DNA of 59,648 bases, counting the filler, from Chthonomonadaceae bacterium (GTDB taxonomy: Bacteria > Armatimonadota > Chthonomonadetes > Chthonomonadales > Chthonomonadaceae): NCBI GenBank assembly GCA_035650735.1. It is 4 parts of 4 records of this genome, joined end to end, with 100 filler letters (N's around TTAATTAATTAA, not from the genome) between each part and the next. Parts side by side here need not be neighbours in the genome. Positions count along the whole stretch, not along the records: positions 32,095 to 51,097 come from DASRGZ010000192.1; 3 more parts are not named here. The stretch is one strand, 5' to 3'. The translations under genes were made by a program, and so were the position numbers. The notes below the pieces were generated by a model that was given only the letters and a program-made list of their open reading frames with translations, was not told the origin of the DNA and made no database searches. Below, in pieces: positions 1 through 59,648 of the stretch. The stretch's first letter is position 1. Each line of letters opens with the position of its first letter.

Positions 1-1
1 C

Positions 2-934
2 ATCCTCAAGCCCCAGGTCGCCCCGGTCTGCGCGGAGACCGACTGGATGCGCGAGGCGGGCAAGCGGCTGGAGAAATACAACCTCAAGCTCGTCTCCTGG
101 ACGGTCTGCAACCACAACACGCGCCTCGGGCTGCTCCACCCGGAATGTACCGTGCATAACTGCTTTGGCGACAGCTATCCGCACGCGCTCTGCCCCGCCA
201 ACGACCACGTCCGCAACTATGTGACCGCGCTGTGCCATGACCTGGCCAACAATTTGCCGCTGCACGCCGTTCAGCTTGAGTCGCCGGACTACATGGGCTG
301 GCAGCATGGGCACCACCACGAGCGCGACCTGACCGTGCTGAACCCGCTGGAGCAGACCCTCATGGATTTTTGCTTCTGCCCAAGCTGCACGCGCAAAGCC
401 GAAGGCAAGCATGTGGATATCGCCGCCGTCCGAGCCAGAGTTCGGGAGATCCTGGAGGCAGCCATGGCGCACGCGCCGGGACGTCCCGCAGGCCACCCGG
501 AGACGCTGGAGCAGGTGGCGGAGCGCGTGCCCGAACTGGCCGCCTATCGAGCGTTCCGCAAAGAGATCGAGAACACGCTGATCGCCGAGATCAAGGTAGC
601 TATGCAGCCCTCGTCTGCCAGGCTGTTTCTGCTGGGCGGCTATCATCCCCAGATCGCCGGCGCAGTGGATGTCTTTAACTCCGGCGTCTACGGGCAGCGC
701 CCCGCGCAGGTGCTCGAATCGACCCGCGCCGCCAGAGCGCCGCTCGGCCCGCAGCACGAGCTCTACATCGGCGTTCGCCTGGGCCTGAACTCGGTCTTCA
801 GCGCCCAGGATCTGACCGATATTGTCCAGGCGGTGAAGGCGGGCGGCGGCGACGGCGTCATGTTCTACAACTATAGCGAGTCCCCGATGACGGCGCTCAA
901 CTGGATCAAGCCCGCGCTGGCCGGCGGGCGGTAA
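2..934 (+). CDS. Hypothetical protein, possible glycoside-hydrolase-like TIM barrel (5' partial)
   Basis: Frame open from the window edge; motifs HNTRLG, LCPAN, QLESPDY, HGHHHER, CFCxxC and C-terminal GVMFYNY. Confidence 0.55.
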   Translation: MLKPQVAPVCAETDWMREAGKRLEKYNLKLVSWTVCNHNTRLGLLHPECTVHNCFGDSYPHALCPANDHVRNYVTALCHDLANNLPLHAVQLESPDYMGWQHGHHHERDLTVLNPLEQTLMDFCFCPSCTRKAEGKHVDIAAVRARVREILEAAMAHAPGRPAGHPETLEQVAERVPELAAYRAFRKEIENTLIAEIKVAMQPSSARLFLLGGYHPQIAGAVDVFNSGVYGQRPAQVLESTRAARAPLGPQHELYIGVRLGLNSVFSAQDLTDIVQAVKAGGGDGVMFYNYSESPMTALNWIKPALAGGR

Positions 935-944
935 CTTCTTTAGC

Positions 945-2945
945 TTGATGGCTCCTGGAAACTTTCCCGAACGGATAACTCCAAACCCAGAACTCTCCGA
1001 GCGGGCTGGCGTCCAGGCCGCGCCGCGCTACGCGGCGGTGACCTGGCGCGCGGTCCTGCTCGGCCTGTTCGGCGCGGTCAGCGTCACCGCCATTCAGGTC
1101 GCCTCCAAAGTCACGCCCCGCACGGTCGTGCTGCCCTTCCAGAGCGCGCTGACGCTGCTCTCCGGCGCCATTTTCTGGCTGTTCCTGCTGGCCCTACTCA
1201 ATATCGCCTGGAAGCGCTGGCGCCCGCAGAGCGCCCTGCGTCCCGCCGAATTCGCCGTCATCTACGGCATCACCACCGTCGCGGCGGCCATCGGCGCCCA
1301 GGACGAAGTGATGCAGTTATTCCCCATGTTCGTCTACCCGTTTCGCGCCACGCAGAACGAGGCGATGGGGCCGTTTCGACAGTTCATTCCGTCCTGGCTG
1401 GCGCCTCAGGATCCCGCCATCGTAGAGCCTTATTACCTCGGCGGCGGCACCTTCTGGACGCCTCGGCTGTTGGCGGCCTGGGCGATTCCGTTCCTGACCT
1501 GGATGACCTGGCTGACCGTGCTGGGAGCGACGATGTGGGCCTGGAACGTGATCCTGCGCCGCCGCTGGATGGATCACGACCGTCTGGCCTTTCCCTGTTT
1601 GCAGCTTCCGATGGAGATGTGCCGGGCGGGCGGCTTCGGCGGCGCGCTCTCCGGGCGGCTCTTCTGGGGCGGGCTGCTCTTCTCCACGCTTTTAGAGAGC
1701 CTGGACCAGGCGCACGCGCGGTTTCCCGGCGTGCCCTCCGTGCCGCTCGGCTTTGCAGCCACGCCCATGCTGGAGGCGGCCTCCCCGCCCTGGAATGCCC
1801 TCGCGCCCATGTATCTGGCCTGGAGCACCGTCCATCTGGGCGTCTGTTACTTCATCCCGCTGGATATTCTCTTCAGCGGCTGGTTCTTCTACCTGTTCCG
1901 CAAGGCGATGGAGGTGTTCGGCTTCGCGATGGGCTGGCGCGAGCTTGGCTGGGACGCGGCGGGCTTCCCGTTTACGCGCGTTCAGGCGGCAGGCGCCTGG
2001 ATCGCGCTGTTCTTCCTGTTGGTCTGGGCCGAGCGGCATCACCTCAAGCGCGTGCTGACGGCGGCTTTCTCGCGCGGCGTGCCCATCAACGACGCGGGCG
2101 AACCTGGCTCCTACCGTTGGGCGGGTCGTATCCTCGTGTTGGGCACCCTCTTTCTCATCGCCTTCAGCGTGGCAACGGGGATGTCGCTCTCGCTGGCCCT
2201 GGTCTTCTACGGCTTTTTCTGGATGCTCAACGTGACCATGACCCGCATCTATGCGCAGGTCGGCCCGCCCATCCTGGAGCTCTACTTCCTCGACCCGCAG
2301 AAGACGATCACGACCGTTCTGGGCACCTACTGGCAGTCGCCCCGCTCCCTGACGCTCTTTTCACTGATGTACTGGATCAATCGCACCGACCGGGGGCATC
2401 CGATGGCCCATCAGTTAGCGGCGTTCCGTATCGGCAAGGCCACCAACACCGAGCCGCGCGCCCTGGGCAGGTGGGTGCTGATCGCCTTTATCGTCGGCTG
2501 CGCGGTCTGCATTGTGGCGGGGCTGCATTGGGCCTATCGCGTTGGAGAGGATCAGTACGTGGAGGGCGGCTGGCGGGAGGCGTTCGCGCCGCTGGCCGTT
2601 TCGCGCATCAACGATTGGGTCAAGACGCCCAAGGGGCCGCAGTGGACGGAAGTGGGCTTTATGGTGATCGGCGGGGTCGTCACGCTGGCGCTGGCCAAAC
2701 TCAACTACACGTTCATCGGCTGTCCATTCCATCCCATCGGCTTCGCGCTGGCGATGTGCTACACGCTGGAGTACAACTGGCCCGCCTTCCTGGGCATCTG
2801 GACCCTCAAAGGGCTGCTGCTGCGCTACGGCGGGCGCAGCCTCTACCAGCGCCTTGTTCCCTTCTTCCTGGGATTGGTGCTGGGAGGCCTGGTCGCGCCG
2901 GTCTGCTGGGGCTTCATCGCCTATCTGTTTGAATGGTACAGGTGA
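945..2945 (+). CDS. Large polytopic membrane protein, OPT-superfamily-like (DUF6785/DUF6784-type) putative transporter
   Basis: 666 aa with many hydrophobic helices; motifs RRRWMDHDRLAFP, PFHPIGF, LLRYGG...Y..LVPFFLGL. Confidence 0.65.
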   Translation: MMAPGNFPERITPNPELSERAGVQAAPRYAAVTWRAVLLGLFGAVSVTAIQVASKVTPRTVVLPFQSALTLLSGAIFWLFLLALLNIAWKRWRPQSALRPAEFAVIYGITTVAAAIGAQDEVMQLFPMFVYPFRATQNEAMGPFRQFIPSWLAPQDPAIVEPYYLGGGTFWTPRLLAAWAIPFLTWMTWLTVLGATMWAWNVILRRRWMDHDRLAFPCLQLPMEMCRAGGFGGALSGRLFWGGLLFSTLLESLDQAHARFPGVPSVPLGFAATPMLEAASPPWNALAPMYLAWSTVHLGVCYFIPLDILFSGWFFYLFRKAMEVFGFAMGWRELGWDAAGFPFTRVQAAGAWIALFFLLVWAERHHLKRVLTAAFSRGVPINDAGEPGSYRWAGRILVLGTLFLIAFSVATGMSLSLALVFYGFFWMLNVTMTRIYAQVGPPILELYFLDPQKTITTVLGTYWQSPRSLTLFSLMYWINRTDRGHPMAHQLAAFRIGKATNTEPRALGRWVLIAFIVGCAVCIVAGLHWAYRVGEDQYVEGGWREAFAPLAVSRINDWVKTPKGPQWTEVGFMVIGGVVTLALAKLNYTFIGCPFHPIGFALAMCYTLEYNWPAFLGIWTLKGLLLRYGGRSLYQRLVPFFLGLVLGGLVAPVCWGFIAYLFEWYR

Positions 2946-2975
2946 GACACAGGGCAACCGCCTTGAGAAGCGCAA

Positions 2976-3068
2976 TGACCGGATAAAACGGATAGGAACG
3001 ATGCCTGGCGGAACGAGCGGGTCAAACTCATGATGATCAGAGGTAACGCCTTCGCCAGAAAGCTCGCG
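2976..3068 (-). pseudogene. C-terminal remnant of a PIN/VapC toxin
   Basis: Reads RELSGEGVTSDHHEFDPLVPPGIVPIRFIR, resembling the VTSDHHEFD tail of PIN toxins; no start, fused out of frame to the upstream ORF. Confidence 0.55.
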
Positions 3069-3489
3069 AAAACTTCCTCTCCTCCAATTCGATCTCCTCT
3101 TGCTTCCGACGCATGAACTCTTCGGAGCTTGGGAGGATGCCGGCAAACTTGCCCATTCCTATAAGTTGGCGGCGCGCTTGTGCAGGTTCCTGCGCTGCGT
3201 TCTGCTTCGACTTTGCATGTGAAGCGGTCTTCTCTGGATAGTCCTGCTTTCGGAATTTCTCCGCAATCGCCTGAGCAACCGGAGATAATTCAGAGGTTGG
3301 TGGCTCAAACTCTACCTTATCCGCGTCTTCCAACAGAGAGGCGAGGGCTTCCTGAAGCGTCTGGCCGTTGGCGCTAAACTCCTCTTCTGGAACAACAATG
3401 ACCTTAAAACTCCGTTCCCCGAAATTGGCGGCGCGCAGTTGTTCGGTTATCTCCTCAATAGTGCCTTCAAACACTTGGGGCTGTGCCAT
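3037..3489 (-). CDS. Antitoxin-like small protein, probably a chimera of two antitoxin-like genes
   Basis: GGAGG RBS and upstream TATAAT; MAQPQVFEGT...AEKFRKQ module joined to a GMGKFAGILPSSEEFMRRKQEEIELE module; lower GC than flanks. Confidence 0.55.
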   Translation of the reverse strand: MAQPQVFEGTIEEITEQLRAANFGERSFKVIVVPEEEFSANGQTLQEALASLLEDADKVEFEPPTSELSPVAQAIAEKFRKQDYPEKTASHAKSKQNAAQEPAQARRQLIGMGKFAGILPSSEEFMRRKQEEIELEERKFSRAFWRRRYL

Positions 3490-3609
3490 CTTCTTTTACC
3501 TCCGGGTCCATCGTGGCTCTATTATAACATAGAGACTTTCGCGCCGAATAGAAGTCCCTGTGCTACGGGCAGGGCGGCGCTGCGTCCCCAGAGATGGCGG
3601 CGCTCCTCT

Positions 3610-5418
3610 CTATCCGTTCTGGACGGGGGCAAGCGCCGCGAAGCGGTCAATGAAGCCCCGAACGATGTCCAGGCTGCTGCGCCAGAAGTCGGGCGTGCGA
3701 ATTTCGATGCCGAACTGCCCCGCCAGGGTGGCGGCGTCCGCCATGCCGGTAGAAGAGAGAAGGTCATCGTAACTGGCCTTAAAGCCTTCAGGGTCTTCCT
3801 GATAGCGCGCGTAGAGACCCAGCCCGAACAGCAGCCCGAACATATAGGGATAGTTGTAGAACGCCGAGCCATAATAGTGGGGCTTGGCCGCCCACATAAA
3901 CTTATGCAGCGCTTCCGGGTCCAGCCCGTCGCCGTAAGTGTCCCGCTGCGCCTCTAGCATCAGCCGGTTGAACTCCTCCACCGACAGCTCGCGCTGCCGC
4001 CGGGCCGCAAACACGTTCCCCTCGAACAGGAACCGGCTGGTAATGTCCACGACCACCTGGCACGCCCCCTGCAGAAACTCCTCCAGGATCTCGATCTGGC
4101 CCTGCGTGTCGGCCTGCTGGAGCGCCGCCTGCATGATGATGGTCTCGCAAAAGATGCTGGCCGTCTCGGCCAGGGGCATCGGCGTGCTGCGCTGTAGCGG
4201 CGTGCGCTGGGCCAGGTTCAGGTTGTGGTAGGCGTGCCCCAGTTCGTGGGCCAGCGTGGTAACTCCGCCGAACGCATAGTTATAGTTGGACAGGATGCGC
4301 GACTCGCCCGGGCGAATGCCGGTGCAGTAGGCGCCGCCAACCTTGCCCGCGCGCGGCTCAGCATCTATCCAGTTCTCGCGGAAGGCGCGCTCCGCGAAGC
4401 GGCGTAACCGATCCGAATACGCGCCAAAATTCTCCGTCACGAACGCGATCGCGTCCTGATAGCGCCATTCGGCGCCCTGCGCGCCGATAGGGGCGAACAG
4501 GTCGTACCAGGCCAGGCGGGGCAGGCCCAGAAAGCATGCCTTCGTGTGCAGGTAACGCCGGAAGTCCGGGAACGACTCGCGCGCCGCCTCCAGCATGGCC
4601 TCCAGCGTCTGGCGGTCCAGGCTGTTGTTGAAGAGCGCGGCGTCCAGGGGCGTCTCCCAGGCACGCCGCTGTGCCAGCAGGTTCGTCTCTCCCTTGATGC
4701 TGTTGAGCGCGGCGGCAATCGGCAGCGCGGCCTGCTCCCAGGCTCCCAGCTCGGCCTCATAGGCGCGGCGGCGCACGTCCCGGTCGGCTTCAAAGGCCAG
4801 GTTTCGGATCTGGCTCATCGGCAGATGCTCGACTTTGCCGTCGCGCTCGAACGGCACGGTCAATCGTGACGTAAAATTATCATAAAGCTTTTCCCAGGCG
4901 GTGCTGCCCGTCAGATTCAGCTCCACCGCCAGCGCTTCTTCCGCCGGACTCATCAGGTGCGCCGCCCGCTGCCAGGCTTTGCGCAGCGCGAACGCATGCG
5001 CGCGGGCGCTCTCCGAACGGGCGATCAGCGCCTCCACATCCAGGGAGCCGATCCAAGCGGTAAAGCGTGTGGCAAGCTGCTGCAAGCGTACCCGGTGCTG
5101 CTCCAGCTCGCTCATCCGGGCCTGCGCCACGTCGTTGCGCGAATTGGTGGAGACGAAGCACTGAATATAGACTGCCACCGTCCGCACCTGTTCCAGCACG
5201 GCGTTGTAGCGCTGGATCACCGTCTCAAAGGTCTGTATTGCCTCTGCGTCGAGTGGAGCAGGGGCGCGCTGCCCGATGCCCGCGCTGTCAAAAAGCGCCA
5301 CTAATTCACCAATGGACTCAATCGTCGCGCGGAAACCCTGCGCAAACTCCGGCGACTCCAGGCCCGGAAAGATGGGCGTCATGTCCCAGTGAGGCAGCGG
5401 ATCACGTACTGTCGTCAT
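3610..5418 (-). CDS. pepF: Oligoendopeptidase F (M3B peptidase)
   Basis: HELGH zinc motif, GKxGGAYC, AETASIFCE, PHYY..FYNYPY; start placed at MTTVRDPLPHWD. Confidence 0.9.
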   Translation of the reverse strand: MTTVRDPLPHWDMTPIFPGLESPEFAQGFRATIESIGELVALFDSAGIGQRAPAPLDAEAIQTFETVIQRYNAVLEQVRTVAVYIQCFVSTNSRNDVAQARMSELEQHRVRLQQLATRFTAWIGSLDVEALIARSESARAHAFALRKAWQRAAHLMSPAEEALAVELNLTGSTAWEKLYDNFTSRLTVPFERDGKVEHLPMSQIRNLAFEADRDVRRRAYEAELGAWEQAALPIAAALNSIKGETNLLAQRRAWETPLDAALFNNSLDRQTLEAMLEAARESFPDFRRYLHTKACFLGLPRLAWYDLFAPIGAQGAEWRYQDAIAFVTENFGAYSDRLRRFAERAFRENWIDAEPRAGKVGGAYCTGIRPGESRILSNYNYAFGGVTTLAHELGHAYHNLNLAQRTPLQRSTPMPLAETASIFCETIIMQAALQQADTQGQIEILEEFLQGACQVVVDITSRFLFEGNVFAARRQRELSVEEFNRLMLEAQRDTYGDGLDPEALHKFMWAAKPHYYGSAFYNYPYMFGLLFGLGLYARYQEDPEGFKASYDDLLSSTGMADAATLAGQFGIEIRTPDFWRSSLDIVRGFIDRFAALAPVQNG

Positions 5419-5645
5419 AGGCTTTTTCCTGATCGGGAAGGTAATTCTGGCTTTGCTCTGCAACCTATAGAGCAGCCAGGCTCTCATAGAGCAGCCATGC
5501 TCCCAAGGAGCGACGGTGCTTTCTCTACCCGGTATCGTCTTTCCTTCTATTTACGCACTATATACGCGCTACAAGGCAACAGGTATCAAATAGCAAAAAG
5601 GAGCGCCTAATAGCATTAGTATGCCATTAAGATAAGGAGGAAAAC

Positions 5646-6479
5646 ATGGACCCCACATGTTTGCAGTACCGGCTGACCGCCGAAGAGAAACGCAGGTTTG
5701 AGGAGACGGGCTTGCTGATGATAGAGAACGCCCTCTCGCCGGAGCAGGTCGCGGCCCTGACGGAAGCTGCCGACCGCATCTACGCGCGCAAACTCGCCGA
5801 AGGGCACGATCCCCACACCGCCCTCTTTTACCCTAACTTTATTCCCGAGGAGCCCCTGTTTGCTGACCTGGTGGATTACGAAAAGGTGCTGCCCAAAGTC
5901 TGGGGGATACTGGGCTGGAATATCTATCTCTATCATGCCCATCTCATCGTGACCCCACCCTCCGGCAAGCCCCAGGACGACAAGACGTTCGGATGGCATC
6001 AGGATAGCGGGCGCGTGAACGTTGAGATTGAATCGCACCCACGACCCCGGCTCTCGCTCAAGGTCGCCTACTTCCTCTCCGATACCAGCGTGCCGGGGCG
6101 CGGCAACTTCTGGGTCGTGCCCGGCAGTCACCTCTGCGATACCCTGGAGCGCTCACCGGACGGTATCGGCCAGCCGGAGGGCGCGGCGCCGGTGCTGGCC
6201 AAACCGGGCACGGCGGTCTTCTTCGACCGACGGCTGTGGCATACGGCCAGCCCGAACTGGTCGGACGTGACCCGCAAAGTGCTCTTCTACGGCTATGGCT
6301 ATCGCTGGATTCGCACCAAGGACGACATGACCGTTCAGGGCCTCTGGGAGAAGAGCGATCCCATTCGGCGGCAGCTTTTGGGCTGGGGCGTCAACGCCAA
6401 CGGCCACTACTCCCCAACCGACGCCGACGTTCCCCTGCGCCTCTGGCTGCGCGAGCACAGCCCGGAGGAGGCTCAGTAA
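5646..6479 (+). CDS. Phytanoyl-CoA dioxygenase family (Fe/2OG) protein
   Basis: WHQD, VPGSH and FFDRRLWH motifs; AGGAGG RBS. Confidence 0.85.
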   Translation: MDPTCLQYRLTAEEKRRFEETGLLMIENALSPEQVAALTEAADRIYARKLAEGHDPHTALFYPNFIPEEPLFADLVDYEKVLPKVWGILGWNIYLYHAHLIVTPPSGKPQDDKTFGWHQDSGRVNVEIESHPRPRLSLKVAYFLSDTSVPGRGNFWVVPGSHLCDTLERSPDGIGQPEGAAPVLAKPGTAVFFDRRLWHTASPNWSDVTRKVLFYGYGYRWIRTKDDMTVQGLWEKSDPIRRQLLGWGVNANGHYSPTDADVPLRLWLREHSPEEAQ

Positions 6480-6505
6480 GCCGCTCTGCATTGCCGCGAC
6501 TACAG

Positions 6506-6682
6506 ACCTCACCCCCTTCCCCTCTCCTTCTCAAGGAGAGGGGAGCGGCCCCAGCCCTTTATCCCACTGCCAGGGTTGGGGCTACAATGGACTGCAAGGA
6601 ACGCCGCTCAACGGTTCGGGCCTCCGCCTAGCGACCCTGCGAACGCAGTGAGCGCATCAGGGAAGGGAGCCGGGGGGTTAGG
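6506..6682. repeat. REP/REPIN-like palindrome doublet carrying a nested 45-nt element (6566-6634)
   Basis: CCCCTCTCCTT-CTC-AAGGAGAGGGG and TCCC[insert]CCCT...AGGGAAGGGA arms, ends CCTCACCCCC / GGGGGGTTAGG. Confidence 0.85.
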
Positions 6683-6693
6683 TAAGTGCCGAA

Positions 6694-7311
6694 TTAAAGG
6701 CCGGAGGGATGTAACATCTGTAGGCGGGAATCGCGCTGTAGGCCGGCGGTATCGACGGTGTAGACGCGCGTGATTGTCTCCTGCACGACGACCCAGCCGT
6801 TTCCCCGGCGCATGACGCGATAGCGCGCCCTGTTGCCGGCCCGGCGGTGAGCCAGATAGCCGCCTTCGACCTCTGCCTCACGCGGGCCAAGCCAGCGCAG
6901 AGCGGAGGCTGTCAACAGCAGGCCCTGCGTGCCGGTCAGGCGATCCCGTATCGTGAAGGCGTGGGGCGCCAGGCGCGATGCCTCACGAACCGGCTGCCCC
7001 TCGCGCCGCAGGCGCTTCATCAAGGCGACGCCGGGATTCTGCGGGTGGTCCGTAGTACCGATGTTCAGGAAGTAGACCTTTGCCTTCGGCCACAGAGGTC
7101 CGTAATGCGCCCACTGGTAGCGAAAGACCGCCTCGCGGATAACATCCTGGGGGGCATAGGAACGCTCAGGATGTCCGTGAGGCGGCGCATCGGGTCGCAC
7201 GACGGCCTGGAGGGGGCGGCGGGGCGGCGGGGCGGTCTGTGCGGAGGACATGACCCCGCAGGCCGCCATGCCTGCCAGCAGGCCCAAGACGAAGGAGACA
7301 ACAGGTTTCAT
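6694..7311 (-). CDS. Secreted hypothetical protein
   Basis: GAGGA RBS then MKPVVSFVLGLLAGMAACGVMSSA signal-like N-terminus. Confidence 0.65.
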   Translation of the reverse strand: MKPVVSFVLGLLAGMAACGVMSSAQTAPPPRRPLQAVVRPDAPPHGHPERSYAPQDVIREAVFRYQWAHYGPLWPKAKVYFLNIGTTDHPQNPGVALMKRLRREGQPVREASRLAPHAFTIRDRLTGTQGLLLTASALRWLGPREAEVEGGYLAHRRAGNRARYRVMRRGNGWVVVQETITRVYTVDTAGLQRDSRLQMLHPSGL

Positions 7312-7410
7312 AGCATCCTCTCCAGGTTCCGTCGGCGCCGATTGTCTGCCGCGCCGGGCTCCACGGCAGCCCTGCCATCCCGCGTGGTTCTCTCGAAGGC
7401 TCCCTCTCAG

Positions 7411-7471
7411 AAGGATGAAGGCAGAAGGATGAAAAAAGCAAGGTCTCTTTCCTCCTTCCTCCTTCATCCTT
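7411..7471. repeat. Inverted (A)GGATGAA / TTCATCC(T) heptamer repeat element
   Basis: AAGGATGAAGGCAGAAGGATGAA...CCTTCATCCTT; homologous copy at 10471-10528. Confidence 0.7.
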
Positions 7472-7855
7472 ATCACGGTTTAGGGCTACCGGTTCCGCAT
7501 GCACTGCCTGTGTTCAAAGAGGATGCCAACTGCGGCGCCTCCGGCTCCGTAGATTTACCGTTTTTGCTGCATCCACTCCGCTTGCCTATTATCCCCCTAG
7601 CGCTGCCTGGGCGGTTTAATGAGATGGATCGCTGCTTTCCAGCAGGCCAGCGCGCCCCAAACAACGCCATTTCCTGCACATCCCCTGCTTCCTTATCCTA
7701 CAAAGAATGCCGGATAGCACCGAAGATAAGCGTAGTGCGTTCCCTCTGTTGGGAACAGCAACCCGATGGACGCTGCCCGGCTCCATAGGGCGCAAGCAAG
7801 ACGGCGCCTGTGGAGCGGATGCCTGCGCTGTCGCTTGTCTTGGAGGGTAAATACG

Positions 7856-8737
7856 GTGTTGACAAAAGTGCCGCGTACAGGCCGTCTCGGCGGCTTCACG
7901 CTCATCGAATTGTTGGTTGTGATGGCCATCATCGGCATTCTGGCCGCGATGCTCTTCCCGGTCTTTGCGCACGTGCGCGAGAAGGCGCGGATGTCTACGT
8001 GCGCCAGCAACTGCAAACAGCTCAATATGGCTGTGCAGCTCTACGTACAGGATAACGATGACACGGTGCCCCTGACGTGCGGTTCCAACCCGGACGGCAC
8101 CGGCTTTGCTACCTGGCAGGATACCGTTCAGCCGTATGCCAAGAACTACGCGGTGGTTATCGATCAGGATAGCCCGTTCCATAACACGGACGCCAGGAAC
8201 GACTATGAGTACTGGCTCTCCTATGGCATGATGGGCCGTGCCGCCATCGTCGGCTTTCCCTGGTGGATAACCCGGCAGAGCCCCTGGCTGCAAAACTATG
8301 TGGCGGCGGGCCTGCGCTACGACGGCCTGGCCGGGTCCGCTGATCTGGGCGGCGTGATCTACGCCAATAACACGCCGGTGCCGAGCGCCGCGCTGGCCGG
8401 CGTGGCGCGTCCCGCCGAGTATGCTTTTATCTTCGATGCGGGCAACTTCGACGCCTGGCACGGCCCGGTGCCGGGTCGGCAGGAGGGCATCGGTTATTGT
8501 TATATGTGGGTCGATCCCGGCAAGCCGAATCTCACCCTGACCTTTTCCGGCCCGAATCCGCTCCATGCGGGAGGAAGCTACTTCTGTAATTCGAACACCC
8601 GGGACAAGGACTACGGGAAAGGGATGGCAACCATCTCCTTCTTAGACGGCCACGTCAAAGCCGTCAAGCCGGGCCGTTTCCTGCAGCCGAATACAGATTA
8701 TCCCGATACTCTGGACTATTTCTGGCCCAACAGCTAA
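7856..8737 (+). CDS. Prepilin-type N-terminal cleavage/methylation protein (DUF1559 / H-X9-DG type)
   Basis: [33 protein letters not shown]...CASN; C-terminal FLDGHVK; GGAGG RBS before GTG 7856. Confidence 0.9.
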   Translation: MLTKVPRTGRLGGFTLIELLVVMAIIGILAAMLFPVFAHVREKARMSTCASNCKQLNMAVQLYVQDNDDTVPLTCGSNPDGTGFATWQDTVQPYAKNYAVVIDQDSPFHNTDARNDYEYWLSYGMMGRAAIVGFPWWITRQSPWLQNYVAAGLRYDGLAGSADLGGVIYANNTPVPSAALAGVARPAEYAFIFDAGNFDAWHGPVPGRQEGIGYCYMWVDPGKPNLTLTFSGPNPLHAGGSYFCNSNTRDKDYGKGMATISFLDGHVKAVKPGRFLQPNTDYPDTLDYFWPNS

Positions 8738-8850
8738 GGGGTCTGGAAAGGGGTAATCGCCCTCAGAGGCGTGGATCCCTCTCCAATCGGGCCTTGCAGA
8801 GGAGAAGCATCCACACGCTTGGGGAGGACCATTTGGAAAGGAGTCAAGCC

Positions 8851-9036
8851 ATGAAGAAGCAAATTTCTCCGGCGCTTGCCGTGGCTCTGCTGGCAGCCTT
8901 CGTGCTGTGCATCGGCGGCTTTTTCTATCTGTCGCAGCGCGGCCCCTCCGGCGGGGGGGCGCCCGCCGGGCGCGTCGTGGGCGGCAGGCACTTTCCCCAA
9001 CTGGGCGGTCCTGCCGGCGCCGCTCTGAGAAAATAG
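8851..9036 (+). CDS. Small single-TM protein following the prepilin-type gene
   Basis: AAGGAG RBS; MKKQISP + hydrophobic helix + Gly/Pro-rich tail. Confidence 0.7.
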   Translation: MKKQISPALAVALLAAFVLCIGGFFYLSQRGPSGGGAPAGRVVGGRHFPQLGGPAGAALRK

Positions 9037-9099
9037 CCTGGCGCATCCAGGCAAAAGACCCTGTGCTGCTTTGGGCGCAGGGTCTTCTCATTTCTCCCC

Positions 9100-10452
9100 T
9101 CAATTCCCTACCCAACAGGGCCGGGAGGCGCTGGAAACGCTCAGCCTCTGTCTTTTGGCAGCGGAAGCCATCTCCCGTTTCGGGAAGGTTTCGCAGGCGT
9201 TGCCGCGCATCAGCCGCTGGACTAGCGCCGGAACCTCCTCGCGGGCGATCCAGCCCTCGGCAACGAGTTCTGATATCGCCTGCGTCAGACCCTGCCGTGC
9301 GATGCGACTATGGCCGTAGATCGTCTCCACCGTGATGTAGTCGCCGCCGAACGTGAAGAGCTTGTTGGCGGGCGCGGCCAGCAGGAACTCCTTGACGAAG
9401 CGCACGCCCGCCGCCGGGTTGATGATCCAGGCCCAGCACAGGTCAATGTAGGCGTTGTGGTAGTGCTTGGCGAGCGCGATAAACTCATCCTGATATGGGT
9501 AGCCGATATGCATCAGGACAAACTTCGTCTCCGGGAAGTCCTTGAGCAGCGGGCAGAGGTCGCCCGCGTTCTGGCGCAGGCGAGTCAGCGGCATGCTATC
9601 GTGCCCGGCGTAGTAGCCCGTGTGCAGCTTGACCGGCAGGCCGTACTCGGTCGCCTTGCCCACGCAGTAACGGAACAGGTAGTCTTGCAGCGCCTTCTGC
9701 TCCTCCGCGTCTAGCTTTTCGTGGCGGGCGAAGCGGGCAAAGAGCGGCTCGGCGCGCTCCTTCGGGACTGCCTCGTAGTCCAGCCTGCGGGCGTAGGCGC
9801 TCTGGTTCTTGACGGCGATGGCGCGCGGCCCGTAGGTCGCAAAGTGCCAGTCAATCACCTCCAGCCAGCCGTCGAGCGTGTCCGCCGTTTTGCCGCTTTC
9901 AAACTCCACCCTTTTGAGATCAAGCCCGGTGCTGAGAGCGACGAAACTCAGGTCCTGGTGCAGCAGGTCCGGCTGCTCCGTATCCATGAAGATGCGCTGC
10001 AAGGAGTTGACCTGACAGCTTTCGAGGTTGCTTCGCTCCCGGAGTATCTCCCGATAGAAGCCGGGCCGCACCATTGCCTTATACTTCTCCGCCAGGCGGG
10101 GCGCACTCTCGGCGGTCAGGTCGTCCTCACCGTAGAGGCCGCGCAGCGTGTGGCGGACGGCCTGCGCGTACCCTGTGTGTTTCGTGCGCTCCCAGTAAGG
10201 CGCAACCAGGCGATATTTGGTTTCGGTCGGCGTGTCCGGAGCAAAGAAGCGCTGCCGCTGCTCTTCCGTCATGCCCGCGCTGCTCAGATCGTCGCCCAGG
10301 TAGTGCATGAAGAGATAGGACCAATCGTCGCAGGGAAAGAGCCGGTCTCCCACCTCGCCCGACAGGCGCAGGCTCTCTTCAATCAGGTGCTCGTGCGTAT
10401 CTACGAGCGGCGTCTCCTCAACCCATTCGCGGATCTGGTTATCACTCGGCAT
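9100..10452 (-). CDS. Amidohydrolase family protein (amidohydro_2 / uronate-isomerase-like)
   Basis: DTHEH, KLHTG, LMHIGYP, FGGD motifs; AAGGAG RBS before MPSDNQ. Confidence 0.85.
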   Translation of the reverse strand: MPSDNQIREWVEETPLVDTHEHLIEESLRLSGEVGDRLFPCDDWSYLFMHYLGDDLSSAGMTEEQRQRFFAPDTPTETKYRLVAPYWERTKHTGYAQAVRHTLRGLYGEDDLTAESAPRLAEKYKAMVRPGFYREILRERSNLESCQVNSLQRIFMDTEQPDLLHQDLSFVALSTGLDLKRVEFESGKTADTLDGWLEVIDWHFATYGPRAIAVKNQSAYARRLDYEAVPKERAEPLFARFARHEKLDAEEQKALQDYLFRYCVGKATEYGLPVKLHTGYYAGHDSMPLTRLRQNAGDLCPLLKDFPETKFVLMHIGYPYQDEFIALAKHYHNAYIDLCWAWIINPAAGVRFVKEFLLAAPANKLFTFGGDYITVETIYGHSRIARQGLTQAISELVAEGWIAREEVPALVQRLMRGNACETFPKREMASAAKRQRLSVSSASRPCWVGN

Positions 10453-10470
10453 CGCTCTCTCCTTATCGCA

Positions 10471-10528
10471 AAGGATGAAGGTGGAAGGATGAAAAATCGA
10501 GGATTCCTCTTTCATCCTTCTTGCTTCT
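10471..10528. repeat. Inverted GGATGAA / TTCATCC heptamer repeat element
   Basis: AAGGATGAAGGTGGAAGGATGAA...TTCATCCTT; homologous to 7411-7471. Confidence 0.7.
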
Positions 10529-10669
10529 GGTGACTACAGAATTCACCCTCATCGGTCAAAGAGTCCTGCCGGATTAGCCGCGCCGATCAGAGCTTCCTGC
10601 CAGAGGAGGAGAGAAGCCCGGCGAAAGGGAACCTTTAGCGTATCCGGTACTTAGGGGAGATGGTGCGCG

Positions 10670-12301
10670 ATGGTCTTTTCCTTCTTAAAGGCAATACGGC
10701 CCATCGGGGGTTGGCGCGGGGGCAGGCATGTGCCTTTGCTGGCCGTGTTGGCCGGGTTCCTGCTGGCAAGCGGACTGGCGGCGCAGGGGCAGGGCACTCT
10801 GGAGCGCCTGCGCGCAAAAGGCGAGCTGGTGATCGGCACGGATGCGACCTATCCGCCGTTCGAGTACATCGAAAACGGCCAGCTCAAAGGCTTCGATATA
10901 GACCTCGGCAATGAGATAGGCAAAGAGCTGGGAATCAAAGTGCGCTGGCAGCCGATGGCCTGGAACGGCATCTTCGGGGCGCTGGAGACGGGCAAGATAG
11001 ACATGATCATGTCCGGCGTGACCATCACCGAGGAGCGCAAGAAGAAGGGCAACGCCTTTTCGCGGCCCTATTTCCTCTCCGGGCAGACCATCGCGCGGCG
11101 CAAAGGCGACCAACGCATTCGCGGCCTGCAAGACCTCAAGGATAAGATCGTCTCGGTGCAGGAAGAGACAACCGGGCAGTACGCGCTGCAAAAAATCGGC
11201 GTGCCGGATGACCATATCCTCAAGTTTGACAAGCTTCAGGACGGCCTGCTGGATGTGCGCAACGGCAAATCCGATGCGGCGGTCGCCGATATGCCCGCCC
11301 TAAAAACCATCCTGCGCAAGGGCTTCCCGGAACTGGAACTGGTGGGCGATGTCTTTGTGCATGAGAACGTCGGCCTCGTCGTGCGGCCAGGCGAGCCGGA
11401 TCTGTTAGAGGCTGTGAATCGTGGCCTGGATACAATCATCACGGATGGCCGCTATGCCAGAATCTACGAGAAATGGATGGAAGAGCCGGCCACGCCCGCC
11501 CTCCTCAGCGAACTCACTCGCGTTCGTAACGAAGGAAGCTCGGTCGAAGCCCTGAGAAAAGCCGCGCCGCGTTCCGGCTCGGCGTTGCGCCTTGATTGGG
11601 GCTTGATGCGGGAGGCGCTGCCGCAGCTGCTGGCAGGCGCGCGGATGACGCTCGCCGTTACCTTCCTGGCCCTGATCCTCGGTGTGCCCCTGGGCCTGCT
11701 GATAGCGCTGGCGCGGCTGTCGGGCCTGCCGCCGCTGAAGCTTGTGGCGACCGTCTATGTCGAGGTGGTGCGCGGTACGCCGCTGTTGATGCAGATTTAC
11801 GTTATCTACTTCGTGCTGCCGTCGCTGCATATCAACCTCTCTTCGCTGGTCTCGGCGGTCACGGCGCTGAGCCTCAACGCGGCAGCCTATATCTCCGAGA
11901 TTTTCCGGGCCGGGATTGAGAGCATAGAGGCAGGACAGATGGAGGCGGCGCGGTCGCTGGGCCTGGACTACGCGGGCGCGATGCGCTGGGTCATCCTGCC
12001 GCAGACCTTGCGGCGCGTGCTGCCCCCGCTGACCAACGAGGCCGTCGCGCTGCTCAAGGACTCCTCGCTGATCTCGGTCATCGCCCTGAGCGAACTGACG
12101 CGCAAAGGAACCGAGCTTTCCGCCAACTCCGGCAGGCCGACAACCATCTATTTCGCCGTCGCGCTGCTGTACCTGGCGATGACGCTGCCACTTACCTACC
12201 TGACGCGGCGGTTGGAGGCCCGCTGGCAGCCCGTCAGCCGCGCCCGCCAGAGGCTGCGTAAAGCGAAGCCGCTGCTCGCATCCACGGGAGGACAGCCATG
12301 A
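10670..12301 (+). CDS. Polar amino-acid ABC transporter, fused substrate-binding + permease protein
   Basis: YPPFE and GFDIDL (family 3 SBP); RGTPLL and [10 protein letters not shown]...EAARSLG (EAA loop). Start uncertain. Confidence 0.92.
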
Positions 12302-13080
12302 CCGTAAGCCGCACGGGAGCCATGCCGGCCCTCCTGGGAACGAATCCCGGAGCGCCCGTCCTGGCGATGGAGAATTTGTACAAGAGTTTCGGTCGGCTGG
12401 AGGTGCTGAAGGGCATCTCTCTGGAGGTGAGTGAGGGTGCGGTCGTGGGGCTTATCGGGCCGTCTGGCAGCGGCAAATCCACGCTCCTGCGCTGTATCAA
12501 CCGGCTGGAGGCGCCGACGGCAGGCACGGTGCGCTTCCGGGGCGTGGAGGTCACCAACGCCAATCTCAACCAGATACGCCGCGAGATCGGCATGGTCTTC
12601 CAGCGCTTCAACCTGTTTCCGCATCTGACGGCGCTGGAGAACGTGACCCTGGCCCCGCGCAAAGTGCTGGGCCTTCCCAAAGAGCAGGCGGAGCGCGAGG
12701 GGCTGGAACTGCTCGACCAGGTACGTCTCCGCGCTAAGGCGGGCAACTACCCGGACGAGCTTTCCGGGGGCCAACAGCAGCGGGTCGCCATTGCGCGCGC
12801 GCTGGCCCTGCGCCCGGCGGTTCTGCTCTTTGACGAGCCGACCTCCGCGCTCGACCCGGAACTGGTGGGCGAGGTGCTGGAGGTGATGCGCGACTTGGCG
12901 CGGCAGGGCCGCACCATGCTCGTCGCCACGCATGAGATGGGCTTCTGTCGGGAAGTCGCCAGTCGCGTGCTGTTCCTGGACGAAGGCATCATCCGGGAAG
13001 AAGGCCCGCCGGAGCAGGTGCTTGTTGCGCCGCAGCAGGCACGCACGCGCGAGTTTCTGGCACGGATACTCAACCGGTGA
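12298..13080 (+). CDS. Amino-acid ABC transporter ATP-binding protein (GlnQ-like)
   Basis: [31 protein letters not shown] overlap with the permease. Confidence 0.93.
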
Positions 13081-13172
13081 GGCTCTGTCTGTTTCCTTGA
13101 AGTAAACAAGAAACGTCCTGTGTGGACAGGGGCCTTCCGTTCTCGGCGCTTTTGCGTTTTTGGCGTCCGCAG

Positions 13173-13302
13173 TCACAAGGCAGAGGCGCGAGTATCGCCA
13201 GGCGGAGATCGCCAGGCAGAGCCGCGAACCGTTGAGCGGCGTCCCTGGCAGTCGAGCGTGCCCAGTCCCGACCCTAGCAGTCGTAGCGCCGTTCCTTGCA
13301 GT
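13173..13302 (-). repeat. Triple-nested 45-nt hairpin element
   Basis: On the minus strand: three ACTGCNAGG left ends followed by three TCYGCCTNGYGA right ends in nested order. Confidence 0.85.
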
Positions 13303-13307
13303 CGCTT

Positions 13308-13497
13308 GGCCGAAGGCCACACAGACGGGGGTTGAAAACCCCGGTCCTAGCCGGGCATTGAAAATACCCGGCTAGAGGGCGGCTGCGCCGCCGACCGTCC
13401 TTCGGACGGAAAACTTGGCTTTGCTGGGCGTCCGCCAGGACGGTTGGCCGTAGGCCCTAGAGACGGGTACTGAAAGTGTACTGAAAGTACCCGGCAT
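13308..13497. repeat. REP/MITE-like cluster of GAAA-loop hairpins
   Basis: GGGGTTGAAAACCCC, TAGCCGGGCATTGAAAATACCCGGCTA, CCGTCCTTCGGACGG, GGCCGWAGGCC x2, tandem GTACTGAAAGT. Confidence 0.6.
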
Positions 13498-13523
13498 CGA
13501 GTGTATGGACAGAGGAGGATGGT

Positions 13524-14609
13524 ATGGCGGCAGGCAAAATCGGGATCGGCATTCTTTCGTTCGCGCACGGGCACGTCAACGCCTACGCGCACCAGATCAA
13601 GACGTTCGATGACGCGCAACTGGTGGCGTGCTGGGATGACGACGAGGCGCGCGGACGCCAGAACGCGGATGCGTTCGGCATTCCCTATTCTCCCCATCTG
13701 GAGGATGTGCTTTCCCGGCCGGATTTAGAGTGCGTCATCGTTGCCAGCGAGACGAACAAGCACGCCGGACTGTGCGTGGCGGCGATGGAGGCGGGCAAGT
13801 CCGTGCTGCTGCAAAAGCCGATGGCGATCACGCTGGCCGACTGCGACCGGATTATCCAGACCGTCGAGAAGACGGGCGTGTGGTTTAGCCTGGCGTTTCA
13901 GATGCGCTGCGACCCGCAGAATATCCAGATGCGCGAGCTCGTGCAGTCCGGGGCCATCGGGCGGTTGGGCATGATACGGCGGCGGCATTGCATCAGCGTG
14001 CTATTTCATAAGGGCTTCTACGAAGGGCCGACGAAATGGCACGTCAGCGCCGAGGCCAACAAGGGGATGTTCTTCGACGACGCCACCCACGCTCTCGACT
14101 GGCTCTACTGGACGGTGGGGCGCAAGCCCGTCTCGGTCATCGCTGAGATTGACAACGTTCTGACCAACGTGGCGCCCGACGATACCGGCGTGGCGGTCTA
14201 CCGCTTCGACGACGGCCTGTTCGCCGACATCGCCAACTCCAGCGTCACCTGGGCCGGGGAGAACACTACCGAAATCTATGGCGATAAGGGCGTTATCATC
14301 CAGAATCACGGCGACGGCCCCTCCTGCGGCATCAAGCCGCCCCATCCCATTGGCGTGAAGATGTTCCAGTCCGACAAAGCCGATCTCGGCTGGCAAGATC
14401 TGGGCCTGCCGGTTCCGGCCAATCATGGCGAGCGCATCGCAGGCGTGGCCCGGCCCTTCATTGACGCACTTAAATCCGGCCAGCCGATGTGTACGGCGCA
14501 GGAGGGGCGCGTCTCAGTGGAGATGTGCCTAGCCGCCTACCGCTCCGCCGCAACTGGGCAGCGCGTCGGCTTCCCTTTCTCTGAAGCGGAACAACCTCAA
14601 CAGGATTAA
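13524..14609 (+). CDS. Gfo/Idh/MocA family oxidoreductase
   Basis: GIGILSFAHGH, LLQKPMA, FFDDATHALD; stop codon lies within the adjacent repeat. Confidence 0.88.
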   Translation: MAAGKIGIGILSFAHGHVNAYAHQIKTFDDAQLVACWDDDEARGRQNADAFGIPYSPHLEDVLSRPDLECVIVASETNKHAGLCVAAMEAGKSVLLQKPMAITLADCDRIIQTVEKTGVWFSLAFQMRCDPQNIQMRELVQSGAIGRLGMIRRRHCISVLFHKGFYEGPTKWHVSAEANKGMFFDDATHALDWLYWTVGRKPVSVIAEIDNVLTNVAPDDTGVAVYRFDDGLFADIANSSVTWAGENTTEIYGDKGVIIQNHGDGPSCGIKPPHPIGVKMFQSDKADLGWQDLGLPVPANHGERIAGVARPFIDALKSGQPMCTAQEGRVSVEMCLAAYRSAATGQRVGFPFSEAEQPQQD

Positions 14610-14736
14610 CAGGATTTCGCAGGATTTACAGGATTAAGGCAAAAGCCAGAAGTCGTGAAGTCAACTAAGTCCAGAGGAACAGGTACTCGGTTGGGTAGGT
14701 TTTAGAAATCCTGTTTAATCCTGTTCATCCTGTTGA
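14597..14736. repeat. MITE-like element with tandem CAGGAT / ATCCTG inverted ends
   Basis: TCAACAGGATTAACAGGATT...AATCCTGTTCATCCTGTTGA; homologous ends and spacer at 21251-21391 and 39825-39937. Confidence 0.85.
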
Positions 14737-14746
14737 AAATGGGCTT

Positions 14747-15547
14747 TTAGGGGAGGAGGCGCGTGGTGGGCTGGCGCGGCCAGGTGGCGCAGCGTCGGAA
14801 GCCCTCCGCGTAGCGCACGCCCGCCTGAAGGCCCCGGAATCGCGTGTGCGCCTCCATGAACTCCACAAAATCAATGCCGTCGTGGTCGCGCATCCAGGTA
14901 AGCTGACTCTGGTGGCAGGAGAGCATCCGCTTTTTGGTCTCGAAGAAGTCGGTCACGTCCACGTACTCTTCCGGTAGAAAATCCATGCCCGCCAGCGTAT
15001 CCATATAGTAGATCGGCGTTACTTTGGGGTGGAATGGGAATTTGCCGGGCAGTTGCGGCAGCGTGGCGCAGAAGCTCGCCGCAAAAACCAGTTCCGAGAC
15101 GATCGTGTGGTCGGGCATGTAGTCGTTGGGTGGGTGGGTTAGAATGAGGTCGGGTTTGGCCTGCCGGATGATGTCGGCCACGAGCGCGCGGGTTTCGCGG
15201 TCGGGATAGATGTCCAGGTCAGAAACGGTGGGCAGGTTGAGTACCGTCGCCCCGATGACCGCGCCGCCCTGCCGGGCCTCCTCCGCCCGAATGCGAGCTA
15301 GCTCGGCGCGCGGTATCTCAAAGTGGCCGAGGTCGCCGTTGCAGCAGTGGCAGATGGTGACCGCGTGGCCCTGCGCGGCAAATTTAGCCAGCGTGCCGCC
15401 GCAGAGCAGTTCCGCGTCGTCCGGATGCGCCGTAATCGCCAGAACGTTGAGCTTCGTATTTGTTGGCTGTGGAGTAATTTGGGCTGTGCGCAATTCTTCG
15501 GCCATATTCGCCAGGTCGTCCCATTGCGTATTTGTTGTGGTGTCCAT
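14747..15547 (-). CDS. PIG-L family deacetylase
   Basis: AHPDDAE, R..EA, DYMPDH, CHQSQ, YAEGF motifs. Confidence 0.88.
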   Translation of the reverse strand: MDTTTNTQWDDLANMAEELRTAQITPQPTNTKLNVLAITAHPDDAELLCGGTLAKFAAQGHAVTICHCCNGDLGHFEIPRAELARIRAEEARQGGAVIGATVLNLPTVSDLDIYPDRETRALVADIIRQAKPDLILTHPPNDYMPDHTIVSELVFAASFCATLPQLPGKFPFHPKVTPIYYMDTLAGMDFLPEEYVDVTDFFETKKRMLSCHQSQLTWMRDHDGIDFVEFMEAHTRFRGLQAGVRYAEGFRRCATWPRQPTTRLLP

Positions 15548-15693
15548 GCAAATCTCCCCTTGAAGCTGAAGCTCGCCGCTGTCACCGCCGCTCTGATCCA
15601 GCGTGCAGACAGCGTTAAGTTAATCGGTTTGTTCGCTATGGATGTTGCGGTTGCCTGCCTGTGAGGAAAGAGCAAGAAAGACGTTTTAGAGAA

Positions 15694-16770
15694 ATGAGAA
15701 GAAGAGGTTTACATCAAGGAGTGGCTGCGCTTGTTGGCCTGCTGCTGGCGGCTGGAGGGGCGGCGAAAGCGGCCCAGACGCCCGCCGTATTCTATCGGAC
15801 GGCTGTCGTGCGCGTCGGCGGTCGGAGCTATCGGTGCAACGTGGTGACGATTAACCTGGCTTCCGGCAAGCTCGCGCCGTGTGTCGTGACGGCCCAGGGC
15901 GGCGTCGGGCAGACGGAGGCGTTTGCGCAGATGGTGCGACGCGCGCGGGCCGTGGCCGCGATCAACGGCTCGTTCTTTGAGGCCTATAACAAAACCGGCG
16001 ACAAAGATCCCGTGATGACCCTGATCCATGCAGGCAAGGTCGTCCACAGGGGCCGAATCGGCACGGTGGTCGGATTCGGGCCGCGAGGCGCGGTGATGGG
16101 CCGGCTGGATCTGCCGATACGGGGCACAGTGACCCGGCCTATGGGTCGCTTGGCGCCCTGATATGCCTACTGGATCAACCGCATTCCTACCAGCCCGGAC
16201 TGCATTATCCTGTTTACCCCGGCGCACGGCGCGCGCACCCGCACGCGGGATGGCGTCTCGGTGGTCGTCAGGAACGACAAGGTGGAGCGGATTGTGGGAG
16301 GCGATACCCCGATTCCTCCCAACGGCTACGTGATTCATTTTCGGGGCAGCCTGGCCCAGCAGGCGGCGCTCTTCACGCCCGGCGCGGAAGTCCGGTTCGA
16401 CATCCTGCGCTTTGCCGAGAGGGATACGGAGGCGTGGCAGGCGGTCACGGAGGCGGTCGGGGCCGGGCCGCGCCTGCTCACGGATGGGCGCATCACGGTC
16501 TATCCGGAGCAGGAGGGCTTCCACGACCCGAAGATACTGTCCAATCGTGGGCAGCGCAGCGCCATCGGCATCACTCGCGACGGCAAGCTGCTGCTGGTGA
16601 CGGTCAGCGGGCTGACGGTTCGGGAGCTGGCCGAGGCGATGCGCCAGTTGGGCGCGGTGCAGGCGATGAACCTGGATGGGGGTGCCTCCAGCGCGCTCTA
16701 CTGCAATGGTCTGACCCTGACGCAGCCGGGCAGGGCGCTGAGCAACGTACTGGCGTTTGTCCGCCCATGA
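15694..16770 (+). pseudogene. Phosphodiester glycosidase (NAGPA-domain) protein with in-frame TGA at 16159-16161
   Basis: AINGSFF in the 5' part and GAGPRLL, RSAIG, AMNLDGGASS in the 3' part are in the same frame, separated by one TGA in LAP*YAYWINR. Confidence 0.7.
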
Positions 16771-16793
16771 GAGAGAAGACCTATCCTCCGGTC

Positions 16794-16987
16794 CGGCAGG
16801 CTAAACCCTGCCGCTGTGGGGCCTGCGGCCCGCTGCCTGCCTGCGCAGGCAGAGGATTCGGTAAGATACTAGGATCGCCGCCCTCCCTCTCTGTGGGCGA
16901 CCTTGCTGCCTAAGTAGGCAGAGAGTCTCGCCCACGTAGGTGGGCGACGGGCGCTTTGCACCCCCAAGCGACAGGGTTTAGCCTGCC
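16794..16987. repeat. REP/MITE-like element with ~21-bp inverted ends
   Basis: GGCAGGCTAAACCCTGCCGCT ... AGCGACAGGGTTTAGCCTGCC between convergent genes. Confidence 0.65.
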
Positions 16988-17005
16988 GCTATAGGGGTGA
17001 GGTCA

Positions 17006-17726
17006 TCAGTCCCGGAGGGCAGCGCGCAGCTCGGCAGCGAAGCGGGGAACGCCCGTCTCCGCTGGCTCTTCCTCCTCGTACTCGATGGCGAGAAAGCCCC
17101 GGTAGCCTACCGCCTCCATGATCTGGCGCACGCGCGCATAGTCCACCGTAACGCGCTCGCCCCGTACCTGGCCCTCAGATCGTGGCTTGGCATGGGTGGC
17201 GACGGCATAAGGCGCGCACGCGGCAAACTGGCCATAGATGTCGCCGCTGAAGTTGCCGAAATCCAGATTAAGGCCCAGCGCCGGATGCGCCACGGCTTGC
17301 AGCAGCCGCAGCGTTCCGTCCGCCGTCGCCGTCAGCCCGCCATGGTTCTCCAGGGCCAACAGCACGCCGCGCTCATGGGCATACTCCGCACACTCCCGCA
17401 GGCACTCCACGACGTTCTGAAAGGTCTGTTCCGGGCTCTCTCCCTCGCGCACCGCCCCCGCAAACACCCGCATCGTCGGCGCGCCCAGCGCTACCGAGTG
17501 ATCGATCCAGGCTTTAGCCATCGCGACATGCTCGCGCCGCTTGTCCGCATCCGGCTGGGCAAAGTCGGTGCCGATGGCCGTGCCCGAGATCGCCAACCCC
17601 TCCCGGTGCGCTCTCTGCTTGATCTCGTTGAGGAACCCGCGCCCTGTCGTTGGAAAATAGTAAGCGGTCAACTCCACGCCATCAAAACCGATCTCGCGGC
17701 AGACCCGCAGAAAATCGGGCAGCGTC
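17006..17726 (-). CDS. Sugar phosphate isomerase/epimerase (TIM barrel), 5' truncated by the contig edge
   Basis: DGVELTAYYF, LALENHGG, LDFGNF, THAK, AIEYE motifs. Confidence 0.85.
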
Positions 17727-17826
17727 NNNNNNNNNNNNNNNNNNNNNNNNNNNNNNNNNNNNNNNNNNNNTTAATTAATTAANNNNNNNNNNNNNNNNNN
17801 NNNNNNNNNNNNNNNNNNNNNNNNNN
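17727..17826. other. Artificial contig spacer
   Basis: N44-TTAATTAATTAA-N44 (stops in all frames). Confidence 0.97.
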
Positions 17827-17827
17827 C

Positions 17828-17965
17828 CGCAGAGATCGGTGCGATTTGAGCCTCTTTCAGATCGGGCTGCTCTGGATTGAGCATTGCCTCAACGAAGGAT
17901 TACCTATTCCAGTTCTGTTGAGCATACGGAGACTTTGCCCCGACAGAAAAAGTGTACGGTAGTGA
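17828..17965 (+). mobile_element. 3' end of a probable IS4-like DDE transposase with the IS right end
   Basis: Reads RRDRCDLSLFQIGLLWIEHCL...KSVR*; stop lies within AAAAGTGTACGGTAGTGA, an IS-end-like sequence; sits at a contig start. Confidence 0.5.
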
Positions 17966-17978
17966 ATTGACCGCTCCC

Positions 17979-18007
17979 TTGACAAGGAGACCTGAAGAGG
18001 CTACACT
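17979..18007 (+). promoter_or_regulatory. Sigma70 promoter of the tRNA gene
   Basis: TTGACA-N17-TACACT, 15 nt before the tRNA 5' end. Confidence 0.8.
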
Positions 18008-18022
18008 AATAGGGCATCACCA

Positions 18023-18340
18023 GGGCCCATAGCTCAACGGCAGAGCGCCCGGCTCAAGACGGCGCATCTCAGTCCGTAAGGAGATGGATGCGCTACAGAG
18101 GGCCGCTGCGGGAGCAATCCGGCAGCAAACACCTGTCAAATTCGGGGAAGCCTACGTCCTCCACAGGATAGGGTAATCCCGAGCCAAGCGCCTCTTCGAG
18201 GAGGCGAAGGTGTAGAGACTCGACGGCAGGTACCCCCTCGGGGTAAAGAGAGAGTCCAGCCCACAAACTCGAAAGGGACAGCGAAAGTTGTAGTGGGAAG
18301 CATAACTGGTTGGTTGTAGGTTCGAATCCTACTGGGCCCA
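18023..18340 (+). tRNA. tRNA-Ile2 (CAT), exons 18023-18054 and 18301-18340
   Basis: Spliced product GGGCCCATAGCTCAACGGCAGAGCGCCCGGCT|CATAACTGGTTGGTTGTAGGTTCGAATCCTACTGGGCCCA folds as a cloverleaf; G1-C72 pair and no GGG/CCC anticodon stem argue against fMet; CCA not encoded. Confidence 0.88.
18055..18300 (+). ncRNA. Group I self-splicing intron (IC3-like), 246 nt, no ORF
   Basis: AAATTCGGGGAA, AATCCCGAGCCAAG, GTGTAGAGACT, AGAGAGTCC core; P3 CCTGTC/GGCAGG; exon CGGCU pairs with GGCCG (U.G at splice site); terminal G. Confidence 0.92.
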
Positions 18341-18506
18341 TTTCCGCCTGCATCGCCGTGACCGGACCGGAAAGCGGGAAACGCTTTCCGGTCTGTTTCG
18401 TTTGGGGGCTAAGTCCCCACCCCTCGTTTGCGCGGCCTGATCTGGGGAACATCCTCGTGCGTTTTCCATTCTACTTTGGTAGTATTTCACAGGCAAGGAG
18501 AAGGCG

Positions 18507-18776
18507 ATGGACGACATTCAAAAGCGGTTGGAGAAGGCGAAAGCCGAATTGACCGAAGCGGAAGAACAGCGCCAGCTCGGCAATCTAGAGACGGCGACGG
18601 TACTGGCGCAGCTAGCTATCGGCAATGCGCTGGTGGCGTTGGCGGAGCAGGGGCCGCAGGTGCAGTACGAGCGCGGCGTCATCGCGCAGGAGCCCCAATT
18701 CCAAAGCATGAATGAGATGGGCATTCGCCGGAACCGGCAGAGCCGCCGGGATGTTACGCCGCCCGTAGGCGAATAG
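18507..18776 (+). CDS. Small hypothetical protein (helical N-terminus)
   Basis: AAGGAG RBS, 89-aa ORF. Confidence 0.6.
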   Translation: MDDIQKRLEKAKAELTEAEEQRQLGNLETATVLAQLAIGNALVALAEQGPQVQYERGVIAQEPQFQSMNEMGIRRNRQSRRDVTPPVGE

Positions 18777-18951
18777 CCGCCTGGCGTGTCGCAGGCGGAA
18801 GGCTTGCGCCCTTCCCAATAGGAGACGATGCGGGGCCGGAAGGCGGATAGCATGCCTGACGGCCTTTTCGTTATGGCGTGCGGCGAGTGTAGCCAACGCG
18901 CGGGCGTTGGGTGTATAATGCTGGCAGCAGTTCCCGACTCGATTCCCGCCT

Positions 18952-19824
18952 GTGCCGGAGGATAAGCCGGGAGAGATCGAGTCGGAATGGAATCGCGGGA
19001 AAGGGATCATATTGGACGAGCAGGAGGAGAAGCAAATAGGGACAGAGCAGGGTGCGCCGCCGACGCTCCATAAGGGCGCCTACGCCTCTCGCGCGCTGGG
19101 CCGGCAACAGCCCTATGCCTATCTCCTGCCCGCCGGGTGGGACGGCAGCGCCGGACGCTGCTTCCCGCTGCTTCTCCTCCTGCACGGACGCGACGGCAGT
19201 TATCTGGACTGGCCGACCCATACGCGCATCGCCCACTATGCGGCCCGCTATGCGCTCTGTGTGGTATTCCCGGAGGGCGATAACGGCTGGTATACCAATG
19301 CGGTCGGCGGCGCGTCCCGCTATGAGGATGACCTGGTTCACGCGCTGGTGCCGCATATTCAGGCGACGCTGCCCGTGCTGCCCCCCGGCAAACACTGGGG
19401 CATCGGCGGCCTCTCCATGGGCGGCTACGGGGCCGTCAAGCTCGCGCTCAAGTATCCGCGCCTGTTTTCTCTGGCCGTCAGCCACAGCGGCGCGTTAGAA
19501 AAGCCGCGCCAGCCGGAGCCGCATCCTGTCTTTGGCGACCCACAGGCGGACGCCGCCTTCCGCCTCTCCGAAAACCCGTTCTGGCTGGCCGAGCAGGCGA
19601 TGTGCCGCTTCCCTACCGAGCGGCCCCGACTCTATCTGGATTGCGGCCTCAACGACGAGCTGCTGGAGGCCAATCGCCGCTTTCATGATCATCTCACATT
19701 CATCGGATACCGGCATACCTATCAGGAGATGCCGGGCTATCACACCTGGCCCTACTGGAATCGGGCGATCCGCACCGTACTGCCGGAGGTCGCGGCGGCG
19801 CTAGGGGCCGATACGAAGGAGTAA
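18952..19824 (+). CDS. Putative esterase (alpha/beta hydrolase)
   Basis: LLHG, GLSMGG nucleophile elbow, DCG..D, GYHTWPYW; start uncertain. Confidence 0.88.
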   Translation: MPEDKPGEIESEWNRGKGIILDEQEEKQIGTEQGAPPTLHKGAYASRALGRQQPYAYLLPAGWDGSAGRCFPLLLLLHGRDGSYLDWPTHTRIAHYAARYALCVVFPEGDNGWYTNAVGGASRYEDDLVHALVPHIQATLPVLPPGKHWGIGGLSMGGYGAVKLALKYPRLFSLAVSHSGALEKPRQPEPHPVFGDPQADAAFRLSENPFWLAEQAMCRFPTERPRLYLDCGLNDELLEANRRFHDHLTFIGYRHTYQEMPGYHTWPYWNRAIRTVLPEVAAALGADTKE

Positions 19825-19826
19825 GC

Positions 19827-21239
19827 GTGCAGAAGTTCGATCTGGTTGTTATCGGTGGGGGCTCGGCGGGCCTGAAGGCGGCGCGCACGGCGGCGCGGAT
19901 GGGCCGCACAGTAGCGCTGGCCGAAGAGCGGGAGTTGGGCGGCGAGTGCTTCTGGGCCGGCTGCGTTCCGACCAAGGCGATGGTGCGCGCGGCCCAGGTC
20001 TGGCATCTGGTGCGGCGCGCGCACGAGTTCGGTATGCAGGTGGACATCTGCCGAGCCGAGTTTGCCGATGCGATGGCCTACAAGGCGCGCGCCGTGCGGC
20101 GCGTGGCCGGCGACGGACCGGAGGATGGCGGGCTCTCGAAGCTGGGCGCATCCTACTTCCCTGCGCGGGCGCGTTTCGAGGGGCCGCATGAGGTGCGCAT
20201 CGGGCAGGAGGTCATCCGGGGCCAGCAGATCCTGCTGGCGACGGGTACCGTGCCCGCCGTGCCGCCCATTCCCGGCCTCGTAGAAACCGGGTTCATTACC
20301 AATCGCGAGGCCGTCTCGCTGGAAACGCTGCCGAGGCGCCTGGTGGTGCTGGGAGCCGGTCCGATTGGTCTGGAGTTTGCGCAGGTGTTCCGGCGTTTCG
20401 GCGCGGAGGTCACAGTCATCGAGCAGGGGGCGCAGATCCTGCCGCGCGAGGACGAGGAGATCGCTGCGCTGGTCGCCCTCTTTCTGCGGGAAGAGGGTAT
20501 CCGTATTCTGACCAACGCGACCGCTGCCTCCGTGAGCGCGATTCAGAGTGATGGCAGCAAGACGCGGCGTGTCCGCGTCCGGCAGGGCAACGCGACCCAG
20601 GATATCGAATGCGAGGAGATTCTGGTCGCCACGGGCCGCAACGCGGCTCTGGAAGGGCTCCAGATCGAAGCGGCAGGGGTCGCCTTCAACGCCAAGCGCG
20701 TCGAAATTGACCCCTACCTGCGGACGAGCGTGCCCCATATCTGGGCGGCAGGAGACGTCACGGGCGGCTACCTGTTCACCCACGTCGCCAGCTATGAGGG
20801 CAAGCTGGCCGCGCTGAACGCCTTTACCGACAAGCTGGAGCCCTTTGACGACCGCGTGGTGCCCCGCGCTACCTTCGTCGATCCGGAGGTTGCCAGCATT
20901 GGCCTGACCGAGCGGCAGGCCCACGAGCAGGGCCTGCGCGTCCGAACTCACGCCTTCTCCTTCGCTGACCTGGATCGGGCGATCCTGCACGGCGATGCGC
21001 GCGGCCTGGTCAAGCTGGTCGTGGACGAGCGGGACGGCCAGATACTCGGCGCGCATCTGACCGGGCCGGATGCCTCCAGCGTCATCGCGGAACTGGCCAT
21101 CTGCATGAAGAGCCATCTGCCCGTTTCCGCCATTGCCGACACCATGCACGCCTACCCGAGCTTCCCCGAAGCCGTCGAAGCCGCCGCCCTGTCCGCCCCC
21201 AACTATCGCGGGCAGGTCGAGGGCGCCACCAGCCCCTAA
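19827..21239 (+). CDS. Pyridine nucleotide-disulfide oxidoreductase (MerA/LpdA-like, class I)
   Basis: GGGSAG, GGECFWAGCVPTK, GAGPIGLE, WAAGD, HAYPSFPE; no MerA C-terminal CC. Confidence 0.9.
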   Translation: MQKFDLVVIGGGSAGLKAARTAARMGRTVALAEERELGGECFWAGCVPTKAMVRAAQVWHLVRRAHEFGMQVDICRAEFADAMAYKARAVRRVAGDGPEDGGLSKLGASYFPARARFEGPHEVRIGQEVIRGQQILLATGTVPAVPPIPGLVETGFITNREAVSLETLPRRLVVLGAGPIGLEFAQVFRRFGAEVTVIEQGAQILPREDEEIAALVALFLREEGIRILTNATAASVSAIQSDGSKTRRVRVRQGNATQDIECEEILVATGRNAALEGLQIEAAGVAFNAKRVEIDPYLRTSVPHIWAAGDVTGGYLFTHVASYEGKLAALNAFTDKLEPFDDRVVPRATFVDPEVASIGLTERQAHEQGLRVRTHAFSFADLDRAILHGDARGLVKLVVDERDGQILGAHLTGPDASSVIAELAICMKSHLPVSAIADTMHAYPSFPEAVEAAALSAPNYRGQVEGATSP

Positions 21240-21250
21240 AAACAAAAACC

Positions 21251-21391
21251 TCAACAGGATGAACAGGATTTGGCAGGATTAAACAGGATTTCTAAAAGAC
21301 CAACAGAGCACCTACTTCCTCATTGGTTGCAGGCTTCTGTCTCTTTAGTCTTAATCCTGTAAATCCTGCCAAATCCTGTTCATCCTGTTGA
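21251..21391. repeat. CAGGAT/ATCCTG MITE-like element
   Basis: TCAACAGGATGAACAGGATTTGGCAGGATT...AATCCTGCCAAATCCTGTTCATCCTGTTGA between convergent genes. Confidence 0.88.
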
Positions 21392-21395
21392 AAGA

Positions 21396-22808
21396 TTATT
21401 CCAGCACGGGCATCATTGCGCCTTCGGCTTCCAGGCCGCTGTAGCCCGCTTCGCCATGCTGCCCCAGATCCAGCCCCGCGTTCTCCTCATCCGTGCTGAC
21501 GCGCAGGCCCATGATCGCGCCTAGTACTTTGATGATAATGAAGGTTACCAGCGCGGCGTAGGCGACGGCGGCCACCACGGCCACGGCTTGAATGCCTACC
21601 TGTTTGAAACCGCCCCCGGAGAACAGGCCGTTGGCACCCGCGCTGTTGATGGCGGTAGAGGCGAACAGTCCGGTGGCAATGGCGCCCCATGCGCCCCCAA
21701 CGCCATGCACGCCGAAGACGTCGAGGGTGTCATCGTAGTGGAAGAGATGCTTGAGCCGAATGGCAAAGAACGAGATCAGGGCGACGCCCGCGCCGATGAT
21801 AATGGCGGCCACCGGGCCGACGAAGCCGGAGGCGGGAGTGATGGCGACCAGGCCGGCCACCGCGCCCGTCGCGAAGCCCAGTGCGGTCGGCTTCTTGTAC
21901 ATGGCCCACTCGATCAGCGCCCAGGTCAGGCCCGCAACGGCGGCGGCGATATGCGTGGCGACGAAGGCCGAGACCGCCAGCCCGCTAGAGGCGACTGCGC
22001 TGCCCGCATTGAAGCCGAACCAGCCGAACCAGAGCAGCGCCGTGCCGATCAAGGTCATCGGCAGGTTGTGCGGGCGCAGGTCCTCCTCCAGGCCGGTGTG
22101 CCGCCTGCCCAATACCAGCGCCAGCACCAGCGCGGAGACGCCGCTGCTGATATGCACGACCGTGCCCCCGGCAAAATCCAGCGCGCCCATACCCCCGTTG
22201 GTACCCAGCCAGCCGTTCTTGCCCCAGACCCAATGCGCCAGCGGGCAATAGACCAGTGTGCTCCACAGCAGCATAAAGACGGCGTAGGTGGAGAACTTCA
22301 TCCGCTCGGCGATGGCGCCGCTAATGAGCGCGGGCGTGATGATGGCGAACATCATCTGATAGATCATGTAGAGCAGATGCGGAATGGTTGCGCTGTAATC
22401 GGCGTTGGGCGGGACGCCGACGCCGCTGAGGCCAAACCAGGCCAGACTGCCGATCAGCTTACCGCCCGGCCCGAAGGCAATCGAGTAGCCCCACAGCACC
22501 CAGACGAGCGTGACGATGCCGAGCGCCACGAAGCTCTGCATCAGCATGTTGAGGACGTTCTTGGCGCGCACCATGCCGCCGTAGAAGAGCGCCAGGCCGG
22601 GGGTCATCAGCATGACCAGCGCGGTCGAGATCAGCATCCAGGCGGTATCACCGGTATCCGCCTTGGGCGGCGCGGGCGTAGAAGGCGGCGTGCCCTGCGC
22701 GGCAGCCAGCGTGTAACCGAGGCAGAGCAGGCTCAGAAGCGCCAGGCCGAGCAGCAGAGCGCGGCGGGCTTGTGGACCGAGGCCCTTGTGTCGAAGCAAA
22801 GCAGCCAT
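21396..22808 (-). CDS. amtB: Ammonium transporter
   Basis: MTPGLALFYGG, DFAGGTVVH, WFGWFGFNAGS, DDTLDVFGVHG; signal-like N-terminus; GGAGG RBS. Confidence 0.96.
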   Translation of the reverse strand: MAALLRHKGLGPQARRALLLGLALLSLLCLGYTLAAAQGTPPSTPAPPKADTGDTAWMLISTALVMLMTPGLALFYGGMVRAKNVLNMLMQSFVALGIVTLVWVLWGYSIAFGPGGKLIGSLAWFGLSGVGVPPNADYSATIPHLLYMIYQMMFAIITPALISGAIAERMKFSTYAVFMLLWSTLVYCPLAHWVWGKNGWLGTNGGMGALDFAGGTVVHISSGVSALVLALVLGRRHTGLEEDLRPHNLPMTLIGTALLWFGWFGFNAGSAVASSGLAVSAFVATHIAAAVAGLTWALIEWAMYKKPTALGFATGAVAGLVAITPASGFVGPVAAIIIGAGVALISFFAIRLKHLFHYDDTLDVFGVHGVGGAWGAIATGLFASTAINSAGANGLFSGGGFKQVGIQAVAVVAAVAYAALVTFIIIKVLGAIMGLRVSTDEENAGLDLGQHGEAGYSGLEAEGAMMPVLE

Positions 22809-23261
22809 GTAATCTCATTCCTCCCTTGGATAATCCGGTGGCGCCCCGGCAACGGGACACCGTTCGGCGTGGCCCTCGCGCCCTCCAGACGTGAAACGGG
22901 TGCGAAAGCGAGCAGCAAGCCCCTGCGTCGTCGTCAGGGGAGGAACAGAAAAGGCGAGAAGCCAGACGTATCTGGGCTTTCCCTGGACAGCGCTGTCATC
23001 GGCGGGCGTCGTCATCGGGGAGTCACACGGTGGAAATCGGGACGGCCAAAAAGGAGAACCAGCAGCCGGAGGCTCTTACGCAGGCGCGGGAGCAAACGCC
23101 GCCGAGGCAGAGCGCTCAGAGGCGCGCAGAACCCCGGCCTGGCAGCAATGACGGAAGCCCGAGCGGTTCGCCACACGGCGAACACGACCGACGGCTATGT
23201 CGGGAGGCGCACAAACAAGGTTGGGGCGGCCGTCGGCTCCGACGACCGAAGAAGTTAGCTT

Positions 23262-23291
23262 AGGATAACATAGGACCCCGCTTCCTGTCAA
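23262..23291 (-). promoter_or_regulatory. Sigma70 promoter upstream of amtB (long leader)
   Basis: TTGACA-N18-TATCCT with extended TG, ~450 nt before the ATG. Confidence 0.55.
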
Positions 23292-23346
23292 GCACGAATC
23301 GAAAACCCGCGCGCTATTGGAGGGAAAGCGGAAGTCGTTCCCTGTG

Positions 23347-25935
23347 TTAGGCCATGCTTAACGGATCCATGTCAATGCTCAGGCCGAGACGGTCGGAAGG
23401 CGAGAGGCGGGCCAGGGCGGCACGCACCATATCGGCCAGCGGCGCGTCGGTGGGGGCGCGCAGGGCGACATGGTAGCGGTACTGATTTTTCAGGCGCGCG
23501 AGCGGCGCAGAGGCGGGACCGATGATCTCGACCTCTTTTGGCGTCACCCGCTCCAGCGCGGCGGCCAGGGCGACGGCGCGCGCCTGCGCTCTGGCTTCGC
23601 TCTCATCGGCACAGACGAGGTTGGCAAAACGGGAGAAGGGTGGGTAGTTCAGCTCCTTGCGGAAAAGGATCTCCTGACGGTAGAACGCTTCATAGTCATG
23701 CCGGACCGCTGCCTGGATGGCATAGTGGTCGGGGCTAAAGGTCTGGATAAGGACCTCGCCCGGGTTCTGCCCGCGCCCGGAGCGGCCTGCCACCTGGGTC
23801 AGCAACTGGAAAGTGCGCTCGGCGGCGCGAAAATCGGGCATATTGAGGGCCGTATCCGCGCTGATGACTCCCACGAGCGTGACATTCGGAAAATCCAGCC
23901 CTTTGGCCACCATCTGCGTGCCGATCAGAATATCGGCCTCGCCCTGCCGGAAGCCGCGCACGATGCGGGTATGCGCGCCCTTGCGCGCCGTCGTGTCCCT
24001 ATCCATGCGCGCCACCCGCGCCGAGGGAAACACCTTCACAACCTCCTCCTCCACCTTCTCCGTGCCGATGCCGAACGCCTTGACTTTTGCTCCGCCGCAG
24101 TCCGGGCAGGTCTGAGGAGCGCGGGCGGTATATTCGCAGTGGTGGCACTTCAGCGAGCGATCATAGGCGTGGAAGGTCAGCGACACGGCGCAATGCGGGC
24201 AGCGGGCCACGTAGCCGCAATCCCGGCAGAGCACGAACTGCGCATAGCCGCGCCGGTTCAGGAAGAGAATGATCTGCTGCTTGCGGGCCAGGCGAGCGGC
24301 CATCGCATCCACCAGCGGTTGCGAGAAGAGCGCGCGCCGCTGCTTGAACTCAGCCCGCAGATCCACGACCGCGACGTGGGGCAGGGGACGGTTATCAATG
24401 CGCTCGCGCATCTCAATGCGGAGGATACGGCCCTCATCCCCGTCCCCTCGGGCAGGGTATAGGGGGTAGGGGGTAGGGGGTGAGGGCGATAAGGTCGGGG
24501 TGGGGGACTCACTGGCATAATAGCTCTCCAGCGAAGGCGTCGCGCTGCCCAAAAGGAGGACGGCGTTGCTGAGGCGAGCGCGCTCGGCGGCGAGGTCTTT
24601 GGCGTTATAACGAGGCGTGTTCTCCTGCTTGTAGGAGGCTTCATGCTCCTCGTCCACCACGATCAGGCCGACGTTCTCCACGGGGGCAAAGATCGCCGAG
24701 CGCGCCCCGACGACGATGCGCGCCTGGCCCGCCTGCATGCGCCGCCACTCGTCATGCCGCTCCCCCTCCGAAAGCCGGGAGTGCAGCACGGCCACTTGCT
24801 CCCCGAACCGCCCGGTAAAGACATCCACGACCTGCGCGGTCAGGGCGATCTCGGGCACCAGGACGATGGCGCTGCGTCCGGCGGCGAGGGTATGCGCGAT
24901 GGCATTCAGGTAGACCTCGGTTTTGCCACTGGCGGTCACGCCGAAGAGCAGCACAGTCCTGGCTCTGCCGCTGGCGATGCATTGCCGCAGCGTTTCGACG
25001 GCGTGCTGCTGGCCCGGCGTGAGCGGTGGGGCGACCGTGCGCTTCTCGGGAGCGAGGATGGGCGCGCGGCGCAGCGCGATCTCCTGGACCTGCACCAGGC
25101 CCCTCTCCACCAATCCGCGCAGGGAGGCGGAAGAAGCCTGGGCCGCGTGCAGCAGCTCATCGCCGGGCATCGGGCCTTCGTTGCGGCGCGTCCACTCTAT
25201 CAGCGCATTAAGAAGGCGCTGTTGTTGCGGGCTGCGGCGTCCCACGCCGCCGGAACCGCTCAGCACCTCCGCCGCCGCGCCCAGCGTATAAGCTTTGACG
25301 GTCTTCTCTACGGTCCTGGCGCGCGCCACGCTTCGAGCCTCGATCAGCAGCCCCTTCCTCAGCAGCGCCGTGTAAGCGCCGGAAAACTGGGGAAGATTGG
25401 CAGTCTCGCGCAGTTCCTCCAACTCCGCCTCGCCGTCCAGAGCGCGCAGCGTCTCGATAATGTGGGCCTGGGGTATCGAGCCGCCCACATCCGAGCCCCG
25501 CAGGTCAGAATCTCGGAGGCGCACTTTGGTGGTCACGCGCGCGCCCAGCGTCGCCGGGGCCACGCATCGGATCGCCGAGAGCAGATCGCAAACGTAGCGG
25601 TCGCTCATCCAGCGGACGGCGTGCAGTTGCTCCTCGTTGATGGTGATCGCATCTTCGACGAGGGCGATAATCTCTTTAAGCTTCCTGCAGAGAGGATCGG
25701 TGGTCGGCAGCTTGCGGCGGGCCAGCACGTAGCCAAGCGCCTCCCGCCCAGCAAAGGGGATATGCACGCACGCCCCGATGGTAAGAGTGTTGCGCAGTGA
25801 TTCCGGCACGCGGTAGGTATAAGAGGGCTGCAAGTCCGGCGCGTCAATATCCACGACGACATCGGCGACATCTGCCTCGGCGTACTCCTCCCAGAGGCTC
25901 TCGGTATAATGCTCCTGATGGGATGTCGCCCTCAT
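23347..25935 (-). CDS. priA: Primosomal protein N'
   Basis: GVTASGKTEVY, DEEH, GSATPS, four CxxC zinc pairs, GTQMVAKGLDFP, QVAGRSGR. Confidence 0.96.
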   Translation of the reverse strand: MRATSHQEHYTESLWEEYAEADVADVVVDIDAPDLQPSYTYRVPESLRNTLTIGACVHIPFAGREALGYVLARRKLPTTDPLCRKLKEIIALVEDAITINEEQLHAVRWMSDRYVCDLLSAIRCVAPATLGARVTTKVRLRDSDLRGSDVGGSIPQAHIIETLRALDGEAELEELRETANLPQFSGAYTALLRKGLLIEARSVARARTVEKTVKAYTLGAAAEVLSGSGGVGRRSPQQQRLLNALIEWTRRNEGPMPGDELLHAAQASSASLRGLVERGLVQVQEIALRRAPILAPEKRTVAPPLTPGQQHAVETLRQCIASGRARTVLLFGVTASGKTEVYLNAIAHTLAAGRSAIVLVPEIALTAQVVDVFTGRFGEQVAVLHSRLSEGERHDEWRRMQAGQARIVVGARSAIFAPVENVGLIVVDEEHEASYKQENTPRYNAKDLAAERARLSNAVLLLGSATPSLESYYASESPTPTLSPSPPTPYPLYPARGDGDEGRILRIEMRERIDNRPLPHVAVVDLRAEFKQRRALFSQPLVDAMAARLARKQQIILFLNRRGYAQFVLCRDCGYVARCPHCAVSLTFHAYDRSLKCHHCEYTARAPQTCPDCGGAKVKAFGIGTEKVEEEVVKVFPSARVARMDRDTTARKGAHTRIVRGFRQGEADILIGTQMVAKGLDFPNVTLVGVISADTALNMPDFRAAERTFQLLTQVAGRSGRGQNPGEVLIQTFSPDHYAIQAAVRHDYEAFYRQEILFRKELNYPPFSRFANLVCADESEARAQARAVALAAALERVTPKEVEIIGPASAPLARLKNQYRYHVALRAPTDAPLADMVRAALARLSPSDRLGLSIDMDPLSMA
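24431..24507. repeat. Degenerate REP-like palindrome read in frame within priA
   Basis: CCCTCATCCCC...GGGGGTGAGGG encodes SPTPTLSPSPPTPYPLYPARGDGDE just after GSATPSLESYY. Confidence 0.6.
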
Positions 25936-26861
25936 GCCTGCTTACCGCTTTCCCCTGACCCCCCATCCCCACTGCCAGGGTCGGTGCGGCCCACGCTCGT
26001 GCCTCCGCCTGGCAGCCCTATCCGCTCGTTCCTCGCCAGGGAAGGAGACGGAGCCAGGTTGTACGCTCCATCGAACTGCCCCTCCAGAAGCGCAGGAGAA
26101 GAGGCCTGGGAAGGAACGTGTCCACTCGTGTCCCCCCCTTCCCTTGTAGGGTCGCTAGGCGGAGGCGCGAACCGTTGAGCGCCGACCCTGGCAGTGGGGG
26201 CCGGGGGATTAGGGGAAACATGAGGGAACGAGGCCGGTGAAGTAGACGGCTTCTTATCCCAGGGCAGGTGGATTTTGGGCTCTTTCCTGGAAAGAAGCCG
26301 CTGGATATTGGCACGGTGCTTGTAGATCGCCATCAGGCAGGCCACGAGGCCGAATCCCAGGCGGTAGATGTCACCGGGATAGAACAGGGGCATGAGAATC
26401 GGGAGGGAGAGAGCGCCGAGAATCGAGCCGAAGGAGACCCAGCGCAGCGTGAGCACTTCGATGCCGAACAGGCAGAAAGCGGTCAGTCCGACGCCGGGGG
26501 CGATGCCGAGCAGCGCGCCGAGGCTGGTCGCAATCCCTTTGCCACCCTGAAAGCCAAGCCAGACCGAGTAGTTATGCCCCAGAATCGCCAGCAGCGCCAT
26601 CAAAATCACCCAGGGCGCAGCCAGATGCAGCGCGGCACCGACTAATGGCGGCACGAGCCCTTTGAGCACGTCGAGCGCGAAGACGAGCCCGCCCGCCACC
26701 GGCCCGCACACCCGCCCGACATTGGTCGAGCCGATATTGCCGCTGCCCAGCGTGCGGATGTCCACGCCCTTCCACTTTTTGGCGATCCACAGACCGAACG
26801 GCAGCGAGCCGAGCAGGTAACTTCCTGCCAGCGCCGCGCCTATCGTCAGACCCTGCATCAT
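25932..26861 (-). CDS. plsY: Glycerol-3-phosphate acyltransferase with repeat-derived C-terminal extension
   Basis: SYLLGS, GSGNIGSTN, DVLKG, GH..S, GGKGIATSLG, HRANIQRL. Confidence 0.93.
   Translation of the reverse strand: MMQGLTIGAALAGSYLLGSLPFGLWIAKKWKGVDIRTLGSGNIGSTNVGRVCGPVAGGLVFALDVLKGLVPPLVGAALHLAAPWVILMALLAILGHNYSVWLGFQGGKGIATSLGALLGIAPGVGLTAFCLFGIEVLTLRWVSFGSILGALSLPILMPLFYPGDIYRLGFGLVACLMAIYKHRANIQRLLSRKEPKIHLPWDKKPSTSPASFPHVSPNPPAPTARVGAQRFAPPPSDPTREGGDTSGHVPSQASSPALLEGQFDGAYNLAPSPSLARNERIGLPGGGTSVGRTDPGSGDGGSGESGKQA
25952..26215. repeat. REPIN-like element inside the plsY 3' end, each arm carrying one 45-nt unit (25971-26015 +, 26152-26195 -)
   Basis: CCCCTGACCCCCC...GGGGGATTAGGGG ends; spacer homologous to the glnE insert. 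Confidence 0.85.
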
Positions 26862-26888
26862 TCCGCTACCTCATCCGTCCCCGCTACC

Positions 26889-28300
26889 TCATTCGTCCAG
26901 CCGCTTTGCGGACATCTCCTTGCCATTCTGCTTGCAGGTCAACTCCTTCACCTCGACGGCCTCCGTTTTCACAAAGGTAATCTTCGCCTCGACGATACGC
27001 GCGAAGAACTTAGTGTCGGACTCAGGGCAGATGTCCAGTGCCGCCTGGCCGGTCGGCTGCAACGTCAGGCCGCTGCCGTTCTGAGCGACCGTAAAATGGA
27101 AGTCCGGCTTGAACTCGTACTTGCCGACATAGGCCATGTACATTTGTAGGTCTATCTCGGCAAGCGGCGGCTCTGCAGAAATTATATCTGGCCAGCCATA
27201 CTCTTCGGCTACAGCACGCAGGATTTCATCCATGACCGGCCAGCCCCGATTGGAGTTCAGCATCACAGCCATGCCGCTGCCGCGATGCTTATAGGCCGTC
27301 AGCATGGCGAGGAAACCTTCATCCCAGCCGCCATGCCCGAAGCGCACGGAGTCGTCTTTGCCACTTAAAAAGAAGCCCAGGCCGATGTGCTCTTCCACCT
27401 GCGGCGTCAGCATCAAGTTGACCGTCTCGGCGGAGAGGACTTTGTAGGATTTGCCCTCTCGCGCCAACTGCATTTCGAGAGCAAATCTGGCAAGATCGGT
27501 GGGCGTCGTCCACAGGCCGGCCGCTGCCATCTCCGGGTAGACGTGCCACTTACCGTCCACGGGCCGGAGATCAGACGGGCGGGCAGTGGCAGCAAAGCGG
27601 GCGCGCTTATCGGGAAGCGGCTGTTCGTAGGGGCTATGCTCCATGCCGAGGGGATCAAGCACCAGTTCGCGCATGATCTGCGGGAACGGTTTCTTGAGAA
27701 TGTCCATGAGCATAAGCTGCACGATGGTCGTGCCGCCGCCCGAGTACCGAAACTGCGTGCCGGAATAGCATTGACCCGGACGGGGTCTGTATTGGCAGGC
27801 TTCTCGCCATCCAACACCTGCACCACCGTAGGGATAGGTCGGTCCCGCAGATAGCCGGGGAAGCCGTGAACGGTTAGTCCGGCGGCATGGCTGAGCAGTT
27901 GCCGCAGGGTGATACGCGGCTGCCACGATCCGTTGGGCGGCACTTTCCAGGAGGTTAGGTACGTGTTGACACCCTCATCCAGGTCAATCACGCCCTCCTG
28001 TACCAGCCGCATCGCTGCCGTTGCCGCCACCGGCTTGCTGATAGACCCGGCTTGAAAGAGGGTTTCCGGCGTGACCGGCTCCGGCTTGCCGACCTCCTTG
28101 ACGCCATAACTGCGCACCCACTCGATCCGATAGTCATTGAAAACGGCCAGACTGAGGCCGGGCGTGTCGAAGTACTCCATGCGCTCGGCCAGCCTGCGCT
28201 TGGCGGGCTTCTGGCTGCGCAGAGGCGTCTCCGGCAGCAGCCCACTCTCAACGCGGCGAATTCTCTCGTCAATCGCTTCCGGCGGCGCAGTGGCAGTCAT
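26889..28300 (-). pseudogene. Serine hydrolase (AmpC-like beta-lactamase family), frameshifted near 27760
   Basis: GSISK and LLSHAAG in one frame, FRYSGGG, AAGLWTT and HGG in another; one base missing in AIP-GTQF; AAGGAGG RBS at 28300. Confidence 0.8.
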
Positions 28301-28375
28301 CGATTCCTCCTTTGGACGGAGCGGATATTGAGCACAGATGGCTCCTCTTCCGCGCATTGAGAACGTCTCGCTGCG

Positions 28376-31300
28376 CTAGGAGAAACCAGCACGCCCATCC
28401 GTATTTGTGTAGAACCGCTGGTGGAAAATGCGGCGTACCTCTTGCATGTGCGCGCGAACATCTGCCCACAGGCGTGTTTCTGCCGTCGCCTGGGCGTCCT
28501 CCGCATAGCCGAGCAGACAGGCGAGCGCGCGCTGGCGGTGCGGATCGGTGGGCAGGACGTCCTGCGGCGTGCCGGTTTGCAGATAGAGCGCATTGCGCAG
28601 GCGCGACAGAAGGCAATACGTAGCCGAGAGCACATCGGCTTCGGCGTTATCCAGCAGGCGCGCGGAGGCCAGCGCGGAGAGCGCACGCAGCGTATTGGAG
28701 ATGCGCAGGCCCGGATGGTTCGGGCCGTGCAGCAGTTGAAGCCGCTGGGCCAGCCACTCAATATCGCTCAGGCCGCCATAGCCTAGCTTGAGATCGGTTT
28801 CCCGCTCGGCAGGTTTCAGGCGCTCCGTTTCAATGCGCCGCTTCATCGCCTGTATCGCCGCATCTTCCTCCGGCGTCAGGCCGCGCCCGAAACTAACGGC
28901 GTGCAATATCCGCTCAAAGCGCTGCCCGACCGCCGGGTTGCCCGCCACAAAGCCAGCCTTGAGTGCCGCCTGCCGCTCCCAGGTTTCGCCCGCCGTGCGG
29001 TAGTATTCGATGAAGCCGCGCAGGGAATGGATCAGCGCGCCTTTGCGACCCCAGGGACGCAGCCGCAGGTCTATCTCGACGTTTGCGCCGCGCGGGACCA
29101 GCGCCTTGCCCGCTGCAATCACGCGCTCGACCAGAGTATTGACCAGCGCAAAACGCTCCGCACTGCGCGCCGCCTCGCCCCGTTGACGCTCCTCATCATA
29201 GACAAAGACGACGTCCCAGTCGCTGCTATAACCAAGTTCTGCGCCGCCCAGCTTCCCCAGGCCGACGACGGCGACCCGGCTCAGGGCGCGGCGCGCAAAT
29301 TCCGGGTCGGGATGGGCCACAACCAACGGCTCGGCGCAAATATCCAGTAGGGTTTGCAGAGTCACGGCGGCCAGGTGGCTCAATTCCGCCATCGTCTCGG
29401 TGACGTCGGCTTCTTCCCAGATATCGCGCGCCCCAATGCGTAGGGTTTCCCGCTGGTAGAGGCGAGCCACGGCATCTAATTTCGCCTCAAAGCGCTTCGC
29501 TCCCTGCACGCGCTCTCTGAATTCTGCGCCTAACCCCCCGTCCCCCTTCCCTGGAAGGGAAGGGGGTGGCCCAGGCTGGCGCGTTCCACCGTTTTGCTGT
29601 TGCAAAAGCGCGTGGGCAGAAGTCTGGGAAGGAACGTACAAGCTCGTGTCCCCCCCTTCCCTTCCAGGGAAGGGGGACGGGGGGTTAGGTTCCTCCTCCG
29701 GGCTAAACAGCATCTCCATCCATTCCAGGTGGCGTGTCAGGCGCTTGAGCAAGGGCGGAGAGGCAGCAGCAAGCTGGACGAGCCGCTCCATAAACTCCGG
29801 GCTATCGTCAAAAGAGGCATAGAGCTGGGCGCGATTGGGAACGGCCAGCGCGACCGCTTCGATGCCTGCCAGTCCCGCATCCGGGTCAGGAGAGCGCTCC
29901 AGCAGAGCCATCAGGCGCGGCGCAATCGCCTTGAACTCGACCGGCGTATCCGGGGGCATCTCCCCGAACTCGTTGCCGCGCATGGGCAGTTGCAGGGCGC
30001 GCAGCGCATTGGGAATATCCCGAAAGCCCGCTTCCCGCAGCCGCGCCGCCAGGCGCTCCTGAGCGGCGGGCGCATCAATATTATCAAGCAGGTCGTTGAT
30101 GTCATCCCATGCTGACGTCGGAGATGATATGGGCGGCACGACGCTGGCGCCCGCCGACTGATTATAGAAAAGCCGTATCAGGTGAGCGTGCAGGCGTTCT
30201 CGTCTGCGGCTCAGGTCGGCTTCAAAGGCTTCTAGATCCACAAAGCCCATGCGGCGGGACACACGCAGGCGCTCACGTACATTGCCTGGCGGGGGCAGCG
30301 TCTGCGTCTGGAAGCCGTGCAGCAATTGGAGGCGGTGTTCGAGCGTACGAAGAAACTGGTAGTCGTCGGCCAGCTCGTGGGCCTCAGTATCGGTGAGCAG
30401 CCGGGCATGGTGCAGACGCTGGATGGCCGTCAAGGTATTGGCAGTCCGAAGGCGAGGCCGCACGCCGCCGAACTCCAACTGCAAAAGTTGGACAATAAAC
30501 TCCACGTCGCGAATGCCGCCGTAGCCGGTTTTGATATTAGTGAGCGCCTGACCTTCCAGCGCGCACTTCTGCTCGATACGCCGCTTGTTGGCGCGGATAT
30601 CCCCCACAAAGGCGGTGGTGACGTGACGGCGATAGACGAACGGAGCGATCATCTCCATAAACGCCTCGCCGAGCGTGCGGTCGCCGCCGACACAGCGCGC
30701 CTTGATCAGCGCCTGCCACTCCCAGTTCTCGGCCCAGCTTTCGTAGTAGGCGCGATAGCTGCCGAGCGAGCGAGTCAGCGTCCCAAAGCGGCCCTCCGGG
30801 CGCAGGCGCATGTCCACGCGAAACACATGGCCGCTGGCGGTGTCCTCGGCGAGAACTTTCACTATCGTTTCGGCAAGCCGTCTCAGGTAGGCCGACGTCT
30901 CCATGCGCCGCCCGTCCGCCAGAAGGATTTCGGCGGGCAGAGAGTCGCCATGGACGAACATCAGATCGATATCGCTGCTATAGTTAAGCTCCTGGCCGCC
31001 CAGCTTGCCCATGCCGATGATAGCGAAGGGCAGGGAAGGGGCGTCCGGTGCCGTAGGAAGCATGGCGAGGGCGATATCGTAGGCTTTCTGGATGCAGGCG
31101 TCGGCGAGATTGGAGAATTCGCGGGCGGTGGAGGGCATGTCGGCCAGACCGACCAGATCACGCACGCCAATACGCAGCATCTCCCGCGCCTTCCAGCGGC
31201 GGAGGACATCGCGCTTGAGTTCGGGGCGCTGGCAGATATCCACCAGGGCGGAGACCTCGCGATAGAGCGTCGCCGCCGTTTTCGTCCCGCCGCGCACGCC

Positions 31301-31663
31301 CGGATTGGCGATAATCTCGAAATACTCCGGCTGGCGGGCTAGAAGATCGGCGAAGTATTGGCTGCTGCCGGTGACCAGACAGAAGAGATCGAGGGCGATA
31401 GGATGACGTATCAGGGTCTGTAGGTGAGAGTAGCGGCCTCCAACAGCAGCGAACCAGCGGGTAAAGCTGTTCAGGGCGCGGTCGGGATCGGGACTGCCGC
31501 GCAGGGCATTGAGCAGCAGGGGCAGCAGCGGGGCGAGGTCATCATCGGTCACCCCGCCTCCAGCCAGATCGCGCAAAAATCGCTGCGCCCGTGCTACATC
31601 TTCCAGACCCGCCGCGCGCAGGTCCGACTCGGTCAATTGGTCAGGCGTTCGTGGGGCAATCAA
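28376..31663 (-). CDS. glnE: Bifunctional glutamine synthetase adenylyltransferase/adenylyl-removing enzyme
   Basis: Two nucleotidyltransferase halves: GMGKLGGQELNYSSDIDL / RVDMRLRPEG and GLGKLGGAELGYSSDWD / IDLRLRP. Confidence 0.95.
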   Translation of the reverse strand: MIAPRTPDQLTESDLRAAGLEDVARAQRFLRDLAGGGVTDDDLAPLLPLLLNALRGSPDPDRALNSFTRWFAAVGGRYSHLQTLIRHPIALDLFCLVTGSSQYFADLLARQPEYFEIIANPGVRGGTKTAATLYREVSALVDICQRPELKRDVLRRWKAREMLRIGVRDLVGLADMPSTAREFSNLADACIQKAYDIALAMLPTAPDAPSLPFAIIGMGKLGGQELNYSSDIDLMFVHGDSLPAEILLADGRRMETSAYLRRLAETIVKVLAEDTASGHVFRVDMRLRPEGRFGTLTRSLGSYRAYYESWAENWEWQALIKARCVGGDRTLGEAFMEMIAPFVYRRHVTTAFVGDIRANKRRIEQKCALEGQALTNIKTGYGGIRDVEFIVQLLQLEFGGVRPRLRTANTLTAIQRLHHARLLTDTEAHELADDYQFLRTLEHRLQLLHGFQTQTLPPPGNVRERLRVSRRMGFVDLEAFEADLSRRRERLHAHLIRLFYNQSAGASVVPPISSPTSAWDDINDLLDNIDAPAAQERLAARLREAGFRDIPNALRALQLPMRGNEFGEMPPDTPVEFKAIAPRLMALLERSPDPDAGLAGIEAVALAVPNRAQLYASFDDSPEFMERLVQLAAASPPLLKRLTRHLEWMEMLFSPEEEPNPPSPFPGREGGDTSLYVPSQTSAHALLQQQNGGTRQPGPPPSLPGKGDGGLGAEFRERVQGAKRFEAKLDAVARLYQRETLRIGARDIWEEADVTETMAELSHLAAVTLQTLLDICAEPLVVAHPDPEFARRALSRVAVVGLGKLGGAELGYSSDWDVVFVYDEERQRGEAARSAERFALVNTLVERVIAAGKALVPRGANVEIDLRLRPWGRKGALIHSLRGFIEYYRTAGETWERQAALKAGFVAGNPAVGQRFERILHAVSFGRGLTPEEDAAIQAMKRRIETERLKPAERETDLKLGYGGLSDIEWLAQRLQLLHGPNHPGLRISNTLRALSALASARLLDNAEADVLSATYCLLSRLRNALYLQTGTPQDVLPTDPHRQRALACLLGYAEDAQATAETRLWADVRAHMQEVRRIFHQRFYTNTDGRAGFS
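29529..29689. repeat. REPIN-like element translated in frame within glnE
   Basis: Perfect 38-bp inverted repeats CCTAACCCCCCGTCCCCCTTCCCTGGAAGGGAAGGGGG; encodes PNPPSPFPGREGG...PSLPGKGDGGLG. Confidence 0.92.
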
Positions 31664-31794
31664 CGACTCTCTTCCTCAATCCAGAGATGCAGCAGTTCTG
31701 CGCCTATTAGCATACCAGGAAGACGCTATTTTTGCCAGCCCTGCTGCTATTTCTAGCTAGCGAGCAAGCTGGGCGAATTCTGGCCCGCAGAAAC

Positions 31795-31835
31795 AAAAAA
31801 CCGGAAGGCGCTCCCAGGAGCGAAACCTTCCGGCT
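31795..31835 (-). terminator. Intrinsic terminator-like hairpin upstream of glnE
   Basis: AAAAAA-CCGGAAGG...CCTTCCGG gives a hairpin plus U-tract on the minus strand. Confidence 0.5.
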
Positions 31836-31994
31836 GATGATACGCGCGGTTGAACCTCTTTCAGTTACAGAGAAAGGTTTTGTGTGGACCCTGCCTCACT
31901 TAGCCCTGCTTGCCTGCCTGCCTCTTGCTCACCCAACCTATCGACCTGGGATGCTGCCTTAAGTCCCACAGGCATCCAGAAAAACCCTGCGGTC

Positions 31995-32094
31995 NNNNNN
32001 NNNNNNNNNNNNNNNNNNNNNNNNNNNNNNNNNNNNNNTTAATTAATTAANNNNNNNNNNNNNNNNNNNNNNNNNNNNNNNNNNNNNNNNNNNN
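31995..32094. other. Artificial contig spacer
   Basis: N44-TTAATTAATTAA-N44. Confidence 0.97.
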
Positions 32095-32323
32095 CGAGCC
32101 CAAAGCCTCTAATATCCAATCCGGCGAATTTCTTCCCATATGCGCTGCACCTTGAGGTAGCCATACGATAAGTATTCCCTCGGACTTGATATAATGAGCG
32201 GCTGGCCTATCTCCTCAAGAGGACCCAAGTGCATCCCACGCTCTAGAATTGGCGGAGGGGATGGGGGTGGGGCGAGAAGGAAGCAGCCTGTCGCATGGAA
32301 GGGATAGAGAGGAGAACCGACTG

Positions 32324-33307
32324 GTGAATCTCGTCACGTTGTTGGCCGTTTTCCTGAGCCTGGTCTATATGAGCTTACACGCTGCCCCGCAGGCATCCGC
32401 GCCGCCTAGAACCCTGGCGGAGCGCCTGGGCTACAAAGCGACGGACAAGCTGCTCATTATCCATGCCGACGACGTGGGCATGTGCCATTCCGTCAATGCG
32501 GCCACCATTCAGGCGATGGAAAAGGGCGTGGTGACGTGCGCCAGCATTATGGTGCCCTGTCCCTGGATGCCCGAGATCGCCGCTTACTGCCGCGATCACC
32601 CCGACGCCGACTTTGGCCTGCACCTGACTCTCAACAGCGAATGGAAATACTATCGCTGGCGGCCGGTGGCGCCGGGCACGGAGGTTGCGAGCCTGCTGGA
32701 TGCGGAGGGTTTCCTGCCGCGCACGGTGCTGGAGGTCGCCGCCCACGCCCGGCCCGCCGAAGTCGAGAAGGAGGTGCGCGCCCAGATCGCGCGTGCCCGC
32801 GCCTTCGGCATCCGCCCCACGCATGTGGATTCCCATATGGGAACCCTCTTTTTTCGTGCGTTTTTTCCCATCTATACGCGGGCCGCCAGGGAGTCCGGCC
32901 TGGTGCCTATGCTGCCCGGCCCGACCCCGGAGCGCATCCAGCAGGCCAAACTGCTGGGCCTGGATATGCCCGCCATCTATGCAGCGCTGACCCGGGAGGG
33001 CTTCGTCTTCCTGGATGCGCTGTACGAGAACGCGCAGGGGGATACCCTGGAGGCCCGCCGCCAGCACTACTACGATCTGTTCCGCCGCCTGAAGCCGGGA
33101 GTCACCGAGATCATCGTCCACCTCAGCCTCAACGACGACGAGATACGCCACATCACCTCCAGCTGGGAGGCCCGTTGGAACGAGTACCAGATCTTCACCG
33201 ACCCCCGCACCAAAGAACTCCTGGACTCGCTGGGCATCAAGCTTATCGGCTACCGGCAGTTGCGCGCGCTGGCTTTCCAGCCGCCGGCAAGTAGCCCCGC
33301 GCCCTAG
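32324..33307 (+). CDS. ChbG/YdjC-family deacetylase, secreted
   Basis: IIHADDVG, GLHLTL, THVDSHMG, EIIVH; GAGGAG RBS before GTG; signal-like N-terminus. Confidence 0.87.
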   Translation: MNLVTLLAVFLSLVYMSLHAAPQASAPPRTLAERLGYKATDKLLIIHADDVGMCHSVNAATIQAMEKGVVTCASIMVPCPWMPEIAAYCRDHPDADFGLHLTLNSEWKYYRWRPVAPGTEVASLLDAEGFLPRTVLEVAAHARPAEVEKEVRAQIARARAFGIRPTHVDSHMGTLFFRAFFPIYTRAARESGLVPMLPGPTPERIQQAKLLGLDMPAIYAALTREGFVFLDALYENAQGDTLEARRQHYYDLFRRLKPGVTEIIVHLSLNDDEIRHITSSWEARWNEYQIFTDPRTKELLDSLGIKLIGYRQLRALAFQPPASSPAP

Positions 33308-33370
33308 TCTGGCCCTCAAGAAAAGGAGAGCAAGAGGCACTAGACCCGCCAAAGAGGAGAGCTAAAGGGG

Positions 33371-34180
33371 TCAGTGGTGCAGGAAGAGGGAAAGGGCCAG
33401 CCCAAAGCCGATGAGGATGATGATGCGGCGCACGTTCCGCTGTCCGAGGCGTCGGGCCGTCCCCGCGCCGCCGTAGCCGCCCAGAATGGCTCCTGCCGCC
33501 ATCAGCAGAGCAATGCGCCAGTCCACCAGCCGATTGACCATGAACATCAGGGCGGCGACGGCGTTGATGCACAACCCGTTGATATTCTTGAGGCCGTTCA
33601 TGCGGTGTATATTGGTGAACCCCATGAACCCCAGCGCTGCCAGCATGAGAATGCCGATGCCCGCCCCGAAGTAGCCGCCGTAGATCGCCACCAGGAACTG
33701 AAACACCATCACGCCCACCCAGGAACTCAGGGGCAGCGTATCCTCCTCGACGCTTCTCCGCTGGGCCGTCTGCAGGCCCGCCTGCGCCGCGCGGGCGCGC
33801 TGGTAGCGGGCAAACGGCTCCTGCAGCATAAATAGGACGGTCGCCAGCAGGATGAGATAGGGCACGATGTTAGCGAAGGTTTTGGCGGGCGTATGCAGCA
33901 GCAGCAGCGCGCCCACATAGCCGCCGAGAAAACTGGGCACGGCCAGGGCCACAATCGCTTTGCGGCTCTGGCCGATCTCCTTGCGGTAGCCCCACAGACT
34001 GCCAAGCTGGCCGGGCCAGAGCGCGACCGTGCTGGTCGCATTAGCAATGATGGCCGCAAAATTGGCCCACAGCAGCGCCGGAAACGTCAGCAGCGTTCCG
34101 CCGCCCGCCACCGAGTTGACGGCCCCGCCGAGCGCCGCCGCGCCGAAGAGGACCAGGGAGTGTATCCAATCCAGAGACAT
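33371..34180 (-). CDS. Sulfite exporter TauE/SafE family membrane protein
   Basis: NSVAGGG, ANATST, YGGYFGAGIG, NGLKN. Confidence 0.9.
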   Translation of the reverse strand: MSLDWIHSLVLFGAAALGGAVNSVAGGGTLLTFPALLWANFAAIIANATSTVALWPGQLGSLWGYRKEIGQSRKAIVALAVPSFLGGYVGALLLLHTPAKTFANIVPYLILLATVLFMLQEPFARYQRARAAQAGLQTAQRRSVEEDTLPLSSWVGVMVFQFLVAIYGGYFGAGIGILMLAALGFMGFTNIHRMNGLKNINGLCINAVAALMFMVNRLVDWRIALLMAAGAILGGYGGAGTARRLGQRNVRRIIILIGFGLALSLFLHH

Positions 34181-34529
34181 TCAGGAGCGTTCTTTCCACC
34201 TAGGTAATCCCTCCCAACGGTGTGGACGTATCTCCTCAGCAGCAGGCTGCTTGAGATTGATCCACACGGCTGGAAGTGTCTACCTCCACCTATAGAAAAA
34301 TAAGAAACCCCATAGTAGTCCATCCAGGTAGAACGTTGGCATAGCCTTGAGATAGACGGAATGCTAGGCTTATCTCATTACCCATACAAACTTTCTACCT
34401 TGAAGGAGTATTAGTAGGTCGATCTATCCCAATCCGGGCTGTGGAGCGTAGGCGTATCCACACCATTGGGGAGGGCTACCGGCAAAATACGGGCGCAGGA
34501 GGATTCGGCATGTGGAACGCGGAGTCCTG

Positions 34530-34856
34530 CTATTCGGGGATGCGTAATCGGCGCTCGTTGGGCCGCTGCCAGCCGAGCTTGCGCGCCTCCCGCTCAAAGC
34601 CCTGCTGCGTCTCCAGCGTCTTGATCTCTTTGCGGGCGCGCTGGTTTTGCAGGCGGTAGATCAGGATCTGGCGTTCAAGATCGTCGTTGGCGTCGCGTAG
34701 GTGTGCCGCCAATAGAAAGGGACGCGCGGCCAGCATGCCCTGCCAGGCCGAGAGCAGACAGAAGAGGATGCCGCAGGCGATCAGGCCGATACGCCCGCGC
34801 CTGGAAGTGCGGCGGGGAGGCTTGGGTTGGGAGGGAGGGTAGTCTATAGCAGGCAC
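34530..34856 (-). CDS. Septum formation initiator-like protein (FtsB/DivIC/FtsL-like)
   Basis: One TM helix, coiled coil, EREARKLGW.RPNE tail; downstream of eno/pyk. Confidence 0.7.
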   Translation of the reverse strand: MPAIDYPPSQPKPPRRTSRRGRIGLIACGILFCLLSAWQGMLAARPFLLAAHLRDANDDLERQILIYRLQNQRARKEIKTLETQQGFEREARKLGWQRPNERRLRIPE

Positions 34857-34857
34857 C

Positions 34858-36333
34858 TTAATCCGTTGGTAGCGCGGGCTTAGGATCGAGCGGCTGCCCG
34901 ACCGTATGCACCTTGATGAGATTGGTCGTTCCGGGATTATTGACTGGAACGCCCGCCGTCAGAATCACGCGGTCACCCGCCCTAACGAAGCACTGCCGTT
35001 GGGCTGCCTCGATGGTGGCAAGCAGCATCGTATCGGTATCGGCCACCGGGCCGATCAGCACCGGGTCCACGCCCCAGATCAGCGCCAGCTGCCGATAGGT
35101 CGTCTCGGTGGTCGTCACGCCCAGGATCGGGACGTTGGGCCGGTATTTGGCGACCATGCGCGCGGTACCGCCGCTGGTCGTCGCGCAGAGGATGGCGCGG
35201 GCATCCAGATCGCAGGCGATCTGGCCGGAGGCGCGCGCTACCACCTCGGTCACGTTGTTAGCCGGTTGGAGCAGGCGGTCGTATTCTGCCTTGTGGAACA
35301 GCGCCTCCTCGGCGCGATGGGCGATGCGCGCCATCGTCCGCACGGCCTCGACCGGGAACTGCCCCACCGCCGTCTCGCCGGAGAGCATCACCGCGTCCGT
35401 GCCGTCCAGGATGGCGTTGGCGACATCGGTGGCCTCAGCGCGGGTCGGGCGGGAGTTCTGGATCATACTCTCCAGCATCTGGGTTGCCGTGATGACCGGC
35501 TTGCCGGCGCGGTTGCACTTGCCGATCAGGCGCTTCTGGACGAGAGGCACCTCATCGAAGGGCATCTCCACGCCCAGGTCGCCGCGCGCCACCATAATCC
35601 CGTCCACCGCCTCCAGGATCGAGTCGAGATTGCGCACGGCCTCCCGCTTTTCTATCTTGGCGATCAGGGGCACACACCGCCCGGCCTGCGCCATGATCTC
35701 CCGCAGCGGCTCCAGGTCGGCGGCGCAGCGCACATAGGACGCGGCCACCCAATCCACGCCCTGCGCCAGCCCGAACCGCAGGTCGTCCTTATCCTTCTCT
35801 GTCACGGCGGGCACGGCAATGTGGACGCCCGGCGCGGTCACGCCCTTGTGCGGCTTGAGCTCTCCGCCGACCAGGCAGCGCGCCCAGACGATGCGGCGCG
35901 GATCGTGGGGCTCGCCCTCGGTGCGCACCACGCGCAGCGCGATCTTGCCGTCGTCGAGCAGGAGGGTGTTGCCGGGCTTGAGGGCTGTCAGCAGCTCCGG
36001 CACGGACAGCGGCAAGACCGGGCCGGCGCCATCCGATGCCTCCACATTCTCTGCCGCAAAGCCGACCTCCTGCCCACGTTTGAGCGTCACAGAGGGTACA
36101 CCGAACGCGCCGAGGCGCACCTTGGGGCCGGATAGGTCTTGCAAGATCGCCAGCGGCTTGCCCATGCGCTGCGCCAGGTCGCGCAGGCTGGCAATGACCC
36201 GCGCATGCTCTTCGTGGGTACCGTGCGAGAAGTTGAGCCGGGCCACGTCCATGCCGGCGCGCAGCAGCTTCTCCAGCACGGCGCGCGGGCTGCTGGCCGG
36301 GCCGATGGTGCAGACGATTTTGGTGCGTGGCAA
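34858..36333 (-). CDS. pyk: Pyruvate kinase
   Basis: RTKIVCTIGPAS, RLNFSHG, IMVARGDLGVE, ATQMLESM, MLSGETA. Confidence 0.97.
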   Translation of the reverse strand: MPRTKIVCTIGPASSPRAVLEKLLRAGMDVARLNFSHGTHEEHARVIASLRDLAQRMGKPLAILQDLSGPKVRLGAFGVPSVTLKRGQEVGFAAENVEASDGAGPVLPLSVPELLTALKPGNTLLLDDGKIALRVVRTEGEPHDPRRIVWARCLVGGELKPHKGVTAPGVHIAVPAVTEKDKDDLRFGLAQGVDWVAASYVRCAADLEPLREIMAQAGRCVPLIAKIEKREAVRNLDSILEAVDGIMVARGDLGVEMPFDEVPLVQKRLIGKCNRAGKPVITATQMLESMIQNSRPTRAEATDVANAILDGTDAVMLSGETAVGQFPVEAVRTMARIAHRAEEALFHKAEYDRLLQPANNVTEVVARASGQIACDLDARAILCATTSGGTARMVAKYRPNVPILGVTTTETTYRQLALIWGVDPVLIGPVADTDTMLLATIEAAQRQCFVRAGDRVILTAGVPVNNPGTTNLIKVHTVGQPLDPKPALPTD

Positions 36334-36420
36334 GCGCCTATCCCCTTAAAACGAGTCAATGGGGTAGTAAGATCCTAAGGAAACCAGGGACCAATTCACT
36401 TATTTACCTATGGATCGCGT

Positions 36421-36681
36421 TTATCCTGCCGAAGTTTCTTCCGCCATGCCAACCAGGATAGCTCGAACAAAGGGATCGTTCTTAATGCGCCGCTGCATTT
36501 CGGCACGTACCGCCGCGTCCACATCGGGCGGGACGCCGCTGGCCTCTGCTGCTTTGAGCCGCTCGGCATGATCTTCAAACTCCTGCCAGCGCGCCTCAAA
36601 CTCGGCCTCGCTCAGAGGGGTCTGCCCCAGCCGGTCGCAGCCTACCCGATACCAGCCATATTCACGCTCCCTGCCTGCCAT
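36421..36681 (-). CDS. Small hypothetical protein
   Basis: 86-aa ORF co-oriented between eno and pyk with a purine-rich upstream region. Confidence 0.6.
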   Translation of the reverse strand: MAGREREYGWYRVGCDRLGQTPLSEAEFEARWQEFEDHAERLKAAEASGVPPDVDAAVRAEMQRRIKNDPFVRAILVGMAEETSAG

Positions 36682-36706
36682 ACGCCGCTTCCCACTTCTT
36701 CCTTTT

Positions 36707-36916
36707 AACCACCCGCTACGCTAGAGACAGAGGAAAAACAAAACCGATTCAGACAGGGTTAACGAGATTAACTGGATTTCAACAACACAGACAAGCCAGG
36801 CTTCTCTCTCTATCAGTAATCCCGTAAATCCTGTTAATCTTGTCTTCTTTATCCCTTGGCTTTTCTCCGTGTGGCTTTTCCTCCGTGTCTCTGTGTCTCT
36901 AGCGTAGCGGGTGGTT
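36707..36916. repeat. Composite palindromic element: 23-bp perfect IR enclosing a degenerate CAGGAT-type element
   Basis: AACCACCCGCTACGCTAGAGACA ... TGTCTCTAGCGTAGCGGGTGGTT; inner GACAGGGTTAAC...GTTAATCTTGTC. Confidence 0.8.
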
Positions 36917-36923
36917 TCTTCTG

Positions 36924-38240
<1,317 letters not shown>

Positions 38241-38369
38241 CTATTGTGCGAGGGCATTAGATAGGTATCCATCTTGTTAGTCGTTATTGATGCTTCTCGC
38301 TCCTCTGGCGCATTATAACACATTCTTGAGTCCTGTGTAAACCGAATGCCGGGGCTCATTTCTCCTTGA

Positions 38370-38730
38370 GTAAGGGGAGGGGAGGGGGATAGGGCCTCTC
38401 CCATGTGTTTGACCTAACCCCCCGGCCCCCCACTGCAAGGGTCGGGCCTGCAATGGACTGCAAGGAACGCCGCTCAACGGACTGCCAGGGTCGGGGCTGC
38501 CATGGTTCGGGCCACTGCCAGGGTCGGCAAGGTTACGGCCCCTGCCTCCGCCTTGCGACACCTTGCGACACGGCTCTGCTTTGCGACACCCCTCCGCCTT
38601 GCGACCCTACGAGGGAAGGGGTGGCCCGGCTTCTCCTCTCCCCTCTACTTGGTAAGGAGAGGGGAAGGGGGTGAGGTCTGCTGGGGTAGGGCCTCTCCCC
38701 GGTTTTGGGGAGGGGCCGGAAAGGGAGAGT
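38370..38730. repeat. REP cluster containing a four-level nested 45-nt element (38432-38604)
   Basis: CCTAACCCCCCGGCCCC[L1 L2 L3..U4..R3 R2 R1]CCCTACGAGGGAAGGGG followed by CCCCTCT...AGAGGGGAAGGGGGTGAGG. Confidence 0.9.
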
Positions 38731-38758
38731 GGAGGCGAGACGCCGCACGCTCGCAAGG

Positions 38759-39655
38759 CTAGGAGGTTTTCCCGGTTGTGCCGGAAGAGGACGCTTCGGT
38801 CGGCGGCTGCATCGGGTTGGTATGGCCGCCGACGACGCTGCTGGTCGCGGTGGCCTGCTGGCGGCTCTCGCCGGTATGTTCGGTGCGCGCCCCGGCGGCC
38901 TGCGCCTGGGTGGTATGGTCTTCCCCTGCGCTGGGCGTGTAGGAAGGCCCCATCTTGTAAGCCGGATTACCTTCATGCTCGCCCGGACGGGATACCGTGC
39001 TGTGCGTGGGGGACGTGGAGCCGGCAGACGGAGCGGTCGTGGTCGTGGAAGGCGCTCCGGCCTGTATTTCCGCCGGTTGCGCCTCCGTCTGCACGGAGAC
39101 CGGCACCGTTTTGTGCGTGGTCGGATTCTGCTTGGGCAGATGGAGCTCCAGCATGCCGTTGCGGAAATTGGCGCGCACGGCGTCGGGCTTGATGTCGGCT
39201 GGCAGTGTGTACGCAAACTGATAGCGGCTGTAGCTGGAAGAGCGGCTCTGCCGGTGCTGCGTGGGCGGCTGCTGGCCTTCCTGACCGGGCGCGCCTTGCT
39301 CGAATGGAGACCGGCGTTCCGCCGTGAGCAGGATGCTATTGTCGGTCGCCTCGACGTGAATGTCTTTCGGGTCTACTCCCGGCAGCGCGGCCTGGATGGT
39401 GTATTCGGTATCGTTCTCATAGATATCCACGTCCGGCTCTATGCCGGACTGCGCGAACGTCGCCGGCAGGTTCCAGTTCCAGAGATCCGGCAGGCTGCGG
39501 CCGAAGAAGGCGCCCATCAGGGTATCCATGCGGCGGCGCAAATCCTCCATCTCACGCCAGGGGTCGAAGCCGGCTAACGCACCCTGGCCGCGCGGTCGGG
39601 CCAGAGCGCCCTGCGGACGGCGCGACAGCGCGCCACCTTGATCTCTCGCGTTCAT
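38759..39655 (-). CDS. Hsp20/alpha-crystallin family protein with long S/T/A-rich C-terminal tail
   Basis: PDVDIYE, LPGV...DI.V, ANFRNGMLELHLPK; GAGGAGG RBS. Confidence 0.88.
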   Translation of the reverse strand: MNARDQGGALSRRPQGALARPRGQGALAGFDPWREMEDLRRRMDTLMGAFFGRSLPDLWNWNLPATFAQSGIEPDVDIYENDTEYTIQAALPGVDPKDIHVEATDNSILLTAERRSPFEQGAPGQEGQQPPTQHRQSRSSSYSRYQFAYTLPADIKPDAVRANFRNGMLELHLPKQNPTTHKTVPVSVQTEAQPAEIQAGAPSTTTTAPSAGSTSPTHSTVSRPGEHEGNPAYKMGPSYTPSAGEDHTTQAQAAGARTEHTGESRQQATATSSVVGGHTNPMQPPTEASSSGTTGKTS

Positions 39656-39824
39656 GATGCCTGATCCTCCTCATTGAGACGTTGTGACAAATTTGCCGAT
39701 CACACGACGTTTCGGCAAAGGGTCGCACAGGCAGTGTGATGCGGGGCAAAACAGGATCTTCACCGTATAAATTCATACGAGGACGCTAGCGGAAAGTTTC
39801 CGAGTGGATATAAAGCCAAAAACC

Positions 39825-39937
39825 TCAACAGGATGAACCGGATTTCTAAAACCCCACCAGCCAAGTCCTTATGCCTCTGGACTTCAAGCGGACTGGAAGG
39901 CTTCTGTCTTTGGTTTTAATTCTGTAAATCCTGTTGA
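39825..39937. repeat. CAGGAT/ATCCTG MITE-like element supplying the DapA-family gene stop
   Basis: TCAACAGGATGAACCGGATTTCTAAAA...AATTCTGTAAATCCTGTTGA. Confidence 0.8.
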
Positions 39938-40842
39938 GAGTATTTAGGAAGGAAGCCGGCGGCGCGGAGCTCGGCCAGCAGGCTCTCTTCCTGGGCGGGT
40001 GTGAGGTTGACGAGGGGCGGGCGTACGCCCAGGCGCGGCAGACCCCGATGGGCCAGCACGCTCTTGCTGACGGCGATGAGAGGATAGCGCAGGGTGATGT
40101 CAGCCAGGGCGCTCAGGCGGGCCTGTGCCGCCTCCGCCTGCGCGCCCGTGGGGTCGGCGCGATGGGCATCTCGCACGGCGGCGACCACTTCCGGGAAGGC
40201 GTTGGCGTTGCCGGAGATGCAGCCCGCACTGCCGCTGGCATAGCCGCGCGACGCCAATTTATCGTGGCCCCCAAAGATGCGCAGGTGCGGATAGCGCGCG
40301 AGGAGCTCCTGCGTGCGCGCCCAGTCGCCCGCGCTGTCCTTGAGGCCGGCCAGGTTGGGGTGTCCTGAAAGCAGCTCCAGCAGCGCGTCGGTGATGGGCA
40401 CGGCGGTCTGCTGCGGGATGCTGTAGAGCAGCACGGGAATATCGGCGGCGTCCAGCACGGCCCGGAAATAGGCGGCCAGTCCCTCCACGGTCGGGTTCTT
40501 AAAATAGAAGGGCGGCAGCACCAGCGCGGCATCCGCTCCGGCCTGGGCGGCATGGCGCGTCAATTCCACGGCGTCCGTCACGCTGGCCGCTCCCGTTCCC
40601 GCCACCACCGTCAGCACCCCTCGGTGGGCCAGCGCCGCTTCCAGAGTCCGCTTGCGCTCCTCCACCGAGAGGGAGGTTCCCTCGCCGTTTGTGCCGCAGA
40701 CGACCACGCCGTCCACTCCGCCGCGCCGCTGAAACTCCAGCAGCGTTGGAAAATGCTCCAGCGCCAGGCGTCCCTGCCGATCCAAAGGCGTGAGAATGGC
40801 GGTCATCAGGCCGCGCAGGGCCGTCGCTTTCGGGTGAGACAT
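39916..40842 (-). CDS. Dihydrodipicolinate synthase (DapA/NanA) family protein
   Basis: GTNGEG, LPPFY, LYSIP, GLKDS; TN instead of TT suggests it is not canonical DapA. Confidence 0.85.
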   Translation of the reverse strand: MSHPKATALRGLMTAILTPLDRQGRLALEHFPTLLEFQRRGGVDGVVVCGTNGEGTSLSVEERKRTLEAALAHRGVLTVVAGTGAASVTDAVELTRHAAQAGADAALVLPPFYFKNPTVEGLAAYFRAVLDAADIPVLLYSIPQQTAVPITDALLELLSGHPNLAGLKDSAGDWARTQELLARYPHLRIFGGHDKLASRGYASGSAGCISGNANAFPEVVAAVRDAHRADPTGAQAEAAQARLSALADITLRYPLIAVSKSVLAHRGLPRLGVRPPLVNLTPAQEESLLAELRAAGFLPKYSQQDLQN

Positions 40843-41751
40843 TTAAGCGTTCTCCTTTTCCACGGGCAGGTCTTCGCGCTCGTTCCACTCGTTCCAGGAG
40901 CCGTCGTAGTTGGTCAGGTGGGGGAAGCCGAGCATGGAGAGGGTAAAGAGGACGGATGTGGCCGCCACGCCGCCGTTGCAGTAGGCGACGACGCGCGCTT
41001 CCGGCCTGGCGCCGCTGGCGGCGACGAGGCTTTGGAGCGCTTCCGGCGCGTGGAACAGGCCCTCCGGCGTGAAAAACGCCTCCCGCGGCAGATGCCTGGC
41101 TCCGGGAATATGACCGCCGCGCTTGCCTCGCCGAATGCGGCCCGTATACTGGCCCTCATCGCGGGCGTCCAGCAAGGTCACGTCCGGCTGCTCCAGGAGA
41201 CGCAGCACCTCCTCGGCGGTCGCGCGCCACTCCGGCTGCACGCGCGGCGTAAAGACCGCAGGCGGATAGTGCGGCGTTTCCGTTGTCGTGGGACGGCCTT
41301 CGCGCGTCCATCTGGCCCAGCCGCCGTTGAGGACGCGAACCTGGGTGTGGCCGTAATAGCGCAAGACCCACCAGAGCCGCGTGGCAAACTGCGAGGCCGG
41401 GTGCGCGTCATAGGCCACGACCAGATGCTCGTCGCCAATGCCCGCCTGGCCCAGCACACGCGCGATCTTGTCCGGGGGAGCCACCTGCGCCGGCACCGGA
41501 TCGTGCTCATCCACGATGTCGCGCGTCCAGTCCAGATAGATCGCTCCCGGAATATGGGCCTGCGCATATTCCTCCGGCGCGCCCATATAGGTTGCCGTCT
41601 GCGTGCCCTCCTCGGCCGTGCGCGTATGCACGTAGCCGCGCATATCCACGACGCGCAGCTGCGGGTCTGCGGCGGCTAGCCGCTCCGCCAGCGCCTCGGT
41701 CTCTATTAAGTGCTCCGCGCGCAGACGCGCCAGCGTTTCCAGATCCACCAC
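40843..41751 (-). CDS. Sulfurtransferase (tandem rhodanese, SseA-like)
   Basis: HIPGA twice, YCNGGVAA active loop, YDGSWNEW; GAGGAG RBS. Confidence 0.9.
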   Translation of the reverse strand: MVDLETLARLRAEHLIETEALAERLAAADPQLRVVDMRGYVHTRTAEEGTQTATYMGAPEEYAQAHIPGAIYLDWTRDIVDEHDPVPAQVAPPDKIARVLGQAGIGDEHLVVAYDAHPASQFATRLWWVLRYYGHTQVRVLNGGWARWTREGRPTTTETPHYPPAVFTPRVQPEWRATAEEVLRLLEQPDVTLLDARDEGQYTGRIRRGKRGGHIPGARHLPREAFFTPEGLFHAPEALQSLVAASGARPEARVVAYCNGGVAATSVLFTLSMLGFPHLTNYDGSWNEWNEREDLPVEKENA

Positions 41752-41863
41752 GCTCACTCCTCTCTTATGACGTTGCCTCTGCCTGTTGCTTCGCTGCTGC
41801 GGAGCGGTTGTCCTTCCCGGCGCCCGCAAAAATGCCCTCCGCGCGGCGGCAGAAAAATATTTG

Positions 41864-41983
41864 GAAAAAGTTTGGGGCCATCCCCTAGATCGGTGCCCCT
41901 GGCGGCACTATAGGCTTGCAGGGTGAAAAAAGCCTGAAAAAATTTTGGCCCGGTCCCCTAGATCGGGCGCTCACGCGGCACTA
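41864..41983 (+). promoter_or_regulatory. Tandem bipartite motif, putative ECF-sigma promoters
   Basis: A-tract + TCCCCTAGATCGG-N8-GCGGCACTA at 41881-41910 and 41954-41983 (73-bp period). Confidence 0.6.
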
Positions 41984-42201
41984 ATGCCCTGTAAGGCCCG
42001 CACAGCACTCATTTCGCGCCGATGCAGCGTCAAGCGCTCAGGATGCGCGTTTCCTTATACGGGCACTGCGGCCCTGCCGACCCACTGTCGGCAGCGTGGC
42101 TGCTAGAGATACGTGGGAGTCGGAATCTCCTGCAACCACCCGACCCATGCGTGCGACCAGATTTGGAACACAGTATTTTTGTTTTTTGAAGGAGAACTCA
42201 C

Positions 42202-42537
42202 GTGAACAAGCTTGCTGCCCGACTCGCCCATTTTGCTTCCGCTGTTGCCCTAACCGGCGTTTTGCTCTGCTCGAACGTGACGGCCTCGCGCGCCGAATTG
42301 CAGGGCGTTGGCTCACCCGGCCTGCCGCCTCCGCCGCCCAAAACGACGTGCCAGTTTGCCCCGGTTATCATTGACGATAATTTCGTTATCTACGGGGATG
42401 GCCTGTTCGTCACCCCGGACGGCTCCTATCTGGATCTGTTCTCCGACGAGCGCGACGACCAGGAGGCGTTCTCGCTGGATAGCCTCTTTGGAGGCCGTTT
42501 CGGCGGGCAGTCCTGGTATGTCCAGTACGGTTACTGA
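42202..42537 (+). CDS. Small secreted protein / possible peptide precursor
   Basis: AAGGAG RBS, GTG start, signal-peptide-like N-terminus, poly-Pro linker, acidic core, FGGRFGGQSWYVQYGY end. Confidence 0.75.
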   Translation: MNKLAARLAHFASAVALTGVLLCSNVTASRAELQGVGSPGLPPPPPKTTCQFAPVIIDDNFVIYGDGLFVTPDGSYLDLFSDERDDQEAFSLDSLFGGRFGGQSWYVQYGY

Positions 42538-43002
42538 GGCGCCTTCGCAGAGATTTAGTGTCTCTGGAGGCCGCTGCGTTCGAGACGCAGCACGGGTGCC
42601 TGCCGCCTCCGCGCTGAGGCCGCAGGCCGGTGCAGCCCGCGCTACGTATTGACTCCGATCCTATCCATGGCCTTTCCGGTCGGCGATACGATATTGGGCG
42701 ATACGATATTGCGTTGGCGCATTGTGGGCAGCGTTTCTCTACGGCAAGTTGTTTGACCGCTACGCAGCCTCCGCAGAAGGTTGCGTCTTCCTGCCACGAC
42801 GGCCGGACCCCGCCGAGGCAGGAGCGCTTGGGGGCCGGGTATGCAAGACCATGCGATGGGGGTGTGGTTTCCTCCCGGTCCCAGGCGAGAACAGTGGGAA
42901 GGGTTTGCCTGCGGCAAACGTTAGGCCGCGGGCCCTCCCGATAAAGAGTCGGCACGGCCCAAGTACTAATTCCGTTTTCTTTGCTATCGCTACCCTGTCA
43001 TC

Positions 43003-43326
43003 GGGACAATCTTCATTGCGGCGGGTCACGCCGCATCACAAGGTAAGTCAAAAATTCGAACAACGCTTTGCCCCTGCGTGGGAAGCTGCCTGTCGGGACA
43101 ACAGCCAGCTTCCTCCGGCAGGGCCAAACCAGGGAAGGAGGCAGCCGCAACCAAAAGAAGACGGAGCCAGAGCGTGATGGCGGCGGAGCAGGGGCTATTG
43201 GGACACGCCCCGCCGCCGGGACAGCCGCCGCGCTTGGCTCAGCCCCTCGGGACCATGAAAAGAAAAGAAGGCCGGATGCTTTTACGGAAACGGGACATTT
43301 CGGTAAAAGCATCCGGCCTTCTATTT
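43003..43326. ncRNA. Putative structured RNA/DNA array with GGGACA in hairpin loops
   Basis: GGGACA at 43003, 43095, 43200, 43218, 43292 plus GGGTCA 43023 and GGGACC 43249; several at hairpin apices; strand unresolved. Confidence 0.4.
43266..43326. terminator. Long perfect-stem hairpin, probable bidirectional terminator
   Basis: AGAAGGCCGGATGCTTTTAC...GTAAAAGCATCCGGCCTTCT with A-tract before and T-tract after. Confidence 0.65.
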
Positions 43327-43337
43327 TCCTCCTACGG

Positions 43338-43382
43338 CCCTCACCTCCTGTCCCCCTACTGCAAGGGTCGGGGCCAGAACGG
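43338..43382 (+). repeat. Truncated REP plus left half of the 45-nt element
   Basis: CCCTCACCTCCTGTCCCCCT-ACTGCAAGGGTCGGGGCCAGAACGG. Confidence 0.6.
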
Positions 43383-43399
43383 AAGGATCGAGCGGGGCC

Positions 43400-45382
43400 C
43401 TATTTCGTCTGGGAGGGGCCGATGGCAGGCAGGGCGACCTCCTTGAAGGTCCAGGGAGTGCTGGCCAGCAGCGCCTTCGCCTCCTGCTGCGCCGCATCGG
43501 TGAGCGCGAAGCGGGTCAGATCCTGAAAGACCGCCGCCACTTCGGGATGCCGCCTCTGGAAGGCGCTCGCCTCCTCGCCGGTGAGCCCATTGAGGATGCG
43601 CGAGATCGCCCGCGCGGCGTCCCGCATGGCCTCGAAGGCGGCGTCCGGTCCCAGCCGCTTTGCCAGCAGCGTGCCCTCCAGGTAGTGCGCCTGCCACTCC
43701 AGGCCGGGCAGGTCGAGCTTGCGTCCGGCGAACAGCCGGTGCAGATCCAGTTCCGGGGAGCACAGCAGGGCCGGCAGATTCTCCGCCTCCTTGCCCATCA
43801 GGCGCGGCAGCCCGACCGCGCCTTCCGAAGTCAGTCGCAGGGCCTCCCGCGCCGCGTTCTCGGCTGCCGCCTCCTGCCCCTGGAAATAGTAGCAGCGCGC
43901 CAGCGTCAGGTGCGCGGCGATCTGCTCGCGCGCCGACTCCGTGCGCGTAGCCACATCCAGCGCCTTCTGCGCCTCGGCAAAGGCGCGACCCAGCGCCTCC
44001 TGCGCTCGCGCCGTATCGCCGGCCATATGGAACTCCTGACACTGACCCAGATAGGCGCGGGCGCGCATCTCATGCGCCTGGGCGACCTCGCGCGTGCGTC
44101 CCGTGCGCTGCGCCTCATCCAGGGCATCCTGCGCATTATCCAGCGCATCCTCCCACTGTCCCACCGCCAGGCGCGTCTCGGTCATCGCCAGGGCGGAGAG
44201 AATGGTAGGCCGCGCCCCGCGTACCCGATTGGCGATCTTGAGCGACTCTTTGGCGTTCTCTTTGGCCTCATCCAGCGCGCCCATCGCCACCAGGACGTTG
44301 GCCAGCAGCGCGCGCGCCACCCCGAGGCTGGCTTGATCCTCGAACAGGAAACTGGTCAGCACGACCGCCACCTCGAGGTGCTGTTTGGCCTCGCTAATCT
44401 TACCCATCAACTGACAGCACTGCGCTACCTCCATCAGCGACTCGATGAACACGTCCGTGCGGCGATCCACAATGGCCTGCTGTAGACAGCGGCTCCAGAG
44501 CATCATCGCCTCTCCATAATGGCCGGTGGCGCGCACCACGTCCGCCAGACCCGCCATCAGGTAAGGCATGCCCTCGCGCTCACGCCGCTCCGGCTCCTCC
44601 TGTTCCAGCTGCTCCGCCGCCTGGCGGAAGTAGCTCAGCGCGCCCTGATAGTCGTGCTGCCGATAGCGCAGGCTGCCCAGAGTGATCAGGGTGCGCCAGC
44701 GCACGTCACGGCTTGCGTGGGTCAGCATCTCCTCCAGATAGCTCTGCGCGGCAGCGAACTCGCCCTGCGCGCTCAGGGCCATGACCAGATCCTGGATGGT
44801 ATGGAAGCGATACTCCTCCAGCCCCTCATCGGCAAACATCCTGACTGCCGCCAATAGATGCTGCCGGGCCTCGTCGAGCTGATTGTCTTCGAGTTTGGCG
44901 CGTCCCAACTGCCAGAGCACCCAGGCTTCCTGGCGTGGATCTTCGAGCGCGCGGGCCAGCGCCAACATCTGGTTTAGCGTCGAGATGTAGCTGGAACGGC
45001 TCCGCTTGGGCTCATTGTACGCCTCGGCCAGCGCATACAGATGGCGCAGCTCCGCTTGAATGCGCGCCCGCGTTCCCGGCTCGATGGCCCCCATGCCGAC
45101 GCGCTCGTCCTCCTGGGCCGCCGGCAGCGCCAGGGCCGCGCGCGCATCCTTATCCGGATCGAAGAAGTCCGGATGGACGTGCGCTACCGACGCGATGCGC
45201 TCCAGCACTTCCTCGGGAACGGAGGTGATCCCGCGCACATACTGATAGATGAGCGAGGAGGGAATACCCACCTGCTCGGCCATCTCTTTGAGCGAGAGCT
45301 GGGCATGCGTCGTCGCCAGCTTGATCCGTTCGCCCACGCGGGCGCGCTTTTCGGGAGTATTTAGATTTTTCCGGCGAGCCAC
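43400..45382 (-). CDS. XRE-family HTH + tetratricopeptide-repeat protein
   Basis: N-terminal GERIKLA...LSLKEMAEQVGIPSSLIYQYVRG helix-turn-helix, then TPR-like helical repeats; AAGGAG RBS, GTG start. Confidence 0.85.
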   Translation of the reverse strand: MARRKNLNTPEKRARVGERIKLATTHAQLSLKEMAEQVGIPSSLIYQYVRGITSVPEEVLERIASVAHVHPDFFDPDKDARAALALPAAQEDERVGMGAIEPGTRARIQAELRHLYALAEAYNEPKRSRSSYISTLNQMLALARALEDPRQEAWVLWQLGRAKLEDNQLDEARQHLLAAVRMFADEGLEEYRFHTIQDLVMALSAQGEFAAAQSYLEEMLTHASRDVRWRTLITLGSLRYRQHDYQGALSYFRQAAEQLEQEEPERREREGMPYLMAGLADVVRATGHYGEAMMLWSRCLQQAIVDRRTDVFIESLMEVAQCCQLMGKISEAKQHLEVAVVLTSFLFEDQASLGVARALLANVLVAMGALDEAKENAKESLKIANRVRGARPTILSALAMTETRLAVGQWEDALDNAQDALDEAQRTGRTREVAQAHEMRARAYLGQCQEFHMAGDTARAQEALGRAFAEAQKALDVATRTESAREQIAAHLTLARCYYFQGQEAAAENAAREALRLTSEGAVGLPRLMGKEAENLPALLCSPELDLHRLFAGRKLDLPGLEWQAHYLEGTLLAKRLGPDAAFEAMRDAARAISRILNGLTGEEASAFQRRHPEVAAVFQDLTRFALTDAAQQEAKALLASTPWTFKEVALPAIGPSQTK

Positions 45383-45678
45383 TCTAGTCTCCTTTTGTTA
45401 GCCCCTGCATCGCAGGGCGGGTCGCTTGCGGTCGCTGCTGTCTGGTAAGGTCACGACCTATCTCTTTTGCTAGAGACCTCTCAGAAGATTATAAAGGAAT
45501 ACGTTCTCCAGCGCAAGCTTACGCCCTTCTAGCCTCACACCTGCACAGACAAAAACATGCAGTTTTACTGATCCCAATATTATAGATAATAATTCTTGCT
45601 CCATGCGGGAGCTTCCTGCCTGCATTTCCAGCGCTTCCGGGTCTTTCCCTTTTCGGTGGCGAAGGAATTCGCTGCAAG

Positions 45679-45860
45679 CCCTCACCTCTAGCCCCTACTG
45701 CCAGGGTCGGGCCTACAACGGACTGCAAGGGTCGCGCCTACAATGGTTCGGGCCACTGCCAGGGTCGGCAAGGGTACGGCCCTTGCCTCCGCCTGGCGAC
45801 AGTCCTCCGCCTTGCGACAGCCCTCCGCCTTGCGATCCACGCTGCGGCAGAGGGGTAAGG
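45679..45860 (+). repeat. REP with nested 45-nt elements (45697-45835)
   Basis: Three left ends and three right ends; inner unit GGCAAGGG-TACGG-CCCTTGCC with GCCAGG/CCTGGC. Confidence 0.88.
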
Positions 45861-45934
45861 TTTGGAGTCGGCGAAGGCCGACTCAGTGCTTTCGTTACTG
45901 CGGCGTGAGCCCCCGAGGAAGAACGGCAAGTGCC

Positions 45935-46924
45935 TTAGGCGGCACGGCGCATCGAGGAGAGCGGGTTCCGCGCCGCTTCGCGGGGTTTCTCTGGGGCAAG
46001 CTGTGCCAGAGATTCCGGCGACAGCCCACGCTCCGATTGCGCCATGACCTTCTGCCGATAGTACTCCTCCCGAGCGGACGCCCAGGCATGGAAGCAGGCC
46101 GGTGGACCACCTGCCGGCCCGCCCCGCGCTTGCTCCTGCTCCAGCCGCTGCGCCACCTGCCGATAGATCAGCGCCTGCGTGGTATGGCTGAGCGCCTGGC
46201 GTGCCGGACGCTCCTCTCGAGCCGGACCGTTTCGGATCTGGAGCAGCGCCTCGTGATAGAGCCCGACCTCGGCCATCAGCAGGGCCAGGGCAATCGCGCG
46301 AAAGTCGGGGTCAGGCGTCTCGGCAAAGAGCTGCCGGCCCCGATCCAGGCGCTCCAGCATCTCGGGCTCCAGCAGCCAGAATCGGCCTTCCTGCCACCAT
46401 CCCCCCTCCGTCTCTGCTGCGCCCTCGACGCGCACGGCAGGTTCCACCCGCCAGGCATAGACGGCGCCGGGGCGCAGGGGCAGCCCCGTCAGCGGTAGGG
46501 AGTGCGTGTCGCTCGCCAGCGTGGTGACAGCCAGCGGCGCGAATCGACCATCGGCCTCCGCCATTTCCAGGGTCACACGGCAGGCTGTGTCCATAGGCGG
46601 GCTTTCCCAACTCAATCGGGTTGGCGCCTCCCGCAACGCCGTGTAGAACAAGGGCGCGCTGCGCGGGCCATAGCGGGCGCGGAATGCCCCCGGCCCATCT
46701 GCCTGCAACTTCCGTGCTGTGAGCGCAGTTTGCGCCGGGAGGGCCGCATCGGGAGGCGCGCCGCGCCGATGTGACCGGGAGGATAACGCCTCCTCTTGAA
46801 CAGGCGGGCGGCATCCTCTCCGGCCCTCCCCTGGCAGAGGCATCTCCCCCTGCGAATACGGTTTCTGTTTCAGGCTGCGCCGCTCAGCAAACGTCTGCGG
46901 CGCAGCAAGGATCGTCGTGGACAT
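45935..46924 (-). CDS. Hypothetical protein with DUF928-like C-terminal domain
   Basis: LSWE...LRPGAVYAWRV...FWLL...ALLMAEVGLYHEAL pattern; GAAAGGAAG before MSTTIL; start uncertain. Confidence 0.55.
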   Translation of the reverse strand: MSTTILAAPQTFAERRSLKQKPYSQGEMPLPGEGRRGCRPPVQEEALSSRSHRRGAPPDAALPAQTALTARKLQADGPGAFRARYGPRSAPLFYTALREAPTRLSWESPPMDTACRVTLEMAEADGRFAPLAVTTLASDTHSLPLTGLPLRPGAVYAWRVEPAVRVEGAAETEGGWWQEGRFWLLEPEMLERLDRGRQLFAETPDPDFRAIALALLMAEVGLYHEALLQIRNGPAREERPARQALSHTTQALIYRQVAQRLEQEQARGGPAGGPPACFHAWASAREEYYRQKVMAQSERGLSPESLAQLAPEKPREAARNPLSSMRRAA

Positions 46925-47387
46925 AGCGCATCTACTTCCTTTCACCGGCGTGCCAGGATCGGCACAGGCAAACGGCGGGATTCGCCTGTACCTCTCCAAA
47001 CGGCGCGCGTCGGATCCGCATCGAGCTCCTTCTACCAGCGGGGGAAGAAGCGCGCGCCAGGGATGCCGCCTAATCGCCCTCGCATGGGCCGATCCGGCCC
47101 ATCCTCCAGGGGAATCGGGGTATCTCTGCCGCTCATTCATCCAGTGCTAAGGCGCCCTATTCCTTACGCCTTCACCCTTCCAAAGCGAGCCTGCGTTGGC
47201 TGCCGGGCCCTCGGGTGCCCGGCGTGCCTCTGCCGCATTGGGCCCGGTGGGGGCCGCGGCAGGCGCAGAGAACGACACAAGAGCGCAAAGCTCTCACCAG
47301 TGCTCAGAAATTGAACTTCTCTCGAAAATAGGCTCTATCTCATCGAAAAAGGTCTGCTTAACGGAGCACCAGGAAAGCCGCTTGGTA

Positions 47388-48146
47388 TCAGCAGGAGACA
47401 GCGGCAGCACGGCTTTGCAGAGCGCGTTGGTAGTGGCGGGAGAGCGTGCGGCGCCCCTCCTGAAGCCGTGTGTTGACAGTTTCGTTGCGCGTTGCCAGTA
47501 GGGTTGCCACCTCTTTATGGGGGAGCTGACAACAGTAATGGAAGAAGAGTGCTTTGAACTGTTCCGCGGAGCGCATCCCGACGTCGGCCAGCGCGTAACA
47601 GACCTCATCCAGCCGATCCTGCTGCATCAATGCCTGCAAGGGATCGGCGGCCTCATCGGCGCCGAGGCACTCTTCTAGAGAGGAGGTGGCCTCTTCGTCT
47701 GCTGTCGCCGTCACCAATTCGGTGAAGTCACAGCAGGGGCGCGACGTCTTGCGCCGGATCCAGTGGGCCAGTTTGTAGCGGGCGATGGCGAGCAGAAAGG
47801 TTTGAAAGCTACAGCGCTGCGCCTGGGAAGCGAGGATGCCGGGCGCGTCCGCCAGGGGAGCATCTGCGTCCTGAGGATACGCTCCCCGAAAGGCCGGGAG
47901 TTGGTCGAATGCCGCCAGCAGCGTTTCGCTGGCCAGGTCTTCGGCTTCCTCACGACGGCTGACGCGCGCGGCAAAGTAGGAGTAAAGGCTGCGCCAGTAC
48001 TTGTCCCAGAGCGGGGCGAACGCGCTTGGATCGCCCGTTCTGGCGCGCAGCACATAGGCCAGGTCCGCATCGGGCGTATTTCGCCCAGCAGGACGCGCCC
48101 TCCCGACACCGTCGGGAGGGAAGAGAGTGGTTGATGGGGGTGTCAT
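47388..48146 (-). CDS. ECF-type sigma-70 factor
   Basis: Region 2 (GDPSAF..LWDKY...EAEDLASET...FQTFLLAIAR) and region 4 (HKEVATLL..NETVNTRL); insertion between 2.2 and 2.3; RBS before MTPPS. Confidence 0.88.
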   Translation of the reverse strand: MTPPSTTLFPPDGVGRARPAGRNTPDADLAYVLRARTGDPSAFAPLWDKYWRSLYSYFAARVSRREEAEDLASETLLAAFDQLPAFRGAYPQDADAPLADAPGILASQAQRCSFQTFLLAIARYKLAHWIRRKTSRPCCDFTELVTATADEEATSSLEECLGADEAADPLQALMQQDRLDEVCYALADVGMRSAEQFKALFFHYCCQLPHKEVATLLATRNETVNTRLQEGRRTLSRHYQRALQSRAAAVSC

Positions 48147-48255
48147 TTCGAGTCCTTCCTTCCGGTATAGTGATGGGCGGATTTTCGCCGGACCGAAATC
48201 CGCCTCCAGGAACAAACACAAAATAAAGAAGAAAGGTGGCACGAAGAATAGCAAG

Positions 48256-48284
48256 ATTTTAACACCAGACATGCTATCTGTCAA
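48256..48284 (-). promoter_or_regulatory. Sigma70 promoter of the ECF sigma gene
   Basis: TTGACA-N17-TAAAAT. Confidence 0.7.
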
Positions 48285-48828
48285 TGAGTCAATATCAATC
48301 TATTCTTCACCGCCAACCCGTGCGCATTCTGTTCGCAGATTGCCCCAGCTGAGGGCGTGCAGGATGATCTGCATCCCGGGCGCGCTCTGCGCGGAGGCCG
48401 TCTGCTCGCCTCTCCCCGGACCGGAGAAGCCAGCGGCCGGCGCCTGCCCGAAACGCGCGGCGGCAAGGAGCACGGCGGCGCCCGCCTTCCGCCCTGCCGA
48501 AGGCGCAGGGCGAGGGAGCCAGGCGTTTTGCGCCCCTGCGCCGCGCGCGGCAGAGGCCCTGGCCTTGCGACCCAAACCGTAGAGGCCGGGCGCGGCCATT
48601 TTGTTCCATACACTGAATGCATCAAGACAGGGAAGCGACGTGGCACGATACCGCTATCGTGTCGGTGAGGCAAGCAGAACAGCGAGGTATCTGAGAGTAG
48701 CGAAAACAGGGCTACAGCGGCCGCAGGGGAGCGGGCCGCATGACAGCAGCCCTGGTTTCCAGCCGGGACGCCAGGATCCCGGCCCATCCATACAAAGCAA
48801 TCCCAAACCAGGCCCAGGCGATAGGCGC

Positions 48829-49692
48829 TCACGGCAAGATCAGCATGATCGTATCGCCAGGCGAGAGCGATAGAGTGCGCGCCGCGTGGCCGTTGCGTAT
48901 TCCGATCTCCAGCGTCCCGGAGCTGCCCCAGTAGGCCAGCGGGCTGCCGACGGCGACATCGGCAAAGGTGCGCGCAATGCCGCGCCACCGCTGCTTCCCG
49001 GCCCGCACCATGCACTGCGCGGCCAGGTCGCCCTCTTCCTCCCCGCCGACCTCCTCCAGCCAGGCGGCCCATCGCTGCGGGGTTAGATCGGTTATCAGGT
49101 TGCCAAAGTGGTCTGTGTAGAGCACGTGCAGACGCAGCATCGGCTGCCCATCCGCGGTGCGCTTCGGCAGCGGCTCCGGCAGAATGAGCTGGCTTGGCGG
49201 CAGGGTCGGGCCGCCATCGTCGAGCGCCTCCAGGGGCAGACCCGCCGCCAGGTGGGCCGCGATGGGGGCGAAGATGTCCCGCCCATGAAAGGTCGCGCTG
49301 ACCGGGTGGCGATAGTAGGCGCACGCCGCCTCTCCCAGCCGCACCACCCGCCGCGCCGGCATCTGCCGCAGCGGAGCGGTCAGCACGCCGTTATCGGGCG
49401 CGACGAAAAGGCACGTCTCTGTCTCGACTACCAGGGCGTCCCGCGCGCTGCCCACCCCAGGATCTACCACGACCAGATGGATCGTCCCGCTCGGAAAATA
49501 GGGGCAGGCCGCAGCCAGGCGCAGGCTGGCTGCCAGGATGTTCTGGGGCGCTATGTCGTGGGTCAGATCCACCAGGCGGGCCTGCGGGGCGATGCCCAGA
49601 ATGACCCCTTTCATGACCCCCACGTACACATCGGAGAGGCCAAAATCCGTCGTCAGAGTGAGAATGGGAGATAAAGAAGACCCAACCGCCAT
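48829..49692 (-). CDS. SAM hydroxide adenosyltransferase / chlorinase-fluorinase family (DUF62)
   Basis: LTTDFG, DLTH, VVDPGVG, APDNG, TFHGRDIFAP, DHFGN. Confidence 0.92.
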   Translation of the reverse strand: MAVGSSLSPILTLTTDFGLSDVYVGVMKGVILGIAPQARLVDLTHDIAPQNILAASLRLAAACPYFPSGTIHLVVVDPGVGSARDALVVETETCLFVAPDNGVLTAPLRQMPARRVVRLGEAACAYYRHPVSATFHGRDIFAPIAAHLAAGLPLEALDDGGPTLPPSQLILPEPLPKRTADGQPMLRLHVLYTDHFGNLITDLTPQRWAAWLEEVGGEEEGDLAAQCMVRAGKQRWRGIARTFADVAVGSPLAYWGSSGTLEIGIRNGHAARTLSLSPGDTIMLILP

Positions 49693-50070
49693 CGGCAACG
49701 GCTCCTCCAGAGCGCGCGAGCAGCATCTACCTGTGAATTATACCGACTCAGGCGGTCTATTTCCTACCTGAATCACACAACTTTTCTGAGAATTTTTAAA
49801 AAAGGCGTCTAACAAGCTCGCGCACATTGCCGGCCATAACGCCAGGAACCGGGAGGCGCTGCCGTTTCCTGGCTGCCGGTCGGCTTCCGGCCTGAGTTTC
49901 GGGCAGCGTCCGCTCCCGGCCTTGCGGCAAATTTAGGCCGGGCTAAAATTTTTTCACGGATAGATAGATTATGCTCTTCAGGCGGGTATAATTCATATCC
50001 GGTGGCCCGTCTTAAACTTGGGACGGTATCCAGAAGGTTCGTATAACTTCACGAAAAGGAGAACGTTGCG

Positions 50071-50817
50071 TTGATTTCCCGACGTGCCTTCACGCTGATT
50101 GAGCTTCTCGTCGTCATCGCGATTATAGCCATCCTGGCCGCGATCCTGTTCCCCGTCTTTTCCCAGGCGCGGGAGAAAGCGCGCCAGACCGCCTGCCTTT
50201 CCAATCTGCGCCAGATCGGCTTGGCGACCCTAATGTATGCCCAGGACTATGACGATCATATCGTCAATACGGAGTTGGGCGGCGACGCGGGCCAGGAGTA
50301 CTTCTGGGGCGATATGCTCGCGCCCTATCTAAAGAACCGGGACATCCTCGCCTGTCCCAGCGCCGACGTGCGCTTGCAGTACGATCCGACGACCAAGACC
50401 AGCCTGGAATGGACCTATAACTACGGCATCAACGATATTATTGCGGCCAATTGTGTAGATGCGGACGATCCGGCCTGCCGCCACATCGGCGTAGCGGGGC
50501 AGGCCAGCGCAGCCATTGACCAGCCCGCCTCCACCATCTTGATCGTGGATAATCTGCCCTCCCAGACAGATACCGGCGACGGCGATGACACCATCCTCGG
50601 CCATGCGCGCCACGAGATCAACTGGCAGTGGGGCCATCGCGATCCAACCCGGCTGACGGTCGGCGGCAAGTCGCAGGATGGCTATTCCCGCCACAGCGAC
50701 GGCTTTGTTCTGGTGCTCTCGGATGGGCACTCCAAGTGGCGCAAGCGGGAGAAACTCTCGGACAACACCTTCCGGGGCGGCACAAAAGACGAGGAATGGC
50801 TTGCCAATTCGCCCTAA
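50071..50817 (+). CDS. Prepilin-type N-terminal cleavage/methylation protein (DUF1559 / H-X9-DG type)
   Basis: [53 protein letters not shown]. Confidence 0.92.
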
Positions 50818-50878
50818 ATCGCTCTCTGTAGGGTACACTTTGGCATATCCGGCCTGCGTATAGCCCTAGCTCCGGAAG

Positions 50879-51097
50879 ACCTCACCCCGGCCTACTGCAA
50901 GGGTCGGGCCTGCAATGGACTGCCAGGGGCGGGCCTGCCATGGTTGGGCCACTGCTAGGGTCGCCGGAGTTACGGCCTCCGGCTCCGCCTAGCGACACCT
51001 TGCGACACGGCTCTGCCTTGCGACAGCCCTCCGCCTAGCGAGGCCACCCCTCTCCTTCGTAAGGAGAGGGGCCTGACAGGAAGCACTCTCCCCTCTC
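50879..51097 (+). repeat. REP with nested 45-nt elements (50894-51041)
   Basis: CCTCACCCCGGCCT[insert]GGCCACCCCTCTCCTTCGTAAGGAGAGGGG; inner unit GCTAGG/CCTAGC and GCCGGAG/CTCCGGC. Confidence 0.88.
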
Positions 51098-51197
51098 NNN
51101 NNNNNNNNNNNNNNNNNNNNNNNNNNNNNNNNNNNNNNNNNTTAATTAATTAANNNNNNNNNNNNNNNNNNNNNNNNNNNNNNNNNNNNNNNNNNNN
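51098..51197. other. Artificial contig spacer
   Basis: N44-TTAATTAATTAA-N44. Confidence 0.97.
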
Positions 51198-52285
51198 AGC
51201 AGGCACTCGGCGATCAGATTATCGCTCGGCTTGTTGAGCCGCCGCAGCAGCGCCGACAGCGGCACAGAAACGTGTTCCGCCACAACCGGCGCCTCTGGTG
51301 AGATCGGTGCTCCCTCTCGCACGCCGCCCGCAATAGCAACGCCCTGCCGCCGCAGCCGTTCCGCCAGCACAAAGGCCGCAAAGCGCGACGGGTTCTCGAT
51401 GGTCACGCCGACGGACCGATTATCCTTCGCGGCGACATCTATCGGCAGGCTGCCGCTCACGGTGAGGATGTTCCTGCCGCGCACGCGACCGATAACGAGG
51501 CTGGGCTTGCTCTTTGGCGGCCCGGTGAGGGCCGTATTAACCAGCGCGGTATACTTGTCCGTCGGCCCGATGAGGACGCGCGCATGCTCCCCCACCCGGC
51601 GCCCCGGCAATACCTGCACAGAGACCAGGTTCTCGTTGAGGTTGAGCGCGCTGATCTGCGCGGAGTAGTAGTACGGCTCATCATCCCAGGACCAGCCTTC
51701 GCCAAGCCGCTGCCGGTCGAAGAGGGAGTCATCGAAACGCACGCCGCCGGTCACGCGCCGGATGCCGGCTCGCGCGACCTGGCGCGCTATCTCGTCCAGA
51801 TCGCGCGGCGACAGAAGCGGGTCGCCAGCGCCGCGTAAGACAAGCTCGCCCTGTAGGGTTCCTCCCCGCGTGATTGGCCCCGTGCGAAAGAGGCGTGTGC
51901 GATAGACGTAGTTGGGGCCGAGTATGGCCAGGGTCGCCGCCGAGGTCAGCAGCTTATTATTGGAGGCCGGCAGGAAAACAGGGTCAGCGTTGCGCTCGTA
52001 GAGCGTAGAGCCGTCGGTCAGGGATTGGATGAGGACGCCCTGGAAGCCCATCGCAAGCGCGGGGACGTTCAGCGCGGCGTCTATAGCGCGCGCCAATGCG
52101 GGATCGCTGCCGCGCCCGGCCTCCTGGCCGCGCGCCATAGCAGGCAGAAGGCCGCAGAGGCATACAAGGCAAATCAGGCGCAGCCTGATGCCCTCTCCGC
52201 ACATTAGCCTGCGCGTGCCGTAGCATAGCCCTATTCCAGACAGAAGCAGCCGCGCCAACCGGCACAGCCAGACAGGCAACCTCAT
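51198..52285 (-). CDS. dacB: D-alanyl-D-alanine carboxypeptidase/endopeptidase (PBP4, S13), 3' truncated
   Basis: PASNNKL (SxxK), GAGDP, GWSWDD, KPSDN (SxN); start uncertain. Confidence 0.9.
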
Positions 52286-52290
52286 GCCCC

Positions 52291-54225
52291 TTATTTGGAC
52301 GCCGCCCGGCCCAACTCCTGCGTCGTGGCTGTCGGCAGCGGCGCCGCGTTCGTCAGTCCCTCCAGCCGGTAGAGCTTATCGTGCCCGACCGCGCACAGCT
52401 CCTGCCCATAGGTCCGCACCAGCCGTAGGCCGAACGGCTGTAGGTTGATAGAGACCGGGTTCTCCGGGCGCACCCTCTCGCCTTCCTCCGGCGCGTCCAG
52501 CATAACGGCATACCCGATGTTATCGCGCCGCAGGTCGCTCAGGAAGTGCTCCCAGGTGTCCAGGCGGATTCGCCATTGCAGCGTCGGATCGATCATAAAG
52601 CATTCCTGGTCGCTATAGTAGGGCGCGCCGCTCAGGATGACGGCGACCCGCGCGTTCTCAGGCAGCTCGGAGTTCGCCCGGTCCCAGAGCCTCGTGAGTG
52701 GAAGCTTCTGCGCCAGGTAGGCATCGCGGCTCACCCGCCCTGCCGCCGTCTCCGCCGCCAGACCTAGCTCGGCGCCCTGCCCACGCACGTAGCCCATCCC
52801 TTGCAGCACCAGAGCGCCTACCAGCGCCCACTGCAGCGCGCGACTGCGCGTGAGCGGCTTTGCCAGAGCCAGGCACAGCACCACGTACACGAGCGGCAGG
52901 AGAGGCATCAGCAGCCGCAGATAGAGCCCGGTGACGCCCAAGGCGATGAGCAGGAGCAGCGTCGTCAATGCGGCCAGCGCCCGCGCCTCCCAATCTTTCC
53001 AGCGCCAGATCAGCGCCGCCCCGATCCCAACCGTCAGCAGCATCGCTGCCAGCCGCGCCAGTTTGCGCTGGCCCAGGTTCCAGCCCCCGCCGATGCCGGT
53101 GCCCCAGTTGTAGTACTTCATGTATTCATCGAACGCCCTGGCGGCCTGCGGGCTCCAGTCTCGTGTCGGAAAGAGGTTGGAGAAGACCGGATAGACCGGG
53201 TTTCCCGTCAGCAGCCAGGTCCGTCCCAGCCAGGGCAGCACCGGCAGCAGCGCCAGTCCTACAAACAACGCCGCCAGTTTCCCAGCCTCTCCTATCGGCC
53301 TGCCCTGCCGGCGCAGCTCCCAGAGCGTCAGCAGTCCCAGTCCCAGCCCCACAAAGCTGCCGGTTAGCTTGAAAGAGGCGGCAAAGCCGGCGCACAGGGC
53401 CGCGCCCCAGAGCCAGCCGCGCGCTCCCGTCCGGCTCCAGAGCAGCCAGGAGAGCACCGCACAGACGATCTCCAGCGTGATGCCCAGATCCACATAGGCC
53501 CAGGAGAACAGCCCAAGCGCGCTCACCCTCGGCGCCAGCAGCAGCCAGAGCGCGGCCAGAGCAAACCCGACGGCCTCGCCGCGCAGCCGCCTGCCCAGGG
53601 CCAGCAGGGCCAGCAAGGTCAGCACGCCGAAGGCATAGTGGATCAACTTGGCAGCCGTCTCGCTCCAGAGCGCGAGCGCCAGGGTAAACAACATCTCCAC
53701 GCCCATCGGCGCCTGCGTGTGAATGAGCGTGGGAAGGTATTGCAGATGCCCGGATTGCAGGAAGCGTTTTGGCGCCACCAGATGGTAGCCGATGCCGTCG
53801 GGGTCGGTGGGCGGACAGAGGGCGTAGAGCAGAGCGACTCCAAGCACGACCAGAATGGGCACGGCCCCTGCCAGCATCCACGCCTCCGGCAGCGCGCGGC
53901 GCCGCCTCTGCACGGCCCGCCCTATTCCCCGCACCACCCGGATCATGTCCGGGGCCAGCAGGAGGGCTAGCAGCCCCAGCCCCAGCCGGAGAGTTCCGGG
54001 CTTGAGCAGGCCGCCCCCCCCCAGTCCGAAAGGCAGATACTGCAAGAGCCCCAGCCCCAGCGCCGCCGATATCGCGCCCCGCTCTAAGGCCGAGACCTCT
54101 CCCAGAGGCGCCCGCAGCCAGCGCAGCAGCCGGTATCCTAGCGCCGTGCCCAGCAGCGTCAGGGTCAGCACAAACGGAGGGTCTTGAACGAGTGGCAGGG
54201 AACTTATCGGTACGTGGTAGCTCAT
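52291..54225 (-). CDS. Polytopic membrane protein, GT-C-fold glycosyltransferase-like
   Basis: Many TM helices; D...YHL..PK, AYVD, SFKLTG, TGNPVYP motifs. Confidence 0.7.
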   Translation of the reverse strand: MSYHVPISSLPLVQDPPFVLTLTLLGTALGYRLLRWLRAPLGEVSALERGAISAALGLGLLQYLPFGLGGGGLLKPGTLRLGLGLLALLLAPDMIRVVRGIGRAVQRRRRALPEAWMLAGAVPILVVLGVALLYALCPPTDPDGIGYHLVAPKRFLQSGHLQYLPTLIHTQAPMGVEMLFTLALALWSETAAKLIHYAFGVLTLLALLALGRRLRGEAVGFALAALWLLLAPRVSALGLFSWAYVDLGITLEIVCAVLSWLLWSRTGARGWLWGAALCAGFAASFKLTGSFVGLGLGLLTLWELRRQGRPIGEAGKLAALFVGLALLPVLPWLGRTWLLTGNPVYPVFSNLFPTRDWSPQAARAFDEYMKYYNWGTGIGGGWNLGQRKLARLAAMLLTVGIGAALIWRWKDWEARALAALTTLLLLIALGVTGLYLRLLMPLLPLVYVVLCLALAKPLTRSRALQWALVGALVLQGMGYVRGQGAELGLAAETAAGRVSRDAYLAQKLPLTRLWDRANSELPENARVAVILSGAPYYSDQECFMIDPTLQWRIRLDTWEHFLSDLRRDNIGYAVMLDAPEEGERVRPENPVSINLQPFGLRLVRTYGQELCAVGHDKLYRLEGLTNAAPLPTATTQELGRAASK

Positions 54226-54529
54226 CCAGCAATCGGTCTCCTGGCAAGCGGCCCGAACTCAGATGCAAGAGGCCGCAGTGCTTCCATCCAGAAGGCGCAG
54301 GAATTTGCCGTAAGTGGCCCCAACTCTGGTTAGAGAGGCCGCTCCTGCGCGCCCCACAGGAAACGTTCGTATGGTTATCGGGCCGGAGCGCCGATTCCTT
54401 TATTGCCAGGTTCCTTCCATTTTGCTCTCAGACGGCCACGGAAGGACCCTGTCTTTATTGCCGGCAAGGGAGGCAAAAGGCCGCGGCGCGTTGAATTTTC
54501 GGGAAAACGGTTGGAAGGAAGAGGGATTC

Positions 54530-55498
54530 ATGGCGGTGGAACCGGTGATTGTGGCGACGTGGCGGTTTGGCGTGCCGGCGTGCCAGGTCGGATGGGAACG
54601 ATTGGCGGCGGGAGCGTCCGTGCTGGATGCGGTCGAGGCGGGCGCCAACGTGGTAGAGGAAGACCCAGCGGTCACCTCGGTCGGCTATGGCGGCCTGCCC
54701 AACGCCGAGGGCATCGTCGAATTGGATGCCGCCATCATGGACGGCGCGACGCACGCCGCCGGCTCCGTCGCCGGATTGACCTCCATTCGCCGTCCCATCT
54801 CCGTGGCCCGTCGGGTGATGGAGCGCACGCCCCACGTCCTGCTCGTGGGGCAAAACGCCCGCCGCTTCGCCCTTCAGGAGGGTTTCCCGGAGGCGGAACT
54901 GCTGACCCCAGAGAGTCGGGACCGCTGGCTGCGCTGGCGCCTGGAGCAGTCGGCTCCCGACGTGGCCCATTTTGAGCCGGCCCCGCCCCTGCCTCCTCCC
55001 CCGACGCCCGAAGATCACGATACCATCGGCCTGTGCGCACTGGACCGGCAGGGCGATCTGGCTGCCGGCTGCACGACCAGCGGCCTGGCCTGGAAGCGTC
55101 CTGGCCGCGTCGGCGACTCGCCCATCATCGGCTCCGGCCTCTACGTGGATAACGCAGTCGGCGCGTGCGCCGCCACCGGCCAGGGCGACGAGATCATGAA
55201 AGCCTGCCTTAGCTACCGCGTCGTCCTGCTCATGGAGCAGGGCCGCACGGCGCAGGAGGCCTGTGAGGAGAGTCTGCGCTATCTCCTGCGCAAGCGTCCT
55301 CCGGAACAGCACAACCATTACGGCGCGGCCCTCATCGCCATTCGCAAAGACGGCCTGGTTGGCGCCGCCGGGACGCTCTCCGGCTTCCATGCCCCGGACC
55401 GGCTCTGGCAGTGGGCCCTCGCGCGCTCGTCGGAAGTCGTCCTCAACGCAGGCCCCTATGTCACTCTGGAGGGCACTCACCTTCATTTAACTGCTTGA
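54530..55498 (+). CDS. N(4)-(beta-N-acetylglucosaminyl)-L-asparaginase / type-2 asparaginase (Ntn hydrolase)
   Basis: SVGYGGLPN, ELDAAIMDG, HDTIG autocleavage site, TTSG, GRVGDSP, TGQGD. Confidence 0.9.
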   Translation: MAVEPVIVATWRFGVPACQVGWERLAAGASVLDAVEAGANVVEEDPAVTSVGYGGLPNAEGIVELDAAIMDGATHAAGSVAGLTSIRRPISVARRVMERTPHVLLVGQNARRFALQEGFPEAELLTPESRDRWLRWRLEQSAPDVAHFEPAPPLPPPPTPEDHDTIGLCALDRQGDLAAGCTTSGLAWKRPGRVGDSPIIGSGLYVDNAVGACAATGQGDEIMKACLSYRVVLLMEQGRTAQEACEESLRYLLRKRPPEQHNHYGAALIAIRKDGLVGAAGTLSGFHAPDRLWQWALARSSEVVLNAGPYVTLEGTHLHLTA

Positions 55499-55633
55499 GC
55501 ATCGGCCAGCGCGCCCCTCCTGATTTACCTTTCCATAGGGAGTAGGCAGCCAGTTCAAATCAGGCTCAAGGAGGAGCAGGAGCGCGGCAGGGCCATTGCC
55601 CCCGGCTTTGCTGCCCTCAGGTATAATGGCGGT

Positions 55634-57550
55634 ATGAAACACGTCATCATCGGCACGGCAGGACACGTAGACCACGGCAAAAGCACGCTCATTCAGGCGC
55701 TCACCGGCACCAACCCGGACCGACTCAAGGAGGAGCAGGAGCGCGGCATGACCATTGACCTCGGCTTTGCCGCCCTCCGACTTCCCGACGGCACGGTCGC
55801 CGGCATTGTGGACGTGCCCGGCCACGAGCGTTTCTTGAAAAACATGCTCGCCGGCGCAGGCGGCGTGGACGTCGTCCTGCTGGTGGTCGCGGCGGATGAG
55901 AGCGTCATGCCCCAGACGCTAGAGCACCTGGACATCCTACGCCTGTTAGACGTGCGCAACGGCGTGATCGCCCTCACCAAAAGCGACCTGGTGGATAAAG
56001 AGTGGTCGGACGCTGTCGAGGAAGACATTCACAGCCACTTAAAGGGCACCTTTCTGGAGGACGCGCCCATCCTCCGCGTCTCCGCCGTCACCGGCAAAGG
56101 GCTCGATGCCCTCAAGCGCGCCCTCCTCTCCGCCGTCAGCCGCGCCGAGGCTCGTAACGCCGCCCTGCCCTTCCGCCTGCCCATAGACAGGGTTTTCACC
56201 CGGCCCGGCTTCGGCACGGTCGTCACCGGCACGCTGGTGGCGGGCACGCTGCGCGTCGGCGATGCCGTCGAGATCGTGCCGCAGGGCACCACGACGCGCG
56301 TGCGCGGCCTGCAGGTCCACGGGCAGAAGGTGGCGGAGGCGGAAGCCGGTTCCCGCGTCGCGGTCAATATCGCGGGCGTGGAGACGGAGGCGATTGAGCG
56401 CGGCGCGCAGTTGATCGCTCCCGGGTCGCTTGCGCCCACGCCGCGGTTCGACGCTCTGCTTCGCTTGCTGGAGCATGCCCCCAAACCGCTGCCGGATCGC
56501 GCCCGCGTGCGGGTCTACCTGGGCACGGCGGAAATTCTGGGCCGCATCCGCCTGCTGGATAAGCGCGCGGAGCTCAAGCCAGGCGAACGCGCCTACATCC
56601 AGTTCCAGGGCGAGACCGAGTTCGCCCGCGCGCGCGGTGACCGCTTTGTCGTGCGCAGCTATTCCCCCATGACCACCATCGGCGGCGGCATCGTGCTCGA
56701 CGCCGCGCCCTCCCGCCACCGCAAGGGGGATGCCGCGACTCTGGCGGCCCTGGAGGCCAAAGAGCGCGGCGCGCCGGAAGACCTGGTGGAGACGGCCCTG
56801 GAGCGCAGCCCGGCGGGACTGCCCCGCAAGGAGCTGCCCGCCGCCAGTTCCCTGACGCCCGCCGACGCCGACAAAGCGCTCTCGGCGCTGACAGCATCAG
56901 GCCGCGTCGTCGGCCTGACGGGAGACCGGCTGTTTCATGCAGCGGTGCTCGGCCCGCTCACGGATCGGGCGCGCGCCGCGCTGGAAGCCTATCATGCCCG
57001 GTTCCCGCTGCGCGCCGGCATGCCCAAAGAGGAGCTGCGCGCCGCGTTGGAGACGGGCCGCTCCCGCGACCTCTTGAAAGGCGCGTTTGCCTCCCTGCTG
57101 GCCCATTGGGAGGCGCAGGGGCTTGTCGTCGTCGAAGGCGCCACGATCCGGCTCGCCGGATTCCAGGTGCAGCTTAACGAGCGTCAGAAGGCACTGCTGG
57201 AGCGCATCGAGCAGGTCTACCGGGAGTACGATATCGCCCCCCCGACCATCGAAGAGGTCTCCCGTGCCGTCAAGGCCCCGCCGGACGCCATCAATGCGCT
57301 GCTGCGCGTCGGCGTCGAGCGCGGGATCTTCTATCGGGTCCAGGAAGGCGTCTACTATCACAAAGACACCGTCGCCCGGCTACAGCAGTTGGTGCGGGAC
57401 TATATTGCCCGGCACGGCAGCATCACCGTCGGCGCGTTTCGCGACCTCACGGAGTCCAACCGGAAATTCGCCCTGTTGGCGCTGGAATTCTTCGACCAGA
57501 TACGCTTTACTCGCCGCCAGGGCGACGAGCGCGTTCTGGTTCATCCCTAG
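55634..57550 (+). CDS. selB: Selenocysteine-specific translation elongation factor
   Basis: GTAGHVDHGKS, RGMTIDLGFA, DVPGHERF, GFGTVVTGT, C-terminal FRDL..SNRKFA..LEFFD winged helix. Confidence 0.96.
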   Translation: MKHVIIGTAGHVDHGKSTLIQALTGTNPDRLKEEQERGMTIDLGFAALRLPDGTVAGIVDVPGHERFLKNMLAGAGGVDVVLLVVAADESVMPQTLEHLDILRLLDVRNGVIALTKSDLVDKEWSDAVEEDIHSHLKGTFLEDAPILRVSAVTGKGLDALKRALLSAVSRAEARNAALPFRLPIDRVFTRPGFGTVVTGTLVAGTLRVGDAVEIVPQGTTTRVRGLQVHGQKVAEAEAGSRVAVNIAGVETEAIERGAQLIAPGSLAPTPRFDALLRLLEHAPKPLPDRARVRVYLGTAEILGRIRLLDKRAELKPGERAYIQFQGETEFARARGDRFVVRSYSPMTTIGGGIVLDAAPSRHRKGDAATLAALEAKERGAPEDLVETALERSPAGLPRKELPAASSLTPADADKALSALTASGRVVGLTGDRLFHAAVLGPLTDRARAALEAYHARFPLRAGMPKEELRAALETGRSRDLLKGAFASLLAHWEAQGLVVVEGATIRLAGFQVQLNERQKALLERIEQVYREYDIAPPTIEEVSRAVKAPPDAINALLRVGVERGIFYRVQEGVYYHKDTVARLQQLVRDYIARHGSITVGAFRDLTESNRKFALLALEFFDQIRFTRRQGDERVLVHP

Positions 57551-57587
57551 CCTAGACCGAGGCTTACGGATGGGCGTTGGGGACCTC

Positions 57588-57860
57588 GACGGCAAGCCTT
57601 TCGGTGGCAAGCCCTTCTTGCTCAGGATGTCGTTGCCGCTATTTTCCTATTCATCGAGTTTCCCATTCATCGAGTCCATCAAAACGTCCGATAATATTTG
57701 ATTGAGACTAGCAAACCTACCAGAAAGCGTTTTTTATCTGGGCGCGCTAGCGCGCCCAGATAAAAAACGCGCGGCCCGCGCTCCTCCTCCTGCTCCTGCC
57801 TGCCTCCCTCGTGCGGTTGGCGGCGAAAAAGACGTACCGCAAACCTAAAGGCTTGCCGTC
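57588..57860. repeat. Element bounded by a 14-bp perfect IR, containing a 44-bp perfect palindrome (57727-57770)
   Basis: GACGGCAAGCCTTT / AAAGGCTTGCCGTC; GCGTTTTTTATCTGGGCGCGCT|AGCGCGCCCAGATAAAAAACGC. Confidence 0.6.
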
Positions 57861-57881
57861 CTAACAGAAACAGGCCGTTTC

Positions 57882-58976
57882 TTACTCGCGCCCTCCGTTG
57901 CGGCGGCCGTCTCCAGGCTGCTTCCCTACCAGCGCATCAAATTCGATGGTATTGGCAGCTTTGGCCCGGGCATCCTCGTAGCTCACCATCCCGGAATTCA
58001 CTAGATTCGCCAGCGATTGATCCAGGGTGATCATCCCATGCCGATGCCCTGTCTGCATAATGGAGCCGATCTGGAAGGTCTTCGACTCGCGAATCAGATT
58101 GCGCACTGCCGGTATCGCCACAAGTGTCTCAAAGGCAGCGAGGCGCCCCTGCCCGTCCCTGCGCTTGATCAACGTCTGCGAGATGACCCCGATCAGGTTG
58201 ACCGACATCTGCATCCGTACCTGCTGCTGCTGATGCGTCGGGAAGACATCGATCACGCGGTCCACCGTCTGGATGGCGTCTGTCGTATGGAGCGTCCCGA
58301 ACACCAGGTGGCCGGTCTCTGCCGCCGTGATCGCTAGCTGGATCGTCTCCAGGTCGCGCATCTCCCCGATCAGGATCACGTCCGGATCTTCGCGCAGGGC
58401 CGACCGCAGCGCGCCCTGAAACGAGAGCGTATCCGTATCCAGTTCGCGCTGATTGATCAGGGAGTACCTGTCCTCATGCACGAATTCTACCGGGTCTTCC
58501 ACCGTGATGATGTGCTCGGCGCGGGTGCGATTGATGTAATCGATCATTGCGGCCTGGGTCGTGGACTTGCCAGAGCCCGCCGGTCCGGTCACCAGCACCA
58601 GGCCGCGCGGGCGCTCGGAAAAGGTGCGAACGATGTCCGGTAACATCAGGTCTTCTATGGTCTTGATCTCATACGGAATGACCCGGAAGGCCCCGCCAAC
58701 GTAGCCCCGCTGCATATATAGGTTGCAGCGAAACCGGGCCACGCCCGCAATCTCATAGGCGAAATCCAGCTCCAGCTCTTCCTCGAAACGCGCCTTCTGC
58801 GTATCCGTTAGGATCGAAAAGCAGAGCCATTTGGCCTCCTCCGGCGTCAGCGGATCGAGGTCGAGCTGCATCAGATCGCCGTGAATGCGCACCAAAGGCG
58901 GACTCTCCGCCTTGATATGCAGGTCCGACCCCTGATTGTATACCGTCGATTCGAGAAGTTGATCCAGCAGAATCAT
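57882..58976 (-). CDS. pilT: Type IV pilus retraction ATPase (PilT/PilU family)
   Basis: SDLHI, GPAGSGKST, EDPVE, ALREDPDVILIGEMRD, TLHT. Confidence 0.92.
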   Translation of the reverse strand: MILLDQLLESTVYNQGSDLHIKAESPPLVRIHGDLMQLDLDPLTPEEAKWLCFSILTDTQKARFEEELELDFAYEIAGVARFRCNLYMQRGYVGGAFRVIPYEIKTIEDLMLPDIVRTFSERPRGLVLVTGPAGSGKSTTQAAMIDYINRTRAEHIITVEDPVEFVHEDRYSLINQRELDTDTLSFQGALRSALREDPDVILIGEMRDLETIQLAITAAETGHLVFGTLHTTDAIQTVDRVIDVFPTHQQQQVRMQMSVNLIGVISQTLIKRRDGQGRLAAFETLVAIPAVRNLIRESKTFQIGSIMQTGHRHGMITLDQSLANLVNSGMVSYEDARAKAANTIEFDALVGKQPGDGRRNGGRE

Positions 58977-59071
58977 GGAGTTTCACCTCGCCTCGCAAAG
59001 CTGCCGCCCCGATAAACGCGGGCAGCAATCGTTCTTCCGCGTCTGAAGTCTGCCCAGGAGCAACACACTTA

Positions 59072-59158
59072 GAGTACCTAACAAAACGTGGTGTAAGGCT
59101 CTATCCTCACCCCAACCCTCTGCCTTGCAGGGAAGGAGCACGGTTTTGTTAAACGCTC
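59072..59158. mobile_element. Miniature inverted-repeat element with TTA direct repeats
   Basis: TTA-GAGTACCTAACAAAAC...GTTTTGTTAAACGCTC-TTA (12/16 TIR match); the right TTA is the pilT stop. Confidence 0.6.
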
Positions 59159-59648
59159 TTAGTAGACTTCGGCCAGTTCCGTCGAGAGGCCCATGCGCTC
59201 GGCACGCTGGCGGAACTCGCCAGGGTTCGAGGATTTCGCCAGGGCGTCTCCATAATGGATGAGATCGCGGCGTACCAGGTCCAGCAGGCTGTTATCCAGG
59301 GTCTGCATGCCGAACTGCTGCCCCGTCTGAATATCGGTATAGATCTGGTAGGTCTTGCCCTCCCGAATCAGGGTGCGGATGGCGCTGGTGCAGACCATCA
59401 CCTCAAAGGCTGCCACACGCCCTCCCCCATCTTTACGGATGAGCAGCGTCTGCGAGATGACCGCCTGCAGCACCACCGAAAGCTGCATCCGGATCTGCTG
59501 CTGGGCATCAGGCTCAAAGACATCAATGATGCGGTCAATGGTCTGGGGAGCGTCGGTGGTGTGAAGGGTGGCAAAGACCAGGTGGCCGGTCTCGGCGGCG
59601 GTAATGGCCAGCTTGATGGTCTCCAGGTCGCGCATCTCCCCCACGAGG
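59159..59648 (-). CDS. pilT: Second PilT-family ATPase (5' partial)
   Basis: [31 protein letters not shown] (AIRNLIRE-like), GMQTL. Confidence 0.9.

Follow-up and report, generated by a model that had tools for sequence, protein, structure and literature searches.

How repeats shorter than 50 nt move is an open question for REPs that lack a transposase, for CGTC-tagged repeats and for SDRs alike. The cyanobacterial SDR repeats, reportedly catalogued by Elhai et al. in 2008, are said to be 21-27 nt long, to nest in their own copies and in other repeats, and to keep their structure by compensatory change; an RNA route has reportedly been proposed for their movement. REP/REPIN-RAYT repeats are intergenic and lineage-specific, reach hundreds of copies and leave no target duplication (PMC8266576, PMC3116915, PMC6006769), and TnpA-REP is described as reading one strand of group 2 REPs together with their bulge and 5' foot (PMC8266576). 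REPs inserted into small palindromes are also on record, as are CGTC-tagged REPs with 8-9-bp stems starting AT, 4-5-nt loops and a CCA tail, for which no dedicated transposase is known (Di Nocera 2013, PMC3733652). Precise insertion of SDR5 into HIP1 is noted in PMC4390886, and the yeast mitochondrial GC42 element is outlined as a palindromic mobile unit of about 42 nt under structural constraint, whose copies merge and shuffle by recombination (PMC4478555).

Here we describe a family of very small self-nesting mobile hairpins, apparently not reported before, which leaves a distinctive footprint and is present in about 800 copies in one uncultured bacterium, where the hosts are other hairpin repeats and the unit itself. 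This kind of element has a precedent in the self-nesting SDRs: SDR1, SDR4 and SDR5 reportedly resemble it in nested insertion into their own copies and other repeats and in compensatory structure. Compared with the reported features of SDRs, the unit differs in length (44-45 nt against 21-27), in its two stems with tandem G.A pairs, in a constant 2-nt target loss with junction base changes, and in phylum. It shares with REP/REPIN-RAYT repeats the four properties given above, and its imperfect stem has an internal irregularity as in group 2 REPs, but it is distinguished by the lack of a GTAG/GTGG foot and of a flanked tnpA-REP gene, by the loss of target bases, and by direct nests rather than the mainly inverted doublets of REPINs (PMC8266576, PMC3116915, PMC6006769). 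Like CGTC-tagged REPs the unit has no known dedicated transposase, and its minus strand starts mostly with TGTC and in some copies with CCTC or CGTC, letters that figure among the tags given for those repeats; unlike them, it combines two stems with a 10-11-nt loop and an AGT tail, and takes half of the tag from the target flank (PMC3733652). The likeness to GC42 extends to size, palindromic form, structural constraint and shuffling, whereas GC42 belongs to an organelle genome and has a putative AG target duplication (PMC4478555).

Nested arrays in the window and the source genome

The window, i.e. the whole 59,648-nt stretch of DNA analysed, comprises four contigs joined by N runs with a TTAATTAATTAA linker (e.g. 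17727-17826), and adjacency across the joins is no evidence. It holds 19 occurrences of the left motif of the unit against 2.1 by chance, and all eight sites listed in the original prediction are present. At 38432-38604 (plus strand), between an enolase gene (36924-38210, minus strand) and an Hsp20 family gene (38759-39655, minus strand) that serve as context only, recursive parsing confirms the predicted four-fold nest: 45+44+45+45-6 nt gives the observed 173 nt, each host having lost 2 nt. The left parts of unit 1 (38432-38456, 25 nt, broken at self-site 25), unit 2 (38457-38480, 24 nt, of the 44-nt type and broken at self-site 24) and unit 3 (38481-38513, 33 nt, self-site 33) lead to an intact innermost unit 4 (38514-38558, 45 nt), whose working fold is probably that of the minus strand. 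The right parts of unit 3 (38559-38568), unit 2 (38569-38586) and unit 1 (38587-38604) follow, all on the plus strand and all beginning with CA, the changed dinucleotide discussed below. The nest replaces the TT of the 5' arm of a class A host hairpin repeat (38413-38621, plus strand). Arms of units 1 and 3 pair incompletely and mismatches occur within the innermost unit; unit 1 is a mosaic, its right arm not fully matching its left.

The remaining sites vary in completeness. Class A hosts also carry an array with two left ends and one right end (6566-6634, plus), a single unit (25971-26015, plus) and a single 44-nt unit (26152-26195, minus); as originally claimed, the unit replaces TT at 6566, 25971, 26152(-) and 38432 within a CCC(TT)CCCT...AGGGAAGG hairpin, and empty host copies read TTCC. 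A three-fold nest with offsets 21 and 29 (13173-13302, minus) parses exactly and lies in a repeat class that flanks a Y1 gene. A left half stands alone at 43358-43373 (plus), its right part and host arm lost, a three-unit mosaic array at 45697-45835 (plus) would be 8 nt shorter if it were a clean nest, and an array at 50894-51041 (plus) has three left and four right ends. An exact parse is thus obtained for two of the five multi-unit arrays in the window, those at 38432 and 13173.

Across the source genome (G000; 6.5 Mb, 63% GC, 97.6% complete) we count 792 left ends, about 790, in 493 arrays of one to four units. A 13-nt left-end pattern gives 776 matches against 6 with a reversed control, and the length is 44 or 45 nt in 352 of 355 simple units. 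Only 11 of 395 arrays overlap long ORFs, which places the unit among high-copy extragenic imperfect palindromes of the 20-60 bp class. The idea that the nests record successive insertions is not borne out in clean form: in the genome at large a strict parser resolves only 113 of 208 multi-unit arrays exactly, so copies have also spread via recombination and carriage on host repeats. Broken inner-stem pairs are found in 36 of 406 intact units but, among interrupted hosts, in 34 of 65 at offset 25 and 23 of 58 at offset 33, even though insertion at offset 33 leaves the inner hairpin uninterrupted; at offsets 21 and 29 the counts are 1/19 and 0/16. Moreover, a 36-nt fragment captured inside one unit occurs 14 further times in the genome. 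The nests are mosaics: copies have exchanged halves, and entire composites as well as filled host repeats have been copied. Since composites spread and recombine, the Russian-doll parse is not their literal history.

Other features of this DNA were recorded alongside. Loops of the host hairpins (e.g. 6635-6670 and 26016-26050) also contain other, smaller modules of about 11-25 nt that are exchanged for one another, and UNCG-type loops are frequent among them. They point to additional tiny mobile families in a genome of which repeats make up about 3.5%. At 18020-18342 a group I intron (Rfam RF00028, 18058-18273) interrupts an apparent tRNA with a CAU anticodon, probably tRNA-Ile2, that ARAGORN missed.

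Insertion footprint and probable strand of the fold

Exact empty look-alikes (10+10 flanking bases) exist elsewhere in G000 for 157 of 396 simple units; these are paralogous look-alikes rather than orthologous alleles, and base-level comparison with relatives is precluded because flanking genes are only about 75-88% identical. At 150 of the 157 the net loss is exactly two bases without target duplication: a gap of 4 nt stands against a 42/43-nt core plus a 4-nt tail, so that a 44/45-nt unit has replaced two bases. The remaining gaps measure 5 nt (five cases) and 2 nt (two cases). The lost bases are TT, CT, TC, CC, GC or AC across at least nine host-hairpin contexts that have empty versions. 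Nearly all outer target sites fall in repeat families, three host classes being repeats that flank Y1 genes. Self-insertion occurs at four fixed offsets (21, 24/25, 29 and 32/33), and a nested unit always has the orientation of its host unit. A MITE of a DDE insertion sequence was rejected on the same two grounds, absence of a target-site duplication and the net 2-nt loss. The 59 same-organism metagenome loci show no filled/empty polymorphism; their sole gapped difference is one copy of a 21-nt tandem repeat in an ORF (G000:C133 versus L129, near 4645).

The predicted 2-nt deletion without duplication is therefore borne out, but the junction is not a plain 2-nt swap, as the dinucleotide that follows the unit is frequently not that of the empty site (CG to CA, CC to TC), a change absent from the original prediction. 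At offset 24/25 empty copies read CG or GG and filled ones CA in 68 of 69; at offset 32/33 filled copies read CA in 54 of 58, and only 8 intact units read CA there; at offset 29 TC follows in 16 of 16. In host B, 83 empty copies read CC and all 11 filled ones TC. Host C keeps CT (35/35), host A keeps CC (29/34), and GG target sites keep GG. In other genomes and contigs, the unit is followed by CA or TA in G010, in L114 and at two G001 sites, and CG is kept in three G001 copies. That CA after insertion is always new was rejected for two host classes with CA already present among their empty copies, which makes these classes uninformative on the change. A carried donor flank, junction deamination and selection are candidate causes of the change.

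In each unit an outer stem of 6 bp is separated by an internal loop from an inner stem of 5 bp, which is capped by a loop of 10-11 nt. Among 220 unselected units, all distinct, pairing at the inner positions 14-32, 15-31, 16-30 and 17-29 reaches 91, 95, 90 and 97% versus 70, 57, 49 and 50% when shuffled, and at the variable outer position 6-41 it reaches 48% versus 31%, with significance overstated in these tests because the copies are related and not independent. The unselected units are the valid test, since an alignment of copies picked for pairing at the variable outer position returns an inflated 98%. Of the two stems said to covary, then, the inner one does so, with compensatory changes among copies, and the variable outer pair far less.

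The minus strand turns mismatches into G.A pairs, at 12/34 in 200 of 204 distinct units, at 11/35 in 165, at 18/28 in 119 and at 6/41 in 48, whereas the plus strand has 8 G.A cells in these units. Folding energy is lower on the minus strand in 152/204 as RNA and 158/204 as DNA, and each of five copies modelled as minus-strand RNA shows the succession foot, stem, internal loop, stem, loop and tail (z -1.5 to -4.7). The working fold is thus probably on the opposite strand to the one written out in the original prediction, with tandem G.A pairs, an assignment that we infer rather than observe because the G.T wobbles at 19/27 and 10/36 favor the plus strand. The foot is ACT on one strand and variable on the other (TGTC/GATC/TGTG/GGTC/AGTC/CCTC); the terminal tag among 396 units is TGTC in 182, CCTC in 15 and CGTC in 3, two of its four bases lying in the target flank. 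The unit ends may bear a likeness to a type III CRISPR repeat handle. Identity with a CRISPR repeat or spacer was rejected, as units have no Rfam match and their junctions no duplication.

Candidate enzymes and competing explanations

The original prediction of a small non-autonomous mobile unit under structural selection is supported, as are the 2-nt loss without duplication and the lack of a mobiliser beside the unit; no nuclease or transposase gene flanked by it, as had been envisaged, was found. IS110 is absent from G000, where DUF559 occurs only as a domain of a 1561-aa frame and GIY-YIG only in a 618-aa frame. This genome has six GxxExxY, two four-helix-bundle and nine tyrosine-recombinase matches, and a covariance model detects no unit at the 16 scanned loci (five of the six GxxExxY included) or at the cas operon. 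It likewise finds none at 17 Y1/RAYT-like loci (three in G000, 14 in G001/G010), a single weak match (E 0.016) lying inside an unrelated ORF. All three Y1 matches in G000 look damaged, by an altered HUH motif, a split frame and an internal stop. Within the family, 32 of 42 genomes have Y1 genes and four have the unit. By eye, the ORFs beside arrays and those densest in flanking repeats look like ordinary genes, and two of them that lack a name resemble an aspartyl protease and a CBM9 protein; repeat-flanked genes are those most likely unassembled in a genome 97.6% complete. Orientation by GC skew shows no bias, by what is a weak proxy (90 vs 90).

Some of these genes have repeats of their own. 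Several of the six GxxExxY and two four-helix-bundle genes (L259-L263; L292-L293), namely GxxExxY ones, are flanked by short degenerate tandem repeats distinct from the unit. Two RAYT-like Y1 genes (G000:C166:80092-80433, L011; C166:12640-12873, L012), one with an altered HUH motif and the other split over two frames, have abundant flanking repeat families that host the unit, and these repeats are its targets, not its relatives.

We favor, with a probability of roughly 0.6, a two-tier mobile-element model in which the enzyme would be a single-strand hairpin processor. In the first tier, a trans-acting enzyme working on folded single strands would join the unit in fixed orientation into hairpin repeats or another unit, without duplicating the target but with removal of two of its bases and frequent alteration of the two that follow. 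The insertion event is observed, while the enzyme, its action on a folded single strand and its action in trans are presumed. The recognized strand would be the minus strand, with a 4-nt 5' foot, a 6-bp stem, a bulged C, a G-C pair and tandem G.A pairs, continuing into a 5-bp stem of variable sequence, the 10-11-nt loop and a 3-nt tail. In the second tier, recombination or gene conversion, together with the spread of the hosts themselves, multiplies filled repeats and composites and shuffles their halves, turning a few dozen site kinds into about 800 copies; this tier is visible in the pattern of broken stems at offsets 25/33 and in the recurring 36-nt fragment.

As to the enzyme, a HUH/Y1 (TnpA-REP-like) strand transferase is the leading candidate, tentatively held. 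In its favor, Y1-flanking repeats make up three favored host classes, and the bulged stem with a 5' foot resembles the anatomy of group 2 REPs. Against it count the lost bases, the variability of the foot and the fact that no gene is flanked by the unit: HUH peel-and-paste is not known to delete target bases, and a foot whose sequence varies and comes in part from the target cannot act as a fixed guide in the manner of GTAG. It is also conceivable, if somewhat doubtful, that the unit represents a separate class of minimal mobile DNA, a strand-specific 45-nt hairpin with its own chemistry, spliced into hairpins with two bases removed and the next C or G changed, possibly by a host-encoded enzyme that is neither RAYT, reverse transcriptase, IS110 nor DUF559.

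RNA-templated, target-primed insertion would account for the deletion differently: a reverse transcriptase or another polymerase would use a minus-strand RNA hairpin as template for synthesis into a nick, and a second cut would fall at a distance of 2 nt. A 2-bp deletion is also what R2 retroelements leave behind, good folding of the minus strand as RNA is indicated by the z scores given above, and its 3' junction is uniform where the other varies (the left end is fixed by the search pattern, but 1-mismatch searches gave few variants). We nevertheless regard this route as unlikely, as reverse transcriptases are absent from G000 by PF00078 or TIGR04416 and from G001 and G019 by TIGR04416, the one in G010 has no unit beside it, and there is no transcribed-strand bias (80 vs 65, p = 0.24). 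Outer sites nearly all in repeat families, strong mosaicism, the 59 loci without polymorphism and the failure to find an enzyme would also fit a unit that is no longer, or never was, mobile itself, a few old events having been amplified only by gene conversion and host-repeat mobility. At least 13 distinct site types with one precise 2-nt loss, further site types in other genomes, and structure kept in innermost units but decayed in hosts all speak against such immobility, which we consider improbable.

Still less plausible is a promiscuous Cas1-Cas2 of G000 as the mover. The genome carries duplication-insert-duplication scars that look like off-target Cas1-Cas2 spacer integrations; their periods are 60-78 nt in 155 of 191 distinct scars, with the main mode at the CRISPR period of the genome, and 16 of 159 touch units against 6.5 expected (two of the 16 being one lineage and one doubtful). 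Unit insertions, however, have no 30-37-nt duplication, are 44-45 rather than 36-38 nt long and lose target bases; the cas operon is without a unit, and an end-motif test on scars away from units is not significant (6/36 and 4/86 vs 9.7% background). That the nests are assembly artefacts of a simple repeat is, in our estimate, barely credible. The assembly is from short reads, contigs often end in arrays, left and right halves frequently mismatch, and Logan unitigs from three runs reach into the 38432 nest across its two outer junctions (up to 38456-38461, and again from 38592) with none of the pieces listed spanning its interior. But all 29 nested arrays in matching public metagenome loci are identical to G000, 60-nt flanks included, which makes assembly collapse unlikely; these assemblies break elsewhere than G000, some bridging its breaks, though they may share reads with it. 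Nested copies also occur in contigs of other organisms (L057, L114).

The scars deserve description in their own right. Their period modes are 61, 66-68 and 73-75, and the CRISPR array at C93:2501-7720 has a period of 66-68 (30-nt repeat, 36-38-nt spacers). They lie outside this array and genome-wide in G000 (e.g. C27:3627, C38:32117, C120:27847, C59:13819); four inserts match contig C15, and a few scars are degenerate mini-arrays or coding repeats. Off-target spacer integration by Cas1-Cas2 has been seen in E. coli under over-expression (PMC11788318). At G000:C93:7600-20000 (L255), one Cas1b/Cas2/Cas4 set serves a type I-B operon enclosing a type III-A module (Csm2, Csm3, Csm4, Cas10 and a putative ring nuclease), and an 80-repeat array adjoins it.

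Range and significance of the family

Among genomes the unit is confined to Chthonomonadaceae, and the named genome records that carry it are Chthonomonadaceae MAGs only. A whole-unit pattern is positive in four of 68 genomes of the order (G000 384, G001 5, G010 4, G019 1), so relatives have at most five whole copies each, in 3 of 67 genomes; the 13-nt left-end pattern gives 1-14 matches in 41 other family genomes, close to controls. The burst of copies is limited to one genome. A covariance-model search of 150 other genomes of the phylum, with 41 candidates scored per genome and G001, G010 and G019 not among the eight family genomes listed, returned no match, and viral contigs gave none. No Rfam family matches the unit and no description of it was found among the literature results listed, subscription papers being outside the scope of the search; to this extent the original prediction, which did not recognize it as a described family, is upheld. 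In metagenomes at least 134 stretches matched, and among the 80 examined 59 match G000 at 99.6-100%, two match it distantly and 19 have no long match. Seven of these 19 hold true relatives whose inner stems differ; nesting occurs in two of the seven. Other genomes and contigs thus present new target contexts and new inner stems.

Two copies in relatives stand apart. A 48-nt variant in G001:C161 (L285) has a reorganized inner part within the same kind of host hairpin, and the single G019 copy, at a contig end, is identical to G000 copies including the captured fragment and may be a binning artefact.

For the question of how repeats below 50 nt move, this family offers an unusually sharp footprint over hundreds of copies: fixed orientation, no duplication, a 2-base loss, a site-dependent junction change and four self-sites. 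Any candidate enzyme must reproduce this footprint, so a simple oligonucleotide assay can decide between candidates. An enzyme able to place a short structured strand in hairpins with no duplication would, moreover, be of interest as a tool.
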